A stretch of DNA of 63,360 nt, filler included, from Licmophora abbreviata (Eukaryota): NCBI GenBank assembly GCA_900291995.1. It is 4 parts of 4 records of this genome, joined end to end, with 100 filler letters (N's around TTAATTAATTAA, not from the genome) between each part and the next. Parts side by side here need not be neighbours in the genome. Positions count along the whole stretch, not along the records: positions 15,681 to 35,358 come from OLMU01002429.1; 3 more parts are not named here. One strand, 5' to 3'. Position 1 is the stretch's first letter. Every line of letters starts with the position of its first letter. This document shows positions 1-63,360 of this stretch, piece after piece. The translations under genes and the position numbers were made by a program. The notes below the pieces were generated by a model, which saw only the letters and a program-made list of their open reading frames with translations, was not told the DNA's origin and did no database searches.

Positions 1-86
1 ACAGATCACAGTGCACAGCCCATCATCGCGTCACCGCCGCCCAATAACACAGTGTGTTTTACACTCGTTTGTATCCTGTTCACACC

Positions 87-1160
87 ATGAGAATCGTGAC
101 GAGTCTGCTTGTGCTGCTTCCGTCGGTAGTATCGGCTCTCGTACCAGTGGTTCCAAGGCGGAGCGGCTCCCGAAGCCAAAATAGAAATCAGCGTCCTTTG
201 CCTCGTTCTTCATCGTGCTCGCTGATACTTGCCTCGGTAGCGCCCAACAGCAGCGACGGTGTGTCGTTTACAGCGGATCTCTCCGATGAGGAAACCAAGT
301 TTCTTACCGATCTCTACAATCAGGCGTCGGGGGAAGCTTCGAAACTGGAAGAACTGGTAGCACAGGCTCTGCCATCGATGCACCCACGGCTGATTGTAAA
401 ACTCCGACAAGGATCCGAGATTACTGCAGACGGCCAAGAGATTTCGGACGCATTCCAGAGTGTTGCAGACGCATTTTCTTCCATTATGGACACCCGACTA
501 AAGGGAGGTCGTGAAGTTCTGAAAACGTTAATGGAAGCAGGGGAGTTGCGGAAGCTTGATGCGCTGATTGGCAAGTCGGCACGAGAAGGAACACTCGATA
601 TGGCCTTCTTTACGGTTTTGAAAATGAATCTGCAAGATGCGCAACAGGAGCAGCAAGAAGAAGAAAATGAGAGCGGGGGTGAGGCGAACCGCTTGAGTAT
701 TCTACAGCATATCTATACACGGTGCCAAGAGGAGATCGAAAAGGCGGTCCCTCCGGGAACTGCACTTCTAAATAAGCTGCTTCGAACGGAGGTTGATTCT
801 ATTCGCGCCAATCAGCTCAAGCACTATTTGTGTCCTCAACCCAATGTCATCACAACCCCTGATGGCAAGGAAATCCAGTTGGAAGGCTCACAGCCAGTCT
901 TGGTTCCGCCCTCGCAGCTCATCGAGGCATTGGCGCAGGCCGTCCAGCAGATTCGGACCGTGGAACAGGCAGGTGGGACCGATCGCGCGTCGGCTGCCGC
1001 CATTGTAGAGTCAATGCGACAAGTGGCCATCGAGGCGCGACTGGTAATTGGAGAGCACTATGGAATCAGCAGCAAGGAACTGGAGGAGTTTGAAGGCGCC
1101 TTGATGCCCGTCTTTCGACCGAGCTCTCCCGATAGTCCCTACATTCAAGGAACTAGTTAG
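87..1160 (+). CDS. Probable plastid-targeted protein, At4g37920-like family (uncharacterised)
   Basis: ATG at 87 is followed by a signal peptide (MRIVTSLLVLLPSVVSA-L) and an R/S-rich transit-like region. The core (LDALIGKSAREGTLD..., EKAVPPGTALLNKLL..., SQLIEAL) resembles the plant chloroplast At4g37920 family as I recall it. Confidence 0.6.
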   Translation: MRIVTSLLVLLPSVVSALVPVVPRRSGSRSQNRNQRPLPRSSSCSLILASVAPNSSDGVSFTADLSDEETKFLTDLYNQASGEASKLEELVAQALPSMHPRLIVKLRQGSEITADGQEISDAFQSVADAFSSIMDTRLKGGREVLKTLMEAGELRKLDALIGKSAREGTLDMAFFTVLKMNLQDAQQEQQEEENESGGEANRLSILQHIYTRCQEEIEKAVPPGTALLNKLLRTEVDSIRANQLKHYLCPQPNVITTPDGKEIQLEGSQPVLVPPSQLIEALAQAVQQIRTVEQAGGTDRASAAAIVESMRQVAIEARLVIGEHYGISSKELEEFEGALMPVFRPSSPDSPYIQGTS

Positions 1161-1186
1161 TACGACACAATGGTTCTATTCGTATT

Positions 1187-1978
1187 TCAAGTTCGAAAAA
1201 ATCGATCTCCATAATCCCCAAGGCCTGGGACAATGTACTTTTCTTCATTCAAGCCTTCGTCAATGCAGGACGTCACAATTCTGACCGTCGGGTAGGCTTC
1301 CGCCATGGCTCGCAATCCTTCTGGGCAACAGATGACGTTGCTAAAGACAACTTTCGCAGGGTCCACGTGGTATTGATCAATCAGTACTTCGAGCGCTTTC
1401 TTTGCACTTCCTCCCGTCGCCAGCATGGGATCGCACAGCAGCACGTACATGTCACGAATGTCAGGAGGCAGCTTGCTGTAGAACAGCTTGGGAAGCTTCT
1501 CGGGGTGCGACTCATCTCGTTGAATCAAAATTTTACCCACTTTGAGGGAAGGCACACAATCTCTCGCGACTTCGAGTAATGCATCACCCGATCTGACAAT
1601 ACTGACAGCACAAATTGACGATGGATCCAATGTCTCGACGCCCTGAAAGACCCCGCAGGCTGTTTCAATTGTGACTGGTTTGGTGGGGAATTCGGACAGC
1701 GACTCTTCGACTAGCAATCTCATGAGTCGTTTTGAGTACTGAATGAACGCTTCCGGTGAAGCATTCTTGTCTTTCGTGAGGGGAAGTCAGCGACGAAAAA
1801 TACAGCGTGAGCTTGCTACTCTTTCAAGAGACACACACCAGTCGACAATCACAGTCATCATCTTGGCTGCAGTCCCGCGCGTACCTCGTATCTTGGAAAA
1901 CAAGCCTTTCAACGCTTTCGACGGTACCACCACCACGTTCGGGTGCAACAGAGCCGATCGTTCACTAGCAGCGCTCAT
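1187..1978 (-). CDS. UPRT: Uracil phosphoribosyltransferase; 2 exons (intron 1771-1884)
   Basis: Motifs VSIVRSG, GKILIQRDE, LLCDPMLATGGS and YIVPGLGDYGDRFF. Splicing GTACGC...AAG joins KIR to DKNASPEAFIQYSKRLMR in frame. Confidence 0.95.
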
Positions 1979-2215
1979 GGTGACGATAATGTCTTCTCTT
2001 GCAAGATGTAGGATGACAGCTTGCCATTATCACACCATCAAACTATCCCACATCATCAGTGAAGACGCCGCACACATCTGCCGCGCGCGGCACAAGGATG
2101 CTCGCGCGAGGTCAGGGAACGGAAGGCTACTTACTACGATGATGGAGGAAGGAACCCATCCCCGTCCAAACTACTTCGTAGGCAGCAGCGTCCTAAGTGA
2201 GCGTTGCAGTGTCAC

Positions 2216-3712
2216 CTATACTTCTGGTGATTGACATGGCTGTCTCTCCATCAGTCTACGATCGAACTTTCGCTCGTCCACAATTGGACTCTTTTGAGTG
2301 ATGATGATGCCGTCGTCTTGCCGATTGTCTAAGGCAGGCCACTCATACCCCAACTCTTCAAGGTCCGCTACGAACGCACGAGCCAAGGACAAGTCCATTG
2401 ACCCTAGTATCCCTGTGTCAACCAAGTTTGCAATCAAATCCACATAGGCGTCTTCCAATCTACTAACTGACGGTGCACTCGACCAAGACGACAAGGTTTC
2501 CAAGAGCAGATCCACCTTGTTATACAAGTCGTCTTCCTCTTCAAAATCCTTCTTGTATGAATGAGGATTTCGATACTGCGTCACAATTGGCGAAGAGAAA
2601 CCAATTGTAGCGTTCCTTGTCTCCCACAACAGTCGTGTAGTGATGTAGCTTCTCCAGATATCAGAAGTCCGACCCGTCACTGTTGTAGGGAGCAGGAGGC
2701 CAAAGAATGCAGGACGTTTGATTATCACTGCCTGTGCATTCCATGGAATATACGTTTGCTCTGGTGTAATAAGTATTGAAAGACGCCCCTCGGGTTTGGA
2801 TTTGTCAAAGTGGACCGGCAGCTCGTGCGTCATTCGATAGATTGCATCGACATCGGGGTCGTGGTCCGCTAGCGATTGCACGATGACCAACGAGGAAAGC
2901 TGGGAGTTAGCTTCCGAAACTATCTTCGTTTGGTGAATTTGGGACTGGTTCCATGTCGTCCTGTCTCGTACAAACTGCAATGGAAAACCTCTGGGCCACA
3001 TATGAACAGACTCTTTAATACACGTTTCCTTGTCGTGGACTGTCGGCTCAAAGAAAGGATACGGGTTGAAGACATGATGTTCCATCTCCTCGAGCCTGTA
3101 TACGTTAGCAGAGTCTTTGTTGTCGAGTGCTCCAAGCAGTCGATTTAAATAACCATGCTTAACGTGGTTGTCATCGTCAAACTCATAGATCCATTCGGCC
3201 CCCTGCGATATGGCATAGAGTCCTCCTACGCTCTTTCGAGCAAAATGATTCCATGGTATGTACTCGAGGGCGCGAAACGACAAGGCCTTTTGCTGCTGTC
3301 CAGGAGACAAGTAAACAGCGTTAACATTATTTTGAGTGTGCCATTTCCATTTCTCGTGATCAGTCTTGAGATCTCCCACTACGACGAGGCAAATGTCCGG
3401 ATGCTCCGTCAGGAGGTCGTCTATTGCGGAGTTGACATCAAATATGGTCGTCGTAACAGCCCATATTTTGCTTTGGCAAGAATCAATTGGATCAGTATCT
3501 TCTGGCACTACGTCTTCATAAGGGTACCCGTCGTTTTCTGCTGGAGCCAACATTCGAATGCTGAAGTCCGATGTGCCGGCCCCTGCATTCGCCAGAAGCT
3601 TGAGCTGGCGCGCACCGGCAATGACTGCGACGCCAAAGGAAAGAGCTATCCATCGCTTCCCCAAATGAAAGCCTCTGTGCGGTTCTCTATCATTCTCCTC
3701 TTTGATAATCAT
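2216..3712 (-). CDS. STELLO-like (DUF288, GT75-related) type II membrane glycosyltransferase
   Basis: N-terminal TM segment; motifs WAVTTTI, VVVGDLKT, IPWNHFARKSVGGLYAI, IYEFDDDN, WPRGFPL, DPDVDAIYR and GRTSDIWRSY. Confidence 0.85.
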   Translation of the reverse strand: MIIKEENDREPHRGFHLGKRWIALSFGVAVIAGARQLKLLANAGAGTSDFSIRMLAPAENDGYPYEDVVPEDTDPIDSCQSKIWAVTTTIFDVNSAIDDLLTEHPDICLVVVGDLKTDHEKWKWHTQNNVNAVYLSPGQQQKALSFRALEYIPWNHFARKSVGGLYAISQGAEWIYEFDDDNHVKHGYLNRLLGALDNKDSANVYRLEEMEHHVFNPYPFFEPTVHDKETCIKESVHMWPRGFPLQFVRDRTTWNQSQIHQTKIVSEANSQLSSLVIVQSLADHDPDVDAIYRMTHELPVHFDKSKPEGRLSILITPEQTYIPWNAQAVIIKRPAFFGLLLPTTVTGRTSDIWRSYITTRLLWETRNATIGFSSPIVTQYRNPHSYKKDFEEEDDLYNKVDLLLETLSSWSSAPSVSRLEDAYVDLIANLVDTGILGSMDLSLARAFVADLEELGYEWPALDNRQDDGIIITQKSPIVDERKFDRRLMERQPCQSPEV

Positions 3713-4011
3713 TCTCGTGACTTGAGAATGAGCTCGAGTCGCCGTGTCGCTCGCTTGTGCGGGTCGAGGGTCGAGTGGTCATGACATGGTGACTTACTTG
3801 GAACTTATGAGGCGTCCGAAACTGGGATCGTGCAGGGCGGTCTCGCCGGGCGCGCTCCGGGTGCTACCAATCGAATCGCGCCGGACTCAATTTTGATGCT
3901 ACGAGAAATTCAGTATGTTTTCCACGCAATAGTACTATACTTGTAGAGTATGACAGGATTTCATTCATTTCACAAAATTAGCCGTGCGACGTCTTGCCAG
4001 GTTCATGCACC

Positions 4012-7000
4012 ATGGCGGCGTCCTCCAACGACGACTGCGTCACCGCAGCTCCCATCAACGGGACCTCATTACAAGTACAGTCGCAGTACGATGATACCTC
4101 GTCCTCGGTACAGGTGGCAGTCCGTGTCCGTCCTATGCTTGCATCCGAGGCGGGATCGAGTGAGTGCATTGACGTCTTGGAGCAGAGCAATCCACAGCAT
4201 CATCAGCCAAATCATTCGAATATCGTTCGCATCGGGGGGAGCACCGGACCAAGTTTTGCTTTCGACCAAGTTTTCTCGACACGATCGACGCAGGACGATG
4301 TGTATACGAACCGTGTGGCCCCGCTAGTACAGTCCTGTTTGGACGGATACAATGCGACTGTCGTGGCGTACGGTCAAACAGGTTCTGGTAAGACGTATAC
4401 CATCATGGGGGAAAACCAAGAAACATCCAGTGCAGGAGTGATCCCAAGAGCGCTATGTAGTCTATTTGAGAAACTTCAACAAACGCGACAGGAACGACTT
4501 GGATCCTCCATTGATCCAGCAGCATCTACTAGTAGCAGTGAAGACAGTGACGACTCGACGAATGCTAGTTGTACGGCAGTCTATGGTTATGAAGTCCGGG
4601 TGCAGTTTTTGGAGTTGTACGGGGAAGAAATTCGTGACTTGTTGTCACCGCAGCAGAAAACTAGATTGACGATTCGCGATATCGGTATGGATGAACCCGA
4701 AGTACTTGGGGCGTCCCAACACAAAGTACAGTCAGCAGACGAGGCTCTGTTGTGCTTGTCACGAGGCATGTTGCGACGTGTCACAGGGGCGACGGCCATG
4801 AACGCGTCGAGTTCAAGATCGCACGCTATTCTATCAGTGCAAGTGGAACAGGCAACGACAGTGGAAGAGAATGACAAAAGTATGCAGCCGCGGGTCGAAG
4901 TCAAGCGGAGCAAATTCAATTTTGTCGACTTGGCAGGCTCAGAACGACAGAAGAGGACTCAGGCGGAAGGACAACGACTCAAGGAGGGAATCAACATTAA
5001 TAAGGGCTTGCTAGTACTGGGAAATGTGATTTCGGCTCTGGGTGATCCCAAGAAAATGGGAAAGACCTTTGTGCCCTACCGTGATTCCAAGCTTACGCGA
5101 CTGCTGAAAGGAAGTCTAGGAGGGAACCACAAGACCCTCATGATTGCCTGTGTGTCGCCGTCGTCCAGTAACATGGAGGAGAGTCTAAACTGTTTGCGAT
5201 ACGCGAATCGAGCCAAAAACATCCAGAACAATGCCATTGTCAATGTCGATGCGGGCTCTCGTCTAGTTACCGAGCTGCGATCTCAAATCAAGGCCCTTGC
5301 TACTGAACTACTGTGTGTCCGGGAAGGTCATACATGCGAAGTGCCATTCACGATGCAGACGTTGAATGCACTCGCATCTGGCGGCGAAGCCTCTTTCCTC
5401 AGGAGCGGTGGCACTCAGGGGACGCCATCTCGTTCGCCTGTTGTAATTCGGCAGTCGTCAGACCGCGAACAGGAAGCTCAGGCGAATCGGAATGTGCTTC
5501 AGGACAGGATAAGTTCCCTCGAAAGCGAACAGGCTTCAACCGTCGAGGCGCTTCATGCGACGAAAGCGGAGCGCGAACTGTACCGCCTGCAGCTCGACAT
5601 GGCGCTCGAAGGAGACACGATGAGTGATGGCGACGAGAAAACCGTATTCTTGGAAAGAGCGGCCGCGTATGAGAAGGAAATCGCTTCTCTAAGGGAATCC
5701 CTTCGAATTGTGGACGCACAGGGTGACGCTGGCGCGTCTGTAGGCACGCCACTCCGAGGCCAAGAAAGTTCAGTGTCTGCCATTGACAAAGCCAATCAGG
5801 TCCTAAGCGAGGAAAAGGCTCATCTCCTGAGCCTTCAAAAGGAACTAGCAAGGAGCCCCTCGCGAAAGTTATGGAAAGATCACAAGCAGGAACCATCGCA
5901 AGTTGCTCATGCTGACCAGCTGGATGCAGAAGAGAGGGCAGAGCAGCATGAATTGACTGCGATTACTCGCAAACTAATCTCAACCGACGGCAATCTGCAT
6001 GACGACGACGAGCCTTGCGACTTTCCGGAGAGCGAGCCCGCTGAACTTCAAGATGAAAAGGAGACGGAGGCATCCATGCGTCTTCGGCAACAGATGGAAG
6101 CTCAACTATATGATATATCGAAAAGCATCGAAGCGAAAGAAGAACTCATCGAACAGCTACAGAAAAGTCAAGAGAAATATTCCGTAAGTGCCGGCCGTGC
6201 TGTACTCTGGATCTACCATGTGTGATCAGGGTTGCTCAACCGTGGTATATACGTTTTGCTATACTATTACAGGCCATGCGTGAGTTTTACGAAGAGAAGT
6301 TACACCAGATGGGAGAGCAAGTCAGAGCTCGTGAATTTGAACGAAAGCTGTTGGCCGAAGATTTACAGCGGATGGAGAAATCAAACAGTTGCACGAAAGA
6401 TCTGCAAGCCCGCCTTACAGCGAAAGAGGACCATATCGCCGGACTGCGCAAGAAGCAGCGTGAGCTAGTAAGCTTGACGAAAGTCTCGTCCCGAAACGAG
6501 TCCGAGATTGCCCGGTTGCGCACAGATGTAGTTCACATGAAACAGAAGAAGGTCGAACTACAAAAACTCGTGACTAACGAGCGCAAGCGCCACGCGAGTG
6601 AGATCCAGAGGCTTAAAAAGGCGGCAATTCAATGCGAGCGTGAAACAAACAAATGGAAAAGGGAAGCAAGCAAAAAAGCGAATGAGGCAGAAAAGGCTCA
6701 GAGTGTCGCAAAGTCCCGCTTGCATCAGGTTGGTCAGCTGCGTGTGAAGTATAAAGAGGCCGAGAAGAAACTGCGCATAAAAACTGTCAAGCGAGGCGTC
6801 ATGGAGAAGGCGGGGCTAGATCCGGTCCTTGTCGGTCGAACCAGCCGCCGTACGAAGGGTGTATCTCGCGTCAACTACGACGCTATACGTGACCACTTTG
6901 ACCGGATGGTTACAGAAGTTGGTCGCAAAGAGATCACCGCCGGCAAACTCGCTAGCGAGTGGGAGGAGCATGTCGAGTTGGTTTCGCAGAAGGAGGAACT

Positions 7001-9102
7001 GGAAACCCTCTCGAGGGATTCTCAAACTGAATCTCTGTCGGATGCGGTCGATGCAGTGGATGTGCAAGTGAAATACCATGAGGGTCGAATTCGTCAGCTT
7101 TCCAAGCGTCTCGGAAATTCACAAACCAATCGTCTCACAATAGAATCGGCTGAAACTTCGTTTTTGGATAGTGAGGCTCTTCAAGCCGTCTGTCCAGGTG
7201 AGTAGCACTGTGCTCGCTCGGGGCGTATGTCAATTCGTTGTACTACTGCGCAACTCACAAACTTTCCTGTGGTCGACATTCAGATGAGGCCCCTCCAGCA
7301 GTCGCGAGAGCTGCAACGAAAGTCCTTTTCGGGATGGTCGTTCGGGAGAGGCGTCGGGTTGCTGCCCTTGCAACCGCTGCTTCGTCGCTCGATCAAAGAG
7401 CGCTTGAAGCGGAGAAGAACGCCGTCGCAAAAGACGTGGCATTCCGCTCGTACGTGGAAGAAGAGCGACGTGAACGCGAGGTGATGGCTCAGAGCCAACA
7501 AGAACAGATTCTTTCACTGATGGAGATCGTGAAGGTGGACGAAGAGAATACTGCTCCCTCAAGAGTCGCATCTGAAATCTCCACATCGCTTCCCGGGGCG
7601 GAAAGCATCGGCAACGAATCGACGAGTCAGCCTCAGACCGCACGGTCAGGGGTACTTGTACTCGCGAACGAAAAGATTTCCATTCTCGAGCGCCAACTTG
7701 AGGAACTCAAGGACGAGAGAGACACCAAAGATATGTACAAGAGGAAGGAAGAAGAGGCGCGTGCGTTGTTGCTTGTCAAACAGTCGGAATGTGAACAGAT
7801 CGAACAACAATTGAACAATCTGCGTGCCTCGCTACGCCAGATTCGAGAATTCGCTTCGAGAAGGCATCAGCCCGTACCGTCATCATCCGAAAATAATGCG
7901 CCGAGGGAAGTGGATGGAACAGCAAGAGAGATTTTGTCGATTGCGACAGACGCCCTTCACCCTCGCTCCACTGGGAAACGATCTCGGAAGAGTAAAACAC
8001 GACAACCGTCTGGCTCAGATTTCCGTCAAAGAGTGGACTTATATCTCCTCGTCTGAAGCGGCATGTTGAACTAATGCACAGCAGTGACAGTGACAGCGAA
8101 GAGGACGACGATATACCGGATTGGGCAGGTGATATCATGAAGGATCTCGCGGTAATTGCTAAAGGGGAAGCCCCCATGTCGATTCGCGAGTCACCTGGAA
8201 TGAAAAAGATGCAAGACGTTGCTGAGTTGGATCGCCGAACGGATGGCGGCACTGTATTTGATCGACTGACTCACCCGAATAGCTACACTGGTGTCCAGAA
8301 ACAGCGAACATCACGTCAGCGAAGTGGAGCGTCGATGCTGACTTCGAGCGACGGTTCAGTTTCTGCTCCTGTTTCAAGCTCCCAAACGAGTGGCAAGGGC
8401 CGTAGAGAGGCCATCTCTCGCCTCGTTACCGAAAGTTTGGAGAACGTCGTCGTCCCCGAAGGGAGGGGACTGGCCTCTGACGGTGTGAAAGAACCGACGC
8501 CGAGCGCGTGCTTTGTGTCGCCGACCGAAAGCAAGGAGCAGAGCAGCAGTGACCGATCAGCACAGAGAAGATCTGTCTTTGAACGGCTTCTGAGTCCTTC
8601 CAACTACACTGGAACGCAAAAGGAGCGCCTGCAGCGAACTCGAGCGACGAAACACCGAGATGTGAACCACGACCACCCTGACGAAGTGCTGGATGAAAAT
8701 CTCGCCACCGACTACGAGGCTCAGGATCGGATCTCCCCAATCTCCATGGTGGAAGAGAGGGTCGATGCTGAGGGCTCACCCACTTCAGGTCGTTCCATGA
8801 ACAAAACGGTCGACTATACGCAGCAGGATGTCTTTGAGCGACTTCAGACCACGACAACACAGTCCTACGCGGTGAAGCAGAATGCGCCAGCGGTACGGGC
8901 ACCCACCGAAGCCAGGCAGTCGTCCTCGACGCACAACGAGGATTTGCAGAGTCCTCGGCACAGCAGTGACGCTCCGCCACCGAACGCTACTCCATCTGGG
9001 GAAGTCGCCTCTGACTACACACGGCAGAATGTATTTGAGCGCTTGCAGAAAACTACGACTCAGGCCTATGCCAAGAAGACGAACAAGGTATCCGACGATT
9101 AG
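4012..9102 (+). CDS. Kinesin-4-like (KIF4/KIF21/KIF27 group) motor; introns 6184-6272 and 7198-7283; apparent frameshift near 7994-7997
   Basis: Motor motifs VAVRVRP, YGQTGSGKT, SSRSHA, VDLAGSER, NKGLLVLGNVISAL, VPYRDSKLTRLL. A long coiled coil follows. Both GT-AG introns restore frame, and one extra A in the A4 run joins ORF 7238-8056 to ORF 8074-9102. Confidence 0.9.
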
Positions 9103-9200
9103 TTTGGACGAGACATACCTGTACAATTGTAGAAAGCTACGACTCATGCCTATACCAACAAGACCAACAAGGTGTCCGACGATTACCTTGGATTATAGAA
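9047..9200 (+). repeat. Imperfect 84-nt tandem duplication of the kinesin C-terminal repeat, second copy beyond the stop codon
   Basis: AGAAAACTACGACTCAGGCCTATGCCAAGAAGACGAACAAGGTATCCGACGATTAG is matched by AGAAAGCTACGACTCATGCCTATACCAACAAGACCAACAAGGTGTCCGACGATTAC 84 nt downstream. Confidence 0.85.
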
Positions 9201-9793
9201 GAGTCGGTACCGGTAGAGACTAACACATCTATGGAAGGCGCATTGGGGGTATTGTCACGAAAATTATGCCTCTACAAATGACTGAATGCGGTGGAGCACT
9301 AGTTTATACCACCACCAATATCACTGCGATCAAAAACGTAAACGTTGGATCGCGGTTTTACAAAAGACAAGTACGGTAAAGTTCTCGTGTTTCAGGCGCT
9401 GACGAGTAGATTGACATCGTCGGGTTGAACTGACACTAAGTGTAGAGTGTAGCAAAGCACCCTCTTTCGGGGGGAAGAGGATCTCAACACGACGTCACTT
9501 GGTGCGCTTATTACAAGCCCAATAGAAGGGTGAGATGTAAAATAAGGCTGCCAGAATTGCAGAAGGTGTTCCGACCCGTGGTCACAACCATTGCGAAATC
9601 TCTTCACGAAAAAGTGTCACGAGTGCGGACATCATCGATTCCCCCTCAATGTTCCCACAATTAGCTTCCAATGGACATTCAGAACGCAAGCAAAAGGCCA
9701 CCCACAACTGTAATTGTAGTTCAAGGACACATCTCGTGTGTCGAGTGTTGCGCAATCGCTGTCGACAGTGCATGATCACTAGTTGAAGTGGCG

Positions 9794-9985
9794 GACTGAA
9801 TTCAGTCTGCGCATCTCTTGTGTCGAGGTGCCATTTTGTGATCACCGAAATTACTCGATCATTCGGTTTGGACTTGGTACATTCCTCTCATTGGAATCAT
9901 GATCTAAATGCTGATGGAGTTACTGAGCTGCTCGCCACTGGTGTGAGTGTCCTCTTGAACGAAGAACTCAGACTGAATTCAGTCT
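9794..9985. repeat. Two copies of the 14-bp palindrome GACTGAATTCAGTC (9794-9807 and 9971-9984)
   Basis: Read directly from the sequence. Both copies are followed by T, and the second extends to a perfect 16-bp palindrome (9970-9985). Confidence 0.85.
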
Positions 9986-10307
9986 TTTGGGTAGGAAAAT
10001 ATACGCCAACAAGAATGAGGGCTCGCCACGCGCGTGCTCTGCCATCGACACCAATGTTTTGTTTTTCAATACGAATAAACAGTAATGCTATGATGACGTG
10101 TCGCGTCGCGCGCCGACCGACCGACTTTTAGATTTTGTGCTCCGCGCAACAAGAGAGACGCGGGAGGAGAGAGAAGGAATTCGATCCAGATCGAGTCGAG
10201 TCGTCGATCCCTCTTGCTGTCAGAGAAGTATGACGATCAAAGCTTTTCAATAGACTGCGCCTTTTCCCCTGCTCTCAATCTGCCGTTATATACGTTTAAG
10301 AAGAGAA

Positions 10308-11456
10308 ATGGAGGCCCTAGATCCTCGTTTCGGTGGACGACACGACGACAATGAAGTCGACGGCGACGAGCCCGCAGTCGTAGTCGCAGTGCCTGGGGCG
10401 GAACCGCGCTTGCTGCATGATTTTCAGTGGTATCTGGAAACTCGCGGTCTCCGCTCCGAACAGGATACGGAGCAGCTTTCGGAACTCAACATGAGAGAAG
10501 CGGCAGAGCGAGTTCAGGAAGAGTCCTTGTACCAAGCGTCGGTACATGCTACCATTTTTGGGAATGCTTCCGAGACGACAGACGATGACGGCTATAGTTC
10601 TTGTCAGGAGACTGAGGAGCGACGGAGATTCTTGAATACTATCCGAACAGAAACGATTGACCTGCTTTCATCCACCGACAAGCTTCGCAACGTCCCTCTC
10701 TGTCCACTCGCAGCCTCCTGCGATACAGTCTATACGCTTGCGGCCTCTCGCCACTTGTACAATGCCGCCGCGCAAACGCAGCTGGAACTCTCGTTGGAAT
10801 CCTTTTCACACGCTGCCGTGACAGAGTTTGTCCTCGTCGTACTGTGCAAGAAAGAACTAGACGTCGTTTCTCCGGACAACAATGTCGTCGAGTGCTGCCA
10901 GATTGCTCACTATGTACAGTGCCAGAGAATACTGGATCGTACCGTGGACGTGCTGGTGAACTCGATTGATACTTCCAACTGCATGTCTCTCTGTCAATTG
11001 GCGGACCAACTTGATCTTTCACTCCTCTTTGAACGATCCTTGGCGCACATGATGCAGACGCTGGGTGACATGGAAGAACAGGACGTGTGGGGTGACTTGT
11101 CGGATGAGTTAAAGGGACGCATCGGCATGATCAAAGAGGCCATTCAGTCTTCCATTCATTCCAGAGGCTGTCGATTGTACTTTTCGTCCCTCACCGAGTA
11201 CTTGGCCATCTTTGCTGAAAATGTGCAGTACTATAAGGAGCGACTCGCAGAAGCCAAGGAGCGTCAAGCGGAAGCATCGCACACGGATAGGTCGTTTGTC
11301 GATGCGCAACAAAAGATCGAACATCAAGAGCAGCGCGTGAAGACTCTTGAGGCCGTCATGCGACAACAAAAGGATATGTTTGCTGCCCGTGATGAGACGT
11401 GTCGAATATATGTCACACAACACGACAAACGACAGCGAGTGACTCGGAGGGATTGA
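10308..11456 (+). CDS. BTB/POZ-BACK-like protein with C-terminal coiled coil
   Basis: The pattern VVECCQIAHYVQCQRILDRTVDVLVNSIDTSNCMSLCQLADQLDLSLL matches a BTB C-terminus/BACK start; a heptad-rich tail follows. Confidence 0.65.
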   Translation: MEALDPRFGGRHDDNEVDGDEPAVVVAVPGAEPRLLHDFQWYLETRGLRSEQDTEQLSELNMREAAERVQEESLYQASVHATIFGNASETTDDDGYSSCQETEERRRFLNTIRTETIDLLSSTDKLRNVPLCPLAASCDTVYTLAASRHLYNAAAQTQLELSLESFSHAAVTEFVLVVLCKKELDVVSPDNNVVECCQIAHYVQCQRILDRTVDVLVNSIDTSNCMSLCQLADQLDLSLLFERSLAHMMQTLGDMEEQDVWGDLSDELKGRIGMIKEAIQSSIHSRGCRLYFSSLTEYLAIFAENVQYYKERLAEAKERQAEASHTDRSFVDAQQKIEHQEQRVKTLEAVMRQQKDMFAARDETCRIYVTQHDKRQRVTRRD

Positions 11457-11550
11457 ATACGCCACCAAAGGGTCCTGTATGTACTGTGATACACGAGGCG
11501 ACCAATGAAGTACTCCAGGTTTCGTAGAAAGTCGTAAAGAGGACTATGCG

Positions 11551-12798
11551 CTATTGTATTTCCTCTTCCTTACGCTCTACTGGATCCCATACTCCCTGCC
11601 AGTCGTTCCCCAACAAGTTATAAAGCTGCCGATTGTACGGAGAAAAGAACTGTTCCAGCTTTGCGCGCGTCTCGTTACTCATGTGTTGCCCGCGGTATCT
11701 GCCCGCATACTTTTCAGAGGTGTCCTCCAATGGAACATACGGCAAGCCGATAAAATCAAGGACTTGTTTGTAAACTTCCTCTGTGTTGTCTTTCATGTAC
11801 TCGTTACGAAGAATGAGAAGATCGGAGCGATTCTTTCCAAAGTCTTCATACGCCTTGAACCAATGTCGTAGTTGAAGTGCGTATAGACCTCGACCCAGCG
11901 GTGCTTGTGTTCCGGTCCGCGTGTACTGCTTCCACGCTTCCATCTCAGCATCGGATCCAGCGAATGCATCAAATTCCTCTTGACTCTGCCAGTCTCGCAC
12001 AACTCCCAGCTTCCGTAGCGATTGCAAATCTCGATCAATCCACTCTTCAAACGTCATCCTTTTGGCCTGCTTGTTTCGTTTACTCGTCGATAGCATTGTG
12101 AAGTGCGAAAAGACTCGATCCACTGGATTTCTCAGTATAGCAAAGGTCTTGGCCCACGGAGTGACACACAAGAGCCGCTTCGGCACTCGATCTGACCAAA
12201 GTAGGTATCGCGGCGAATCGTCCAGAGCAACGAGGGACGTGTTCTTCTTGAGCAGACTGTAGTTCTCCTTCAATGCCCTCTTGAAGTTATCTCGATAAAT
12301 GACACGTGCCTTACCTCGTGGGATCCCTTTCTCAGTGGCAATTAGATTGTCGTAGACGACGTCGTAATAATGAATCTCCTTGATTCCTCGCGGATGAACA
12401 ATACTGGGGTGTTGATAGAGATAGTCTGACAAGGCTGTCGTCCCAGACTTCATGGCTCCCAACATGATGGCAAAGGGGGCGCGACGCGACACGACCTCGG
12501 GAGGAGGATACTCTGGCTTGCCCTCTTGGAGGCACTTGAAGTTGTCAAACTTGGCCCAGTCTTTACGTGGCACTGGCTTCACTGCACTCTTGAAGTCGAT
12601 ACTCTCTGGTGTCTTGATCGCTCCGCTCGTTTCAGATGAAAAATGGAAGGAACCGTCAGGAAAGAAAACTTCTTCTTGCTGTTTGTATTCCTTGGAAATA
12701 ATGTGAACGTCACGAACACCAGAGAACAGAGATCCGACCACTAGAAACAACGTCATAGCTGTCCATGCCTGGCAACGGTGTGACTGAACCAAAGTCAT
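11551..12798 (-). CDS. Membrane-anchored PAPS-dependent sulfotransferase (HS3ST/NDST sulfotransferase-domain-like)
   Basis: 5'-PSB motif LGAMKSGTTAL, KEIHYYD, SPRYL, 3'-PB motif ILRNPVDRVFSHF and GLYALQL. N-terminal TM segment after ATG 12798. Confidence 0.9.
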   Translation of the reverse strand: MTLVQSHRCQAWTAMTLFLVVGSLFSGVRDVHIISKEYKQQEEVFFPDGSFHFSSETSGAIKTPESIDFKSAVKPVPRKDWAKFDNFKCLQEGKPEYPPPEVVSRRAPFAIMLGAMKSGTTALSDYLYQHPSIVHPRGIKEIHYYDVVYDNLIATEKGIPRGKARVIYRDNFKRALKENYSLLKKNTSLVALDDSPRYLLWSDRVPKRLLCVTPWAKTFAILRNPVDRVFSHFTMLSTSKRNKQAKRMTFEEWIDRDLQSLRKLGVVRDWQSQEEFDAFAGSDAEMEAWKQYTRTGTQAPLGRGLYALQLRHWFKAYEDFGKNRSDLLILRNEYMKDNTEEVYKQVLDFIGLPYVPLEDTSEKYAGRYRGQHMSNETRAKLEQFFSPYNRQLYNLLGNDWQGVWDPVERKEEEIQ

Positions 12799-13214
12799 TG
12801 CCCCGTTGCTCGATTTCGAATCGCTGAAGTTGGAAGACGACTTTTCGTTTTGCTCTCTGGTCGAGTGCAAGTTCCCAGTTTTCGAGTTTGTGCTTGTTCG
12901 TGTCTTAGGTGCTGCTGCCTTGTCGTAATGGCGAACGGAGTCGTCTTGTGTGTGTGTGACCCTCTCCGAAGGTGAAGTGTGGCACCAAACTGCGTATGGT
13001 GCGTTGAGACACCCGCGGCCCGCGGCGCATCGAAAGTTTGGCGGGAGCTTCAGTCACGAGTGTGTTCAGACCCGGTAGGACTCCGCGCCGTCTGTACACA
13101 ATCGGTACGTCGCTCATGTCTGGACGCGATGCGATCCGATGTTGCTGTGTGGTCGTAGGTATACCTACAATCTAAAGTGGTCCTTTCAACTAATGCTACG
13201 CTTTACAGCTATCT

Positions 13215-14276
13215 TCACCGAGGTCGAGGGGAAAGATTGTAGCTTCCCATCAGCGCTTCGTCGAGCGACAGCGGCGTCGGTCGCTGGCCACTCGATACCG
13301 CAATGTCAGGCACTCCCTTGCTTCGTCTTGGAGGCCATAGACGACAAATGAGCTTTCCGTGAATCCAATCCACGGGAACGGGCCCACGGTGTCGACAGTC
13401 TAGCGAGAAAGGAGGAAAGTCGCCCTCAAGCCAGACATGGCCGGATGGCACAACATACGGACGTTGGACTTCGAGCATCTTGTCCGCCAATCGTTCTCCG
13501 GTATCCCACGAGTCGTCACACTGCGGCACCGGCACTATGCCCCAGTCATCCCAATCTGTGTAGTTGTCAGCATACTCTCCATATCTCCGAACTGTATCGC
13601 CTTCGACCCCAACGACGCGCTTGCACTTAGATTCACCTGTCTCGGGGTCCCTCCACAATACGATATCTCCCACCTTGTAGCTTCGTTTCAGTTGCAGCAG
13701 GCGACTCCATGCGCCTGTACTCGATAGAAAGATGTCACCTATAGGATGAATAGTCGGAAGCATACTCGCCCCCTTCGTTTGAACAAAGACTAGGGGAGAC
13801 GTATCTTCTGACAAGACGAGGACCACCAACACAATGACAAAGGGAATCCTCTTGGCCGTTGCAATCCATTGATCACGTCCAAACGAAGAAAAGCCTCCAG
13901 GCATACAAGGGCGTGCAGGAAGAAATCGTCTCAGCTGTTCTACTACTCCGGAAGAGGGTGTTTCGCCGTTTACTTTGCTGGTGATGGGCGCCTTCCCCTG
14001 CTGTATTTCTTTCCGACGTTTCGCGTTCTCCTCTTTTCTTTCCATCAATCGCCGCTCTTTTCGTGAAAGTTGTTTCGCCGTTGTCGGTCTTCTCTTACTA
14101 TAATATAAGGCTGTCTTGAACCGATAGCATCCGATGAGGTGATGTTTCGGCGGCCGCAGCAGCAGCTCCTGGAGGCACCTCCGGGGCGGCGACGCGCCGC
14201 TGCGGCTTTTGCGGAGATTCGACGAGAGGAAGAAGAAAGGCATTTCCAGCCGGCTCACAAGCAATCGATGTGGCAT
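13215..14276 (-). CDS. IMP1: Mitochondrial inner membrane peptidase (S26, IMP1-like)
   Basis: GASMLPT (catalytic Ser), GDIV, CKRVVGVEGD (catalytic Lys), VPSGHVWLEGD and GPVP, preceded by a TM segment. Confidence 0.8.
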   Translation of the reverse strand: MPHRLLVSRLEMPFFFLSSNLRKSRSGASPPRRCLQELLLRPPKHHLIGCYRFKTALYYSKRRPTTAKQLSRKERRLMERKEENAKRRKEIQQGKAPITSKVNGETPSSGVVEQLRRFLPARPCMPGGFSSFGRDQWIATAKRIPFVIVLVVLVLSEDTSPLVFVQTKGASMLPTIHPIGDIFLSSTGAWSRLLQLKRSYKVGDIVLWRDPETGESKCKRVVGVEGDTVRRYGEYADNYTDWDDWGIVPVPQCDDSWDTGERLADKMLEVQRPYVVPSGHVWLEGDFPPFSLDCRHRGPVPVDWIHGKLICRLWPPRRSKGVPDIAVSSGQRPTPLSLDEALMGSYNLSPRPR

Positions 14277-14588
14277 TGCTACTCCTGCAATGTTGTTCTA
14301 TGATCATCACGTTCACTCAACGACTGGTAGTGAAGAATTGTGGATGCCGTTCGTTTTCGTTTTTGTATCATAGATGAGAGACAGCGGCGGCGTCATCGGG
14401 TGATCGGGTGGTGGCGTAGGCGACTAACTCGATTCCGATAATTCCACATCATTTGAACACACTTTCGCGACCGGATACTGCGAAGTAGTCTAACAAGACA
14501 AACGCCTGAAATCACACAAAGGCAAAGAGAAATTGTGCAAACAGAGAAAGACTTAGTAATTTACTTTTGTTGTGCACTGAGCGATTAT

Positions 14589-15580
14589 TTAGTCCATGGA
14601 TGCAATCTCTTTAGCAAGGTTCTCGGGCGTCATACCAAGCTCGGTCATGACGATGTCTCCCGGTGCGGAGAAGCCGAAACGGTCAACACCAACAACCTTG
14701 CTGGCGTACTTGTACCAAAGACCACTCACACCAGCCTCGATGGCAATGCGCTTCGTGCACGACGAAGGAAGCACGCTCTCCTTGTAATCATCACTCTGGC
14801 GCTCGTACGCTTCCATGCATGGCATCGACACGACACGGGCTCCCGGAAGGTCGGCGGCAGCCTTGAGGGCATGCGGGACCTCCGATCCAGTAGCGAGAAT
14901 GATCATCTCCAAATCACCACTCTCCTTCTTGGCAACGTATCCTCCCTTGAGGGCACCCTCACGCCGTTCCATGGCAGGCATGGCATCATTTTGGTCAATA
15001 TTCTGACGGGAAAAGATCAGAGCGGTCGGGCCCTCCTTACGAGTGACGGAACTGACAAAGGCAGCAACAGTCTCCTCAGCATCACCGGGACGGTAGACAT
15101 CAAGGTTAGGGATAACACGGAGGCCACTGACAGTCTCGACAGGCTGATGAGTGGGACCATCCTCTCCGACTCCGATAGAGTCGTGGGTGAGAATGTAGGA
15201 CACAGCGTTAAGCTCCGAAAGGGAAGCAACGCGCACAGTGGCGCGAAAGTAATCAACAAAGACAAGGAATGTGGATCCCGAGATCTTGAAGAGTCCATGG
15301 TAACCGAATCCGTTCATGATGGATCCCATGGCGTGCTCGCGAATACCAAAGTAAAGGTTCTTTCCCCCGTAGCTCTTGTCGAAACCAGCTCCAAAGTTTC
15401 CGCCACCCTCAATGTAGTTGCGCGTGGATCCGTGAAGATCGGCAGATCCCGAAACGTAGTGGGGAACAAGCTTAGAGATCTCCTGGATGACCTTGTAGCC
15501 CGAAACACGAGTGGCCTCAGCGGGAGCTTCAAGTTCCGGAATCTCCTTGATCATATCTGCCGCGGACATGACATTATCAT
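14589..15580 (-). CDS. TKT: Transketolase, C-terminal half (5' part lost in assembly gap)
   Basis: [54 protein letters not shown] and FGFSAP; strong codon bias. Confidence 0.95.
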
Positions 15581-15680
15581 NNNNNNNNNNNNNNNNNNNN
15601 NNNNNNNNNNNNNNNNNNNNNNNNTTAATTAATTAANNNNNNNNNNNNNNNNNNNNNNNNNNNNNNNNNNNNNNNNNNNN
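15581..15680. other. Artificial scaffold spacer N44-TTAATTAATTAA-N44
   Basis: N runs flank a 12-mer with stops in all six frames; identical at three places in the window. Confidence 0.95.
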
Positions 15681-16850
15681 CATATGATACAGGAGAATCA
15701 GGAAAGGCGAGTGTTAACGATTGGTGAGGATGGCATCAAGCGCAAGGTCTTGCTGGTCCGACCGAATGTCTTGATTGATCCGGTATGGGAAACGATCTGT
15801 GCGGACGCTCGAGAGTCGGCTCCTCCACCTCCGCGGTGGACTTTTGGGATCATACCGAGCTCCCAGGCGAGAGAGGCTGACAACGCCAAGAGAGAGCGAT
15901 ACTTGCGAGATTCGGACATTGTTCAAACGGATGAGACAGAAATCCCGACGACTGACAAGGTTCTGCTGCTTGTTAGTCGTAGTCTGAACGACAAACAAAG
16001 TCTTCCTGGACATGTGTACAAGTATCTCATCCAAAAGTATCGGGAACGATGTATTGAACGAGAGGGTCTAGCGGCGTCGGTTCACAATGAAAATAGAGAC
16101 GATAGAATCGCCGAGAGTGCTGAAGAAAGAGACGATGGCGCTACATCGGCAGATATTTGCGACGAGGGGATTGGCAGTGACGACGTGGCACGAGCTCGTC
16201 GTCAGGACACTCACGCAGTAATCAAGCATGTGACAGCAACGCTACTGGATGTTCGACCAGGTTTCGCATCATCGCCTGTCATTACCGAAATGTCGGCGAC
16301 ATCAGTTGAAGGGCTTGTGTTCGGCGAGCTTTACGGTTCAGTGTTCCAAGAGATTGTTTCGGAGACAGAAGCGTCCGACGAAGCGTTGCTCGACAGTATT
16401 GCCTCGTTTGAAAAGTCACATTCAACTGAGATAGAGAAAAGCGTGGCGCGCTCAAATTCCATGGCGGACAGTATTTCGCAGCCAGCACTCGATGCTCTGA
16501 GAATGCTCCCAGACGCTCATGCCGCCGTCGATAAGCTCCGCCTATGTGTGCGCTTCCTGGAGGAAATATCCGTGTTCTTCGCTTCGCAGGGAGGTAGCGC
16601 TCATTTGTGTGCTGATTCGCTTCTAAAGATTGTCTGTCAGCACATTATTGCCGCCAAGGTGCCACATATCAATGCAGAAATCGTATTCCTAGAAGAGTTC
16701 GCAAGAGACGAGCAACTTCTTCGCGGGAAAGAAGGCTATGCCCTGGTTACTCTGCAGGCGTCGCTACACTTTCTCAATGCAAGTACTGACTTTGACGCTG
16801 ATATCTTTGAACAAGATGATGAAGACGAAGAAGGAGCACTGGTAGTCTAG
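15681..16850 (+). CDS. VPS9-domain protein (Rab5 GEF family), 5'-truncated by gap
   Basis: DKLRLC..., LCADSLLKIV, HINAEIVFLEEF and GKEGYALVTLQASLHFL form the VPS9 signature. Confidence 0.85.
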   Translation, partial: HMIQENQERRVLTIGEDGIKRKVLLVRPNVLIDPVWETICADARESAPPPPRWTFGIIPSSQAREADNAKRERYLRDSDIVQTDETEIPTTDKVLLLVSRSLNDKQSLPGHVYKYLIQKYRERCIEREGLAASVHNENRDDRIAESAEERDDGATSADICDEGIGSDDVARARRQDTHAVIKHVTATLLDVRPGFASSPVITEMSATSVEGLVFGELYGSVFQEIVSETEASDEALLDSIASFEKSHSTEIEKSVARSNSMADSISQPALDALRMLPDAHAAVDKLRLCVRFLEEISVFFASQGGSAHLCADSLLKIVCQHIIAAKVPHINAEIVFLEEFARDEQLLRGKEGYALVTLQASLHFLNASTDFDADIFEQDDEDEEGALVV

Positions 16851-16862
16851 ATTGATGCGTAA

Positions 16863-17615
16863 CTACTTCTTGTCGCGCGGCCAGAATGTCAAACCAACTG
16901 TGCCATACGATGCTTCAACTCGTTCGACGCCCTCTGGATCTAACTCCAGCAGTTCCTCCTTGGTCATTCTCATCCGGTTCAGCGAGCCCCTTACCATTTC
17001 TGTCGTTCGCTTTGATGGTGGCACATAGAAGCCTGGAGCTTGATTACCATCGTCGATTTCCATAGTTTCACACGTGAGAATCTGAACCGCATCGCCGACA
17101 GAAATAGTTCCTCCTTCCAGCACTTCGCAGGATACACCTGCTTCCATCCACAAACTTTTCATCAATCCTGGCAAGGCGTTCTTCCGTTCATTGTACATAC
17201 ATGGGACACAGTGTCGATGTACGAGGATTCGACAGGTGCCGCCGAGAGTGACGACATGTCCAGCCGCAGAAAGCAGTTCCTCGGCCGTCAGTCCTCTCAC
17301 GACAATATTGCGTCGTAAATCTCCAAGACTTTTCGGCTCTGTCAATCCATGTTGGTTTACGGCAGCCTCAATTGAATCAGCACTAAGCATGGTTAGTTGT
17401 CGGCCTGGCTCGCGTTCGCCTGGCTTCTTCTTGGATATCCGCAGAACAGAGTAGGTGCCGACGTTCTCGCAGTATCTGTCCCCTTCGAGACCCTTTCCAG
17501 CAATCAGTGTCGCCTTCTCAACAGCTTGCATGGGACCAGACGCCACAGGCGATACGAAAATTCCTTCTATTGACATGGTGGCACAGTACTTCAGATTGAC
17601 ATCATCTGTTTCCAT
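16863..17615 (-). CDS. MOSC-domain protein (YiiM/YuaD-like)
   Basis: GLEGDRY, RQLTM, LRRNIVVRG, CVPC and GVSCEVLEGGTISVGD. Confidence 0.85.
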   Translation of the reverse strand: METDDVNLKYCATMSIEGIFVSPVASGPMQAVEKATLIAGKGLEGDRYCENVGTYSVLRISKKKPGEREPGRQLTMLSADSIEAAVNQHGLTEPKSLGDLRRNIVVRGLTAEELLSAAGHVVTLGGTCRILVHRHCVPCMYNERKNALPGLMKSLWMEAGVSCEVLEGGTISVGDAVQILTCETMEIDDGNQAPGFYVPPSKRTTEMVRGSLNRMRMTKEELLELDPEGVERVEASYGTVGLTFWPRDKK

Positions 17616-17853
17616 TGTGCCGAGCCGATAGACGAAGTTTTGGAAGTTTTGCCGGGAAACTCTACTCGAATGAATCAACTCACGACACCGAGCGTCAACC
17701 TCAAACCGGCGGCGCTGGACCACAGATGCGCCTACCCGAGCGCGAGCGAGGTGGTGCTATCATACCGGTTATACCAACATGGCGCGCACGGCGAAGACAC
17801 TACACACCTACTGCCACTACAAGAGTGAACAATGGGATCAACAAAGTCTATTT

Positions 17854-19123
17854 TCATTCGCCTGCAAAATCCATCACGTACCGGATTGCTTCAAGGTTCT
17901 TAAGCTCGTCGGGAATGTAGTACTTTTCAAACACGAGGGGAAAGGGAGTATCGTATCCGCACACTCGCTGAATGGGCGCCTCCAGCGACAAGAAGCATCG
18001 CTCCTGCATCTTGGCAACAATCTCGGCTCCAAATCCACACGTCACCGGTGCCTCATGACTCACCACCAACTTTCCCGTCTTCCTTACACTGCGTTCGACA
18101 GTCTCCACGTCCCAGGGCAAGATGGTTTGGAGATCAACTAGTTCACAGCGAATGCCGTATTGCTGGAAAGCCAGATCGCAAGCCTGCCGCAACACGCGCA
18201 GTTGTCCTCCCCATCCCACCACTGTCACGTCGCTACCCTCCCTCAACACTTCTGCCTGCCCTAAAGGAATTTCATATTCACCTTCCGGGACTTCTTCCAC
18301 CGCTGCTCGGTACAACGCCTGCAAAGAATGACGTTGTGAGAACGAAGAGTTGATTCCACAAGAGAGAAGAACGTCCCTGTCAGTCAATCCTTGCAGAAAC
18401 TAACCTTGGGCTCTAGAAATATGACTGGATCCTGACTTCGAATGGAGCTGAGTAGCAATCCCTTGGCACTCTTAGGACCACGCGGCATGACGACAACCAA
18501 TCCAGGTGTATGTGCTAAATAGGCCTCTGGACTCTGACTGTGGTAGTGACCTCCATGTCCGACAGCTCCACAGGGAGCGCGTAGCGTCACTCCTCCACAG
18601 TTCCACTGGTTACCACTGCGATACCGAAACTTGGCCATCTCATTGACAATCTGGTCGAATGCCGGAAAAATGTAGTCGGCGAACTGGCATTCAGCACTGT
18701 GTTGATGACGATCATAAGTTAAAACTCATCTTTCATCATTTTTCGTAATCCAGAGTTTCAATAAACTTACATTGCAGTCCCTCCCATACTTGCATATCCG
18801 ATAGCAAAGCCAGCAATTCCATTTTCGCTGAGCGGCGTGTTGAATACGCGTTCTTTCCCAAATTCTTCGCGTAGATTCTGAGAGCACCGAAAGACGCCAC
18901 CGAAGGCAACGTCCTCTCCAAAGACGACAGCCGAGTCGTCAGTCTTCATGGCAATGGACATGGCATTGTTGATGGCGGTAAAGAGATTCATGGATGTGTT
19001 CGTCTGAGTGACAGAATCAGTACTAGTTGTGACTGCGGATGAGAACAGGCGCCGGGCTCGAGCTACTTTCGAATTTGTCAAACGAGAAGAACAGCTCCGT
19101 GAAAGGATCATCACGGACCGCAT
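17854..19123 (-). CDS. BCKDHB: Branched-chain 2-oxo acid dehydrogenase E1 beta subunit, mitochondrial; introns 18697-18770 and 18319-18404
   Basis: Mitochondrial presequence; [62 protein letters not shown]. Both introns are GT-AG and in frame. Confidence 0.95.
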
Positions 19124-19728
19124 CGTTCGAGCGGGAACTCTTCAAGTCTGTTCGAGGTGACCTACAGATGACAAAGGGCGACGACAGGAACAAGAGCTGT
19201 CGCGAGGTGATATGCTCGACTAATCATCGACACACAGAATTCCGAACTTTGAACTTTGCGAATTCGAAACACGCGAAGACATCACATCAATGACACACCG
19301 GCGCGCGTTTTCAGGGTTCGCATACCACGTCACATGGGGATCTCCAATCTCGTTCGAACACTGTTTCGTACTTCCTGTCGAATGTGCGAATGGAGGCAAC
19401 GTACTGCATCCCCTTCACATGATTCACGAGAAGCACACACGCAATCTAGATAAAAGTATTTGTCCGTCTGCGGATACGCAGTTTGGAAGTTGTGCATATT
19501 GTGGTTGCTTGCTGAAGAATATTGAAACTGGGTGTCAACGCGTCAAGCAACTTATTTCTCTGATAAGGTTATACGTAATACGAGTACAAGTCGATGTAAC
19601 AAGTTTTCAACTAACCATTGAGAAAATAATCAGGTCTGTGTTAGCTTGGGGAGCCCCATACCTGTATCTAGTAGTCACGTGTGTTCTCATGGCTCGCACG
19701 TCTAGGTCTCGCATTCGCAGCCGTCAAA

Positions 19729-19983
19729 TTACTCCTCGTGTCCTTTACTTCTATTGGCCGCCCATCGGGCTGCAATGCTCCCCTTCTTGACACTATGACC
19801 CGCTCGCTTCTGCTTGTACTCTCTGTCACGCTCCGCTCGTTTCGCCTGAAGCTGCTTGCGGCTCTGGGCAGCATTCTCCGCCGCCTTGCGTTCGTCTTCT
19901 CCATTGTCACCCCCGCCCAGTCCTAAGCCTGCCAACTTTTGCTTGCCCAGGAGGCCAGCTGCCATTCCAGTAAACTTGTCCAT
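19729..19983 (-). CDS. Small basic helical protein, complexin-like (84 aa)
   Basis: Single-exon ORF with good start context (ACAATGG) and coding-like codon usage, occupying its own slot between BCKDHB and a methyltransferase. Sequence resembles complexin-3/4 (see findings). Confidence 0.65.
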   Translation of the reverse strand: MDKFTGMAAGLLGKQKLAGLGLGGGDNGEDERKAAENAAQSRKQLQAKRAERDREYKQKRAGHSVKKGSIAARWAANRSKGHEE

Positions 19984-20232
19984 TGTCGTTTTGCTGGTGA
20001 GACTTTCGAGAGGGCAAAGTGCCTAAAGTGTGAGCGTCGATCGCCGATGGAAGAGCCCTTTCATTCGAAGTATTGGAATGACCCAATAGTATCAATGGTC
20101 ACACAAATGACTGACACTTCTTAGTCACGGATGACGCAGTATAGGCGGGACGGCCGATGAAAGTTAACATGATTCATTCAATTCGATTGTGATTCATTCC
20201 CGGAGGCGTCGCGACATTCCCGCCGCTGCGCG

Positions 20233-21450
20233 ATGGCCGATGGCCGTCGCCCAACCACAACCATCACTTTGGAAGAACGTTATTCGCAAGCGTCCCATCG
20301 GCCACCCGCTCTAGCTCGAATGAAAGTTTCAGCGGCACACAGAGTCATTCTCTTTTTGTTATCCAGAACAGAACCCTCTAGATGGTCCAGGCGAACTTTC
20401 AAACGAAGGGCTCGCATTGACCGGATCCTGAAGCAGATCTCTTTGCCTCCTCTGCTGTTTCTTGAGAACGAACACGGTTCTATCTCTCTTGACGAGCATG
20501 GCACAGTCACTGTCCCCCTTTTAGATGCGCCACATGCTAATTGGGCATCGATCGACCCAATTTTTGACCCGCAACAAGGTGGAAAGCTTCGCGCCGACAC
20601 TCCTCGTGCGATGCGAAAGCGACGTCAGGTAGAAGCGTTTGCTTACGTCGTGTCGCAGCTGATGGAAGTTTCGAAGAACTCCCATTCTACGATCGTTGAT
20701 GCCGGTAGTGGAGCCGGAAATCTTTGCATCCCGCTTGTGGGACTGCTGTCGGATGATGATGCAATCGATGAAATATGTGCTGTGGATGTGAATCGAGTCG
20801 CGTTGGAGCGACTGGTGGCGAGAGCGCAGGAAGCGTCTGAACGATCGAGACGACAGACTCCTGGCCCAAGGATTACGACTCTATGTGCAGATCTTGCAAA
20901 AACTACATTACCAGAGGATACGGATATAGTACTCTCATTGCACGCTTGTGGGGCGGCTACCGATATGGCGATTCGACTTGCAACGACTCGCCAAGTGCCA
21001 TTTGTTGTGAGCCCGTGTTGTACCGCCAAGTCGGTCACCACCCGAACCTTGAATCGGTACGGGCCTTCAATTTCCACGGAACGGAGTGCAGCTCCTTCTG
21101 ATATGAGGTATCCTCGCTCACAGTGGTTGAGATCAAACTTGCGACCACTCCAAGTCGACAAGGAACTGACTAGTAGCAGTTCGTCTCCGGAAGAGCACTA
21201 TGAGCTATTGGCCAAAACAGCCGATGTTGGACTCGGGCCACAGACATCGCTCGAGCAGCGGTACCATCAACGAAAGGCCAAGCTTGTTATCGAGCTTGAC
21301 CGCCTGATGCATGCCAACGAGGCGCACGGCTATCAGGTACACCTGGTGCGACTGCGGGACCACGATGACTATGGCAAATCGGAGCTACTCCTTGGAGCTC
21401 CCAAGGACTCTATTGCTGCCAATGTGATATCAGCACTTACCATGCTATAG
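20233..21450 (+). CDS. SAM-dependent methyltransferase (Methyltransf_32, GSTCD C-terminal-like); start may be 20320
   Basis: RKRRQVEAF, IVDAGSGAGNL, LSLHACGAATD, VSPCC, YPRS and IELDRL. Confidence 0.85.
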   Translation: MADGRRPTTTITLEERYSQASHRPPALARMKVSAAHRVILFLLSRTEPSRWSRRTFKRRARIDRILKQISLPPLLFLENEHGSISLDEHGTVTVPLLDAPHANWASIDPIFDPQQGGKLRADTPRAMRKRRQVEAFAYVVSQLMEVSKNSHSTIVDAGSGAGNLCIPLVGLLSDDDAIDEICAVDVNRVALERLVARAQEASERSRRQTPGPRITTLCADLAKTTLPEDTDIVLSLHACGAATDMAIRLATTRQVPFVVSPCCTAKSVTTRTLNRYGPSISTERSAAPSDMRYPRSQWLRSNLRPLQVDKELTSSSSSPEEHYELLAKTADVGLGPQTSLEQRYHQRKAKLVIELDRLMHANEAHGYQVHLVRLRDHDDYGKSELLLGAPKDSIAANVISALTML

Positions 21451-21540
21451 AAGTATTGTAGATTACTACTGTATTTTTGCGGGAGTGTAATGACAGCACC
21501 GCTTGACGGGTGTGGTCTCACAAACAGACGCTCTACTAAG

Positions 21541-22545
21541 TTAGCTACCACCGGCCATCTTGGCGACTTCCGCAGCAAAGTCGTCCTCCTTCTTCTCGAT
21601 TCCTTCTCCGACGGCAACACGTGTGAACCCCTTCATGGTTGCTCCTGCATCCTTCAGAAGCTGTCCGACGGTCTTATCGTTAGTCTTGACGAAAGTTTGA
21701 CTGACGAGGACGATTTCCTCCAAGTACTTGCGGATACGACCGTCCACCATTTTCTGAATAATCTCAGCGGGCTTTCCCGAGTCCTCAACTTGGGCCGTGA
21801 GGATGGCACGCTCCTTCTCGACGTCTTCCGCGGGCACATCGTCTTGTGTGGCATACGCGGGGTTCATGGCGGCGACGTGCATGGCTACGTCGGTCGCGAG
21901 TTCCGAGGTTCCTCCCTCGAGTTCGACCATAACACCAATCTTTCCCATGTGAACGTAGCTTCCGACCGTGGATCCTTCGCCTCCTCGTGCGGCCATGCGA
22001 CGAACCTGAATGTTCTCCCCAATCTTAGCCACCAGAGCCTGGCGGCCTTCTTCGAGAGTAGATCCGTCGACCTCCGTGGCCATGAGGCTTTCCATGTCCT
22101 CACCGTCAACAGCAAGAGCTGCATCGGCCACCTTGCCGGCATAAGAGAGGAATGATGCGTCCTTGGCGACGAAATCCGTCTCGCAGTTGCACTCTACCAA
22201 GACTGCCTTGTCACCCTTGGAGGCCGAGACAATCTTGCCCTCGGCAGCAACACGTCCAGCCTTCTTGTCGGCCTTGATAAGTCCGCTCTTTCGCAATTCA
22301 TCCATGGCAGCGTCCACGTCCCCATCCGTCTGGATCAACATCTTCTTGCAGTCCATCATGCCGGCTCCAGTCGCCTCGCGCAGTTCCTTGATGAGCCCGA
22401 CCGTCACTTCAGCCATGTTGAGCTGCGTTCCGATGATGGCTCTGCCGTTCTGCTTGTTATTCGCTCGCGCAAACGCCACCGACTGGGGTGTGAAAGCACA
22501 AGCCGATGAGGCGGCGAGGAGGGCAACTAGGCAAGCAAAGTTCAT
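21541..22545 (-). CDS. tsf: Translation elongation factor Ts, nucleus-encoded, plastid-targeted
   Basis: Bipartite presequence with ASAFAP-type cleavage site (ACA-FTP); IKELREATGAGMMDCKK, ECNCETDFVAK, AMHVAAM and GEGIEKKEDDFAAEV. Confidence 0.95.
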   Translation of the reverse strand: MNFACLVALLAASSACAFTPQSVAFARANNKQNGRAIIGTQLNMAEVTVGLIKELREATGAGMMDCKKMLIQTDGDVDAAMDELRKSGLIKADKKAGRVAAEGKIVSASKGDKAVLVECNCETDFVAKDASFLSYAGKVADAALAVDGEDMESLMATEVDGSTLEEGRQALVAKIGENIQVRRMAARGGEGSTVGSYVHMGKIGVMVELEGGTSELATDVAMHVAAMNPAYATQDDVPAEDVEKERAILTAQVEDSGKPAEIIQKMVDGRIRKYLEEIVLVSQTFVKTNDKTVGQLLKDAGATMKGFTRVAVGEGIEKKEDDFAAEVAKMAGGS

Positions 22546-22917
22546 GGTTGGATGGTACAGTACGTTGCGGTTTGACTAGTGAAATCGATTCTGATCCATC
22601 AGTGTTCATCCACTGATGTGTGTTGAGTGGTTGGCGCCAAGTGGCGCGCCCACATCAGCGGAGTGCGTCGTGCGTCAGTATTTTTCTCTGCTCGCGGCGG
22701 TTGGTGCTCGATCAGCTCGACTCCAGGTCAGTCGGAGCAGTCGAATGGATACTGTGCATTGAGTTCTGTTCAGATTGTACTGATTTATGTGTATGTACAA
22801 TCAGTACTGACGCATCGTACCTCGCCACCACAAAACTCAAAAATCGCGATTTCGATTGACGCGCATGTCTCACTTTTTGTTACATACTTTTTCCTTCTTT
22901 GAGAGAGAAGATTGACC

Positions 22918-25900
22918 ATGAGCGATAGGTAAGGAGACGACAACGGCAAGCTTGCCTTGTGCGGAGAAGGAGGCAACTCACAGACTAGTTTGAACTCTCA
23001 TCATTGAACTTCTAGCTACTACGATCGTGGCGGAGATGCGACAATCAAGCCAGCTGCTACCTCATCCCGCGAAATACCGAACCACGACAATTCACAGTTT
23101 ACCACTTCTGCCATATCATCACGCAACAATAAGCCAAGAAGTCAGAGGCCTGATTTCGGTTCGCACTTTGTGCCGGGAGCTGTGGGGGCTCCCTCCCATG
23201 TCGCGCCCGAATCACACGATCATTACAAGCGAGGTTACAATGAACGAGCTTCTCTGCGAGACCGAGATGTTGCTCAAATAGACAAGTTTTCGGGAGGACG
23301 ACCAACTAGAGACATGTGGATTCAAGGCCTGAATGTCAACTCGCTTGTGATTGAGCTATGCAAGCCTGACTGTAACATTCGCCATGAGCTGGACAAAGCC
23401 AGAGATAGCTACACGGCAAGTTTCGACAGTGGTAGAGCAAGTTCCTCCTTGATTTCGTTGCTCGGTCGTCGACGAAACATGGACGTGGCAATGGTGGTTT
23501 GGAAGTGGAGCGATGCAGTGGGGATTTCACCGACAGTCTACATGTACAACAGCATCATATCTGCTTGTGAAAAGACCAAAAATACGGGGCTAGCTTTGCG
23601 CCTCTTGGGTGAAATGGAAGCCAAGAACGTTACCAAGAACGAAGTCACGTACTCGTCTGCCATAGCAGCCTGCGAGAAGCAAGGCAAGTTTCACGAAGCA
23701 CTTCATTTGCTCAACGAGATGCGAAGTTTAAGGCTTCAAACCAGCTGTATTCCCTACAACTGCTGCATTAGTGCATGTGAAAAGGGTATGGCTGCAAGTC
23801 GTGCTATGGACATCTTCGAGACAATGAAGAACGACGGGATACAACCAAATGTTGTTACGTACTCGGCACTCATCTCTGCGGCGGAAAAGAGTCAACAGTG
23901 GAAGCTGGCACTCAAAATACTGCACGATATGAGATCATCCGGTCTTGGTACCAATGTGGTGGCCTACAGCGCTGCTATTTCGGCCCTTGCGAAAGGAGGA
24001 TTGTGGGAAGAAGCGTTATCGCTTTTTCGAGAACTCCAAGAGTCTTCAACCCCGCCGAATGTCGTCACGTACAATGCCACTATTACAGCCCTAGAAAAGG
24101 GGCTGCAGTGGGAGCGCTCTCTTGATTTGTTTGAAGAGATGAAAGCGAAAGGCATGGCCGTGACGCACGTGAGCTATGGTGCAGCGTTGGCGGCGTGCGA
24201 GAAAGGTCAACAATATCGTCAGTGCCTCGCCTATCTTGACGAGATGACTCAAGTTGGACTCAAGAAGAATGTCATCATCTTTGGTGTGGCCATGTCGTGT
24301 ATGGAAAAGTGCCGCCGAGCTGACATTGCGTTTCAACTATTGGAACGTATGAAAATGGAAGGGATTCAGCCAAATGTCCATGTGTTCAACTCGGCGATTA
24401 CGGCTTGCGCAAGGTCGGGTCTCTGGTCGAAGGGATACGAACTATTTTTAAGCATGGACGACCAGTGTGTGAAACGCGATATTGTTACATACAATGCGGT
24501 CCTCGATGCGACGTGCTCCCAGATACAGTTGGCTCGAAAGTTGTTCCACGATGGTACGAATGTAGACCACACGGGTATTTGGGAGAGTTTGAGATATGCG
24601 ATGTGTCTTATCCTCTCCACGGTGCTCAATCTTCTTCATCATAGGCGTTCAACGTGGTTTCTACGCAAAAGTATCGCGACTCGGGTCCAAGTGGTTGGAG
24701 CTCGATCTTCACTTCCTTTCGCTCGGCGGTGGCGAGATCGCCCTGGTTTGGTGGTTCGAGGAATGCCTTGTGCCTTACCTCTCTCACAATTCTTCCAAAC
24801 TGAGAGATGTGGAGTCTATCAACATTGTCACGGGATATGGGAGGACTCGGATCCGTGGCACTCGTGTAGGTCTGGATGGCATGCGAAAGCGTGTACAGGC
24901 GATGCTCCGCTGTATGAACATGCGCGAAATCGAGCAGCCCAACAAGGGACGAATCCAGATCGACAAGGCGTCGTTGGAAGCAGAGGCACTCAGGCATGGC
25001 GGCAGGATTATCTTTGACCGGGCAGCGTATCTGAAGTTTAAGGAAGAAGAGACAACCGAGAACGAGGTACCAGACGCTGAGCAGATCGTTCGACCGAAGA
25101 ACCCCCCGAAGAATTCAAATGATCAGACGTTCAGTCGTCGTTCTGACGCAACCAGAAATCCTTCTTACCGCCCCAAAAGCAATTACGACACTGATAGTGG
25201 CTCCTCTCGAAGGGTTGCAGAAAGAGCACCCCACGAGAGAGTTATGAATCCTGCATATGGTGGCACTCCGGGGCGAGGTAGTAGAGGCAGAGGTGAGCGG
25301 CCCCCATGTAACAATCGCGACCACCCATACGAACGTCGTCCGCGGAGTGACGGCCCACCATCCGATTTCCGTGGCATCGACTCGCCAGCGTCTGATCGAG
25401 CAGGTCTGCCAGCTTCCGATCGGTCATACGAGAGGGGGCAGCCGATGAGTGGCTATGAGCAGACGAGTCGTCCCTCTCGATTTGAACGTGGACACGAGCG
25501 ACGGCCGCCGCCCCGCGCAGTTCAGCACGAGACTGCAATTGAAAGATCGGAAAGGGGGTACCAATATGGAGGCAGACTGCCGGCTGGCTTTGACGACTCG
25601 CGCAGCGACCATCGTAGCCATTATGATTCCTCTTCTGGAGGAGCTCAGGACAGTACTTTTTATCAGCGTGGGGGCTATCGTCACGCTCAACGGGAGCCTT
25701 CGCACCACGGCAGGAATGATCCGCCTGCGGACGTCTATCAATCCGACATGCCACCGCGGGGGGGCTACCGTGGCCCTCGAGAAGACTGGAACGGCGGGCA
25801 AGCCGACAATGGCTGGTCGGCCGCTTACGGCCGTTCTGACGGCCAACTCAGGGAGCAACCACTCTCCGGGAAAAGGGGATATGAAATTGAGCCCGAACAA

Positions 25901-25927
25901 GGCCGACAACGAACGCGGCACTTCTAG
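22918..25927 (+). CDS. PPR-Smr protein (about 11 PPR motifs, Smr domain, RG/Y-rich disordered tail); introns 22929-23015 and 24554-24644
   Basis: Tandem 35-aa repeats (e.g. VVTYSALISAAEK...GTN). Smr motifs ELDLHFLS and INIVTGYG. Both introns restore frame. Confidence 0.9.
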
Positions 25928-26851
25928 TCTAACTATTTATGATTTCGCAGTATTATGACACTTTCCAGTTTCACCGGTACCAGATAGTGGTGATGGCGGA
26001 GGAGAATAGGGCGGAGCAGAGTGTACTGAGGAAAAGCTCAACACTTTCGAATGAAGGAATCGCGAGAAGAAATGTCGGTGGCTTACAAGACTGCTCAAGA
26101 AGGGCAAGGACATCAGAGTGACCCGAGTCTGCGACCGTTCGATGGCTTCTGAGGAGTGTCCCGTTTCTTGCGGAGGCTGCGAGGAGAGTGGTTACTTGTT
26201 GCATATATGCACATATATCATACTCTATGTGGATCGAAGTTTCAACAGTGCTATCCTGATGGCGGGTGGTAACCAAGTAGCGCGCGGCAAGACAAGTAAT
26301 ATTTCGTCGTAAAGAAGAATATAGCACTGCTTGTTCACGACGCAACCAAATGGTTTCCCGGGCGTCGTGCATATTCATGTCTCTAGCGCAGAATTTTCTG
26401 CCTCATGTGGACATGCATTGTGTGAGGTCGTTGTCGTTGGTTCGTCTCATCAGATCACAGCTCAGCATTCTCGCGGTATTGACAACATGATGTTGAATGT
26501 GTTGTGTGTTGTGTCGAATGGGCCATCTTGACATTTCACATTTCAAATGAATTATGAGCGTGGTCCGAGACGTTGGACTGGAATTTATGTATTCATGCCT
26601 ATATATATTTAAGTACTCAGTCCCACTCCGACTGACCTGGCGCCATAAATGCGAGAAGTCATGCACATGGAGAGAGTGGCCACGAGCTGGCCGCTTTTGC
26701 CACGATACCTTTTTTGTTCAAGTTTGCTGCTACAATCGAATAGGAGTGGACTAACTGGAGAGCGGAGTGTTGCGGAGTAGACCGACGTTGTTTTGGTGGC
26801 ACTAGTTCCTGCATCGAGACCGCTGTTGCCCTGCCACAGCTACTGCTCATC

Positions 26852-28207
26852 ATGGCTCCCATCTCACCGGAAAGACATCTTCGCTTCGCGGAGGACACGT
26901 TTGGAGCAGAAGCTCTGGAGCATCCGACTCGCCAACAGCACAGCACCGACTCGAGTCCTTTCCGAGCGCCCAGCAGCATCGAAGCCGAGTCGATTTCTTC
27001 CCGAACCTTTTCTGATCTCAGTGAATCCTGTGGCTCCCGACCTCGACGAGAGCCGAGTGTGCCTCTGAACATCTATCCTTCCTCACCTCAGACTGCGGCC
27101 TCGTCCTTGGAGAGTCAATGGCGCCAAGCCTATGTCCTCTCCTCGGCGCCGCCTGAAATTGACTGCTTGTTGGCAAAACTACCCAAGTCTCGTTGGTCCA
27201 AGCACCGCGAAAAGAGAATACAACCCAAAGAGAACTCTCGATGTCCCCTGATCGTCCTGCTAATGGACCCACCGCGCAAGCAGTACGAACTCATGCAGCT
27301 TTGGATCGACGTCTCTGCCGACACGGTTCGGGACGTCCTTCAGTCGGTTCGGCAGCAGCTCCCGGACGCTTGGAATACGGATTACGATGGACTCATTGAG
27401 CAACGCGGTGGGCAATCTACGTTGCTCATCAACTGTGTCGGAATTCGACAGTTCGATGTCGTTCCACACGAAGTCTGGATTGCCAAACCATGCAAAATGT
27501 CCAAGGATCGTACGGTCCAGGATGCCGACGACGTACTGGATCATTTGAAGGACATTCGAATGATGCAGATGAACTCACACGGTCCGGCCACACTCTCGCG
27601 TACAGCGCAAGCAAGAATACATGCTCCGGAAGGCATCCTGACTCATCATCATGCCCGGCAATATCTCACGTTCGTACCTCCCTTTGAGTCTTTGCCGACT
27701 CCGACTTGTGCTGTTGCATCCACCAAAGGCGACACAACCGATTCTGATTCCGCAGTCAGTGCTTTGGCTCTCTCGTATACGTCGCTTGGGCTCGTCAAGA
27801 GCTATGACAATAGCGCCTCGACGGAACAGTCTCAAGAGGTCGTCGTCTTGGCGAAGAAAACTCCGACGCAGCCCAAGGCGGATGTCGATTGCGGCGAGAC
27901 GGCCAGTACTACTACGACGGCACAGAACTCGGTGTCTCCGTTATTATTGCGTCAGAGTACTAGTGAACGTAGCGACAGTGTAAAGATTCCTCCAAGTGCT
28001 CCGATGTTGGATACCGGAAATCGTCGACGTTCTGCGGGTCAGAGCGGTGTGGGAAAGCTGCGATCTGTCTTTAGTTTCCGAAAGACACGAAAGAATGGAT
28101 TTTTGAACCTCGATTGGGATGACTCGGGTGAAACGATGAATCTCACTGACGACGATGCGGTGACGTCGAGACCTTTCCCGATCGAAGTGGACAAGGACGA
28201 AAGATAG
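26852..28207 (+). CDS. Hypothetical protein with a central globular domain and S/T-rich flanks
   Basis: 451-aa ORF with structured-looking core PLIVLLMDPPRKQYELMQLWID...VWIAKP; family not recognised. Confidence 0.65.
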   Translation: MAPISPERHLRFAEDTFGAEALEHPTRQQHSTDSSPFRAPSSIEAESISSRTFSDLSESCGSRPRREPSVPLNIYPSSPQTAASSLESQWRQAYVLSSAPPEIDCLLAKLPKSRWSKHREKRIQPKENSRCPLIVLLMDPPRKQYELMQLWIDVSADTVRDVLQSVRQQLPDAWNTDYDGLIEQRGGQSTLLINCVGIRQFDVVPHEVWIAKPCKMSKDRTVQDADDVLDHLKDIRMMQMNSHGPATLSRTAQARIHAPEGILTHHHARQYLTFVPPFESLPTPTCAVASTKGDTTDSDSAVSALALSYTSLGLVKSYDNSASTEQSQEVVVLAKKTPTQPKADVDCGETASTTTTAQNSVSPLLLRQSTSERSDSVKIPPSAPMLDTGNRRRSAGQSGVGKLRSVFSFRKTRKNGFLNLDWDDSGETMNLTDDDAVTSRPFPIEVDKDER

Positions 28208-28614
28208 TCTGTCTTTTTCTTCGTCGGCTCCCTTTGTCAGGTATGGCCTTTGTCGGGCTAAAGGTTATCTGCGATTCCTGCCAGTGATTCGAGAAGGTGG
28301 GGCACTACTACGTTCTCTTGTTCCATCGCTTGAAAGCCATTGACGAGTATGAGGGGGGTAGTGATCGGGACACGTGGGACGAACCTGGGTTTAAAATGCC
28401 GTGGGCTCAACGCGTACTTTTAAACTACGTAGGATCCTGCCCGTTTTCAGTCGGAGTCATGAGTCGAGTCGTGGAGGTGGCGTCATTGTGTTTGCGCGCG
28501 CCACTTTTATCACACCAACAGAAGCATCACATTTTGAACATCGCGGTGACGAACACGACATCGCATCGCATTTCCGATTCTCCTTCGCATCCGAGCACCT
28601 CCTCTACCTTCAGC

Positions 28615-30309
28615 ATGATGCCATCGACTTCTGACGACGCGGTGACGGATCCGTTCCTTCTGTCCTGGGGATCTTCCGTCAATGTGAACGAAGATCTTCG
28701 AAACTCCATTCGCACCGAGATCCAAGAGATCGATGCCTCCCTCTCGAACCTCGAAGGCAGCATCCAAAGCGAACAGCGCCTCGCCACCCAGCTCGCCAAG
28801 GATCTGCTGCATGCCTACAACGAGATGTCCTCGCTCCGTCGCAGTGCCTCTGGCGAGCGCGACAGCGCCGCCATGAACGAGCAGGTTCGCAATCGTCTCG
28901 TGGATGCCCTTCGCGAGCTCATGAAGAACGACGATGTCCTCTTGTCCTCCGCAACGACGACGGAGGTGGACAGTGCTGACCAGAGCAATCCTTCTCCCCC
29001 TCTTACCGTCAGTGCGTATCTTGCTCGCGCGCGCGCGGAATACGACGAAACCAAGGCGGTGCTGCTTGCGTTCCAAGAGTCTTGTGCGTCTCTCAAGGAA
29101 GAGTTGCATGAGTTGCGATCTGAGAAAGAGTCCATCGTGGAACGTATTCAGATTGACAAGCTTGTGGAGGAACTGGAGTCGACCGGGCAGGAAGTGGGAT
29201 CTCGGCTGAAGGAACAGTCCGCTGAAGCGCAGCGAAAGAAGAACACCGCCGATGCTACGGAGAAGGCTCTGGCGGCCGTTGCGCGAGACACGAAGAGCTA
29301 CGATAAGCTTGTACGTTCGATTCCAATGCTGTGTAGAGTCTGTCTTGTTATGTTGTTTTCCGTTTTGTTGTGCTAACACTATGGGCTTTGTTGTCGAACA
29401 CGCTTGCAGACTAATACACTCGGAGCTACTAAGGAGAAGCACGCTTCAGAAGAGCTGGAGCTCTCCAAGAAGGTTCAAGCGGAACAAGCCGATCTCAAGA
29501 GCAATGAGGATAAAAGTTCCAACTTTGATTCGCACGTTCACTCTTTTTCAAAGGAGCTAAACAACTTTGCCACATTGATCGGTGAGTTGGAAGCGTTCCT
29601 CGACTCCGACTCCGCGCAGACGGTCGAGCTCGAGGACCTAACGGAATCGATCAAGATACTCACATCGAGCAAGAAGAAACTTGATGATGCCCTGGCGAAT
29701 GGGGCAAAGGGCCACCTCCAATCTGTCGCAGAACAGCGAGCCGCTGCGGAACTCGAGAAATCCGTGCAGGTTGAACGAGCCACGAACGACAAGATTGAGG
29801 CCGAGACGATGGTGGCTGCCTCTGCTGAAAACTTGGCGATCGTAAAAGAAAAGGCAGAGTTGCTCAAGACGCTGAAGGAACTACAAGACAAGTCCATCGA
29901 CGCCAAGCGCGACGAACGCGCCCAGGTGCTCAACGACCGCTCCAACACGGTCGCAGATCTCAACGAACAACTCGAACAGCTTCAAGTCAAACACGACGAG
30001 GTGTGCGCCAAGCGAGGAGAATTGGAGCACTCCAAGGAGGACCAGGCTCGTGTTTTCAACGTCGAGATCGCTGGGCTCGAAGGGACACTGACCAAACACC
30101 AAGATGCTAAGGAGGCGAACAAGGAACAGATAGAGCAGATCACGCGCGAGATGGAAGCCAAGAAAGAGGAAACGTTTGAAGAACTCAAGACCAAGAAGGA
30201 GCAAGACAGACTGGAGATGGAACGGAAGTACGAGATCGTGCACATCGGGGCGAAGATGCTCAAGAAGACCGACAAGAAAGTGAAGCAGCTCCTCTTGTCA
30301 ACTGAGTGA
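28615..30309 (+). CDS. Long coiled-coil protein; intron 29311-29409
   Basis: Two in-frame E/K/L-rich heptad ORFs joined by a GTACGT...TGCAG intron of 99 nt. Confidence 0.8.
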
Positions 30310-30687
30310 ACGGGTCGCTCGCCTCGATGCTGGAGAAACATCAAATAGTGTCAAACGTGCATGCGTATTGAACTCTTTCTGAAAGGGTAGCGCGAGTGTG
30401 ATTGTGAACAAGGCCAGAGAATGGTTCATCGAGATATGTATGGTCTTGATGGAACCACAAGCGCTATCGCGGTCGCTTATAATCTCGTTCTGTACAAGTC
30501 TGTAGAGTTGCTTAGTCCCGTATCCACTCCACTTCTCTTTACGTACGCAAGATTGCTCGTAGGCCCCGAGACGTCTGGCCTGTCAGTATGAATGTTCGTC
30601 AACGTCGTGACTTCATTCACGTCGCGTTCCACGTTGGTTCGACCTCAGTGTGTGCACAGAAACACCATGAAGTCTCCGCCTGAATCT

Positions 30688-31836
30688 CTAGTAGTAAACG
30701 CTCTCCTTCGCATACAAGTCGTTCAAGTAAATCTTGCTCAGTTCCTCTTTCTGCGCAACGAGCCTATCGAGATACGTGCGGTAGTTGTGATGATACGCCA
30801 TACTCGCCCAACAACATATTGTAATAATGAAACGCCGAGACTCGCCCTTCAATTTGGCCCATCGAGTGCTTCTTTGTTCTCTATGGTAGCTAGTGCTAAA
30901 CCTGTGTTCTCTGAGAGTCAACTTTATGCCTGGTTGGCAAAACATATTGGGTCGACAAAAGTCACAACGGCAGATGCGATTGGGCAAAGAGGGAACCAGA
31001 TCCAAGAAGTTGTGCACCGTCAGGCATCGAAGTCTCTTTTGACGTTCCAGGGACTGAATCGCTCCGCGAAAGTAATTGTCACCGACGCGTGGACTGCCAA
31101 TCGTAACGCAGGTTACTGGAGTAATGTCCGTGGCAAAGCGGACTGCTGCTTGAAGGGAAAAGAGCAGGGCGAGCGAGCCCCCAAGCGAGTGGCCCGTAAT
31201 TTGAAGCCTGTAGCCTGGGTGTTCATTCAACAATGCCTGAATCTGGTCAAGGATCAATTCAATCTTGCTCTTGGGCTGTGCTCCGTCATAGAGATAGTCT
31301 CGAAATCCCAAGTGAACTCCGACATACTCCGACTGCTCGTCCGTGTCGTCATCTGCGCGGTACAACGGGTTCTCCAAGTCCCCGCTGACTAGCGTGGCAT
31401 CGGTTATCCAATCCTGCATAGTGATCGACCCCCGAAAGGCTAATATTACTTGCTTCTTCTTGCGATTGGTCACGATGGTGTGCACACATTCGTTCTGGGC
31501 ATTCCCGTCTCCAACGTGATGGACGGTGATGTCATCCATATTGAGTAAATCGGGGTGTTCTTCTCGAAACTTCCTGCTCGTCATGTAGCTCACTGTGTTG
31601 TATTCGTTGCTTCGAATTCGGGCCCGCGTTGCGTCGTCAATCCCCTCCGCGATGGCCATGAGATCAGAGCCCGGGCAGGGCAAACCGAGTACCTTACGCG
31701 TGACAGACTCGCTATAGTCACCATCATTCGACTCTCTCACAAGTCTACGCAGATCAGCTATGGCAAAGACTAAAATGGAAGAAAACGTCGGTTCTAGGGT
31801 CTCCACAAACAGATTGGGGAACGGAGGAGTCTCCAT
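30688..31836 (-). CDS. Class 3 lipase (Lipase_3)
   Basis: LAFRGS, DWITD, VHLGF, nucleophile elbow TGHSLGG, GSPRVG and DLVPSLP. Confidence 0.92.
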   Translation of the reverse strand: METPPFPNLFVETLEPTFSSILVFAIADLRRLVRESNDGDYSESVTRKVLGLPCPGSDLMAIAEGIDDATRARIRSNEYNTVSYMTSRKFREEHPDLLNMDDITVHHVGDGNAQNECVHTIVTNRKKKQVILAFRGSITMQDWITDATLVSGDLENPLYRADDDTDEQSEYVGVHLGFRDYLYDGAQPKSKIELILDQIQALLNEHPGYRLQITGHSLGGSLALLFSLQAAVRFATDITPVTCVTIGSPRVGDNYFRGAIQSLERQKRLRCLTVHNFLDLVPSLPNRICRCDFCRPNMFCQPGIKLTLREHRFSTSYHREQRSTRWAKLKGESRRFIITICCWASMAYHHNYRTYLDRLVAQKEELSKIYLNDLYAKESVYY

Positions 31837-32153
31837 TATGCGAATTGGACGTGGTATGCATCACGGTGCGGCATCAAGTTCATCATCTCGCCATATCATC
31901 ACCTCAATCGCGATCATTACAGCAACAGCATTACTCGATCGCGTCTCGCGGAGTCAAACCGGGAGCCGGACGGACGCGTTTTCGGATTGTCATCAACCGA
32001 AGCAAGGAACTAGGAGCCGAAAGGCATCCCTACCGCTAGTTTAGATCGACTCAAGAAGGCTTCTCTACTCTTATTATCGATCGCTGCATTATCGTGGGTT
32101 AGTTTGACACTGACAAAATCATCATCGTCATCCCGGAAAAAAAACTCTCCGCT

Positions 32154-33317
32154 TTACATTCCTTGCGCCTGCGCCAATGCTGCTTGCATCATGGCAGGAT
32201 CGATTCCCGGTCCTCCTCCTCCTCCTCCACCCATCATGCCCATCATATTTTCCATCATGCTCATCATACTGGGAGGCGGTTGAATGTTGAAGTATACCTT
32301 GCCAATCTTGGTCGTGTAGGACTGAACGACTTGCGGCTTGTACAGCAAATCGAGCTCCTTCTTGAAGGATCGGAGCAACCACGAGAACAGGGGACCCGTG
32401 CGAGCATCCTTTTCGCAGACACGCAGCAGCATGCTTCCAAAGACGACATGAGGAGGAGACTTTCCATCGTCCTTCTTCATGTACGACGCGGTGAGTTCTT
32501 CAGTGGGACGGCTTTCCACTTGTTCGATAAATGCGCTCAACAGGGTATTGGCATCCCGCAGGTTTTCGACAGCGCAAAAGACCAGCAGCGAGCGAGTCAA
32601 GAGTGCATCACGATCGGCAGGGGGGCATGTGTGTCCCATGGTCGTTTCCTCGTCGGTGGGCGCCGGGAGGGACTTGAGCCATGCCAAGATGGCCAGTGGT
32701 TTTTCCGCCAGAGCCATGTGGATGACCGCATCGCACTGCAAACTAACGACATCTTCTTCACCCTCTTCATCAATGTGTTCTTCCAAGAGAGACAATTTCC
32801 AGGACTGCGCCCCAAGAAGCTCTTGAAGTTCAAATTGTCCAAAGCGGATGGGTCCCAGATCACTGCTCCAATGAATGGTCTTGCGAAGAAAATCACGCTG
32901 CAGTCGCTGCAGACGGGTGACTTCGGTGATGCTGACATCCTTACTCACTACCTCCATGGATTTCTCGTGTGCTGCATGCAGCTCCAAGATGCGCTGAATC
33001 CAAGCGTCGGTCGGATCTGTCTGCGTCTCGCGGAGTGTCTCGACCAGTACCGTCAAGAGCTGGGACGCCACCGACACGCGGTTGTGTTGGAGAAGGGTGT
33101 TCGTGCTCGTGTAGGCCAGTTCAGCTGCATTCGTAAAATCGCCGGCATGCACCTTTTTCTTGACGAGACTCTGGGCCAGCTGCAGGGCTTCGTACGCGGT
33201 CGCCTCGTCCAGCGTTTCCTCCTTCAGCAGTGCGTCGAGCTTGGCCGTGACGGCGTCGCCCTTTTCTTTTTGACGAGCCGCCAGTTGCTTCTTACGACGA
33301 GCGGCAGCAGCAGACAT
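32154..33317 (-). CDS. GET4: Golgi-to-ER traffic protein 4 (GET4/TRC35) homologue
   Basis: YEALQLAQSL, DALLTRSLL...ENLRDAN, IGKVYFNI and C-terminal MMSMM.MM tail typical of GET4. Confidence 0.8.
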   Translation of the reverse strand: MSAAAARRKKQLAARQKEKGDAVTAKLDALLKEETLDEATAYEALQLAQSLVKKKVHAGDFTNAAELAYTSTNTLLQHNRVSVASQLLTVLVETLRETQTDPTDAWIQRILELHAAHEKSMEVVSKDVSITEVTRLQRLQRDFLRKTIHWSSDLGPIRFGQFELQELLGAQSWKLSLLEEHIDEEGEEDVVSLQCDAVIHMALAEKPLAILAWLKSLPAPTDEETTMGHTCPPADRDALLTRSLLVFCAVENLRDANTLLSAFIEQVESRPTEELTASYMKKDDGKSPPHVVFGSMLLRVCEKDARTGPLFSWLLRSFKKELDLLYKPQVVQSYTTKIGKVYFNIQPPPSMMSMMENMMGMMGGGGGGGPGIDPAMMQAALAQAQGM

Positions 33318-33776
33318 GGTTCCAAATAGTAGAGAGGGGAGGCGGAGAGCAACGGTGCACGAGCAAGACGGGGACAGGGGTCACAACGGCACTGCGTACA
33401 CAGCTCAAGCACAGCTTTCTGAGCATTGTGAGGTCGGAGGCGGCGACGCCGATCGAGCGACGAGCGAAGAACGAACGAATCAGGAAAGTCTCCGAGCGAA
33501 AGACGCGCGAAAACAATCCATTGCCGCGCGCGTCCTCCGACGCAGGCAAGACCGTGAAGATCACTCAAGGAAACGTCAATTGCATTCTTTGTGACGTCCC
33601 AACTTCAACCGAGCCATCAACATTTTGAACATTGGTTTGCGGCCACAAAATCTTTGGATCTTGATGCGAAGCAGATGCCAAAGCGAACCGCCAAGTTCAC
33701 TTTTGCATTCTGTTTCCTTTGAACTTTCACGAGCTATCATTCTAGATCACTTGACTCTTTCCAAACATCAGCCATC

Positions 33777-34633
33777 ATGCTCTTTGCCAAGACTACCTTG
33801 TCCTCCATCTCCAAGAAGGCAGCTGCGAGAAGCCCCGCGGCGGGCCGCGCATTGTCGACCGCTGTCGAAGAGACAGCAAGCAAGGGAACTGGACTCCTCA
33901 TGGCCGCGGGAACCACCTTTGTCACTTACATGACCGCTGATTTCCTTTCCAATTTCATCCAGCATCCTACGCAGAAGGTAAGATGAGCACTTTCAGCAGT
34001 TCAGCTGTAGAGGCCACGATGTCCGTCGTTCCTTTGTAGTTGTTCTTTGAAACTGCGCTATCTTGAGACTTACATAACCCTTCTTCTCTTGATACTCTCC
34101 ACTCGCTCGCGTACAGATGGACTATGGGTACTTCAATCAATTCATTGGTCGCGAAGTCGCAGAGAACTTCTGGGGCACTCGTACTGAACACATTGTGGGT
34201 GTCGCCGCCTGCCTTGCCGTCACGGACCATGCCTCCCAAGGTATCTTTGGAAAGATGCTCGGCAAACCACTCTCTTTCGCCACTTCTCCCGCCGCATTTG
34301 TCGCCCATACCTTCCTCTTTATCTTCGCTGGCGTCACCCTGTACGTCGCTGGCGATGCTGCCCTCAACCCAGCGCACGAAGGACGCCGCATGGAAGAATG
34401 CAAGAGCGGAACTGTACGCATCCTACGTCGGCAGCAACACGGCATGGTTTGAACCGTACGTGGCGCCAGCACTGGCCCGTGTTGCGGGACCCACCGTTGC
34501 CGGCAGCTGGTTCGGAAGTGCCCTCTTGCCTGCCACGTTGGCCTACTCTACCGTCAAGGGTGTCGGTTGGTATGATTGGGGCAACTCTGGTCTAAATGAC
34601 CATGAAATGCGAATGAATCATTTGAGCAAATAG
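33777..34633 (+). CDS. Probable mitochondrial multi-pass membrane protein of unknown function; intron 33978-34116; apparent +1 frameshift at 34410-34411
   Basis: Basic/hydroxylated presequence ending RALS; several hydrophobic helices; strong codon bias. Removing one A gives KSGLYASYVGSNTAWFEP through to the stop at 34633. Confidence 0.75.
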
Positions 34634-35116
34634 GAGAGAAAGGATAGGTACTGTTCGTACTGATTTTTTGGATCAAGAGATTCACGAGTGACTGCGATTT
34701 CGAGATTTTGTTTGAAGACAGAATCGTGGTCTATTCTTTTCGGATCATTTCATCACACACGCTTCTCGTTTTGTGCTACCAAGGCTACCCGTTAAATGAC
34801 TTACTATTAGCTAATGCAGGTTTATAACAGCAACATTTTGAAGTTGGTGGCTCCCTTGAGTTCAAAGAATGAGCTTTATCGGCTGAGATCGTCGGGCACT
34901 CTTTCACTTATTTTCAGAAACATACTGCTCTCTCAATTTCTAAAAGACTTTTCTTATTACGCGTGGAAGCTCGTACGTAGTCTGGAGAGCTTTCGCGGTG
35001 TCCTTATTTCGACTCAACACCATCACAACTCTCCATCAAACATCAGGATCGACAACATCAAGATGATTCGGTGATTGTGTCGCCAATCCATCTGCATCCA
35101 CAATCTCGCAGTTATC

Positions 35117-38100
35117 ATGAGAACGCCAGCAGCCTTTGTGCACTCGTGTGTGTATATTTTCCTGCTAATTGTTCCGTCAAATTTCAGGCTGTCAGCCGCG
35201 ACTCGAACGCCGGCGCCCGCGTGGTTTGGTAGACGGCCGTCCAAATCGTCAGCGCCCTCGCTTTCCCAAGAATGTCTAGTGCAGAGCATGCTTGAGATTC
35301 GGGGTGGTGATGATGTGGATTTAGCTGGAGGTGGAGATGGCGATGGACACAAGCAGCGNNNNNNNNNNNNNNNNNNNNNNNNNNNNNNNNNNNNNNNNNN
35401 NNTTAATTAATTAANNNNNNNNNNNNNNNNNNNNNNNNNNNNNNNNNNNNNNNNNNNNAAAGAAAAAAGTTGTCAAGAAGCGACGAAGGCGAACACAACT
35501 CGACGGAAGCGAGAATGGGACACCTGTTGCCGTCGACATTCATGCTGCGGACGAAGCTGAGAAATATCCAGTAGAAGACGATGATGGTACCACTGCAGAT
35601 CAATCTCAGTCTCCAACAAAGTCTGAGAATGTTAAAAAGGGAAGAAGAGTCCGGAAGAAGCACCGTCGCTCGACGCCAGATGTCGAGCTGGATAACAATT
35701 CGAGAGTTGATGCAGCTCCCCAAGACTTGTTGGAGAAATCCGATCACGTCGAGGAAAGTGACGATACAGGCACACCATCGGCAGTTGAAAAGGGCCCGCC
35801 ACAGCATGCCAAGAAAAGACGCAAGGTTCGAACGCATCAACGCCGTCGTCGCTCAGCAGAAACTACGATGAAGGACCCGTCGCCTGTTTCTGAGTTGACT
35901 CTCAATAGCACTGGTGTACCAGCAGAGAAGGCAATTGGTTCAGGACCACAGCTCTTCACTGGCCAGTCGAAAGCTTCCATGAAAGAAGGGCAGGTCAAGA
36001 TTCAAAAGCAACACCGCCAGCGCTCTGGGTCCGCTGGAGATGTGGAGAGCCCTCTCGTGCCTGTCGATCTCGATGGACAAACACCGGTTGATGCTGAACC
36101 ACGGGAGGAAGTCACCGAACGGGATCATCCGCTATCGTTTGCATATGTGGACAACACTGTTACCACAAAGGATATGATGACAGCTGCCGCAGATACTCCG
36201 TCTGTTCATTCGGTAGATGACGCACATGTAGCTGCCAGTGACGAGACTTTCGCTGGTGAGCCTCTTTCTCTCGTACTCGATTCTTCAAACAACGACCAGA
36301 ACCCTCCCGTTGTATCTGCCGAACCTGGAAAACTTGAGATCCCAGCCCTTGAGGGCACGTACCGTAGAGGTTTTCGGCCAATCGCAAACGCTCCCCGCGA
36401 TCATGCCCAGCCAGTGGATGAGCACGTTTGGACGAACGGAACGGCAACGAGAGGTGTTACCGATCCGGAACGACTTGCGCGCCACTCCAAGATAAACGTC
36501 GTATTGGAAAGGCTAATCACTTCCGAATCACCGGTAGAATCCAGCTCTCAGTGCGAGAGAAATGAGTTGAATGGGTCGGGGCAAACGACGAACGGTGTAG
36601 AAGATTTGGAAGTGTTGAACAATCTTGAAGTCAATGATATCGACAAAGGCAAAGATTGTTCGGTCGGGAAGATTGTGGCAATGGATGAGGGAGTCGACGA
36701 CGAACCATCTTCAGAAGTTGATACTGTATCCGAACAGCTTGAGGTGAACGTGACCCTCGTAGGCATCCCAGATTCCCTCCCGATGATTGCTTCAAGTGAT
36801 GATGAGACGATATCTCCCAGACTCGAAGCAGAGGACGCCGTCGTGGATCAAAACGGAACGTCGCTAGTGACGGCTTCGATCGAACTCGGTAGGCAATTAA
36901 GCATGTCAGCTGATGAGGTAGATACAGAAGATGAAACGGATGCGTCTGTGCTGTTCAACGTCACACAGTCAGGTTCTCAGGGCGCAGTTGCAGCTAAGAC
37001 ACTGACACAACCGCGAACCGCTGACTTAGCCACAGTCGACAAAGAACGCATTGAAGCGAACTTTCAGTCATTGGATGCCTCCGTGGACGACGATAGTGAT
37101 CTTACCGTATCGGTGGTCACGTGGAATTTAGCGGAGGCCGCACCATCAGAAGAAGACGCATCATTTCTTCGCCGCTTTCGCGATAGTGACATCGTTTTGA
37201 TTTCCGGTCAGGAATGCGAGAATACCAAGCCAAGACGAGCGGAGGGGCACCGATCAAGAGAGCTGCGGAGACTCATGATCAAGATGCTAGGAAGAAAGTT
37301 CGTTCCTCTGTCCATCCACAGTCTCGGCGGAGTCCAGTTTGGCTTGTTCTGTAAGCAATCGATTCTGGGCGACGTCGAGTTTGTGAGCGTCGCCGATGTC
37401 GCGTGTGGTATCGGTAATGTATTTCACAACAAGGGTGGTATAGGAGCGTTCCTGCAGATGAAGGCGCGTGAGCGCAGGCAAGAGAATTCCAGCTCAGCGG
37501 GTCCCGAAACGTCAAAATCTGTCAAGATGCTCTTCGTGACGGCCCATCTTGCGGCCCACGTCAAGAACTTTGAAGCTCGAAACATGGACTACTGGCGCAT
37601 TGCGAGCGAACTTGAAGCTCAAGCCCCACCTCGCTTTTTGACTCCTCAGTTGAATCCCGACCTGAATACGGGCACCAGCGAAGAAGCCAAATCAAACGGA
37701 AGCGGATCGTACTTGATGGACTCCATGGATCGTATTTTCTTCTGTGGAGACTTGAATTATAGGATAGACGTGCCACGGGAAGAGGCCGAGTTTGGTGTAC
37801 AAGAGATTTCACGCTTGTTGCAAGGCGACACATTAGAAAAGGCTGACGCCTTACGGGAGACGCTACTGAAACATGATCAGCTCGCTCATTCCATTGCTGA
37901 AGGCGCTGCCTTTCCGGGATTTACGGAAGGTTCAATTACATTCCCGCCAACGTTCAAGTTTGACAAGGGCACTCAGGACTACGATACATCGCACAAGCAG
38001 CGTATACCAGCCTGGACGGATCGAGTACTCTTTAGGCCCTTTGGCGTGCGTGTCTTGGAGTACGATAGCGTTCCTGCTGCCACACACTCTGATCACCGAC

Positions 38101-38219
38101 CTGTCTACGCAACATTCCTAGTCAACATGCAGGGACGAGAGCAGCAGCCTGTCAAGAAGTCTAAGCGAAAGCGACGTCCGTCCAAGGCGAAACCACAAAC
38201 CAACGAGGAGGTGGGATGA
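35117..38219 (+). CDS. Inositol polyphosphate 5-phosphatase with long N-terminal extension; gene spans the gap at 35359-35458
   Basis: VTWNL, GQEC, NKGGI, VTAHLAAH, GDLNYRI, DQL, FPPTFKFD, RIPAWTDRVL and SDHRPV. The frame is open from the gap edge (35460). The pre-gap segment from ATG 35117 is assumed to be the N-terminus. Confidence 0.88.
35359..35458. other. Artificial scaffold spacer N44-TTAATTAATTAA-N44
   Basis: Same spacer as at 15581. Confidence 0.95.
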
Positions 38220-38375
38220 AGTGCGCTCCCAGGACCATGAGCACGCAGACCACTGCAATATCATAACGATTTCGCTACCGTAAAATTCTTTCATTATGCT
38301 TTCCTTTTTAAGTTTCGTAAAAAGAGCGTTGAGATCAAAGACCTGCCTTGCTCTTCAAACATCATGCTGTCGAAC

Positions 38376-40245
38376 TTAAGCCTCAAACTTGAGTAGGACG
38401 AAGTCGTGGTATTCCTCGTCGTCCTCAATGTCATCGTCCTCCTTCTTCTCTCCAAGTGCTTTGTCCAGGGCTGTCGTCAGGTCCTGGTCTTTTCCCCGGT
38501 TCACCTTGTATAGGACAGCTGTGAAGTCAACCGGAAGTCCATAGCGAAGGACGCTCTCAACAAAAGCGCGAATCACCTTGATGTGCATCCAAGCGACGAA
38601 GGCTTCCCCATAGTGAGATTTGCACCAACGCGTCAGTGCACTGCGCATACCATCAACCTCGACCTGTAGCTGTTCAAACGCCATGACCGATTTGGAAGCC
38701 TGAGACGGATCATACTGAAAGTCACGGACAACGAAACGCTTTTCGCGCAAGACCTTGCTAAACTCTTCGACAAAGTCCACCTTGGTTCCGGGTTGGAAGT
38801 CGTCGCCTTCGTAGTAGCCTGCTTCGTATTGTCCTTTCAGGATTGTCACCGTGTACAAGACGCTGTCACCATCCCTGTGAACTTCCGTCACTGATCCAGG
38901 GACGACAGGCGATCCTCGCTCCTTATGGCGATCGACAAGGGATCCGAACTGAACGGGCTCACCGAGCTTGCTTGGGTCGCGGCTCCAGTCAGGTCCTTGT
39001 TCAAGGAAATACAAATATTATCAGAAAAGGATGAGTCGAGTCAGACCACAATTGCACGAGACCAAGATTTCAGCAAAGACAGTGCATAGAGTCCCTCACC
39101 TCCATATCCAACTAGATCGTTACCAATTTTCTCGACTCCGCTCTCGAAGTTTTCCTTCATGTTTATCGGAACAGCGACAAAGATTGTCTTGAGGTAATCG
39201 GTATCGTGCACTTGTACGGTGCGCATAATCTCCTCCGTCAGTACATCATTCAAGTCCGCCGCCATGAGATTCCCACCCTTTTTGCGTTTGGATTCCTGAA
39301 GGGCAGCCGTTTTATCCGCAAATGAGGTACCCAACTGCTTCAACTCCTCATCGACCGCCGAAACTCCACCGCTAATGAGCGCCACGAGTTCCTTCAAAGG
39401 TCTCCTGTTGGGGTACTTGGCATAGTCCCATGCAAACTGTTGAATGTACCGAGGAGCAGGGACTGGAAAGGAACGTTACAAAAGAAGAGCGTATGTGTCT
39501 TATAGTGAGTCAAGTCGTCATGGATCAATGCTGCATCCTCTTGTCGTTGGTGATCCGCTGCGTTTGTGGGTTCCACTCACCGCCGCCGACCGTGAAGTCC
39601 GACTTGCCGCCTCCAGTAAGTTCGAGGCCCGTCGACTCGATCTTTCGAACAATGCTTTCCACGACGTGGTCCGTCTTTCCCAGGTCATCGCTCAGGGACT
39701 GCAGTAAAAATTAGGAGGAGAAAGAGGCCGCGTTGGATGAATGAATCGTTCAAAAGACGGTACAGTACTTCGATTTTCGACTGACGGGCAGACACTGAAC
39801 TCACCATAAGACTGTCAAGCGTCCCCACCGTCAACGAAGGCACTTCAAACTTGAACATTTCTGTGACACATGATAAGGGTCAAGTAAACGTGAGTCTAGA
39901 CTGCAGATAAAAGCCAACCCGGCGCACATTTCGCCTTTTCGCGCCATGGTAGTCGGCACAGATCTTTTTTTTCTGTCCAGAGTGGACGAGATCCAATTTC
40001 ATCAACAGCCACTCTGCCGCCAACATAGCTAAACGTCTCGATACCTTAAGAAGAAGTACGAACCCCAATTCCAGTACAAAATTGTCGTAGAAGCAACGGG
40101 TCGATTATTTGGGCGATCGGGACGGAATGAAAATGGACGTACCGGCAAACGGCGCAGAAGGACAAGCTCCAGCGCTCTGCATTTTCCGATAGGCCTGTTC
40201 CGGGGCACCCCCTCCATTGGAGATGGAAGCGATGAAGTAGCTCAT
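38376..40245 (-). CDS. VMA5: V-type H+-ATPase subunit C; 5 exons (introns 39861-40142, 39699-39804, 39463-39580, 38996-39099)
   Basis: Spliced translation gives MSYFIASI..., FEVPSLTVGTLDSLMSLSDDLGK, FAWDYAKYP, GGNLM, WMHIKVIRAFVESVLRYGLPVDF. Confidence 0.93.
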
Positions 40246-40513
40246 CGTGCTGGTTTCACAGACTCCAAAAACTCAAGGACGCGATCCGCGGGTGGCGCCG
40301 CGGAAGTTTGTGCCCAATGGCGAAGGGAAGTGGATTCATATATTCTATATTCGGCCTTGAATACATGTGAATGCTAATATGCCACTCGACTGAACGAGGT
40401 CTGTCTGTGGTGCGAGCCCACGCTGAGGGTTTAGCAAGAAAAGTGCGGTACTATTGCTACTAGAGAGTGCCGCACTACACATTCACGATGCCCACTAAAG
40501 AGAATCCTACTGC

Positions 40514-41860
40514 CTACATTCTCCTATCCTTCAGGAACCGGAAGATCTCATTGGGTACTTGGTAGTCGACAATATCGGCGGTATTGAACTCGTCCTGGAA
40601 GCTGCCCGAGTAACTCGACAAATGACGATCCAACGTGAGAGCCCCAAACCGACCATATATTGACTCCGGCACGATTGTCAGTTGAAATCGCACCGTCTGC
40701 CACTCTTGTCGCGCCGTCACAATCAGATTATTCTTTTGCACGACATAGTTTCCCCAGACGGCCGCCTTATCGGGTTCGTTCGTCACGCGCGCCTTCATCA
40801 TGCGTCGAATCATTTCGTGCGGTGGGCTCGTCGTGAGGGCGTACATGACACGTCCGTCCTCCTGAAACCACAGGTAGCGATAGTAGACTGTCTCTAGTAC
40901 TGCACCAAGTGGAATCTATTGAGGGGGGACGGCAGGATGCCATTGTTTGAGTAACATGCTGGACTGTACAATCGATACATGCTCGTCCAGCAATTACACT
41001 CCTCATCACCACATCCTTATCGCCACCACACATTGGACACTCACCTCGGTCCACATATCGCGCTGAATCTTCTTGACCGACTTGTACCTCAAAACATAAA
41101 CGCCCCCTCCAGCTCGTACTCGCGGCCGACTTTGAAGCATGGAATGATAGGAATGATTGAATCGTGCCACGTGCAGACTCTTGCGCTTGCTCTGTCGCAA
41201 GTACACGCGTTCGCAGAGTCGCTTGTATACGGCTTCGGTTCGAGTAAAGTAACTCCAGTGAGGACTGACCAGTGCGCATGATGCGTACATGTCAATTGGA
41301 ACATAGTTCAGTACGTGATGCAATAACTCTTCTGGTAATTTCAGAATCTCTCCTGCCCGCTGGAGCAACTCGTCCTCCAGCAATTCTTCGCTGGCAGCCG
41401 CCTTGGACCGATCCATGCCATTGTCCTCGATGCTAGTACTACCACTGTTGGTGGAAACAGAACCCTCGTCGTCGTCCTCGTCCTCGTCCGAATCGTCTTC
41501 GTTCCTCCTTATCTTGGCCTTGGGATTGACATTCATAACCGTTTCTTGTTTTGAATCGCGATCAGCAACATTGTACATAAGTTCATTATCATACGGTCGC
41601 TGGTGGCCACTAGAAAGGGTAGTAGTATCACCGCGCAAGACAACTTGGGTCGAATCTCCCACCGCTCTCGAGAGCGTCATGTACTCTTCAAAATCTCCAA
41701 TCTTTTTGTATCCGTATTTCTTCGCCAACGCTTTCCTCTCGGTCCACGGAAGCATGTGCCAAATGGGCCACGTGAGTTCCCAGTGTTCGTCTTCTTTGAA
41801 CCAAATTGTGTCGCTTGTCGCCACTCCAGATGCATCGTCGTTATTTTCCTCCGATGCCAT
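40514..41860 (-). CDS. FBXO9: F-box protein, FBXO9/Hrt3-like; intron 40916-41044
   Basis: F-box LKLPEELLHHVL...CALVSPHW, then RPRVR..GVY and, after splicing, YYRYLWFQEDGRV. Confidence 0.82.
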
Positions 41861-42202
41861 TTTTTAATTTTTTTCTTGAGTAGTGATGTACTCGTATTCT
41901 TAAAAATTCAGCAATCAATCCTTGGAATCATTCGTTTGAGAGACACCAGCATACTTCTCTTGCCTCTGTCGTGGTGTGTGCAGCGCCGACGCAACACAGC
42001 TCAGTCATGGCGACGATGACGGAACAAACGGAACGGAACACCCGACGCGCCGCGATCACATGGAGAAAAACAGTGAGATGGTCGGCTTCGAGCTCCTGAG
42101 GATTTTAAAAAAGCGCGCGCCGCATTCAGAGCTCATGCCACAAACCAAAACTTCCACACAATGAACGTCATTCGCAACGCTTCTTTTTTGAAACACTCGA
42201 CC

Positions 42203-43513
42203 ATGACGATCCCGTCAGAGCCGTCGTTGTGGTGCCCCACGTGCGAGGATACGTGTCACGATCACGCCACAATGTGTACAGTGTGTGGCACTGCTTTGCA
42301 AGAGGAGAATAATGACAACAACACTAGAAATAATGAAACTCGAGGAGGCAGTTCGAGCACAGTGGCGCCACCGTCCTTTTCGTTACTAGGTGGTTCTGTC
42401 GAGTGGCAGAATGAACTTGCAGCCGCGCTTGCTTCTGGAACATCCACTCGAGAGCAGCAAAACAGAATTCAGAGCCTCCGTGAGCGGCAGAACGAGTTGG
42501 GACAGATGCTACGAGAGGCTCAACAAGCCTTGTTGGCGCCAGAAGGGCTTGCTGCGGCTGCGATCCAACAAGAACAGAATTGGGCCGAGGGGCTCCCGGC
42601 GGAAGCCATGGATCCACAGCAGGCGGGAAATAGAAGCCGACCGACGTCGAAACAGGTCTTGGGTGAATTAGAAAGAATTCTTCTTACACAGCAGACCTCC
42701 TTGTTGTATCATGCTACGGTGACAGTGCATCATCACCATCAGAGCATTACGAGTGGTCGTAGTCATGAGGGTGATGCTTCTACAGAATTTCAAGCCATCC
42801 TGGGTGAATTCGGTCCCGCACCGCCGCATCGACTGACGCAAGTGCCACTGATCGTGGTGGCGCTGCCTCATCGAACCGGCAAAGGCGGTTGCCTGCACTC
42901 AACAACTTTACAAGCCATTAAGGAACTTGTCACCCAGCGCCATCGCGTTGTGCTGTACATGGAACGCGGCGACAATGTTACCTTTGTTCAGAAAGCACTA
43001 TTGGCACAAGAGGCGGGAGCATCCGCGCTCGTCGTTGGCAATCGTACTTCTGCTCAGTGGCCCTACAGTATGAAGGACAGTCGTGGGGAATCGGCCAATG
43101 GAGCATTGACAATTCCGGTAGTCATGATTTCGCAAAGGGACGGGGGGACGCTGTTACAACTGCTGGCTACAGAAAAGAATGCGACTGCGCACGGCGGAAA
43201 GATTGTTACTCCGGCCTTGTGTTCCTTGGACATTCAAAGCAAGACGGAAGAATGTGTCGTGTGTCGCGACGACTTCGTCGTAGGTCAGACTGTCGTTCGC
43301 CTTCCGGCCTGTGGCCATGTCTTTCATGATACGTGTGCCACGACGTGGTTGTCCAAACATAATTCCTGTCCCTATTGTCGACGCGAATTGCCCACGGACG
43401 ATGCCAACTACGAAGAGGAAAGACGACGGACACAACGAACTCATGCAGTGGGGAATGGTACTGTTGAGGATGGTTCGTCGTCGTCGCGACAGGCGGATGA
43501 TTTTTATGGTTGA
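42203..43513 (+). CDS. RING-H2 E3 ligase with N-terminal Zn ribbon and PA domain
   Basis: CPTC...CTVCG; PA motif ERGDNVTFVQKALLAQEAGASALVVGN...IPVVMIS; RING CVVC...LPACGHVFHDTC...WL...CPYCR. Confidence 0.9.
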   Translation: MTIPSEPSLWCPTCEDTCHDHATMCTVCGTALQEENNDNNTRNNETRGGSSSTVAPPSFSLLGGSVEWQNELAAALASGTSTREQQNRIQSLRERQNELGQMLREAQQALLAPEGLAAAAIQQEQNWAEGLPAEAMDPQQAGNRSRPTSKQVLGELERILLTQQTSLLYHATVTVHHHHQSITSGRSHEGDASTEFQAILGEFGPAPPHRLTQVPLIVVALPHRTGKGGCLHSTTLQAIKELVTQRHRVVLYMERGDNVTFVQKALLAQEAGASALVVGNRTSAQWPYSMKDSRGESANGALTIPVVMISQRDGGTLLQLLATEKNATAHGGKIVTPALCSLDIQSKTEECVVCRDDFVVGQTVVRLPACGHVFHDTCATTWLSKHNSCPYCRRELPTDDANYEEERRRTQRTHAVGNGTVEDGSSSSRQADDFYG

Positions 43514-44296
43514 AGAATAAGAGAACGAAGGGATGGCTGGGAGTGATGGGTGCTGTTTCCGCTAGTTCCGACGTGGTCTGTGACGTCGCAAGAGAGCTCA
43601 AATAAGGGCAAACAAACAAGGGTCTGACCAGGTCCTGTGATTTCGAATACAACATCCCTGTCCAACACACGGTCGATACCAGTCACAGGATCGATCGCCA
43701 TTGTATACTGACCTCGTTACTGTGTAGGTTAAAGATTATTCCCTCGACTCATCACAAATTGAAATTGTGAGCAAAACACGGATCTCGAAGGATTCGAATG
43801 TCGTCTCACGTTTCGAATCTAGTCGCCTGTGGTCATACGTGAAACTACGTTGACGAGTTGAGTCAGTCGCGGAAACTGACGGAAAGGAGACTCAGAAGTT
43901 GCCAGTGACTCTACTTGGCAGATCGATTAATTCATTTTGAAACGTTCGATGTGACTGTGCCTTGATCCAATCTGAGTTCGGAGCTTGCTCCAACTCATAG
44001 CGCTAGACGTGCAGTCACAGCGCTCTTTGCGATCCGTGCTACATACAGCTGGAGTACCGGTACGTATATGAGATAAATCGATACGTTCGCTTTTACCATA
44101 GAAACCAGTATACTGAATCCTCAAACCCACGACTGACATTTTGAATCACTAATTTTACTTCAGCTCGGTATAAAGTTATGTAAGCTAAATGTATGAATAA
44201 GTTCATTTTCTTCATTTTTTACTTCACACATCCATGCGATCTCGCATCTCGCAGTCACACATCTCTTCAAGATAATCTCGCCCGCGTCCTGAAGTG

Positions 44297-44683
44297 ATGC
44301 TCTTTCGGCGACGACATACACAGCTTGGCCCTCGATGCTTCCCTAGCATGTCCCCTGTAAGCCTTGAATCAGATAGATCAAGGTCGCTGTCATCGGAGTC
44401 AAGCATTCGGTCCTTCTGGAGCCGCGCTGGTCAAACCTCCCCTCAGAAGGGAGAAGCCTCTTTGAATTCGCCACTCTCGCCGGTAGTCACCAAGATTGCC
44501 ACGGAACTCAATAAACTGGCTGAGAATGCCTTTGTCTGTCATGTTCCGCCCGAAGTGGTGCAGCCCGATGGACGCCCAGAAGGACCGTCGAAGGCAACAT
44601 CGCAGGCAGTTGCCGACGAGGAGTGCATCGAATTAGACGAGACCGAGCTACTGCAGAGGGCCTACCAGCTGAATCGCGTGTAA
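44297..44683 (+). CDS. Small hypothetical S-rich protein
   Basis: 128-aa ORF from ATG 44297, preceded by an AT-rich stretch with TATAAA near 44179; no recognised family. Confidence 0.4.
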   Translation: MLFRRRHTQLGPRCFPSMSPVSLESDRSRSLSSESSIRSFWSRAGQTSPQKGEASLNSPLSPVVTKIATELNKLAENAFVCHVPPEVVQPDGRPEGPSKATSQAVADEECIELDETELLQRAYQLNRV

Positions 44684-45418
44684 AGAGGGAAAGTGAGATC
44701 CCTTTTGTTAGATGAGTACAGTCGTTTCTCCGTCTTCAATCAGTCGCATTGCGATTCGTCGTGAAAGCTCGACGCGATGCAACCCTCCTTCGATATAATG
44801 TGTGGCGTGCTTAGACACATGGGAACCGTTCGATTCGCGTTCTAAATGTCATTTGTGCACGCACCCGTCACGGAAAATGGGCGGATAGTCTCCCATTTGA
44901 AAATACTACCAGCAATCTAGTAGCAAAAAGCAACCCTTGTAAAATAACAGTGGATTTGGTGAAGAGTAAACGCTGCAGGTAGCTAGCATCCTCTTTCGTA
45001 CACTACTTGTCGGCGACACAGAATGACACCGTCGTCGACCCCCTTCACCAAGCATGGGGAAGCGAATGCATCATGTGTCGATAGCGCTCACGTCGGAAAG
45101 CAATGGACGCGAGCATGGTCACTGGTCGTGCGTGCCCTCATTTCGATTGAACTCAATACGTAATTTTGAAACGTCAAATTACCGAAGTAACTTAAATGAA
45201 TTGAAACTTACATGTTTACTCCCGGTGATCCTCTTCTCTGATCTCTGCCTAGACACAAACTAACAGCAAGGGAGAGCGTACGGAACACGTGCTGAAGTTC
45301 GAATCATGTTCACGCTTACCTCGTCGTCGATGCCGTCGCCATGATAGTAGCTAGCTATTCTTAAGTTCTCCAGATGACGAGGGTTTACCTACAAGTTTCA
45401 ATTTCAGACGTCGTGCAC

Positions 45419-46333
45419 TTACTTTGCCGCTGCTGCTTGAAGCAACAGTTTTCGGTATCTCCCGAGAGACGCCCGGCGTTCCTCCATGCTCATGTCGTCT
45501 CCATCCTCGTCTCCGTCAAAAATCAGCGTCAAGCCACCCTTGAGCTTCTTGGATCGTGCTTGCCCCTCAGTAGAGGCTCCATTGTCAGATGGATTTGCAG
45601 TAGTACCGGTGCTTCCAGAAAGTGACAAGGAGATGGGGGCATTCGTAGTGGATAGCTGATGGCCGCCGTGCAACGCAGTACTGCTAAACGTCCCGCCGCT
45701 GCCCATGGACAAGCTGGACGCCACTGGAAGGTCAGCACTCCCCACCTTTGGCTGCGGAATCAAATCAGACGCTGGAGGTGGTGGCAGTCCTCCTCCCACT
45801 GAGAGGGGAGGAGGAGGAAGACCCGGTGGCAAGGGCGGTACTCCTGGAATCCCACCATATCCCGGCGGCGGAAGAGGAGGCAATCCGGGCACTCCGGGTG
45901 GAAAGGCCCCTGGCGGTGGGGGTGGAGGAGGAGGCAGTGGAGGTGGAAGATCCTGTGGTTCGGCCATGAAACAGTCGTCGTCGACATTAAAGTGATTGTA
46001 GCCATGTGCCGACACGAGACTGAATGCTGCACGGCATGCCGCATCAATCGCTGCGTCTCTCGACTTGCCTCGCCCCCATCCCAGATCACTGCCCGCGACG
46101 CGTGTACTAAAGACAAAGGGCTTTTCGGGAGACATTCCTTTGAAACAGCGAACATAGGCGGCATCGATCATGCGATGAGACTTGGTGTACTTGACGAAAG
46201 CCTCCATGGCAGGAAACATACGTTCGGGGCGGTACTTCTTGACGAGGTATCGTTCTTCTTGTTGTTTTTGTTTCTTGTGTTGATGTTGATCATGACCTCC
46301 CTCAGAGGGAGAACTCCGTTTCTTGCGGCCCAT
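45419..46333 (-). CDS. dsRBD-like, proline-rich protein with C-terminal BuGZ/SUF4-type GLEBS-like motif
   Basis: NLS-like N-terminus; FVFSTRV...GWGRGKSRDAAIDAACRAAF (dsRBD beta2-beta3-alpha2); poly-Pro; LTLIFDGDEDGDDMSMEERRASLGRY. Confidence 0.8.
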   Translation of the reverse strand: MGRKKRSSPSEGGHDQHQHKKQKQQEERYLVKKYRPERMFPAMEAFVKYTKSHRMIDAAYVRCFKGMSPEKPFVFSTRVAGSDLGWGRGKSRDAAIDAACRAAFSLVSAHGYNHFNVDDDCFMAEPQDLPPPLPPPPPPPPGAFPPGVPGLPPLPPPGYGGIPGVPPLPPGLPPPPLSVGGGLPPPPASDLIPQPKVGSADLPVASSLSMGSGGTFSSTALHGGHQLSTTNAPISLSLSGSTGTTANPSDNGASTEGQARSKKLKGGLTLIFDGDEDGDDMSMEERRASLGRYRKLLLQAAAAK

Positions 46334-46747
46334 GGGTGAGATTGACGCTGCGTATAGTATGTAGAAGCAGAACGTAATCAGGAGAACGGAGAGGTGCTCG
46401 TCGTCGTCATGCTGTACAAGTTTTGCTGTTTCCTGTGGTTCGTCGTTCAGCGCGCGTTTTCTTCGTAGGCGGTCTGTTTGAAGGGAGACAGGCGGACAGA
46501 CGCCAATAGAGATGCATATTTCCTGTAGGATCAGTATTGTTTCTACGGCGGTACAGATTCAACGGCAGCTGCGCCTGACACGTATCATCGCTGAATCCAT
46601 CGCCGAAATGACCCGCACAGGCGCGCAGTGTGGCCTTCGGCTTCACAATTTTTCAGGCATCGACGACCGACACAGTGCTGAACACGGGCCGCTGTTTCTG
46701 CCTTTCGAATCTTTCTTTCTAACTTCTTTCACGAGAATACTCTCACC

Positions 46748-47540
46748 ATGTCGTCGAAACATCGTTTGACAAGGTCCTTTCGTACGCTTTCGGCGCTGTT
46801 GTACGTGGTGAGTAACATCCATCCTGCTGCCTCTGTTTGCGAACAAACACAAGATCCACAATTCGCGCGCCGCAATGTTGGCATTCGTGTCTGTTGGTGT
46901 ATATACTTTCAATACACTTATGGTGTGCGCTGGGCGCTCCTCATTTTACTATATTGGAAGCGTTATTCGCTTTATATAGTTTTTACGACACATATACACT
47001 ATCGACCAAAGTCGAAAGCCAGCCCGCCTATCCATCCGCTTCCGAATTCCCCGCAATGCCAGTCGCTGCTGAACCTGAACCGACCATGGCGGAACTTCGT
47101 TTGACTCACCCGCTTGTTCTCGCCGCTGTCTTGCCTAACTACAGCTGAGCGTGGCGGTGTCTATTCACTTCGCTGCCAAGCCGCGTTACCTGGACATTCT
47201 GGTGGGCTGCATCGTCGCCATTGGCTCCCTCGTCATGCTCTGTGTCTCCATCGAAGCTCCTCCTCCCGTAATCTCGCGCTTGGAATCCAGTCGCTTCGGA
47301 GAACACCTCTTTACCTTCCGCGGGCGCTACATGGTCGACCTCTTCATTGCCCTCTTCCTCTTTGCCATGGGCTTTTGGGGGGTCCTTGTCGGTTTCTGCA
47401 CGCTTGGCCTCATTTTCGGAATTCGCTTTGTCGGCGTCAAGCAGCCCGAAGCTTTCAACGAAATCTTTCGTCAGAGTGATATTGAAAGCAATGGAGACAC
47501 ATACACGCTGGATGACAGTGAGGGACAAGGTGGACGATAA
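46748..47540 (+). CDS. Small Golgi-type membrane protein (COPI-associated/Tvp15-like); intron 46808-47144
   Basis: Phase-0 intron GTGAGT...CTAACTACAG; about 4 TM helices; LFTFRGRY..LFIALFLF resembles the COPI_assoc motif. Confidence 0.65.
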
Positions 47541-47846
47541 AGGCATCAGGAATGGGAGATTGCGATGTAGGGTCGATGGGCATAGCGTGCAATCGTTCCT
47601 CGTTCAGTGCAGTTTCTCTCGAGTCGACAAAAGTCTCTCAAGGTCGATGCGTTGCCTTTGGGGCTCAGTCGAGTCCATTGCGTGGTGATGGTAGTTTCTT
47701 TTTTGTACGAGCCAGTGGCGGCGTTAATGCAATAAAATGAATTCGTGTGTGTATACGGCAATATTGACAAGCCTTTCATCTTGTATGGAAGACTACTTGT
47801 TTCGTTCTAAATCTGCGCATGTGATATGGTTCTCTAGGCACAAAAG

Positions 47847-50800
47847 TTAAAACTCCTCATGAGCATTGTTTCCAACGACTGCCGACGCCGCGGCCTCGCA
47901 GGCGGCTCCCACACACGATGCCGTCGCTTCGACCAGCGATTCCGCCACCGTCGCGTTGGCTTCCGTTTCGTTCGCCTCCAGAGCCGCCAATCGAGCCTCT
48001 TCCGCCAAGAGCTCTTCCCACTGCTCGTCGTTGCCGAGGAATGTGTACATCAAAAAGGCAATCAGGCAAACGTTCGAGCGAGACCAAAGATGTCGCGGAA
48101 CGTCGTGCCTTCGAGACTCGCCTTGAGGATCTGGGGACAAAAGAAGAACTTCATTAGTCGGTCCAGCAAGAAGGAAGCGATGACATCCACCGCTAGGATC
48201 TTGAGGATAAAGTCGCGAAAGACTTCGTCTGGGAATGGTACGAGCTGAAAGTACTTGTTCAGGCCTGGCACCGTCTCGCTGGCAAACATAAACGTGAGGA
48301 TGAACGTCGCCAGTAGACTCCACAAGAGCGGTCGGTTTTCGGTCAGGCCTGTCATGAACGGGCGGCCTTGTAAGTTGACGACAAAGACTGTCACTTGTTG
48401 CACGTTGCTGACCAAAAACACGACCGTGTTAAGCAGTCCCGGCTTAAATACGCCATCAAGATCTACCTCATGATCGATAGGCAAATGCTTCTTGGAGCTC
48501 CAGACTGCAATCATCATGGTTGTCAGATGAATAGCAAATTGGCCGAGTAAACTGATGAAGAGCGCGGGATGAAAAATCGACGTCAATGGACGGACGGGGG
48601 ATAGCCTGTCAAGGGGTTTTGAACGAGATACAGACATGAAAGAAATCGAGCCCAACATTCCCATGGCTGTCATTTGAGTGTCCCCGTACTTGATACCATC
48701 GAGGTAGAGAACCGAAAGCGAGTACGAGCTGATCAGACAGTTGAGAGCCAGAATTTGGTACTGTCGATCAATAAAGCAAGGCGGGTGGGGTTAGATGTTT
48801 TGAGTCGTCACTCCAATCGGCACCAAAGCGCGAATCGGTCATACGGGACATACCATTTGGATACTCGAAACCAGTGTGCACCGCCCTTGTCGTACAATGT
48901 CAACACAGCTTCGAATGCTTGGCATCTTGCTCGTAAACGGCGCCGCGATACTTGCGTCTCCGAGTTTTACCATGGGCAGTTCACCAGAGTCCATGTCTTC
49001 AAGCTGGGCAACCATTGATGCTGCTGATCCTTCAATACTTCGGTTCTTCGTCATAGTTGCCTTGTTCTTCCTAGCCTCTTCCACTTCAGCTGCGTAGAAC
49101 TCTTTCATCGCCTGGAAAGTTCCAACTTCTTCCGCTCGGAGGTTCATCTTGCGCTGCTTTTCCGCGAGATCCGCACGTTTCTTTGCCTGCAGTTCAGAGC
49201 GCGACATCTTCGTCTTGTCCAGTGCATTCTTCTTGTCGTGTTTCTTCATAGCAACCTCCCGCGCTTTGATCTGGTAAAGTTGAACCAAGTCCTCTTTCTC
49301 AATAAGCTGCGGGTACTTGTCGGGGTCTACTCCCAGCTGACGAATCTTCCCCTTCAGAAGTATAACAGGCAAGTTGCGTATCGCCTGGAGGTGTTCTTTC
49401 GTAATGATGGCAGTAGGTTTGTTCGGGTCACTGTCATCGTCGTTTGTCTTCTTGATGCTATCTTCTCCACGGTCCACGTTGACGTCGCCAAAGCCCGAGA
49501 GTAGCGCTACTCCTACGTCTGCCTGTTTGAGCGCACCGACATCATTAGCACCGTCGCCACACATGAGACATAGCGATCCGACACCATGAAGACACTCAAT
49601 CACGGTTTCCTTTGCATCTGGTGTCATTCGGGCGAAGATCTTGAAGTACCCCAAAACATTCTTCGTTTCCTCGTCGTACTCAAACGCCGACGCAAGCCTC
49701 TTCCCGGTCGTCGCCAGGTCGTTCTCCTGTGAAAGCGCTGGTACCTCACTCGCTACAAAGTCGTCGATTTTAGACTCGTCATCGTAGCTCTGCCAGTACA
49801 TGTCTCCAGTGTCGTCCTCTTCGAGAATAAGGATCGGTTTGAACTCCCTTCCCGACTTGCTCTTTGACTTGTTCTTCGTGATGTTCGCTTGGCCCCGCTT
49901 GCGCTCCAAGAGCTCACGAAGTTCTTCGTTCGTCTCTTCGATCACGTCTTCGTCGTCCATCGAGCCTGAGACCAAGTCACAAATACCAACTTCTTTAGCC
50001 ACATGCGCCGCCGTGAGAAGCGCATCGCCAGTAACCATGGCAATGCTCATGCCGCCTTCCTTAAGCCTGCGAAGAACAGCAGCCGTATCCCTGCGAACAC
50101 GACATGTGAAGGCGATAAACCCAGCAAATGTAAGATCCGCCTCGCAGCTAGCCCGTGTCCCTTGGGCGCTCTCAACGTCGGTAGAGCTATCCAACTGCTT
50201 GTATGCCAAGGCAATCACGCGGTAACCTTCCTTGGACAGATGTTTCGACTTCTCATCATACCCATCTGGTTTCGAGGATAGGTGTCTTCCGATCGCCTCT
50301 GGGGACCCCTTTGCCACGGCAAAATGTCGGCCAGTCGACGAACGCACAACGCAGCTCATTCGTTGCAGTTTGGAACTAAAATGGTGACGCGTCAGAACCT
50401 CGATCTCTGAAATGGACGCGCCTGAACTGAGCGTTACTAGCTTGCCCGCTGGCTTTTTTTCAGTTGAAGGCGCAGGGATGGCGTGCCCGGTAGTCTCTGA
50501 GAGACCCCATCGCATGGCTCTTATGGCGGCGCTTTCCAGAGGATCGCCAGTCGTTTCACCTTCGATAAAGACTAGAGAATGACAGCCTGCCAACACGAGC
50601 GCGGCCTCTCCCGTCACTTTTGTCATAGCTGTGAGCAGTGTCTCGTCGTCCGCGTCCTCTTTCGCCTTGAGCTTCGGTGGTTCGCACACGCCTACAGCCA
50701 CAAGCTCGTCCGTCGTGAGCGTGCCCGTCTTGTCAAATAAGCACGAGTCCAACTTGCCTGCAATCGGGACTCGGAACGGTTCGGTACAAAAGACCTGCAT

Positions 50801-51969
50801 CTTCATGAGGGTCATGAGACTGTTATTGACGGCGAGCGCCATCTGCATCGGTAGCTCGGGCGGAATGACGCTGGTAATGATCAAGATACAATGCAACAGC
50901 AGCTCGTACTGACTGCGATTGTCGTCGTGCATGCCGTGGTAAAGAACGTAGGAGGAACTCGCAATAGCAAAGAAGAACAACAGCAACAACAGCAAGCCTG
51001 TCTCTTTCTCGTGACCCTTGACCTTTTCTTGTGACCCTTCAATCATGCGCACGAGCTTGCCCTGTGCGGATGAGAAACCCGTTCGAAGGACAAAGCACAA
51101 GCATCCTCCGTCCGGCGGAGGAGGGACATGACTGTACTGCTTCGTCGTCATTGCAATTTCATCCGATCCTTCTACGATGCCTCTACACTGCAGCATTTTC
51201 GTTCCAGCATACAGAATGTGCATTTTGTGGCGATGCTTCATACTCAAGGATTCCTCGCCATTCAGTTCGACCAGCCCCTCCTTCATCTGAGGAACTGACT
51301 CTCCCGTCAGACTGGCTTCATTGACCACAGTCGATCCCCGCAGCAGCAATCAAATCTGCTGGCACAATATCACCACCTTCGTCTTCAATCTTGTTATTCT
51401 CTTGGTGCGGCTTATGCCTTGTAAGAGATACAAGATCGCCAGGCAACAATTGAAAACTATCCGTTTCTTCCCACGCACCCATGCGATAGACCCATACCGA
51501 TCGCGCCTTGTTGCCCATGCCCCGCAAGGCCGACAAGCTCTTGATACGCGAAAAGACGACGGTACCTTCAAAGGTCAAAATCATGAAAAGTGTAAAGGCC
51601 GAGTACTGCCAATAGTCATCGAGCATCCACAATATGACACAAAACAACTGAAAGACGGTAAAGGGCGATAGCAACTGCGCTTTGTACATTTCACCGAATG
51701 TTGCCTGTTTCACTTGGAACGTGTTGGGGCCATATCGAATCTCTCCAGCGATAACTTGGTGGTCTGAGGAAAGTCCCTGCCAATCCGACAGCACTGAAAG
51801 CGGAAGGTCCGTCCGACAGCGAATCTTGGTCCAGATCTGTGCGTCTGTATCAAAGACATAGCGGCGTCTATGATACTCAAGCGTCATACCAAGCGTCGGA
51901 TAGTAAAGAATGGGAACAAGCACATGACGCCCTTTGCCTGGCACAATCCTGGCATGCGTCGGCAGATGC
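47847..51969 (-). CDS. ATP13A1: P5A-type ATPase (ATP13A1/Spf1), 5'-truncated by gap; intron 48761-48853; apparent frameshifts at ~51350 and ~48067-48070
   Basis: LTGESVP, P5A-specific PPELPMQM, DKTGTLT, KGSPE, MVTGD, MCGDGANDVGALK, KLGDASIAAPFTSK and GRCTL. Confidence 0.93.
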
Positions 51970-52069
51970 NNNNNNNNNNNNNNNNNNNNNNNNNNNNNNN
52001 NNNNNNNNNNNNNTTAATTAATTAANNNNNNNNNNNNNNNNNNNNNNNNNNNNNNNNNNNNNNNNNNNN
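51970..52069. other. Artificial scaffold spacer N44-TTAATTAATTAA-N44
   Basis: Same spacer as at 15581. Confidence 0.95.
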
Positions 52070-53332
52070 GCTACTGAGGATGCACGGCAGCTGTCGTCGC
52101 TACAACCATCGTGCGGCAGCTCGGACCATAGATCTGCAGGGCACCCAAAGTCGATGGAAGGGTGAGTTGCAAAGCCGAGGCTTGTCGGCAGATGACGGCA
52201 GTATACGACGACAACGACGAGAAGAAGAGAGAGATCCCAAACAAGCCAAAGAAGACCATGATTACTGCGTCAGTTTGGTGCAGCAGCGCGATCGAGAGGG
52301 ATATTGTGAGTGCATAAGAGTGGAGAGAGTGTACAATGCATGAACTGTCTCTTACTTACACTTCTTGTCATATCATCCTCTATAGTATGCGGACTCCTGA
52401 TGCCGGCTAGTGCTCGCAAGTCCTACTTTGCCATTCGCGCCTTCAATGTGGAACTGGCATCGGTCAAGGACGGCAGTGAGCGGCGACAAACCAAGGCGGT
52501 GGGAACGAACGAAGTGGGATCCACGCTGGCATTGAGAATGCGCATGCAGTGGTGGAGAGATGCCTTGGATCAACTCTATGACAGCTCTAAAAATGATCAT
52601 TCGGACGAATCGTCGCTGTCGCAAGAACAACACAAACGCTCTGAACCATCCGTGGCGGGATTTCTGGCCAGCTCGTCTGCCTCCTGTTGGAATAATCCTG
52701 TCGTACGAGCGCTCAATGATGCCGTTCGGGAGTCCAACTTGACGAGGCGTTTCTTGGAACGATTGTTGGACGCACGAGAGGCCGATCTGGATATTCAGCA
52801 AATGGCAACCATGGAAGACGCGATTCAGTATGCCGAGGATACCTATGCCAGTCTCCTCTATCTGTCCTTGGAATGTGCGGATGTTAGGAATGACGCAGCG
52901 GATACAGTGGCGACTCATGCGGGTGTGGGACTGGGACTGGTCATTGCACTTCGTTCCACGGCTCATCGTGCGGCCGCGGGGGAAATGTCCATCCCAGCCG
53001 ACACCGTTTCGACTTTAATTCCTTCCACCTATTTAGTTGGACGGGATGACCCAGACTTTGAGAAGATTCAGGGGCACGAAGAGGCGCTCAAAGAGGCTGT
53101 ACATCGCATGGCGTACGAGGCATCGCAGCGGCTGGCGCGGGCGCGTGAATTGCAAGGTGACCTGCCGAGTCCGGGCAAACCATGTCTGCTACCGGTCGTT
53201 CCTGCGATTCACTATCTGTCGCTTCTGAAGAATGCAAAGTACGATCTGTGGGATGCGGGTCGAGCTGCTGATACCAGTCGTCTGATTGTCATGGCACGGC
53301 TCACCAAATCATGGTTCTCTGGTAGATTCTAG
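52070..53332 (+). CDS. NDUFAF6: Complex I assembly factor NDUFAF6 (squalene/phytoene synthase fold); 5' end at or near gap; intron 52306-52385
   Basis: Spliced HDYCVSLVQQRDREGYLCGLL, AIRAFNVELA, MRMQWW, LLDARE.DL and YAEDTYASLLYL. Confidence 0.88.
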
Positions 53333-53751
53333 AGGATATATCATACGTAAAACTTGGTAGCCATGATGACTAAATCGAGATTTCACACTGAGGTCCGCAC
53401 ACATTTCAAGTCACTGTTTTTCCACACATGAAGTGCTAGTACCACTCGTTCAAGTCTTTTGTCGTTTTCTTCCACACAGTCGGCAAAAGCAGAGGCTCAC
53501 GCCGTGGCCAGATTGCAGTAGGGCGCTGTGGCACACAAGTTCAATATCTATGATGGTTCCGTCCTCGCATCCTTGTCATCGTGCACTCACGAAGACATCT
53601 CACACCTCAGTCACAGTGCTTAGAGATCCACGACATGAAACTCGGACAGCATCATGAAATGGATGCCCTGGCCGCCGGAACCGCTTGGAAGTCAGGATTC
53701 TCGTCTTGGACTCAACCACCCACGACAGATACTCGATTTACAACAATCTCT

Positions 53752-54942
53752 TTACATCATTTCGGCGCAACCCATGTGCCTCGCTAGCCCAGGCTTGGGC
53801 TTCCAGTCGGTCATATTCCATCCGCATCTAGCTAGCTCAGCTCGGCCAGTCTCCAAGTCACCCCCGGGGATGTTTTCAAGGCGATCCGCAAAGCACAGTG
53901 ATCCAGCTTGACCAGAAGATTGCAACACTTGTCGACATGCCTCTAGAAGCCTGGCCGGTACACCCTCATCCAGGTAAATCATGACGCCTTCGAACAAAAA
54001 GATGGTCCACCAGTTGCCGCCTTCGTTCTCTGATAATAAGTCTTCCAATGTGGTTTTTACTTGCTCCACATGATTGAGATTAACTTCATGGAATTCTGGA
54101 AGCATGGCATTATCATCCCCAACCAGTGATGCTTGCCGTTTCCGAAATCGTTTCGAGTGCAAAATATTCGATTTGGCCTCAATGACTTGCGGAAGATCCA
54201 GCTCCACCGCCTGGTCGATCACGCCTCGCACCCGGAGCTTTATCGATCGCACGTCGTAACCGGCCCCCAACGAAATCAGCCGAACTTTGATAGAGGTGTT
54301 GTTACTATAATTCCGTACGCGCGCGCTCAGTTCAGTCACAGCCTTGTCCAAGTAGGCAGTTCGTATTTCGACATTGGCATGGTGCAATCGAGGAAAGAAG
54401 CGGCGCAGCTTGGGGCCGACGAAGACACGAGAGAAGCGGGGCAACAAGTCATAGGCCAATCCCTGGTCGTAGACCGGTGAGGAACGATCGTTTCCAGACA
54501 ACGCCTTCCACCACAGACAAGCCAGTGATAATTTCGAGTCCGGGGGATGGAAGCCATCGAAAAAGTGTAGTATCGGCAACATTCGTTTTTGTATCACCCA
54601 GGCTCGTTTCCACGCTCTGGCAGGAGCGTCTGCAGGTGGACGGACACCGACTAGTCTCGCAGCCTCTTCTGGAGTAGGAATACTTGAGTTGCGTTCGCTT
54701 CCGTACTGACTACCTCGCGTTTCCGTGCGATCCAGTTTCTGGATTCGCTGCTCAACTACTGATGAAGGTCCGTTGCGTGGACCAAGGTCGTGAGCGCCGC
54801 CGTCGGCTCTATTTGGTGGATCTTTGGGTGCTAGGAAAGCATTTTGACCAATTCTATAGGCATGTCCCGTCATAAACGAGCGCGAGAGACATGCAGAGGT
54901 CGCAAGTGCGACCAGAGAAGCGAATGTTCGTGTTCGTACCAT
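53752..54942 (-). CDS. Leucine-carboxyl-methyltransferase (LCM) family SAM methyltransferase with signal/plastid-type presequence
   Basis: IRTAYLD, ISLGAGYDVR, ELDLPQV, LFEGVMIYL. N-terminus MVRTRTFASLVALATSACLSRS-F. Confidence 0.8.
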   Translation of the reverse strand: MVRTRTFASLVALATSACLSRSFMTGHAYRIGQNAFLAPKDPPNRADGGAHDLGPRNGPSSVVEQRIQKLDRTETRGSQYGSERNSSIPTPEEAARLVGVRPPADAPARAWKRAWVIQKRMLPILHFFDGFHPPDSKLSLACLWWKALSGNDRSSPVYDQGLAYDLLPRFSRVFVGPKLRRFFPRLHHANVEIRTAYLDKAVTELSARVRNYSNNTSIKVRLISLGAGYDVRSIKLRVRGVIDQAVELDLPQVIEAKSNILHSKRFRKRQASLVGDDNAMLPEFHEVNLNHVEQVKTTLEDLLSENEGGNWWTIFLFEGVMIYLDEGVPARLLEACRQVLQSSGQAGSLCFADRLENIPGGDLETGRAELARCGWNMTDWKPKPGLARHMGCAEMM

Positions 54943-55154
54943 GGTCGTGTTGTGATTTGTGATTTGTGGGACATTTTTTCGCTTTTGGGGATCTTGGATC
55001 TTTGAGCTCTTCTGAAAGATACCTACAGGGTTAGCTCGCATTATCGCGCATTTCAAACTGCATTTCGCGCGCTGATGATCGAGTTCGCTTCTCTCAAACT
55101 CATCCCAGTTTTCGATCTCTTCGACGATGACGGTTTACCGCCTGCATCAGTGTC

Positions 55155-56225
55155 ATGCAGCCCGTCTTTCACCATTCCTTTCGACGTTTGACTCTGCTTG
55201 CCGCCTTGCCCCTTTTTCCTTTGGCGCGCTCGCTAACGACTACTCGTACTTCGCCCAATAGAATGAGCAGCAAAAACAATTTCAAATCGACGAAGGACTT
55301 GTATCAGCAGTTCCGAAAGCACTCTGCATTGTTTGAAGAGACCTTTCGAACGGAATGGCTCCATCCAGACGCACGCGAACTCATTCATCGGATGCATCAG
55401 CAAGACAAAGATTTCAGTATTGCCAAGCTGTCTCCTTATATGAAAGAAGAAGTACCCGAAGTGTACTCGTTCGATTGTCTGAGTCCGCTCTTTCTCCAGC
55501 TCTTCAATGAAGAACTCGAGCACTTTTACAAAGCGTCTGCAGAACACGACATTCCTGTGCGACGACCTAACTCCATGAACAACTACGGTGTCATCATCAA
55601 TGAGATCGGGATGCGAGGGATCATTGACTCGTTGCAGCAGGACTTCATTTGGCCGATCGCGGAGAAACTGTTCACTCGTGAAGCCTCGCAGTTTGACGAT
55701 CACCATTCTTTCATTGTTCGATACCAGGCGAACGAGGATTTGGGACTGGATATGCATACGGATGACTCGGATGTGACTTATAATGTGTGTCTCGGTCACG
55801 ACTTTACCGGCGCGACGTTGCAGTTTTGTGGCAGTATTGGTGCTCCCAATCATCGACAACACTATCATACCTATCGTCATCAAATCGGTCGCGCGATCCT
55901 TCACTTGGGCAGTCGTCGCCATGGAGCCGACGACATTGAGTCGGGAACGAGGGTCAATCTGATCGTGTGGAATCATAATTGGGCATGGCGTGCGTCGCCC
56001 GAGTATAAGCGACGCATGAGTATACTATACGAAGCTGAAAATGGACCACCCGACAACGTGTGTTTGAGTTACACGCACGATCGCGACTATACAACTTACA
56101 AGGAGCTTCCCGCAAGTGTCAAGGGAAACTCACTCCATCCTTGGTGTCCTCCTCCAGGACGTGAATATGAAGGTTTTGAGGAACTCATGAATAGTGATAG
56201 AGGCTCAAACGCTAAGAATCTCTAA
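55155..56225 (+). CDS. OGFOD2: 2OG-Fe(II) oxygenase, OGFOD2/CP2-like
   Basis: RPNSMNNYG, HHSFIVRY, H-x-D (HTDDSDVT.NVCLG), distal His (HGA) and RVNLIVW. Confidence 0.88.
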   Translation: MQPVFHHSFRRLTLLAALPLFPLARSLTTTRTSPNRMSSKNNFKSTKDLYQQFRKHSALFEETFRTEWLHPDARELIHRMHQQDKDFSIAKLSPYMKEEVPEVYSFDCLSPLFLQLFNEELEHFYKASAEHDIPVRRPNSMNNYGVIINEIGMRGIIDSLQQDFIWPIAEKLFTREASQFDDHHSFIVRYQANEDLGLDMHTDDSDVTYNVCLGHDFTGATLQFCGSIGAPNHRQHYHTYRHQIGRAILHLGSRRHGADDIESGTRVNLIVWNHNWAWRASPEYKRRMSILYEAENGPPDNVCLSYTHDRDYTTYKELPASVKGNSLHPWCPPPGREYEGFEELMNSDRGSNAKNL

Positions 56226-56298
56226 CTGATATATTTTGAGAGGAAATAGCATTCGCAATCACCACAACAGGTACTGCTATACTCGCTTGTGTTTTACT

Positions 56299-58551
56299 CT
56301 ACCAATCACTGCTCCCAGTACTGAACTTGCTTCCAATACGACTCGTGTGAATCAGGTTCCCCGTCACTGCATTGCGGCCATGCCACGCCACCGACCGATC
56401 TTTGGCCATGATGTTGAGCGGAATACCACGCTGCACACCACCATTTCCACTACCACCAGTAGACGCCGGCGATACTGTAATCATGTCCCAAGGAGGTGGC
56501 TGGACAATCATGGCACGGGACTTTCGCTGTCTGTCATCCAGCTGTTGAAGGTTTTGCTGCTGCTCTCGAGTCGCAGCAGGATCGTGCTGCTTCGGTGTGA
56601 CAATGCCGTGCTTTTTCATCATTGTCGTTTCCAATACGTTCAAGTCTTGAGCACACAATTTTCCCTTCATCACCATTAACTCAGCAATGGCCCCTTCTCC
56701 GACTCCATCAGAGCCGTCTCCCATACAAAGTGACATGTCGAAACTGTGATCAGAGCCAATCGTCAAGCCGTCGAGACCCGTCGACGTTACGTAGGCAGAG
56801 GTGGTCGTCGTTGTGGTATCCGAAGTTTCGTCGGTAGTGTTTGTAGGGTGCGACGGCTCTTCCACTCCATCAATTCGAATCGAACTATTCTTGCCGTCAA
56901 AGATGGCGACATAGCAGTGCCACGCACCTGGACCTCGTCGCCCACGATGAATCTGCCGGCTGCCGGATGGTGCCACAGAATGATCTTCAGCGCCATCCAA
57001 ATCATCCGCGTCGAAATCTACCTCGGCTCGTATCGCACCGAACAGGCAACGGCACTGCAACTCTCCATTTGTATTGCGATCATATGACACACTGCTTGTG
57101 TCAGACTCGGATGCGAATCCTGCTGAAAACGTATAGGACGCGATCGAGTACGCTGGGGAACGAGAAGCGCTGTCGTCGTCGTCAAGGTCGCCTCCACCAT
57201 TTCCATTGTCGCCTGAGGATATGACATGCCCAGTTCGTCCAAGCGCACTTACGGCAATCGGACTTGGCTCAGTTGCCATACAGACTGGACTCATGTCGAT
57301 CAATTCATCTTGCAGGTTGCTTGGATAGCAGTGTCCCAGCTCCATGCAGTGGGAAAGTCCCGAAAGAAAACATCCGTCTTCCGTGGCAATGCCGACACAC
57401 AATATCGTAATAGGCTCTTGCAACGTTCCACACTCGAACGGTAGTGTCTTCATCCTCAAAGCATGCGATTTTGTGGCATTGAGAAACTGTACACAGGGTT
57501 GAGACGCACCGGCATAGTCAGAGTCCAGCGGGAACTTGTGACGACTCGACAGTACGACCGAGGGGAGAACGTCACGCAGGAAGGCTTGTCGTCGACGATG
57601 TCGCGCCAGTCGCAAGGCACGCTCCTGTCGCATTCGTTGCAGCGCAGTGGAAGGATCCTCCAACGTTTGTTTGCCCTGGTTTTGCATCTGCGCCCGCGAG
57701 GATGCCTGAGTATCACGTTCGCGTCGTAACTGTTCGTCCCAACACAGGCAATACCCCTCGGGTCGTGCAAACGTTGATCCTCGTACAGCGAACGTCGTTT
57801 CGTGTTGTACGACTTGCCCTAATGCATGTCGTTGTTGTTGGTGGTCTTGCTGCAGATCCACGATTGCCTCTTCAAATTTCGTCTCTATAGAGGATGCCTC
57901 CTCCAACACGGAATGTACAAAGTTGGAGGCATACCCAAAGCATTCTAGTACCTCCATGGGTTCGCGGTATCCCCTCCATTCGGGACATCCGAGAAAAGAT
58001 GTACCCCCTTCTTGTTGTTGATGATGATTTGTCAAAATGGTATGAATCGATGGTTTGGTATTCTTATGATTGACGATATGCTCGTTCTGATGATTTTGTG
58101 AAACGTTGTTGTTGACTGCATCGTCATGATGGTGTGAGGCAAGAGGATGATTGACCTGCCAGAGATCCGTGCTACTAGTACTAGATTCCGACAAGCGCTG
58201 CAATTGAATTCCCGAGGGTGCGAACCAGGCTGCAACGAAAGTTTCATGGACAGTAACATTACGGTGGCGAGAATTGGTGCTTTTCGGGCTCGATGTACCA
58301 GTATCATCGTCAGTGGCATGGGAGTGTCGATCGCCGCCTTGTGGCAAGAGGTATCGAAGCATGGATGGTAGTAGTAGCAAGGGACGTGGAGGAGCGCACT
58401 TGAGTGCATCTGTCTGAACCTGCCGTAAGAGTTGCTGCTGTACCAAAGACCGCCAGTGTCGATTGATATTGGACAAGACGGCCAGTTCTGTATTGGAAGA
58501 CACGTTGTCGACGAGCCAGGCCACTCCGGGACTCGGAAAGTCGTCCATCAT
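56299..58551 (-). CDS. Hypothetical protein with F-box-like N-terminus and C-terminal LamG/ConA-like domain
   Basis: ELAVLSNINRHWRSLV (F-box-like); WHCYVAIFDGKNSSIRIDG, LTIGSD, GAIAELMV...LE...KKHG (LamG-like). Confidence 0.6.
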   Translation of the reverse strand: MMDDFPSPGVAWLVDNVSSNTELAVLSNINRHWRSLVQQQLLRQVQTDALKCAPPRPLLLLPSMLRYLLPQGGDRHSHATDDDTGTSSPKSTNSRHRNVTVHETFVAAWFAPSGIQLQRLSESSTSSTDLWQVNHPLASHHHDDAVNNNVSQNHQNEHIVNHKNTKPSIHTILTNHHQQQEGGTSFLGCPEWRGYREPMEVLECFGYASNFVHSVLEEASSIETKFEEAIVDLQQDHQQQRHALGQVVQHETTFAVRGSTFARPEGYCLCWDEQLRRERDTQASSRAQMQNQGKQTLEDPSTALQRMRQERALRLARHRRRQAFLRDVLPSVVLSSRHKFPLDSDYAGASQPCVQFLNATKSHALRMKTLPFECGTLQEPITILCVGIATEDGCFLSGLSHCMELGHCYPSNLQDELIDMSPVCMATEPSPIAVSALGRTGHVISSGDNGNGGGDLDDDDSASRSPAYSIASYTFSAGFASESDTSSVSYDRNTNGELQCRCLFGAIRAEVDFDADDLDGAEDHSVAPSGSRQIHRGRRGPGAWHCYVAIFDGKNSSIRIDGVEEPSHPTNTTDETSDTTTTTTSAYVTSTGLDGLTIGSDHSFDMSLCMGDGSDGVGEGAIAELMVMKGKLCAQDLNVLETTMMKKHGIVTPKQHDPAATREQQQNLQQLDDRQRKSRAMIVQPPPWDMITVSPASTGGSGNGGVQRGIPLNIMAKDRSVAWHGRNAVTGNLIHTSRIGSKFSTGSSDW

Positions 58552-59050
58552 GTGGCAATGGTTTTCTATAATTCGGTCTGGAAACAAGGACCCGTTTGTA
58601 ACATCGATAAACTAAGGTCTAGCATGGGCTTGTGTAGAGATTAAATTGACAGTCGTTTGTCGCTCCGGGGTGGAGGATGCTATGATTACTGGAAGTCTAA
58701 TGAGCATCTCAGATCGCCCATCACGCACCTCTTTTTTCTTTTCTTCCGAAACATGAGAACTCAGTTCGCGCTCTAGTCGTCGCTATCTTTGGTGGGAGCT
58801 CAAAGATATGACTCCTCATCAGACGCCCATCAGACGGCCAGAACATGGCCATGATGGTCTTTCTTTTTCTTTTTTGAAACTGGGCGAACTCGCGTCATCT
58901 GTATGGCTACCAGCTCACAATGGCAAACCACAACACAACAACAAACGAAACACAGCCATTGACGATTGATTCACACAAGAGTCACACAAGAACGACGATC
59001 GACGCTATCTTATTTTAGGTCTTTTACAGACTTTCCTTTCTTTCCTGAGC

Positions 59051-60280
59051 ATGAGCAACGAAAACAGCACTGAAGAGACGTCCTTACTGAGCGGCAATGA
59101 AGCACGCAAGGCATACGAAGAAATTGACGCAGAAGCGTCGCGGTGCGTCGTACTGTTTTTTCTCACTGATTCATAAATTACTCTGTAAAGTACACGCAGA
59201 TCTGTTACATCAACTAATTCCCTGTTCTTCTCGTTCCTATTTTCCAAATTTGACACTTCTAAATTTGACATCAGTGCCTTTCATGACAAGAAGGCAAGCA
59301 GTACTTCCGAAGAAATGCATCAAAAGGAAGGCGGCTTGTTGAAACCCATGATCTTTGGTGGCCTCGACGGTATTCTCACTTCCTTTGCCATTGTTGCTGG
59401 TGCGGCCGGTGGCAATTTGAGCACAGGCGTCGTACTCATTCTTGGCTTTAGTAACATATTTGCGGATGCACTGAGTATGGGTGTGGGGGAGTTTCTCAGT
59501 AGCAAAGCGGAGAATGAATGGATTCTATCGGAGCGACGTAGGGAAGAGTGGGAGTTGGAGAATTATCCCGAAGGCGAAATTCAGGAAATGATTGAAATCT
59601 ATCAAGAGCGTGGGATGTCGCTCCAGGACGCGCAACTCGTCATCAACACCATGGCCAAGTACAAACAGTTCTTCGTCGATGTCATGATGAATCAAGAGCT
59701 CGAACTGATGGTACCGGAAGAAGATCATGTACGAGAGAGTTTTAGAGAAGGTGTGTGCGTGTGTGTCTGTGTGCATGATTGTGCTGTAGTAGGATCGAAA
59801 TGTGTATCAAGGTCAAGACGCTTACACACGAGATCGTATGAAATATCAAACACAGGTGTCATTATGTTCTGCTCCTTTGCCATCTTTGGGGCATTTCCGT
59901 TGCTGGGATATGTTTTGTTTCCAACACTCTTTCCGGGCATGGACGAGGATGGATTGTTCATTAGCGCATGCTGCGTTACCGGGGTCGTTTTGTTCTTTAT
60001 GGGATGTGTCAAGAGTTTGTTTAGGTAAAATACTATGCATGGTGCTACCGATTTGTGCGAGCCGTAACAGTGCTCTCCTGATGGAAGAAGTTTTCGGTTC
60101 CGACAATGTTTGTTTTACTTTGCTCACACATCACCATGCCGTGTCGCACCGCCTTTCTTCTTTTTGTGTAGCACACATCATTGGTTCAGTTGCGGACTCG
60201 AAACGCTAATGTTGGGCGGTGCCTGTGCCACGCTTGCCTTTACAATTGGACAGTTCGTCGACTACCTCGGTGTGGCGTAA
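59051..60280 (+). CDS. VIT1: Vacuolar iron/manganese transporter VIT1/CCC1 family; introns 59143-59274, 59751-59855, 60025-60171
   Basis: IFGGLDGILTSFAIVAG, ADALSMGVGEFLS, ERRREEWE, MMNQEL and FGAFPLLGY. The three introns give a continuous frame to TAA at 60280. Confidence 0.93.
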
Positions 60281-60556
60281 GCAGCGATGACACTAGAAAA
60301 AACGATGCGTCGCATATAGCAAGTAGAGAAGAACGACCGAGTTTAGTACTGAAGTAAGCTCACGGTTTTACTGAAGTATGCCTTTTTCGAATGTTTCAGC
60401 AGAAGTTGGCTGCTATACACTTATTATTGACATGCATGCCTGCTGAAAGTTTTCCGCCTGTCGAGCTTGGCATTAGCACTTGCGCGACATCAAGTCGCAA
60501 TTGAAGGGTGTTTCCCGTGATTGTCGACTCGCTCTCATATTGTGGTGCACGCCTGC

Positions 60557-61250
60557 TCATCGCTTATTGGACGACGACTTTTCGACTCGCTCCATCAAGG
60601 CATCCACGCCTTGCGTAAAGAGTTCACATCGTATCGGCATTTCCAATTCGTAAAAGGGATCCTTCAAGGCACAATCGGCATACAAGACGTAAAGCTCCTT
60701 GAGCACATGGTCGATATCTGGTGTCCCTTGTTCGGCACTGAGGATGTTGCAATTGAAGATGATATGGACAGGAATCGAGACGAGCAACATGAAGGAAGTC
60801 AGTCAGTCACTTTCTTTTTTCCACAGCACAAGAGATCAATGGCACTCACGTCACGACAAACTTGACCCCTGTTCGTGTTTGAAAACACTTGAGTATCATT
60901 CCATCGGCTTCAATCTGCTCAATGCCATCGTCGGCCCCGTCTGAAAATTACAAAGTAGAAAGTATGAAAACGCACGTTCAGTCGAAATATCTTAAAAAAG
61001 GATCCTGGTGATTCCAATCTTACTGATCCACATTGTAATTTGAGTAAATCAGTTCCAACGTACAGGAATTCTTGTTGTTGGGCGCTTTCACCGGACTCGC
61101 TTCCGCCGCAATGGCGTGCAGCGAATGAAAGGTCGAGCCAATTCGAAGCCACTCGTTTGTGCCGATTTTCGGAGATCTTTTGTCGCTTAAAGGCCGGTGA
61201 TGGATCAGACCGCCACTCTTATTGACAATGAACAAGTGAAGGAACGTCAT
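60557..61250 (-). CDS. TRAPPC4: TRAPP complex subunit 4 (Trs23/synbindin); introns 60941-61063 and 60738-60849
   Basis: IVNKSGGLI, TNEWLRIGSTFHSLHAI, CFQTRTGVKFV, YADCALKDPFYELEMPIRCELF. Confidence 0.95.
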
Positions 61251-61666
61251 GGGGAGAAGAAGGAGACTTTAAGAAAAGGGTAGACAATGACTGCCAGGGA
61301 CAGTGTTGCCGTCTTCATTTTGTCATCGCGAGAGGGGAGACTTTCTTTTTGGAGATGTCGATACGAGGTCTTTCATGAGAGCTCGTCTCGAAATCAATGT
61401 CGTCCGCGCGGTCGTCGCGCGCGTTGATTTCGTCAATCCATCTTGAATTTATGTGGACGATTGACAATGGCCGGTGAGCGGCGTATGGATGGTCTCCTTC
61501 TCCTCTGGAAAGACGTCAGCCACACCAGCGAGGTTGAAATTTATGTAACCCAATCTTGGAACATGTTTTGACGAACGTGCGCTCCTCCATAAAGAATAAA
61601 AAAGAGAAAAAAATCAATCTACTACTTCAACAAACAGAAAGACTAGTACACACCACTGCCATCATC

Positions 61667-62659
61667 ATGTCTTCCTCATCGTTTCCTGTACGCCGTCTGG
61701 TCACCATGGGTGTCGTCGGGGGCGGTGCATATGCTGCGGCTGCCTATTGGACCTATCGTTACCTCACTGCGGGGCAGCTTGATCAAGAGGAGACGCAGCA
61801 GCTACTACAACATCGACAGAAATCACCATCGTCAATACTACAATCCGCCAACAATACGACGTCATCTTCATTTGTTCGAGACTCTCAGTATCGAATGGAA
61901 CAGTTTCAGCGTATTTCGGATTCCTACGACAGTCAGATTGAACGAGACGAGTTCTACATGGGTATTGGTCTCTTGCGACGCATGCTCTTGTATTGGCATG
62001 CGTCTGGAGATGTCTTGGAAGTTGGCGCTGGGACGGGAAGAAATATCGACTACTATCCCTCCAATGTCCGTCGCGTCGTCTTGACGGATTCCTCTCAAGG
62101 CATGTTGGAACAAGCGAGACAAAAGATAGCATCCGTAGCAACAACAAAAACGCGCCGTCGCTTTGCCTGTTTGGAAGCAGATGCCAGTCACCTGCATCAT
62201 CGCTTTCCTAATGACTCGTTCGACACTGTCGTTGACACTTTTGGCTTGTGCAGCTACGATGATCCCGTCGTGGTCTTGAAGGAGATGGCACGCGTGTGCA
62301 AATCAGAAAACGGCAAGATATTATTGCTGGAGCACGGACGGAGTCATTCGTGGAAGTCACTTTCGGAGTATCTCGACAAGAATGCAGAGCGGCATGCGAA
62401 GAACTGGGGGTGTGTGTGGAATCGAGACTTGGACAAGGTACTGGAGGAGGCGGGCTTGGACATTGAGCGAAAGGATACGTGGCATTTTGGAACGACGTAT
62501 TACGTTGTGTGTCGACCTAGAAAGCGGGCGAGTAGTCGTGTCGAGGAACGAGCGATTCTCGCGACGAGTGATTCGGAAGAGGAGGGTTCTACACGAGTGG
62601 TAGGACCGTTGCGATCTGGTGGATGTCGATGTCATCGTAATGATGGCAGCGATCGGTAG
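61667..62659 (+). CDS. OMS1-like mitochondrial class I SAM methyltransferase
   Basis: N-terminal TM; GDVLEVGAGTGRN, FDTVVDTFGLCS, LLEHGRS, WGCVWNRD and WHFGTTY. Confidence 0.85.
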   Translation: MSSSSFPVRRLVTMGVVGGGAYAAAAYWTYRYLTAGQLDQEETQQLLQHRQKSPSSILQSANNTTSSSFVRDSQYRMEQFQRISDSYDSQIERDEFYMGIGLLRRMLLYWHASGDVLEVGAGTGRNIDYYPSNVRRVVLTDSSQGMLEQARQKIASVATTKTRRRFACLEADASHLHHRFPNDSFDTVVDTFGLCSYDDPVVVLKEMARVCKSENGKILLLEHGRSHSWKSLSEYLDKNAERHAKNWGCVWNRDLDKVLEEAGLDIERKDTWHFGTTYYVVCRPRKRASSRVEERAILATSDSEEEGSTRVVGPLRSGGCRCHRNDGSDR

Positions 62660-62960
62660 CAGTGTTGTCGGTCTAGTCTACCTGTAGTAGTCTGCACCGG
62701 AGTACTAAGTTAGAGGCTTGTCAAACGCCATCATCATAATGATACATGAACCCGAGAGAAAGCTCGTTCGACGATGAGAAAGCGTTCTGTTTGCGCTTGT
62801 CCTTCGTACGTGAGTCTCTTCAACTTGCGTGCGCGCGCGCTTTGCGTACGTAGGTTTCCGTAGTTGAACTTTTTTCTTCCGCTTCGCGCCACGCATTTTT
62901 GTCATTTGTCTTTCGTCGCCAACCAACAAGGCACAAACAGCACATATCTATCCGTCGATC

Positions 62961-63108
62961 ATGAGCAGCAACGTTCCAGGAGCCGTTCTTCTTGCACCTT
63001 CGCCTGCGGGTGAGCAGGTCCATGACTTCATGTACTACCTGAAGGGCGCTGCTGCCGGTGGGATTTGCTGTTCCATCACGCACGGCGCTCTTACGCCAGT
63101 CGACGTCG
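62961..63108 (+). CDS. Mitochondrial phosphate carrier (SLC25A3/MIR1-like), first exon only; intron starts at 63109 and gene continues past the window
   Basis: GAAAGGICCSITHGALTPVDV followed by a GTACGT donor. Confidence 0.88.
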
Positions 63109-63360
63109 GTACGTACTCTACGGTACAATCTCTACTGTCTCGTGCGCCTTCTCTTCCTTTGAGAAGAAAAGCGAGACGTTTGCTTCTGGTTGGCTTTCAT
63201 GCTCCCTAGTACTCACGTGGCACTCAGAATGCTAAACGATGGTGTCCTGCGGCCGTTCTGGGCCATTTCGTCGCCTCAAATTCGACTGGGGCGTCATCCT
63301 TGAGAGCTACATCCAACAACATCACGCCTCCCGTCGTCCATCACGAGCGGCGCGAATCTC

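Follow-up and report, generated by a model that had tools for sequence, protein, structure and literature searches.

A small gene of a non-holozoan-type nuclear genome encodes a divergent member of a conserved protein family, probably of truncated complexin homologues

The closest described counterparts of the protein analyzed here are the complexins, in which an accessory helix is followed by a central helix, a layout that is set out in the available part of PMC8377282. In the excerpts of PMC13454271 that were accessible, complexins range over the Metazoa and the unicellular Holozoa, and they are treated as having arisen in the unicellular relatives of animals, the example being the choanoflagellate Monosiga brevicollis, a unicellular organism that has a complexin without having synaptotagmin. 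The same excerpts present a 'primordial', synaptotagmin-independent role of complexin as an active question and state that the C-terminal domain is required for synaptotagmin-independent activity. They further describe R48 and R59 as evolutionarily conserved residues that are required for SNARE binding and whose hydrogen bonds with VAMP2 and syntaxin-1A, seen in the 1KIL structure, are critical; in the Cpx2 R48L/R59H double mutant, both SNARE binding and function are abolished (PMC13454271, in part).

We analyzed a window (the whole stretch of DNA under study, 63,360 nucleotides in four joined parts, filler included) that encodes an 84-residue protein, P0001. On balance, we read P0001 as the product of a real gene belonging to a conserved family of truncated complexin homologues, whose mechanism, as suggested by sequence, would be the regulation of SNARE complexes in exocytosis. 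The gene context of P0001 in the window is not of holozoan type, which would place the protein outside the stated taxonomic range of complexin. Full-text literature searches, judged mostly by title, returned no description of a complexin outside Holozoa, and a full-text search for PF05835, the Pfam accession of the complexin family (Synaphin), returned no mention of it.

The P0001 gene and its surroundings

P0001 is encoded by an ATG-to-TAA ORF of 84 codons (Table 1). The initial annotation had claimed an 84-aa ORF at this place and had given no strand; the ORF is present, on the minus strand, and both stretches that had been quoted from it, one Gly-rich and acidic, the other long and basic with RW at its end, are found letter for letter in the translation. 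An in-frame stop lies 14 codons 5' of the ATG, and the start of P0001 falls in the same alignment column as the starts of its relatives. When codon usage was scored against eight Pfam-confirmed neighbouring genes, the P0001 frame gave +0.268 log2 per codon, the best of the six frames, the others ranging from -0.447 to +0.159. The GC content is 0.567 over the ORF and 0.43-0.48 just downstream of it. The retrieval of 35 relatives sets P0001 well apart from a chance ORF; the gene is real.

Part of the P0001 stretch was also found in marine-metagenome data, on short contigs at least 99% identical to the window. These contigs belong to three DNA runs, of two studies, the only sequencing runs listed with the stretch; no RNA run was among them, a result with no bearing on expression. 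The sole difference from the window in those contigs is C>T at position 19831, in the third position of codon 51, where GAG becomes GAA, a synonymous change. This variant is common to all three runs from the two studies, so that either the window carries the rarer allele or it represents a distinct strain.

The genes of the window, which is eukaryotic nuclear DNA, are compact and mostly intron-poor; among them a Pfam scan identified kinesin, PPR, VPS9, GET4, F-box, RING and EF-Ts matches, together with a STELLO glycosyltransferase, VIT1, a fragment of V-ATPase subunit C and a P-type ATPase. The V-ATPase subunit C match (38379-38684, minus strand) covers only profile positions 262-342 of 371, and the P-type ATPase (48839-51887, minus strand) is made up of two adjacent ORFs, 48839-51286 and 51321-51887; some genes in this intron-poor region therefore have introns. 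No SNARE gene was detected within the window by the Pfam scan. Two genes of membrane traffic are present, one for a VPS9-domain, Rab5-GEF-like protein (15684-16850, plus strand) and one for GET4 (32154-33317, minus strand); nothing ties either of them to the complexin-like gene.

On one side, the P0001 gene is divergent from a Methyltransf_32 gene, with 249 bp between the two, and on the other it is followed, after about 600 bp, by an E1-beta (Transket_pyr) gene. Genes of this E1-beta type (Transket_pyr) occur twice in the window, less than 5 kb apart, at 18384-19123 and 14589-15569, both on the minus strand. The one beside P0001 is spread over two or more ORFs (18767-19123 and 18384-18638), which points to an intron, the second piece having been assigned to E1-beta by eye; the gene at 14589-15569 is one ORF of 326 aa that has both the Transket_pyr and the C-terminal domain.

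Table 1. Coordinates, along the window, of the P0001 gene, the predicted parts of its product and its divergent neighbour
Feature	Position	Strand	P0001 residues	Basis or remark
Complete CDS, complexin-like protein P0001 (84 aa)	19729..19983	-	1-84	ORF listing, translation; stop codon 19729-19731
Predicted N-terminal helix	19927..19980	-	2-19	AlphaFold2, alignments; K14-Q15 = K6-Q7 of complexin-1
Predicted Gly-rich flexible linker, followed by an acidic stretch	19906..19926	-	20-26	Model, alignment
First part of the predicted long helix, accessory-helix equivalent	19831..19905	-	27-51	Model, alignments
Central-helix equivalent	19762..19830	-	52-74	HMMER and family alignments; R52 and W74 invariant
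Short basic tail	19732..19761	-	75-84	Conserved A-N-K/R after the Trp; N77 conserved in at least 90%
Intergenic region between the divergent P0001 and Methyltransf_32 genes (249 bp), presumed promoter region	19984..20232	.		ORF positions
Neighbouring Methyltransf_32 gene	20233-21450	+		Pfam

A family of small proteins and its match to complexin

The 35 relatives of P0001 (70-167 aa) come from public metagenome and assembly collections, and their annotations say nothing beyond 'hypothetical protein'. An exhaustive phmmer search of P0001 against 1.84 billion representatives gave 14 matches at E<=1e-3, seven of which are small proteins (77-129 aa) that align with P0001 from end to end (E 6.3e-8 to 8e-4); as the alignment grew, profile searches brought in another 15 small proteins and later 13 more. 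The longer relatives carry N-terminal extensions that are not conserved and look like over-called starts. Across a 23-sequence alignment (in P0001 numbering) K14, R52, E55, K67 and W74 are invariant, and M1, Q15, R42, R49, D53, A61, an Arg at position 63, K66, N77 and K78 are conserved in at least 90% of the sequences. P0001 is almost certainly a divergent member of this family.

Two sub-types can be seen in the family alignment. In one, the N-terminal motif is of the type F-M-K-Q-K-M-G, the linker is a longer Pro-Gly one and the ending reads R-W-A-x-N-K; in the other, the motif is of the type W-A-K-Q-K-M, the linker is short and Gly-rich, and the ending reads K-W-K-A-N-K. With its short Gly-rich linker, P0001 resembles the latter.

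The other seven phmmer matches are repeat proteins of 783-2690 aa, in which residues 4-56 of P0001 are matched several times over, and the two best E-values of the search (5.7e-18 and 1.9e-10) belong to them. We rejected these proteins as relatives, taking their scores to be sums of weak repeat matches to the Gly/Ala/Leu/Asn-rich linker. Three of the seven, those that were scanned (P0002, P0003 and P0008), carry a Peptidase_S74 tail-fibre chaperone domain, and the family profile gave no match to P0008 (hhalign probability 0.03%). A short, biased query such as P0001 can rank repeat proteins above true relatives in phmmer. A single-sequence word-index search with P0001 gave no match, and a protein atlas no usable match. 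Related loci were sought in metagenome contigs (two scans), viral contigs and prokaryote genomes and none was confirmed; these negative scans are weak, since each relied on a single short peptide pattern, with tblastn against just one sequence as the check.

The initial annotation had proposed that P0001 might be a distant complexin homologue and had named the Synaphin (PF05835) profile as a check. Synaphin is indeed the top Pfam match of P0001, but at 16.1 bits (E 0.014) it stays below the 27-bit gathering threshold; the match pairs P0001 residues 18-61 with profile positions 14-61 of 142 and does not reach the second half of the central helix. Among the relatives, Synaphin is the top Pfam match in 30 of 35 (21 of 22 in the first batch, nine of 13 in the second). 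It exceeds 27 bits in eight of the 35, several of which are close kin of one another, with scores of 27.3-33.6 bits and a best E of 5.8e-8 (P0021 27.3, P0027 29.6, P0028 28.5, P0031 33.0, P0032 33.6, P0035 31.6, P0036 32.7 and P0037 31.5 bits). In a further 22 it is the top match below the cut-off, and in the remaining five it gives no match at E<=1, which leaves 27 of 35 relatives with Synaphin below the cut-off or absent. All of the Synaphin matches are colinear, beginning at profile positions 2-20 at each protein's own N-terminal motif and running on to positions 65-81. Other Pfam families reach about 10-18 bits on these proteins (best E 0.00097), and many of them are charged-helix families. 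A PF05835 tag had been assigned in advance to nine of the 35 relatives in the protein collection; given such automatic tags, public domain databases may already list proteins of this kind without comment.

Searches of the PDB (177,635 distinct sequences) pointed the same way. For family profiles built from eight and 23 sequences, the sole PDB match at E<=10 was complexin-1 (5w5c_E), with E values of 0.063 and 0.024, respectively; the bias term reported by HMMER for the match of the 23-sequence profile is large, at 12.4 against a score of 18.6 bits. Complexin-1 was also the first PDB match of two individual relatives, of P0036 at E 1.5e-4 (gap-free over 73 residues, chain residues 2-74) and of P0032 at E 1.1e-3 (gap-free over 74 residues, chain residues 2-75), while the next matches of P0036 and P0032 (E 0.084 and 0.049) are plainly unrelated proteins. 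P0001 itself had no PDB match by phmmer at E<=10. In a language-model search, which we treat as a lead only, the best match of P0032 was a 'complexin-like' cluster (97% PF05835, mostly cnidarian), with a score of 0.76. No animal or choanoflagellate complexin was found among the 14 single-sequence matches or the 27 profile matches at E<=10. The family sequences are rich in K, R, E and A.

P0001 alone lies below the Synaphin cut-off and its relatives link to complexin; its membership in Synaphin therefore rests on transitivity. At the level of sequence, the proposed distant homology is supported through the family, but P0001 taken by itself does not carry it.

Architecture and the SNARE-contact positions

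As judged from alignments and the model, the family consists of soluble, basic, helical proteins of 70-90 residues with an N-terminal motif, a Gly/acidic linker, and an accessory and a central helix. The AlphaFold2 model of P0001, computed with the 23-sequence alignment (mean pLDDT 70.1, pTM 0.29), predicts an N-terminal helix, a flexible Gly-rich linker and a single long helix over residues 27-81. The Met-Lys motif at the N terminus of complexin is functionally important in animals. In the family motif the Lys is invariant and the Gln is conserved in at least 90% of the sequences, the pair being aligned to K6-Q7 of complexin-1 and to Synaphin positions 2-7; the residue before K14 is Gly13 in P0001 and mostly Met in the relatives. 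The linker is aligned to the GG-acidic stretch of complexin-1; it varies in length among the relatives, and in the model of P0001 its pLDDT drops under 50 at residues 23-25. The accessory-helix equivalent aligns with the Synaphin profile up to about position 47 and with complexin-1 residues 23-47, and in the model it is continuous with the central helix, with block pLDDT values of up to 86 over residues 27-81. We set the boundary between the two helices by alignment to R48, using what we take to be the domain limits of complexin-1.

In each of the 36 family sequences, about 6-12 residues follow the Trp of the central helix before the protein ends, and in P0001 the stop codon follows right after residue 84. 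The Synaphin matches, accordingly, span only profile positions of about 2-81 of 142, and the C-terminal membrane-binding/CAAX domain (about 60 residues) is absent in 36 of 36, which bears out what the initial annotation had said of P0001. The predicted layout of P0001 matches that of complexin, as given in the available part of PMC8377282, except that nothing follows the central helix. The family has a net charge of +5 to +8, and this positive charge might help at acidic membranes. We also considered the N-terminal helix as an amphipathic anchor that replaces the C-terminal domain, and rejected the idea, as the 18-residue hydrophobic moment (0.06-0.22) gives it no support.

In the HMMER alignments, K6-Q7 of complexin-1 corresponds to K14-Q15 of P0001, R48 to R52, Y52 to Y56, A57-E58-R59 to A61-G62-H63, I66 to I70 and K69-Y70 to R73-W74. 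Across the family, the complexin-1 residues R48, Y52, A57-E58-R59, I66 and K69-Y70 align with a conserved R, Y, A-E-R, I and R/K-W. We take K69 and Y70 of complexin to be important for SNARE contact. Judged by these alignments, the most conserved positions of the family coincide with the SNARE-contact positions of complexin, and their spacing is identical. A pattern with the complexin-1 spacing, R-x10-R-x9-[KR][YFW], occurs in 27 of the 36 family sequences and in 0.02-1.7% of shuffles (5,000 composition-preserving shuffles per sequence), although the members are kin and the count amounts to about one event, not 27; a six-residue version of the pattern occurs in 19 of the 36 and in at most 0.02% of shuffles.

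P0001 matches neither pattern, because of His63. It retains R52, Y56, I70, R73 and W74, while at the position equivalent to R59 it has His63, its Gly62-His63 standing where at least 90% of the relatives have Glu-Arg. These two residues weaken the case for SNARE binding, and for a role in exocytosis, in P0001 itself, and since R59H is part of the binding-dead double mutant, P0001 may bind SNAREs weakly or not at all.

Readings of the family and comparison with known complexins

The family is very likely a true homologue of the complexin core that runs from the N terminus to the central helix. Its conserved contact residues suggest a role in SNARE binding and exocytosis. In the mechanism that we propose, the central helix of P0001 would lie antiparallel in the groove between an R-SNARE and a syntaxin-type Qa-SNARE of an assembling exocytic complex, with R52, Y56, an Arg (His63 in P0001), I70 and R73-W74 as the putative contacts. 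Acting on the last stage of zippering, the N-terminal motif and the helix that precedes the central one would modulate how fast, or when, vesicles fuse with the plasma membrane. As the C-terminal domain is missing, recruitment to the membrane might occur via the SNAREs themselves or via the net positive charge of the protein.

Three other readings were weighed against this one. It is highly improbable that the P0001 ORF is non-functional, a chance or decaying reading frame. P0001 is the most divergent member of the family, sharing 32-44% identity with the 22 relatives in its alignment, as such a reading might lead one to expect; but the ORF is intact and keeps all five of the invariant family residues, its codon frame is the best of six, its single population variant is synonymous, and phmmer matches it to full-length relatives with E down to 6.3e-8. 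A lack of any common ancestry, where a K/R/E/A-rich charged helix would share a few convergent residues with complexin and might be either a SNARE binder or something unrelated, we consider quite unlikely. The low-complexity composition with its large HMMER bias terms would fit it, as would the 27 of 35 relatives below the Pfam cut-off, the failure of searches that started from the family to bring up a holozoan complexin in very large databases, and the huge phylogenetic gap, our literature searches having found no complexin outside Holozoa. Against these points, eight members exceed the curated threshold (E to 5.8e-8), the other charged-helix families scoring no more than 18 bits, and complexin-1 is the only or the top PDB match although the PDB holds many coiled coils. 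Moreover, the likeness takes in the N-terminal motif, which is not charged, and it extends without gaps for 73-74 residues, the functional positions being identically spaced.

The family could also be a true complexin homologue that no longer acts on SNARE complexes and serves some other purpose as a small basic helical protein, or this could be so for P0001 alone, a reading that we judge unlikely. The C-terminal domain that is missing from 36 of 36 sequences is, according to the available part of PMC13454271, needed for synaptotagmin-independent function, and R59H, which the Gly62-His63 of P0001 in place of Glu-Arg recalls, belongs to a binding-dead mutant described in the same excerpts; the net charge of +5 to +8 points in this direction too. 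Yet the most conserved residues of the family are the SNARE-contact positions, which would be hard to explain if binding had been lost, and P0001 keeps R52, Y56, I70 and R73-W74. We prefer the reading of a conserved family of complexin homologues that would still act on SNAREs.

On this preferred reading, the family may be regarded as a basic 'mini-complexin' that lacks the C-terminal domain, in a lineage far from animals. Whether the complexin core is pre-holozoan, existing as a free-standing exocytosis regulator of 80 residues in marine protists of photosynthetic type (diatom-like, by the initial annotation) with no synaptotagmin partner, is in our view evenly balanced. If it is, complexin would either date from near the root of the eukaryotes, having gone undetected because it is tiny and fast-evolving, or have moved between lineages, and holozoans would have added the C-terminal membrane domain later; candidate processes would include, for example, the release of silica vesicles or of mucilage. 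Should the reading be true, the origin of this SNARE regulator would move far back or a transfer between lineages would be revealed. The family would also provide a natural 'minimal complexin' without the C-terminal domain, from which one could learn which activities need that domain, as well as a first candidate regulator of timed exocytosis for diatom and algal cell biology.

Set beside known complexins, the family shows differences as well as likenesses. The complexin of M. brevicollis, the deepest-branching one named in the literature consulted, is that of a holozoan, whereas the present family comes from a marine nuclear genome that does not look holozoan, with PPR and STELLO genes. Unlike complexin-3/4, which are retinal and CAAX-farnesylated, the family has neither a CAAX box nor a C-terminal region. 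The mammalian complexin-1/2 (PF05835; 5W5C chain E, residues 1-83; 1KIL) likewise differ from it in having a C-terminal domain. Most family members have 4-9 more residues before the N-terminal motif than complexin-1/2 and have Trp in place of Tyr70, and the family is net basic where animal complexins are acidic; P0001, in addition, carries His in place of R59, and in its N-terminal motif the Met is replaced by Gly. With complexin-1/2 the family nevertheless shares the order of its elements, a hydrophobic-Met-Lys-Gln motif, a Gly-Gly/acidic linker and a long helix, and along that helix the equivalents of R48, Y52, A57-E58-R59, I66 and K69-Y70 are conserved in the family at identical spacing.
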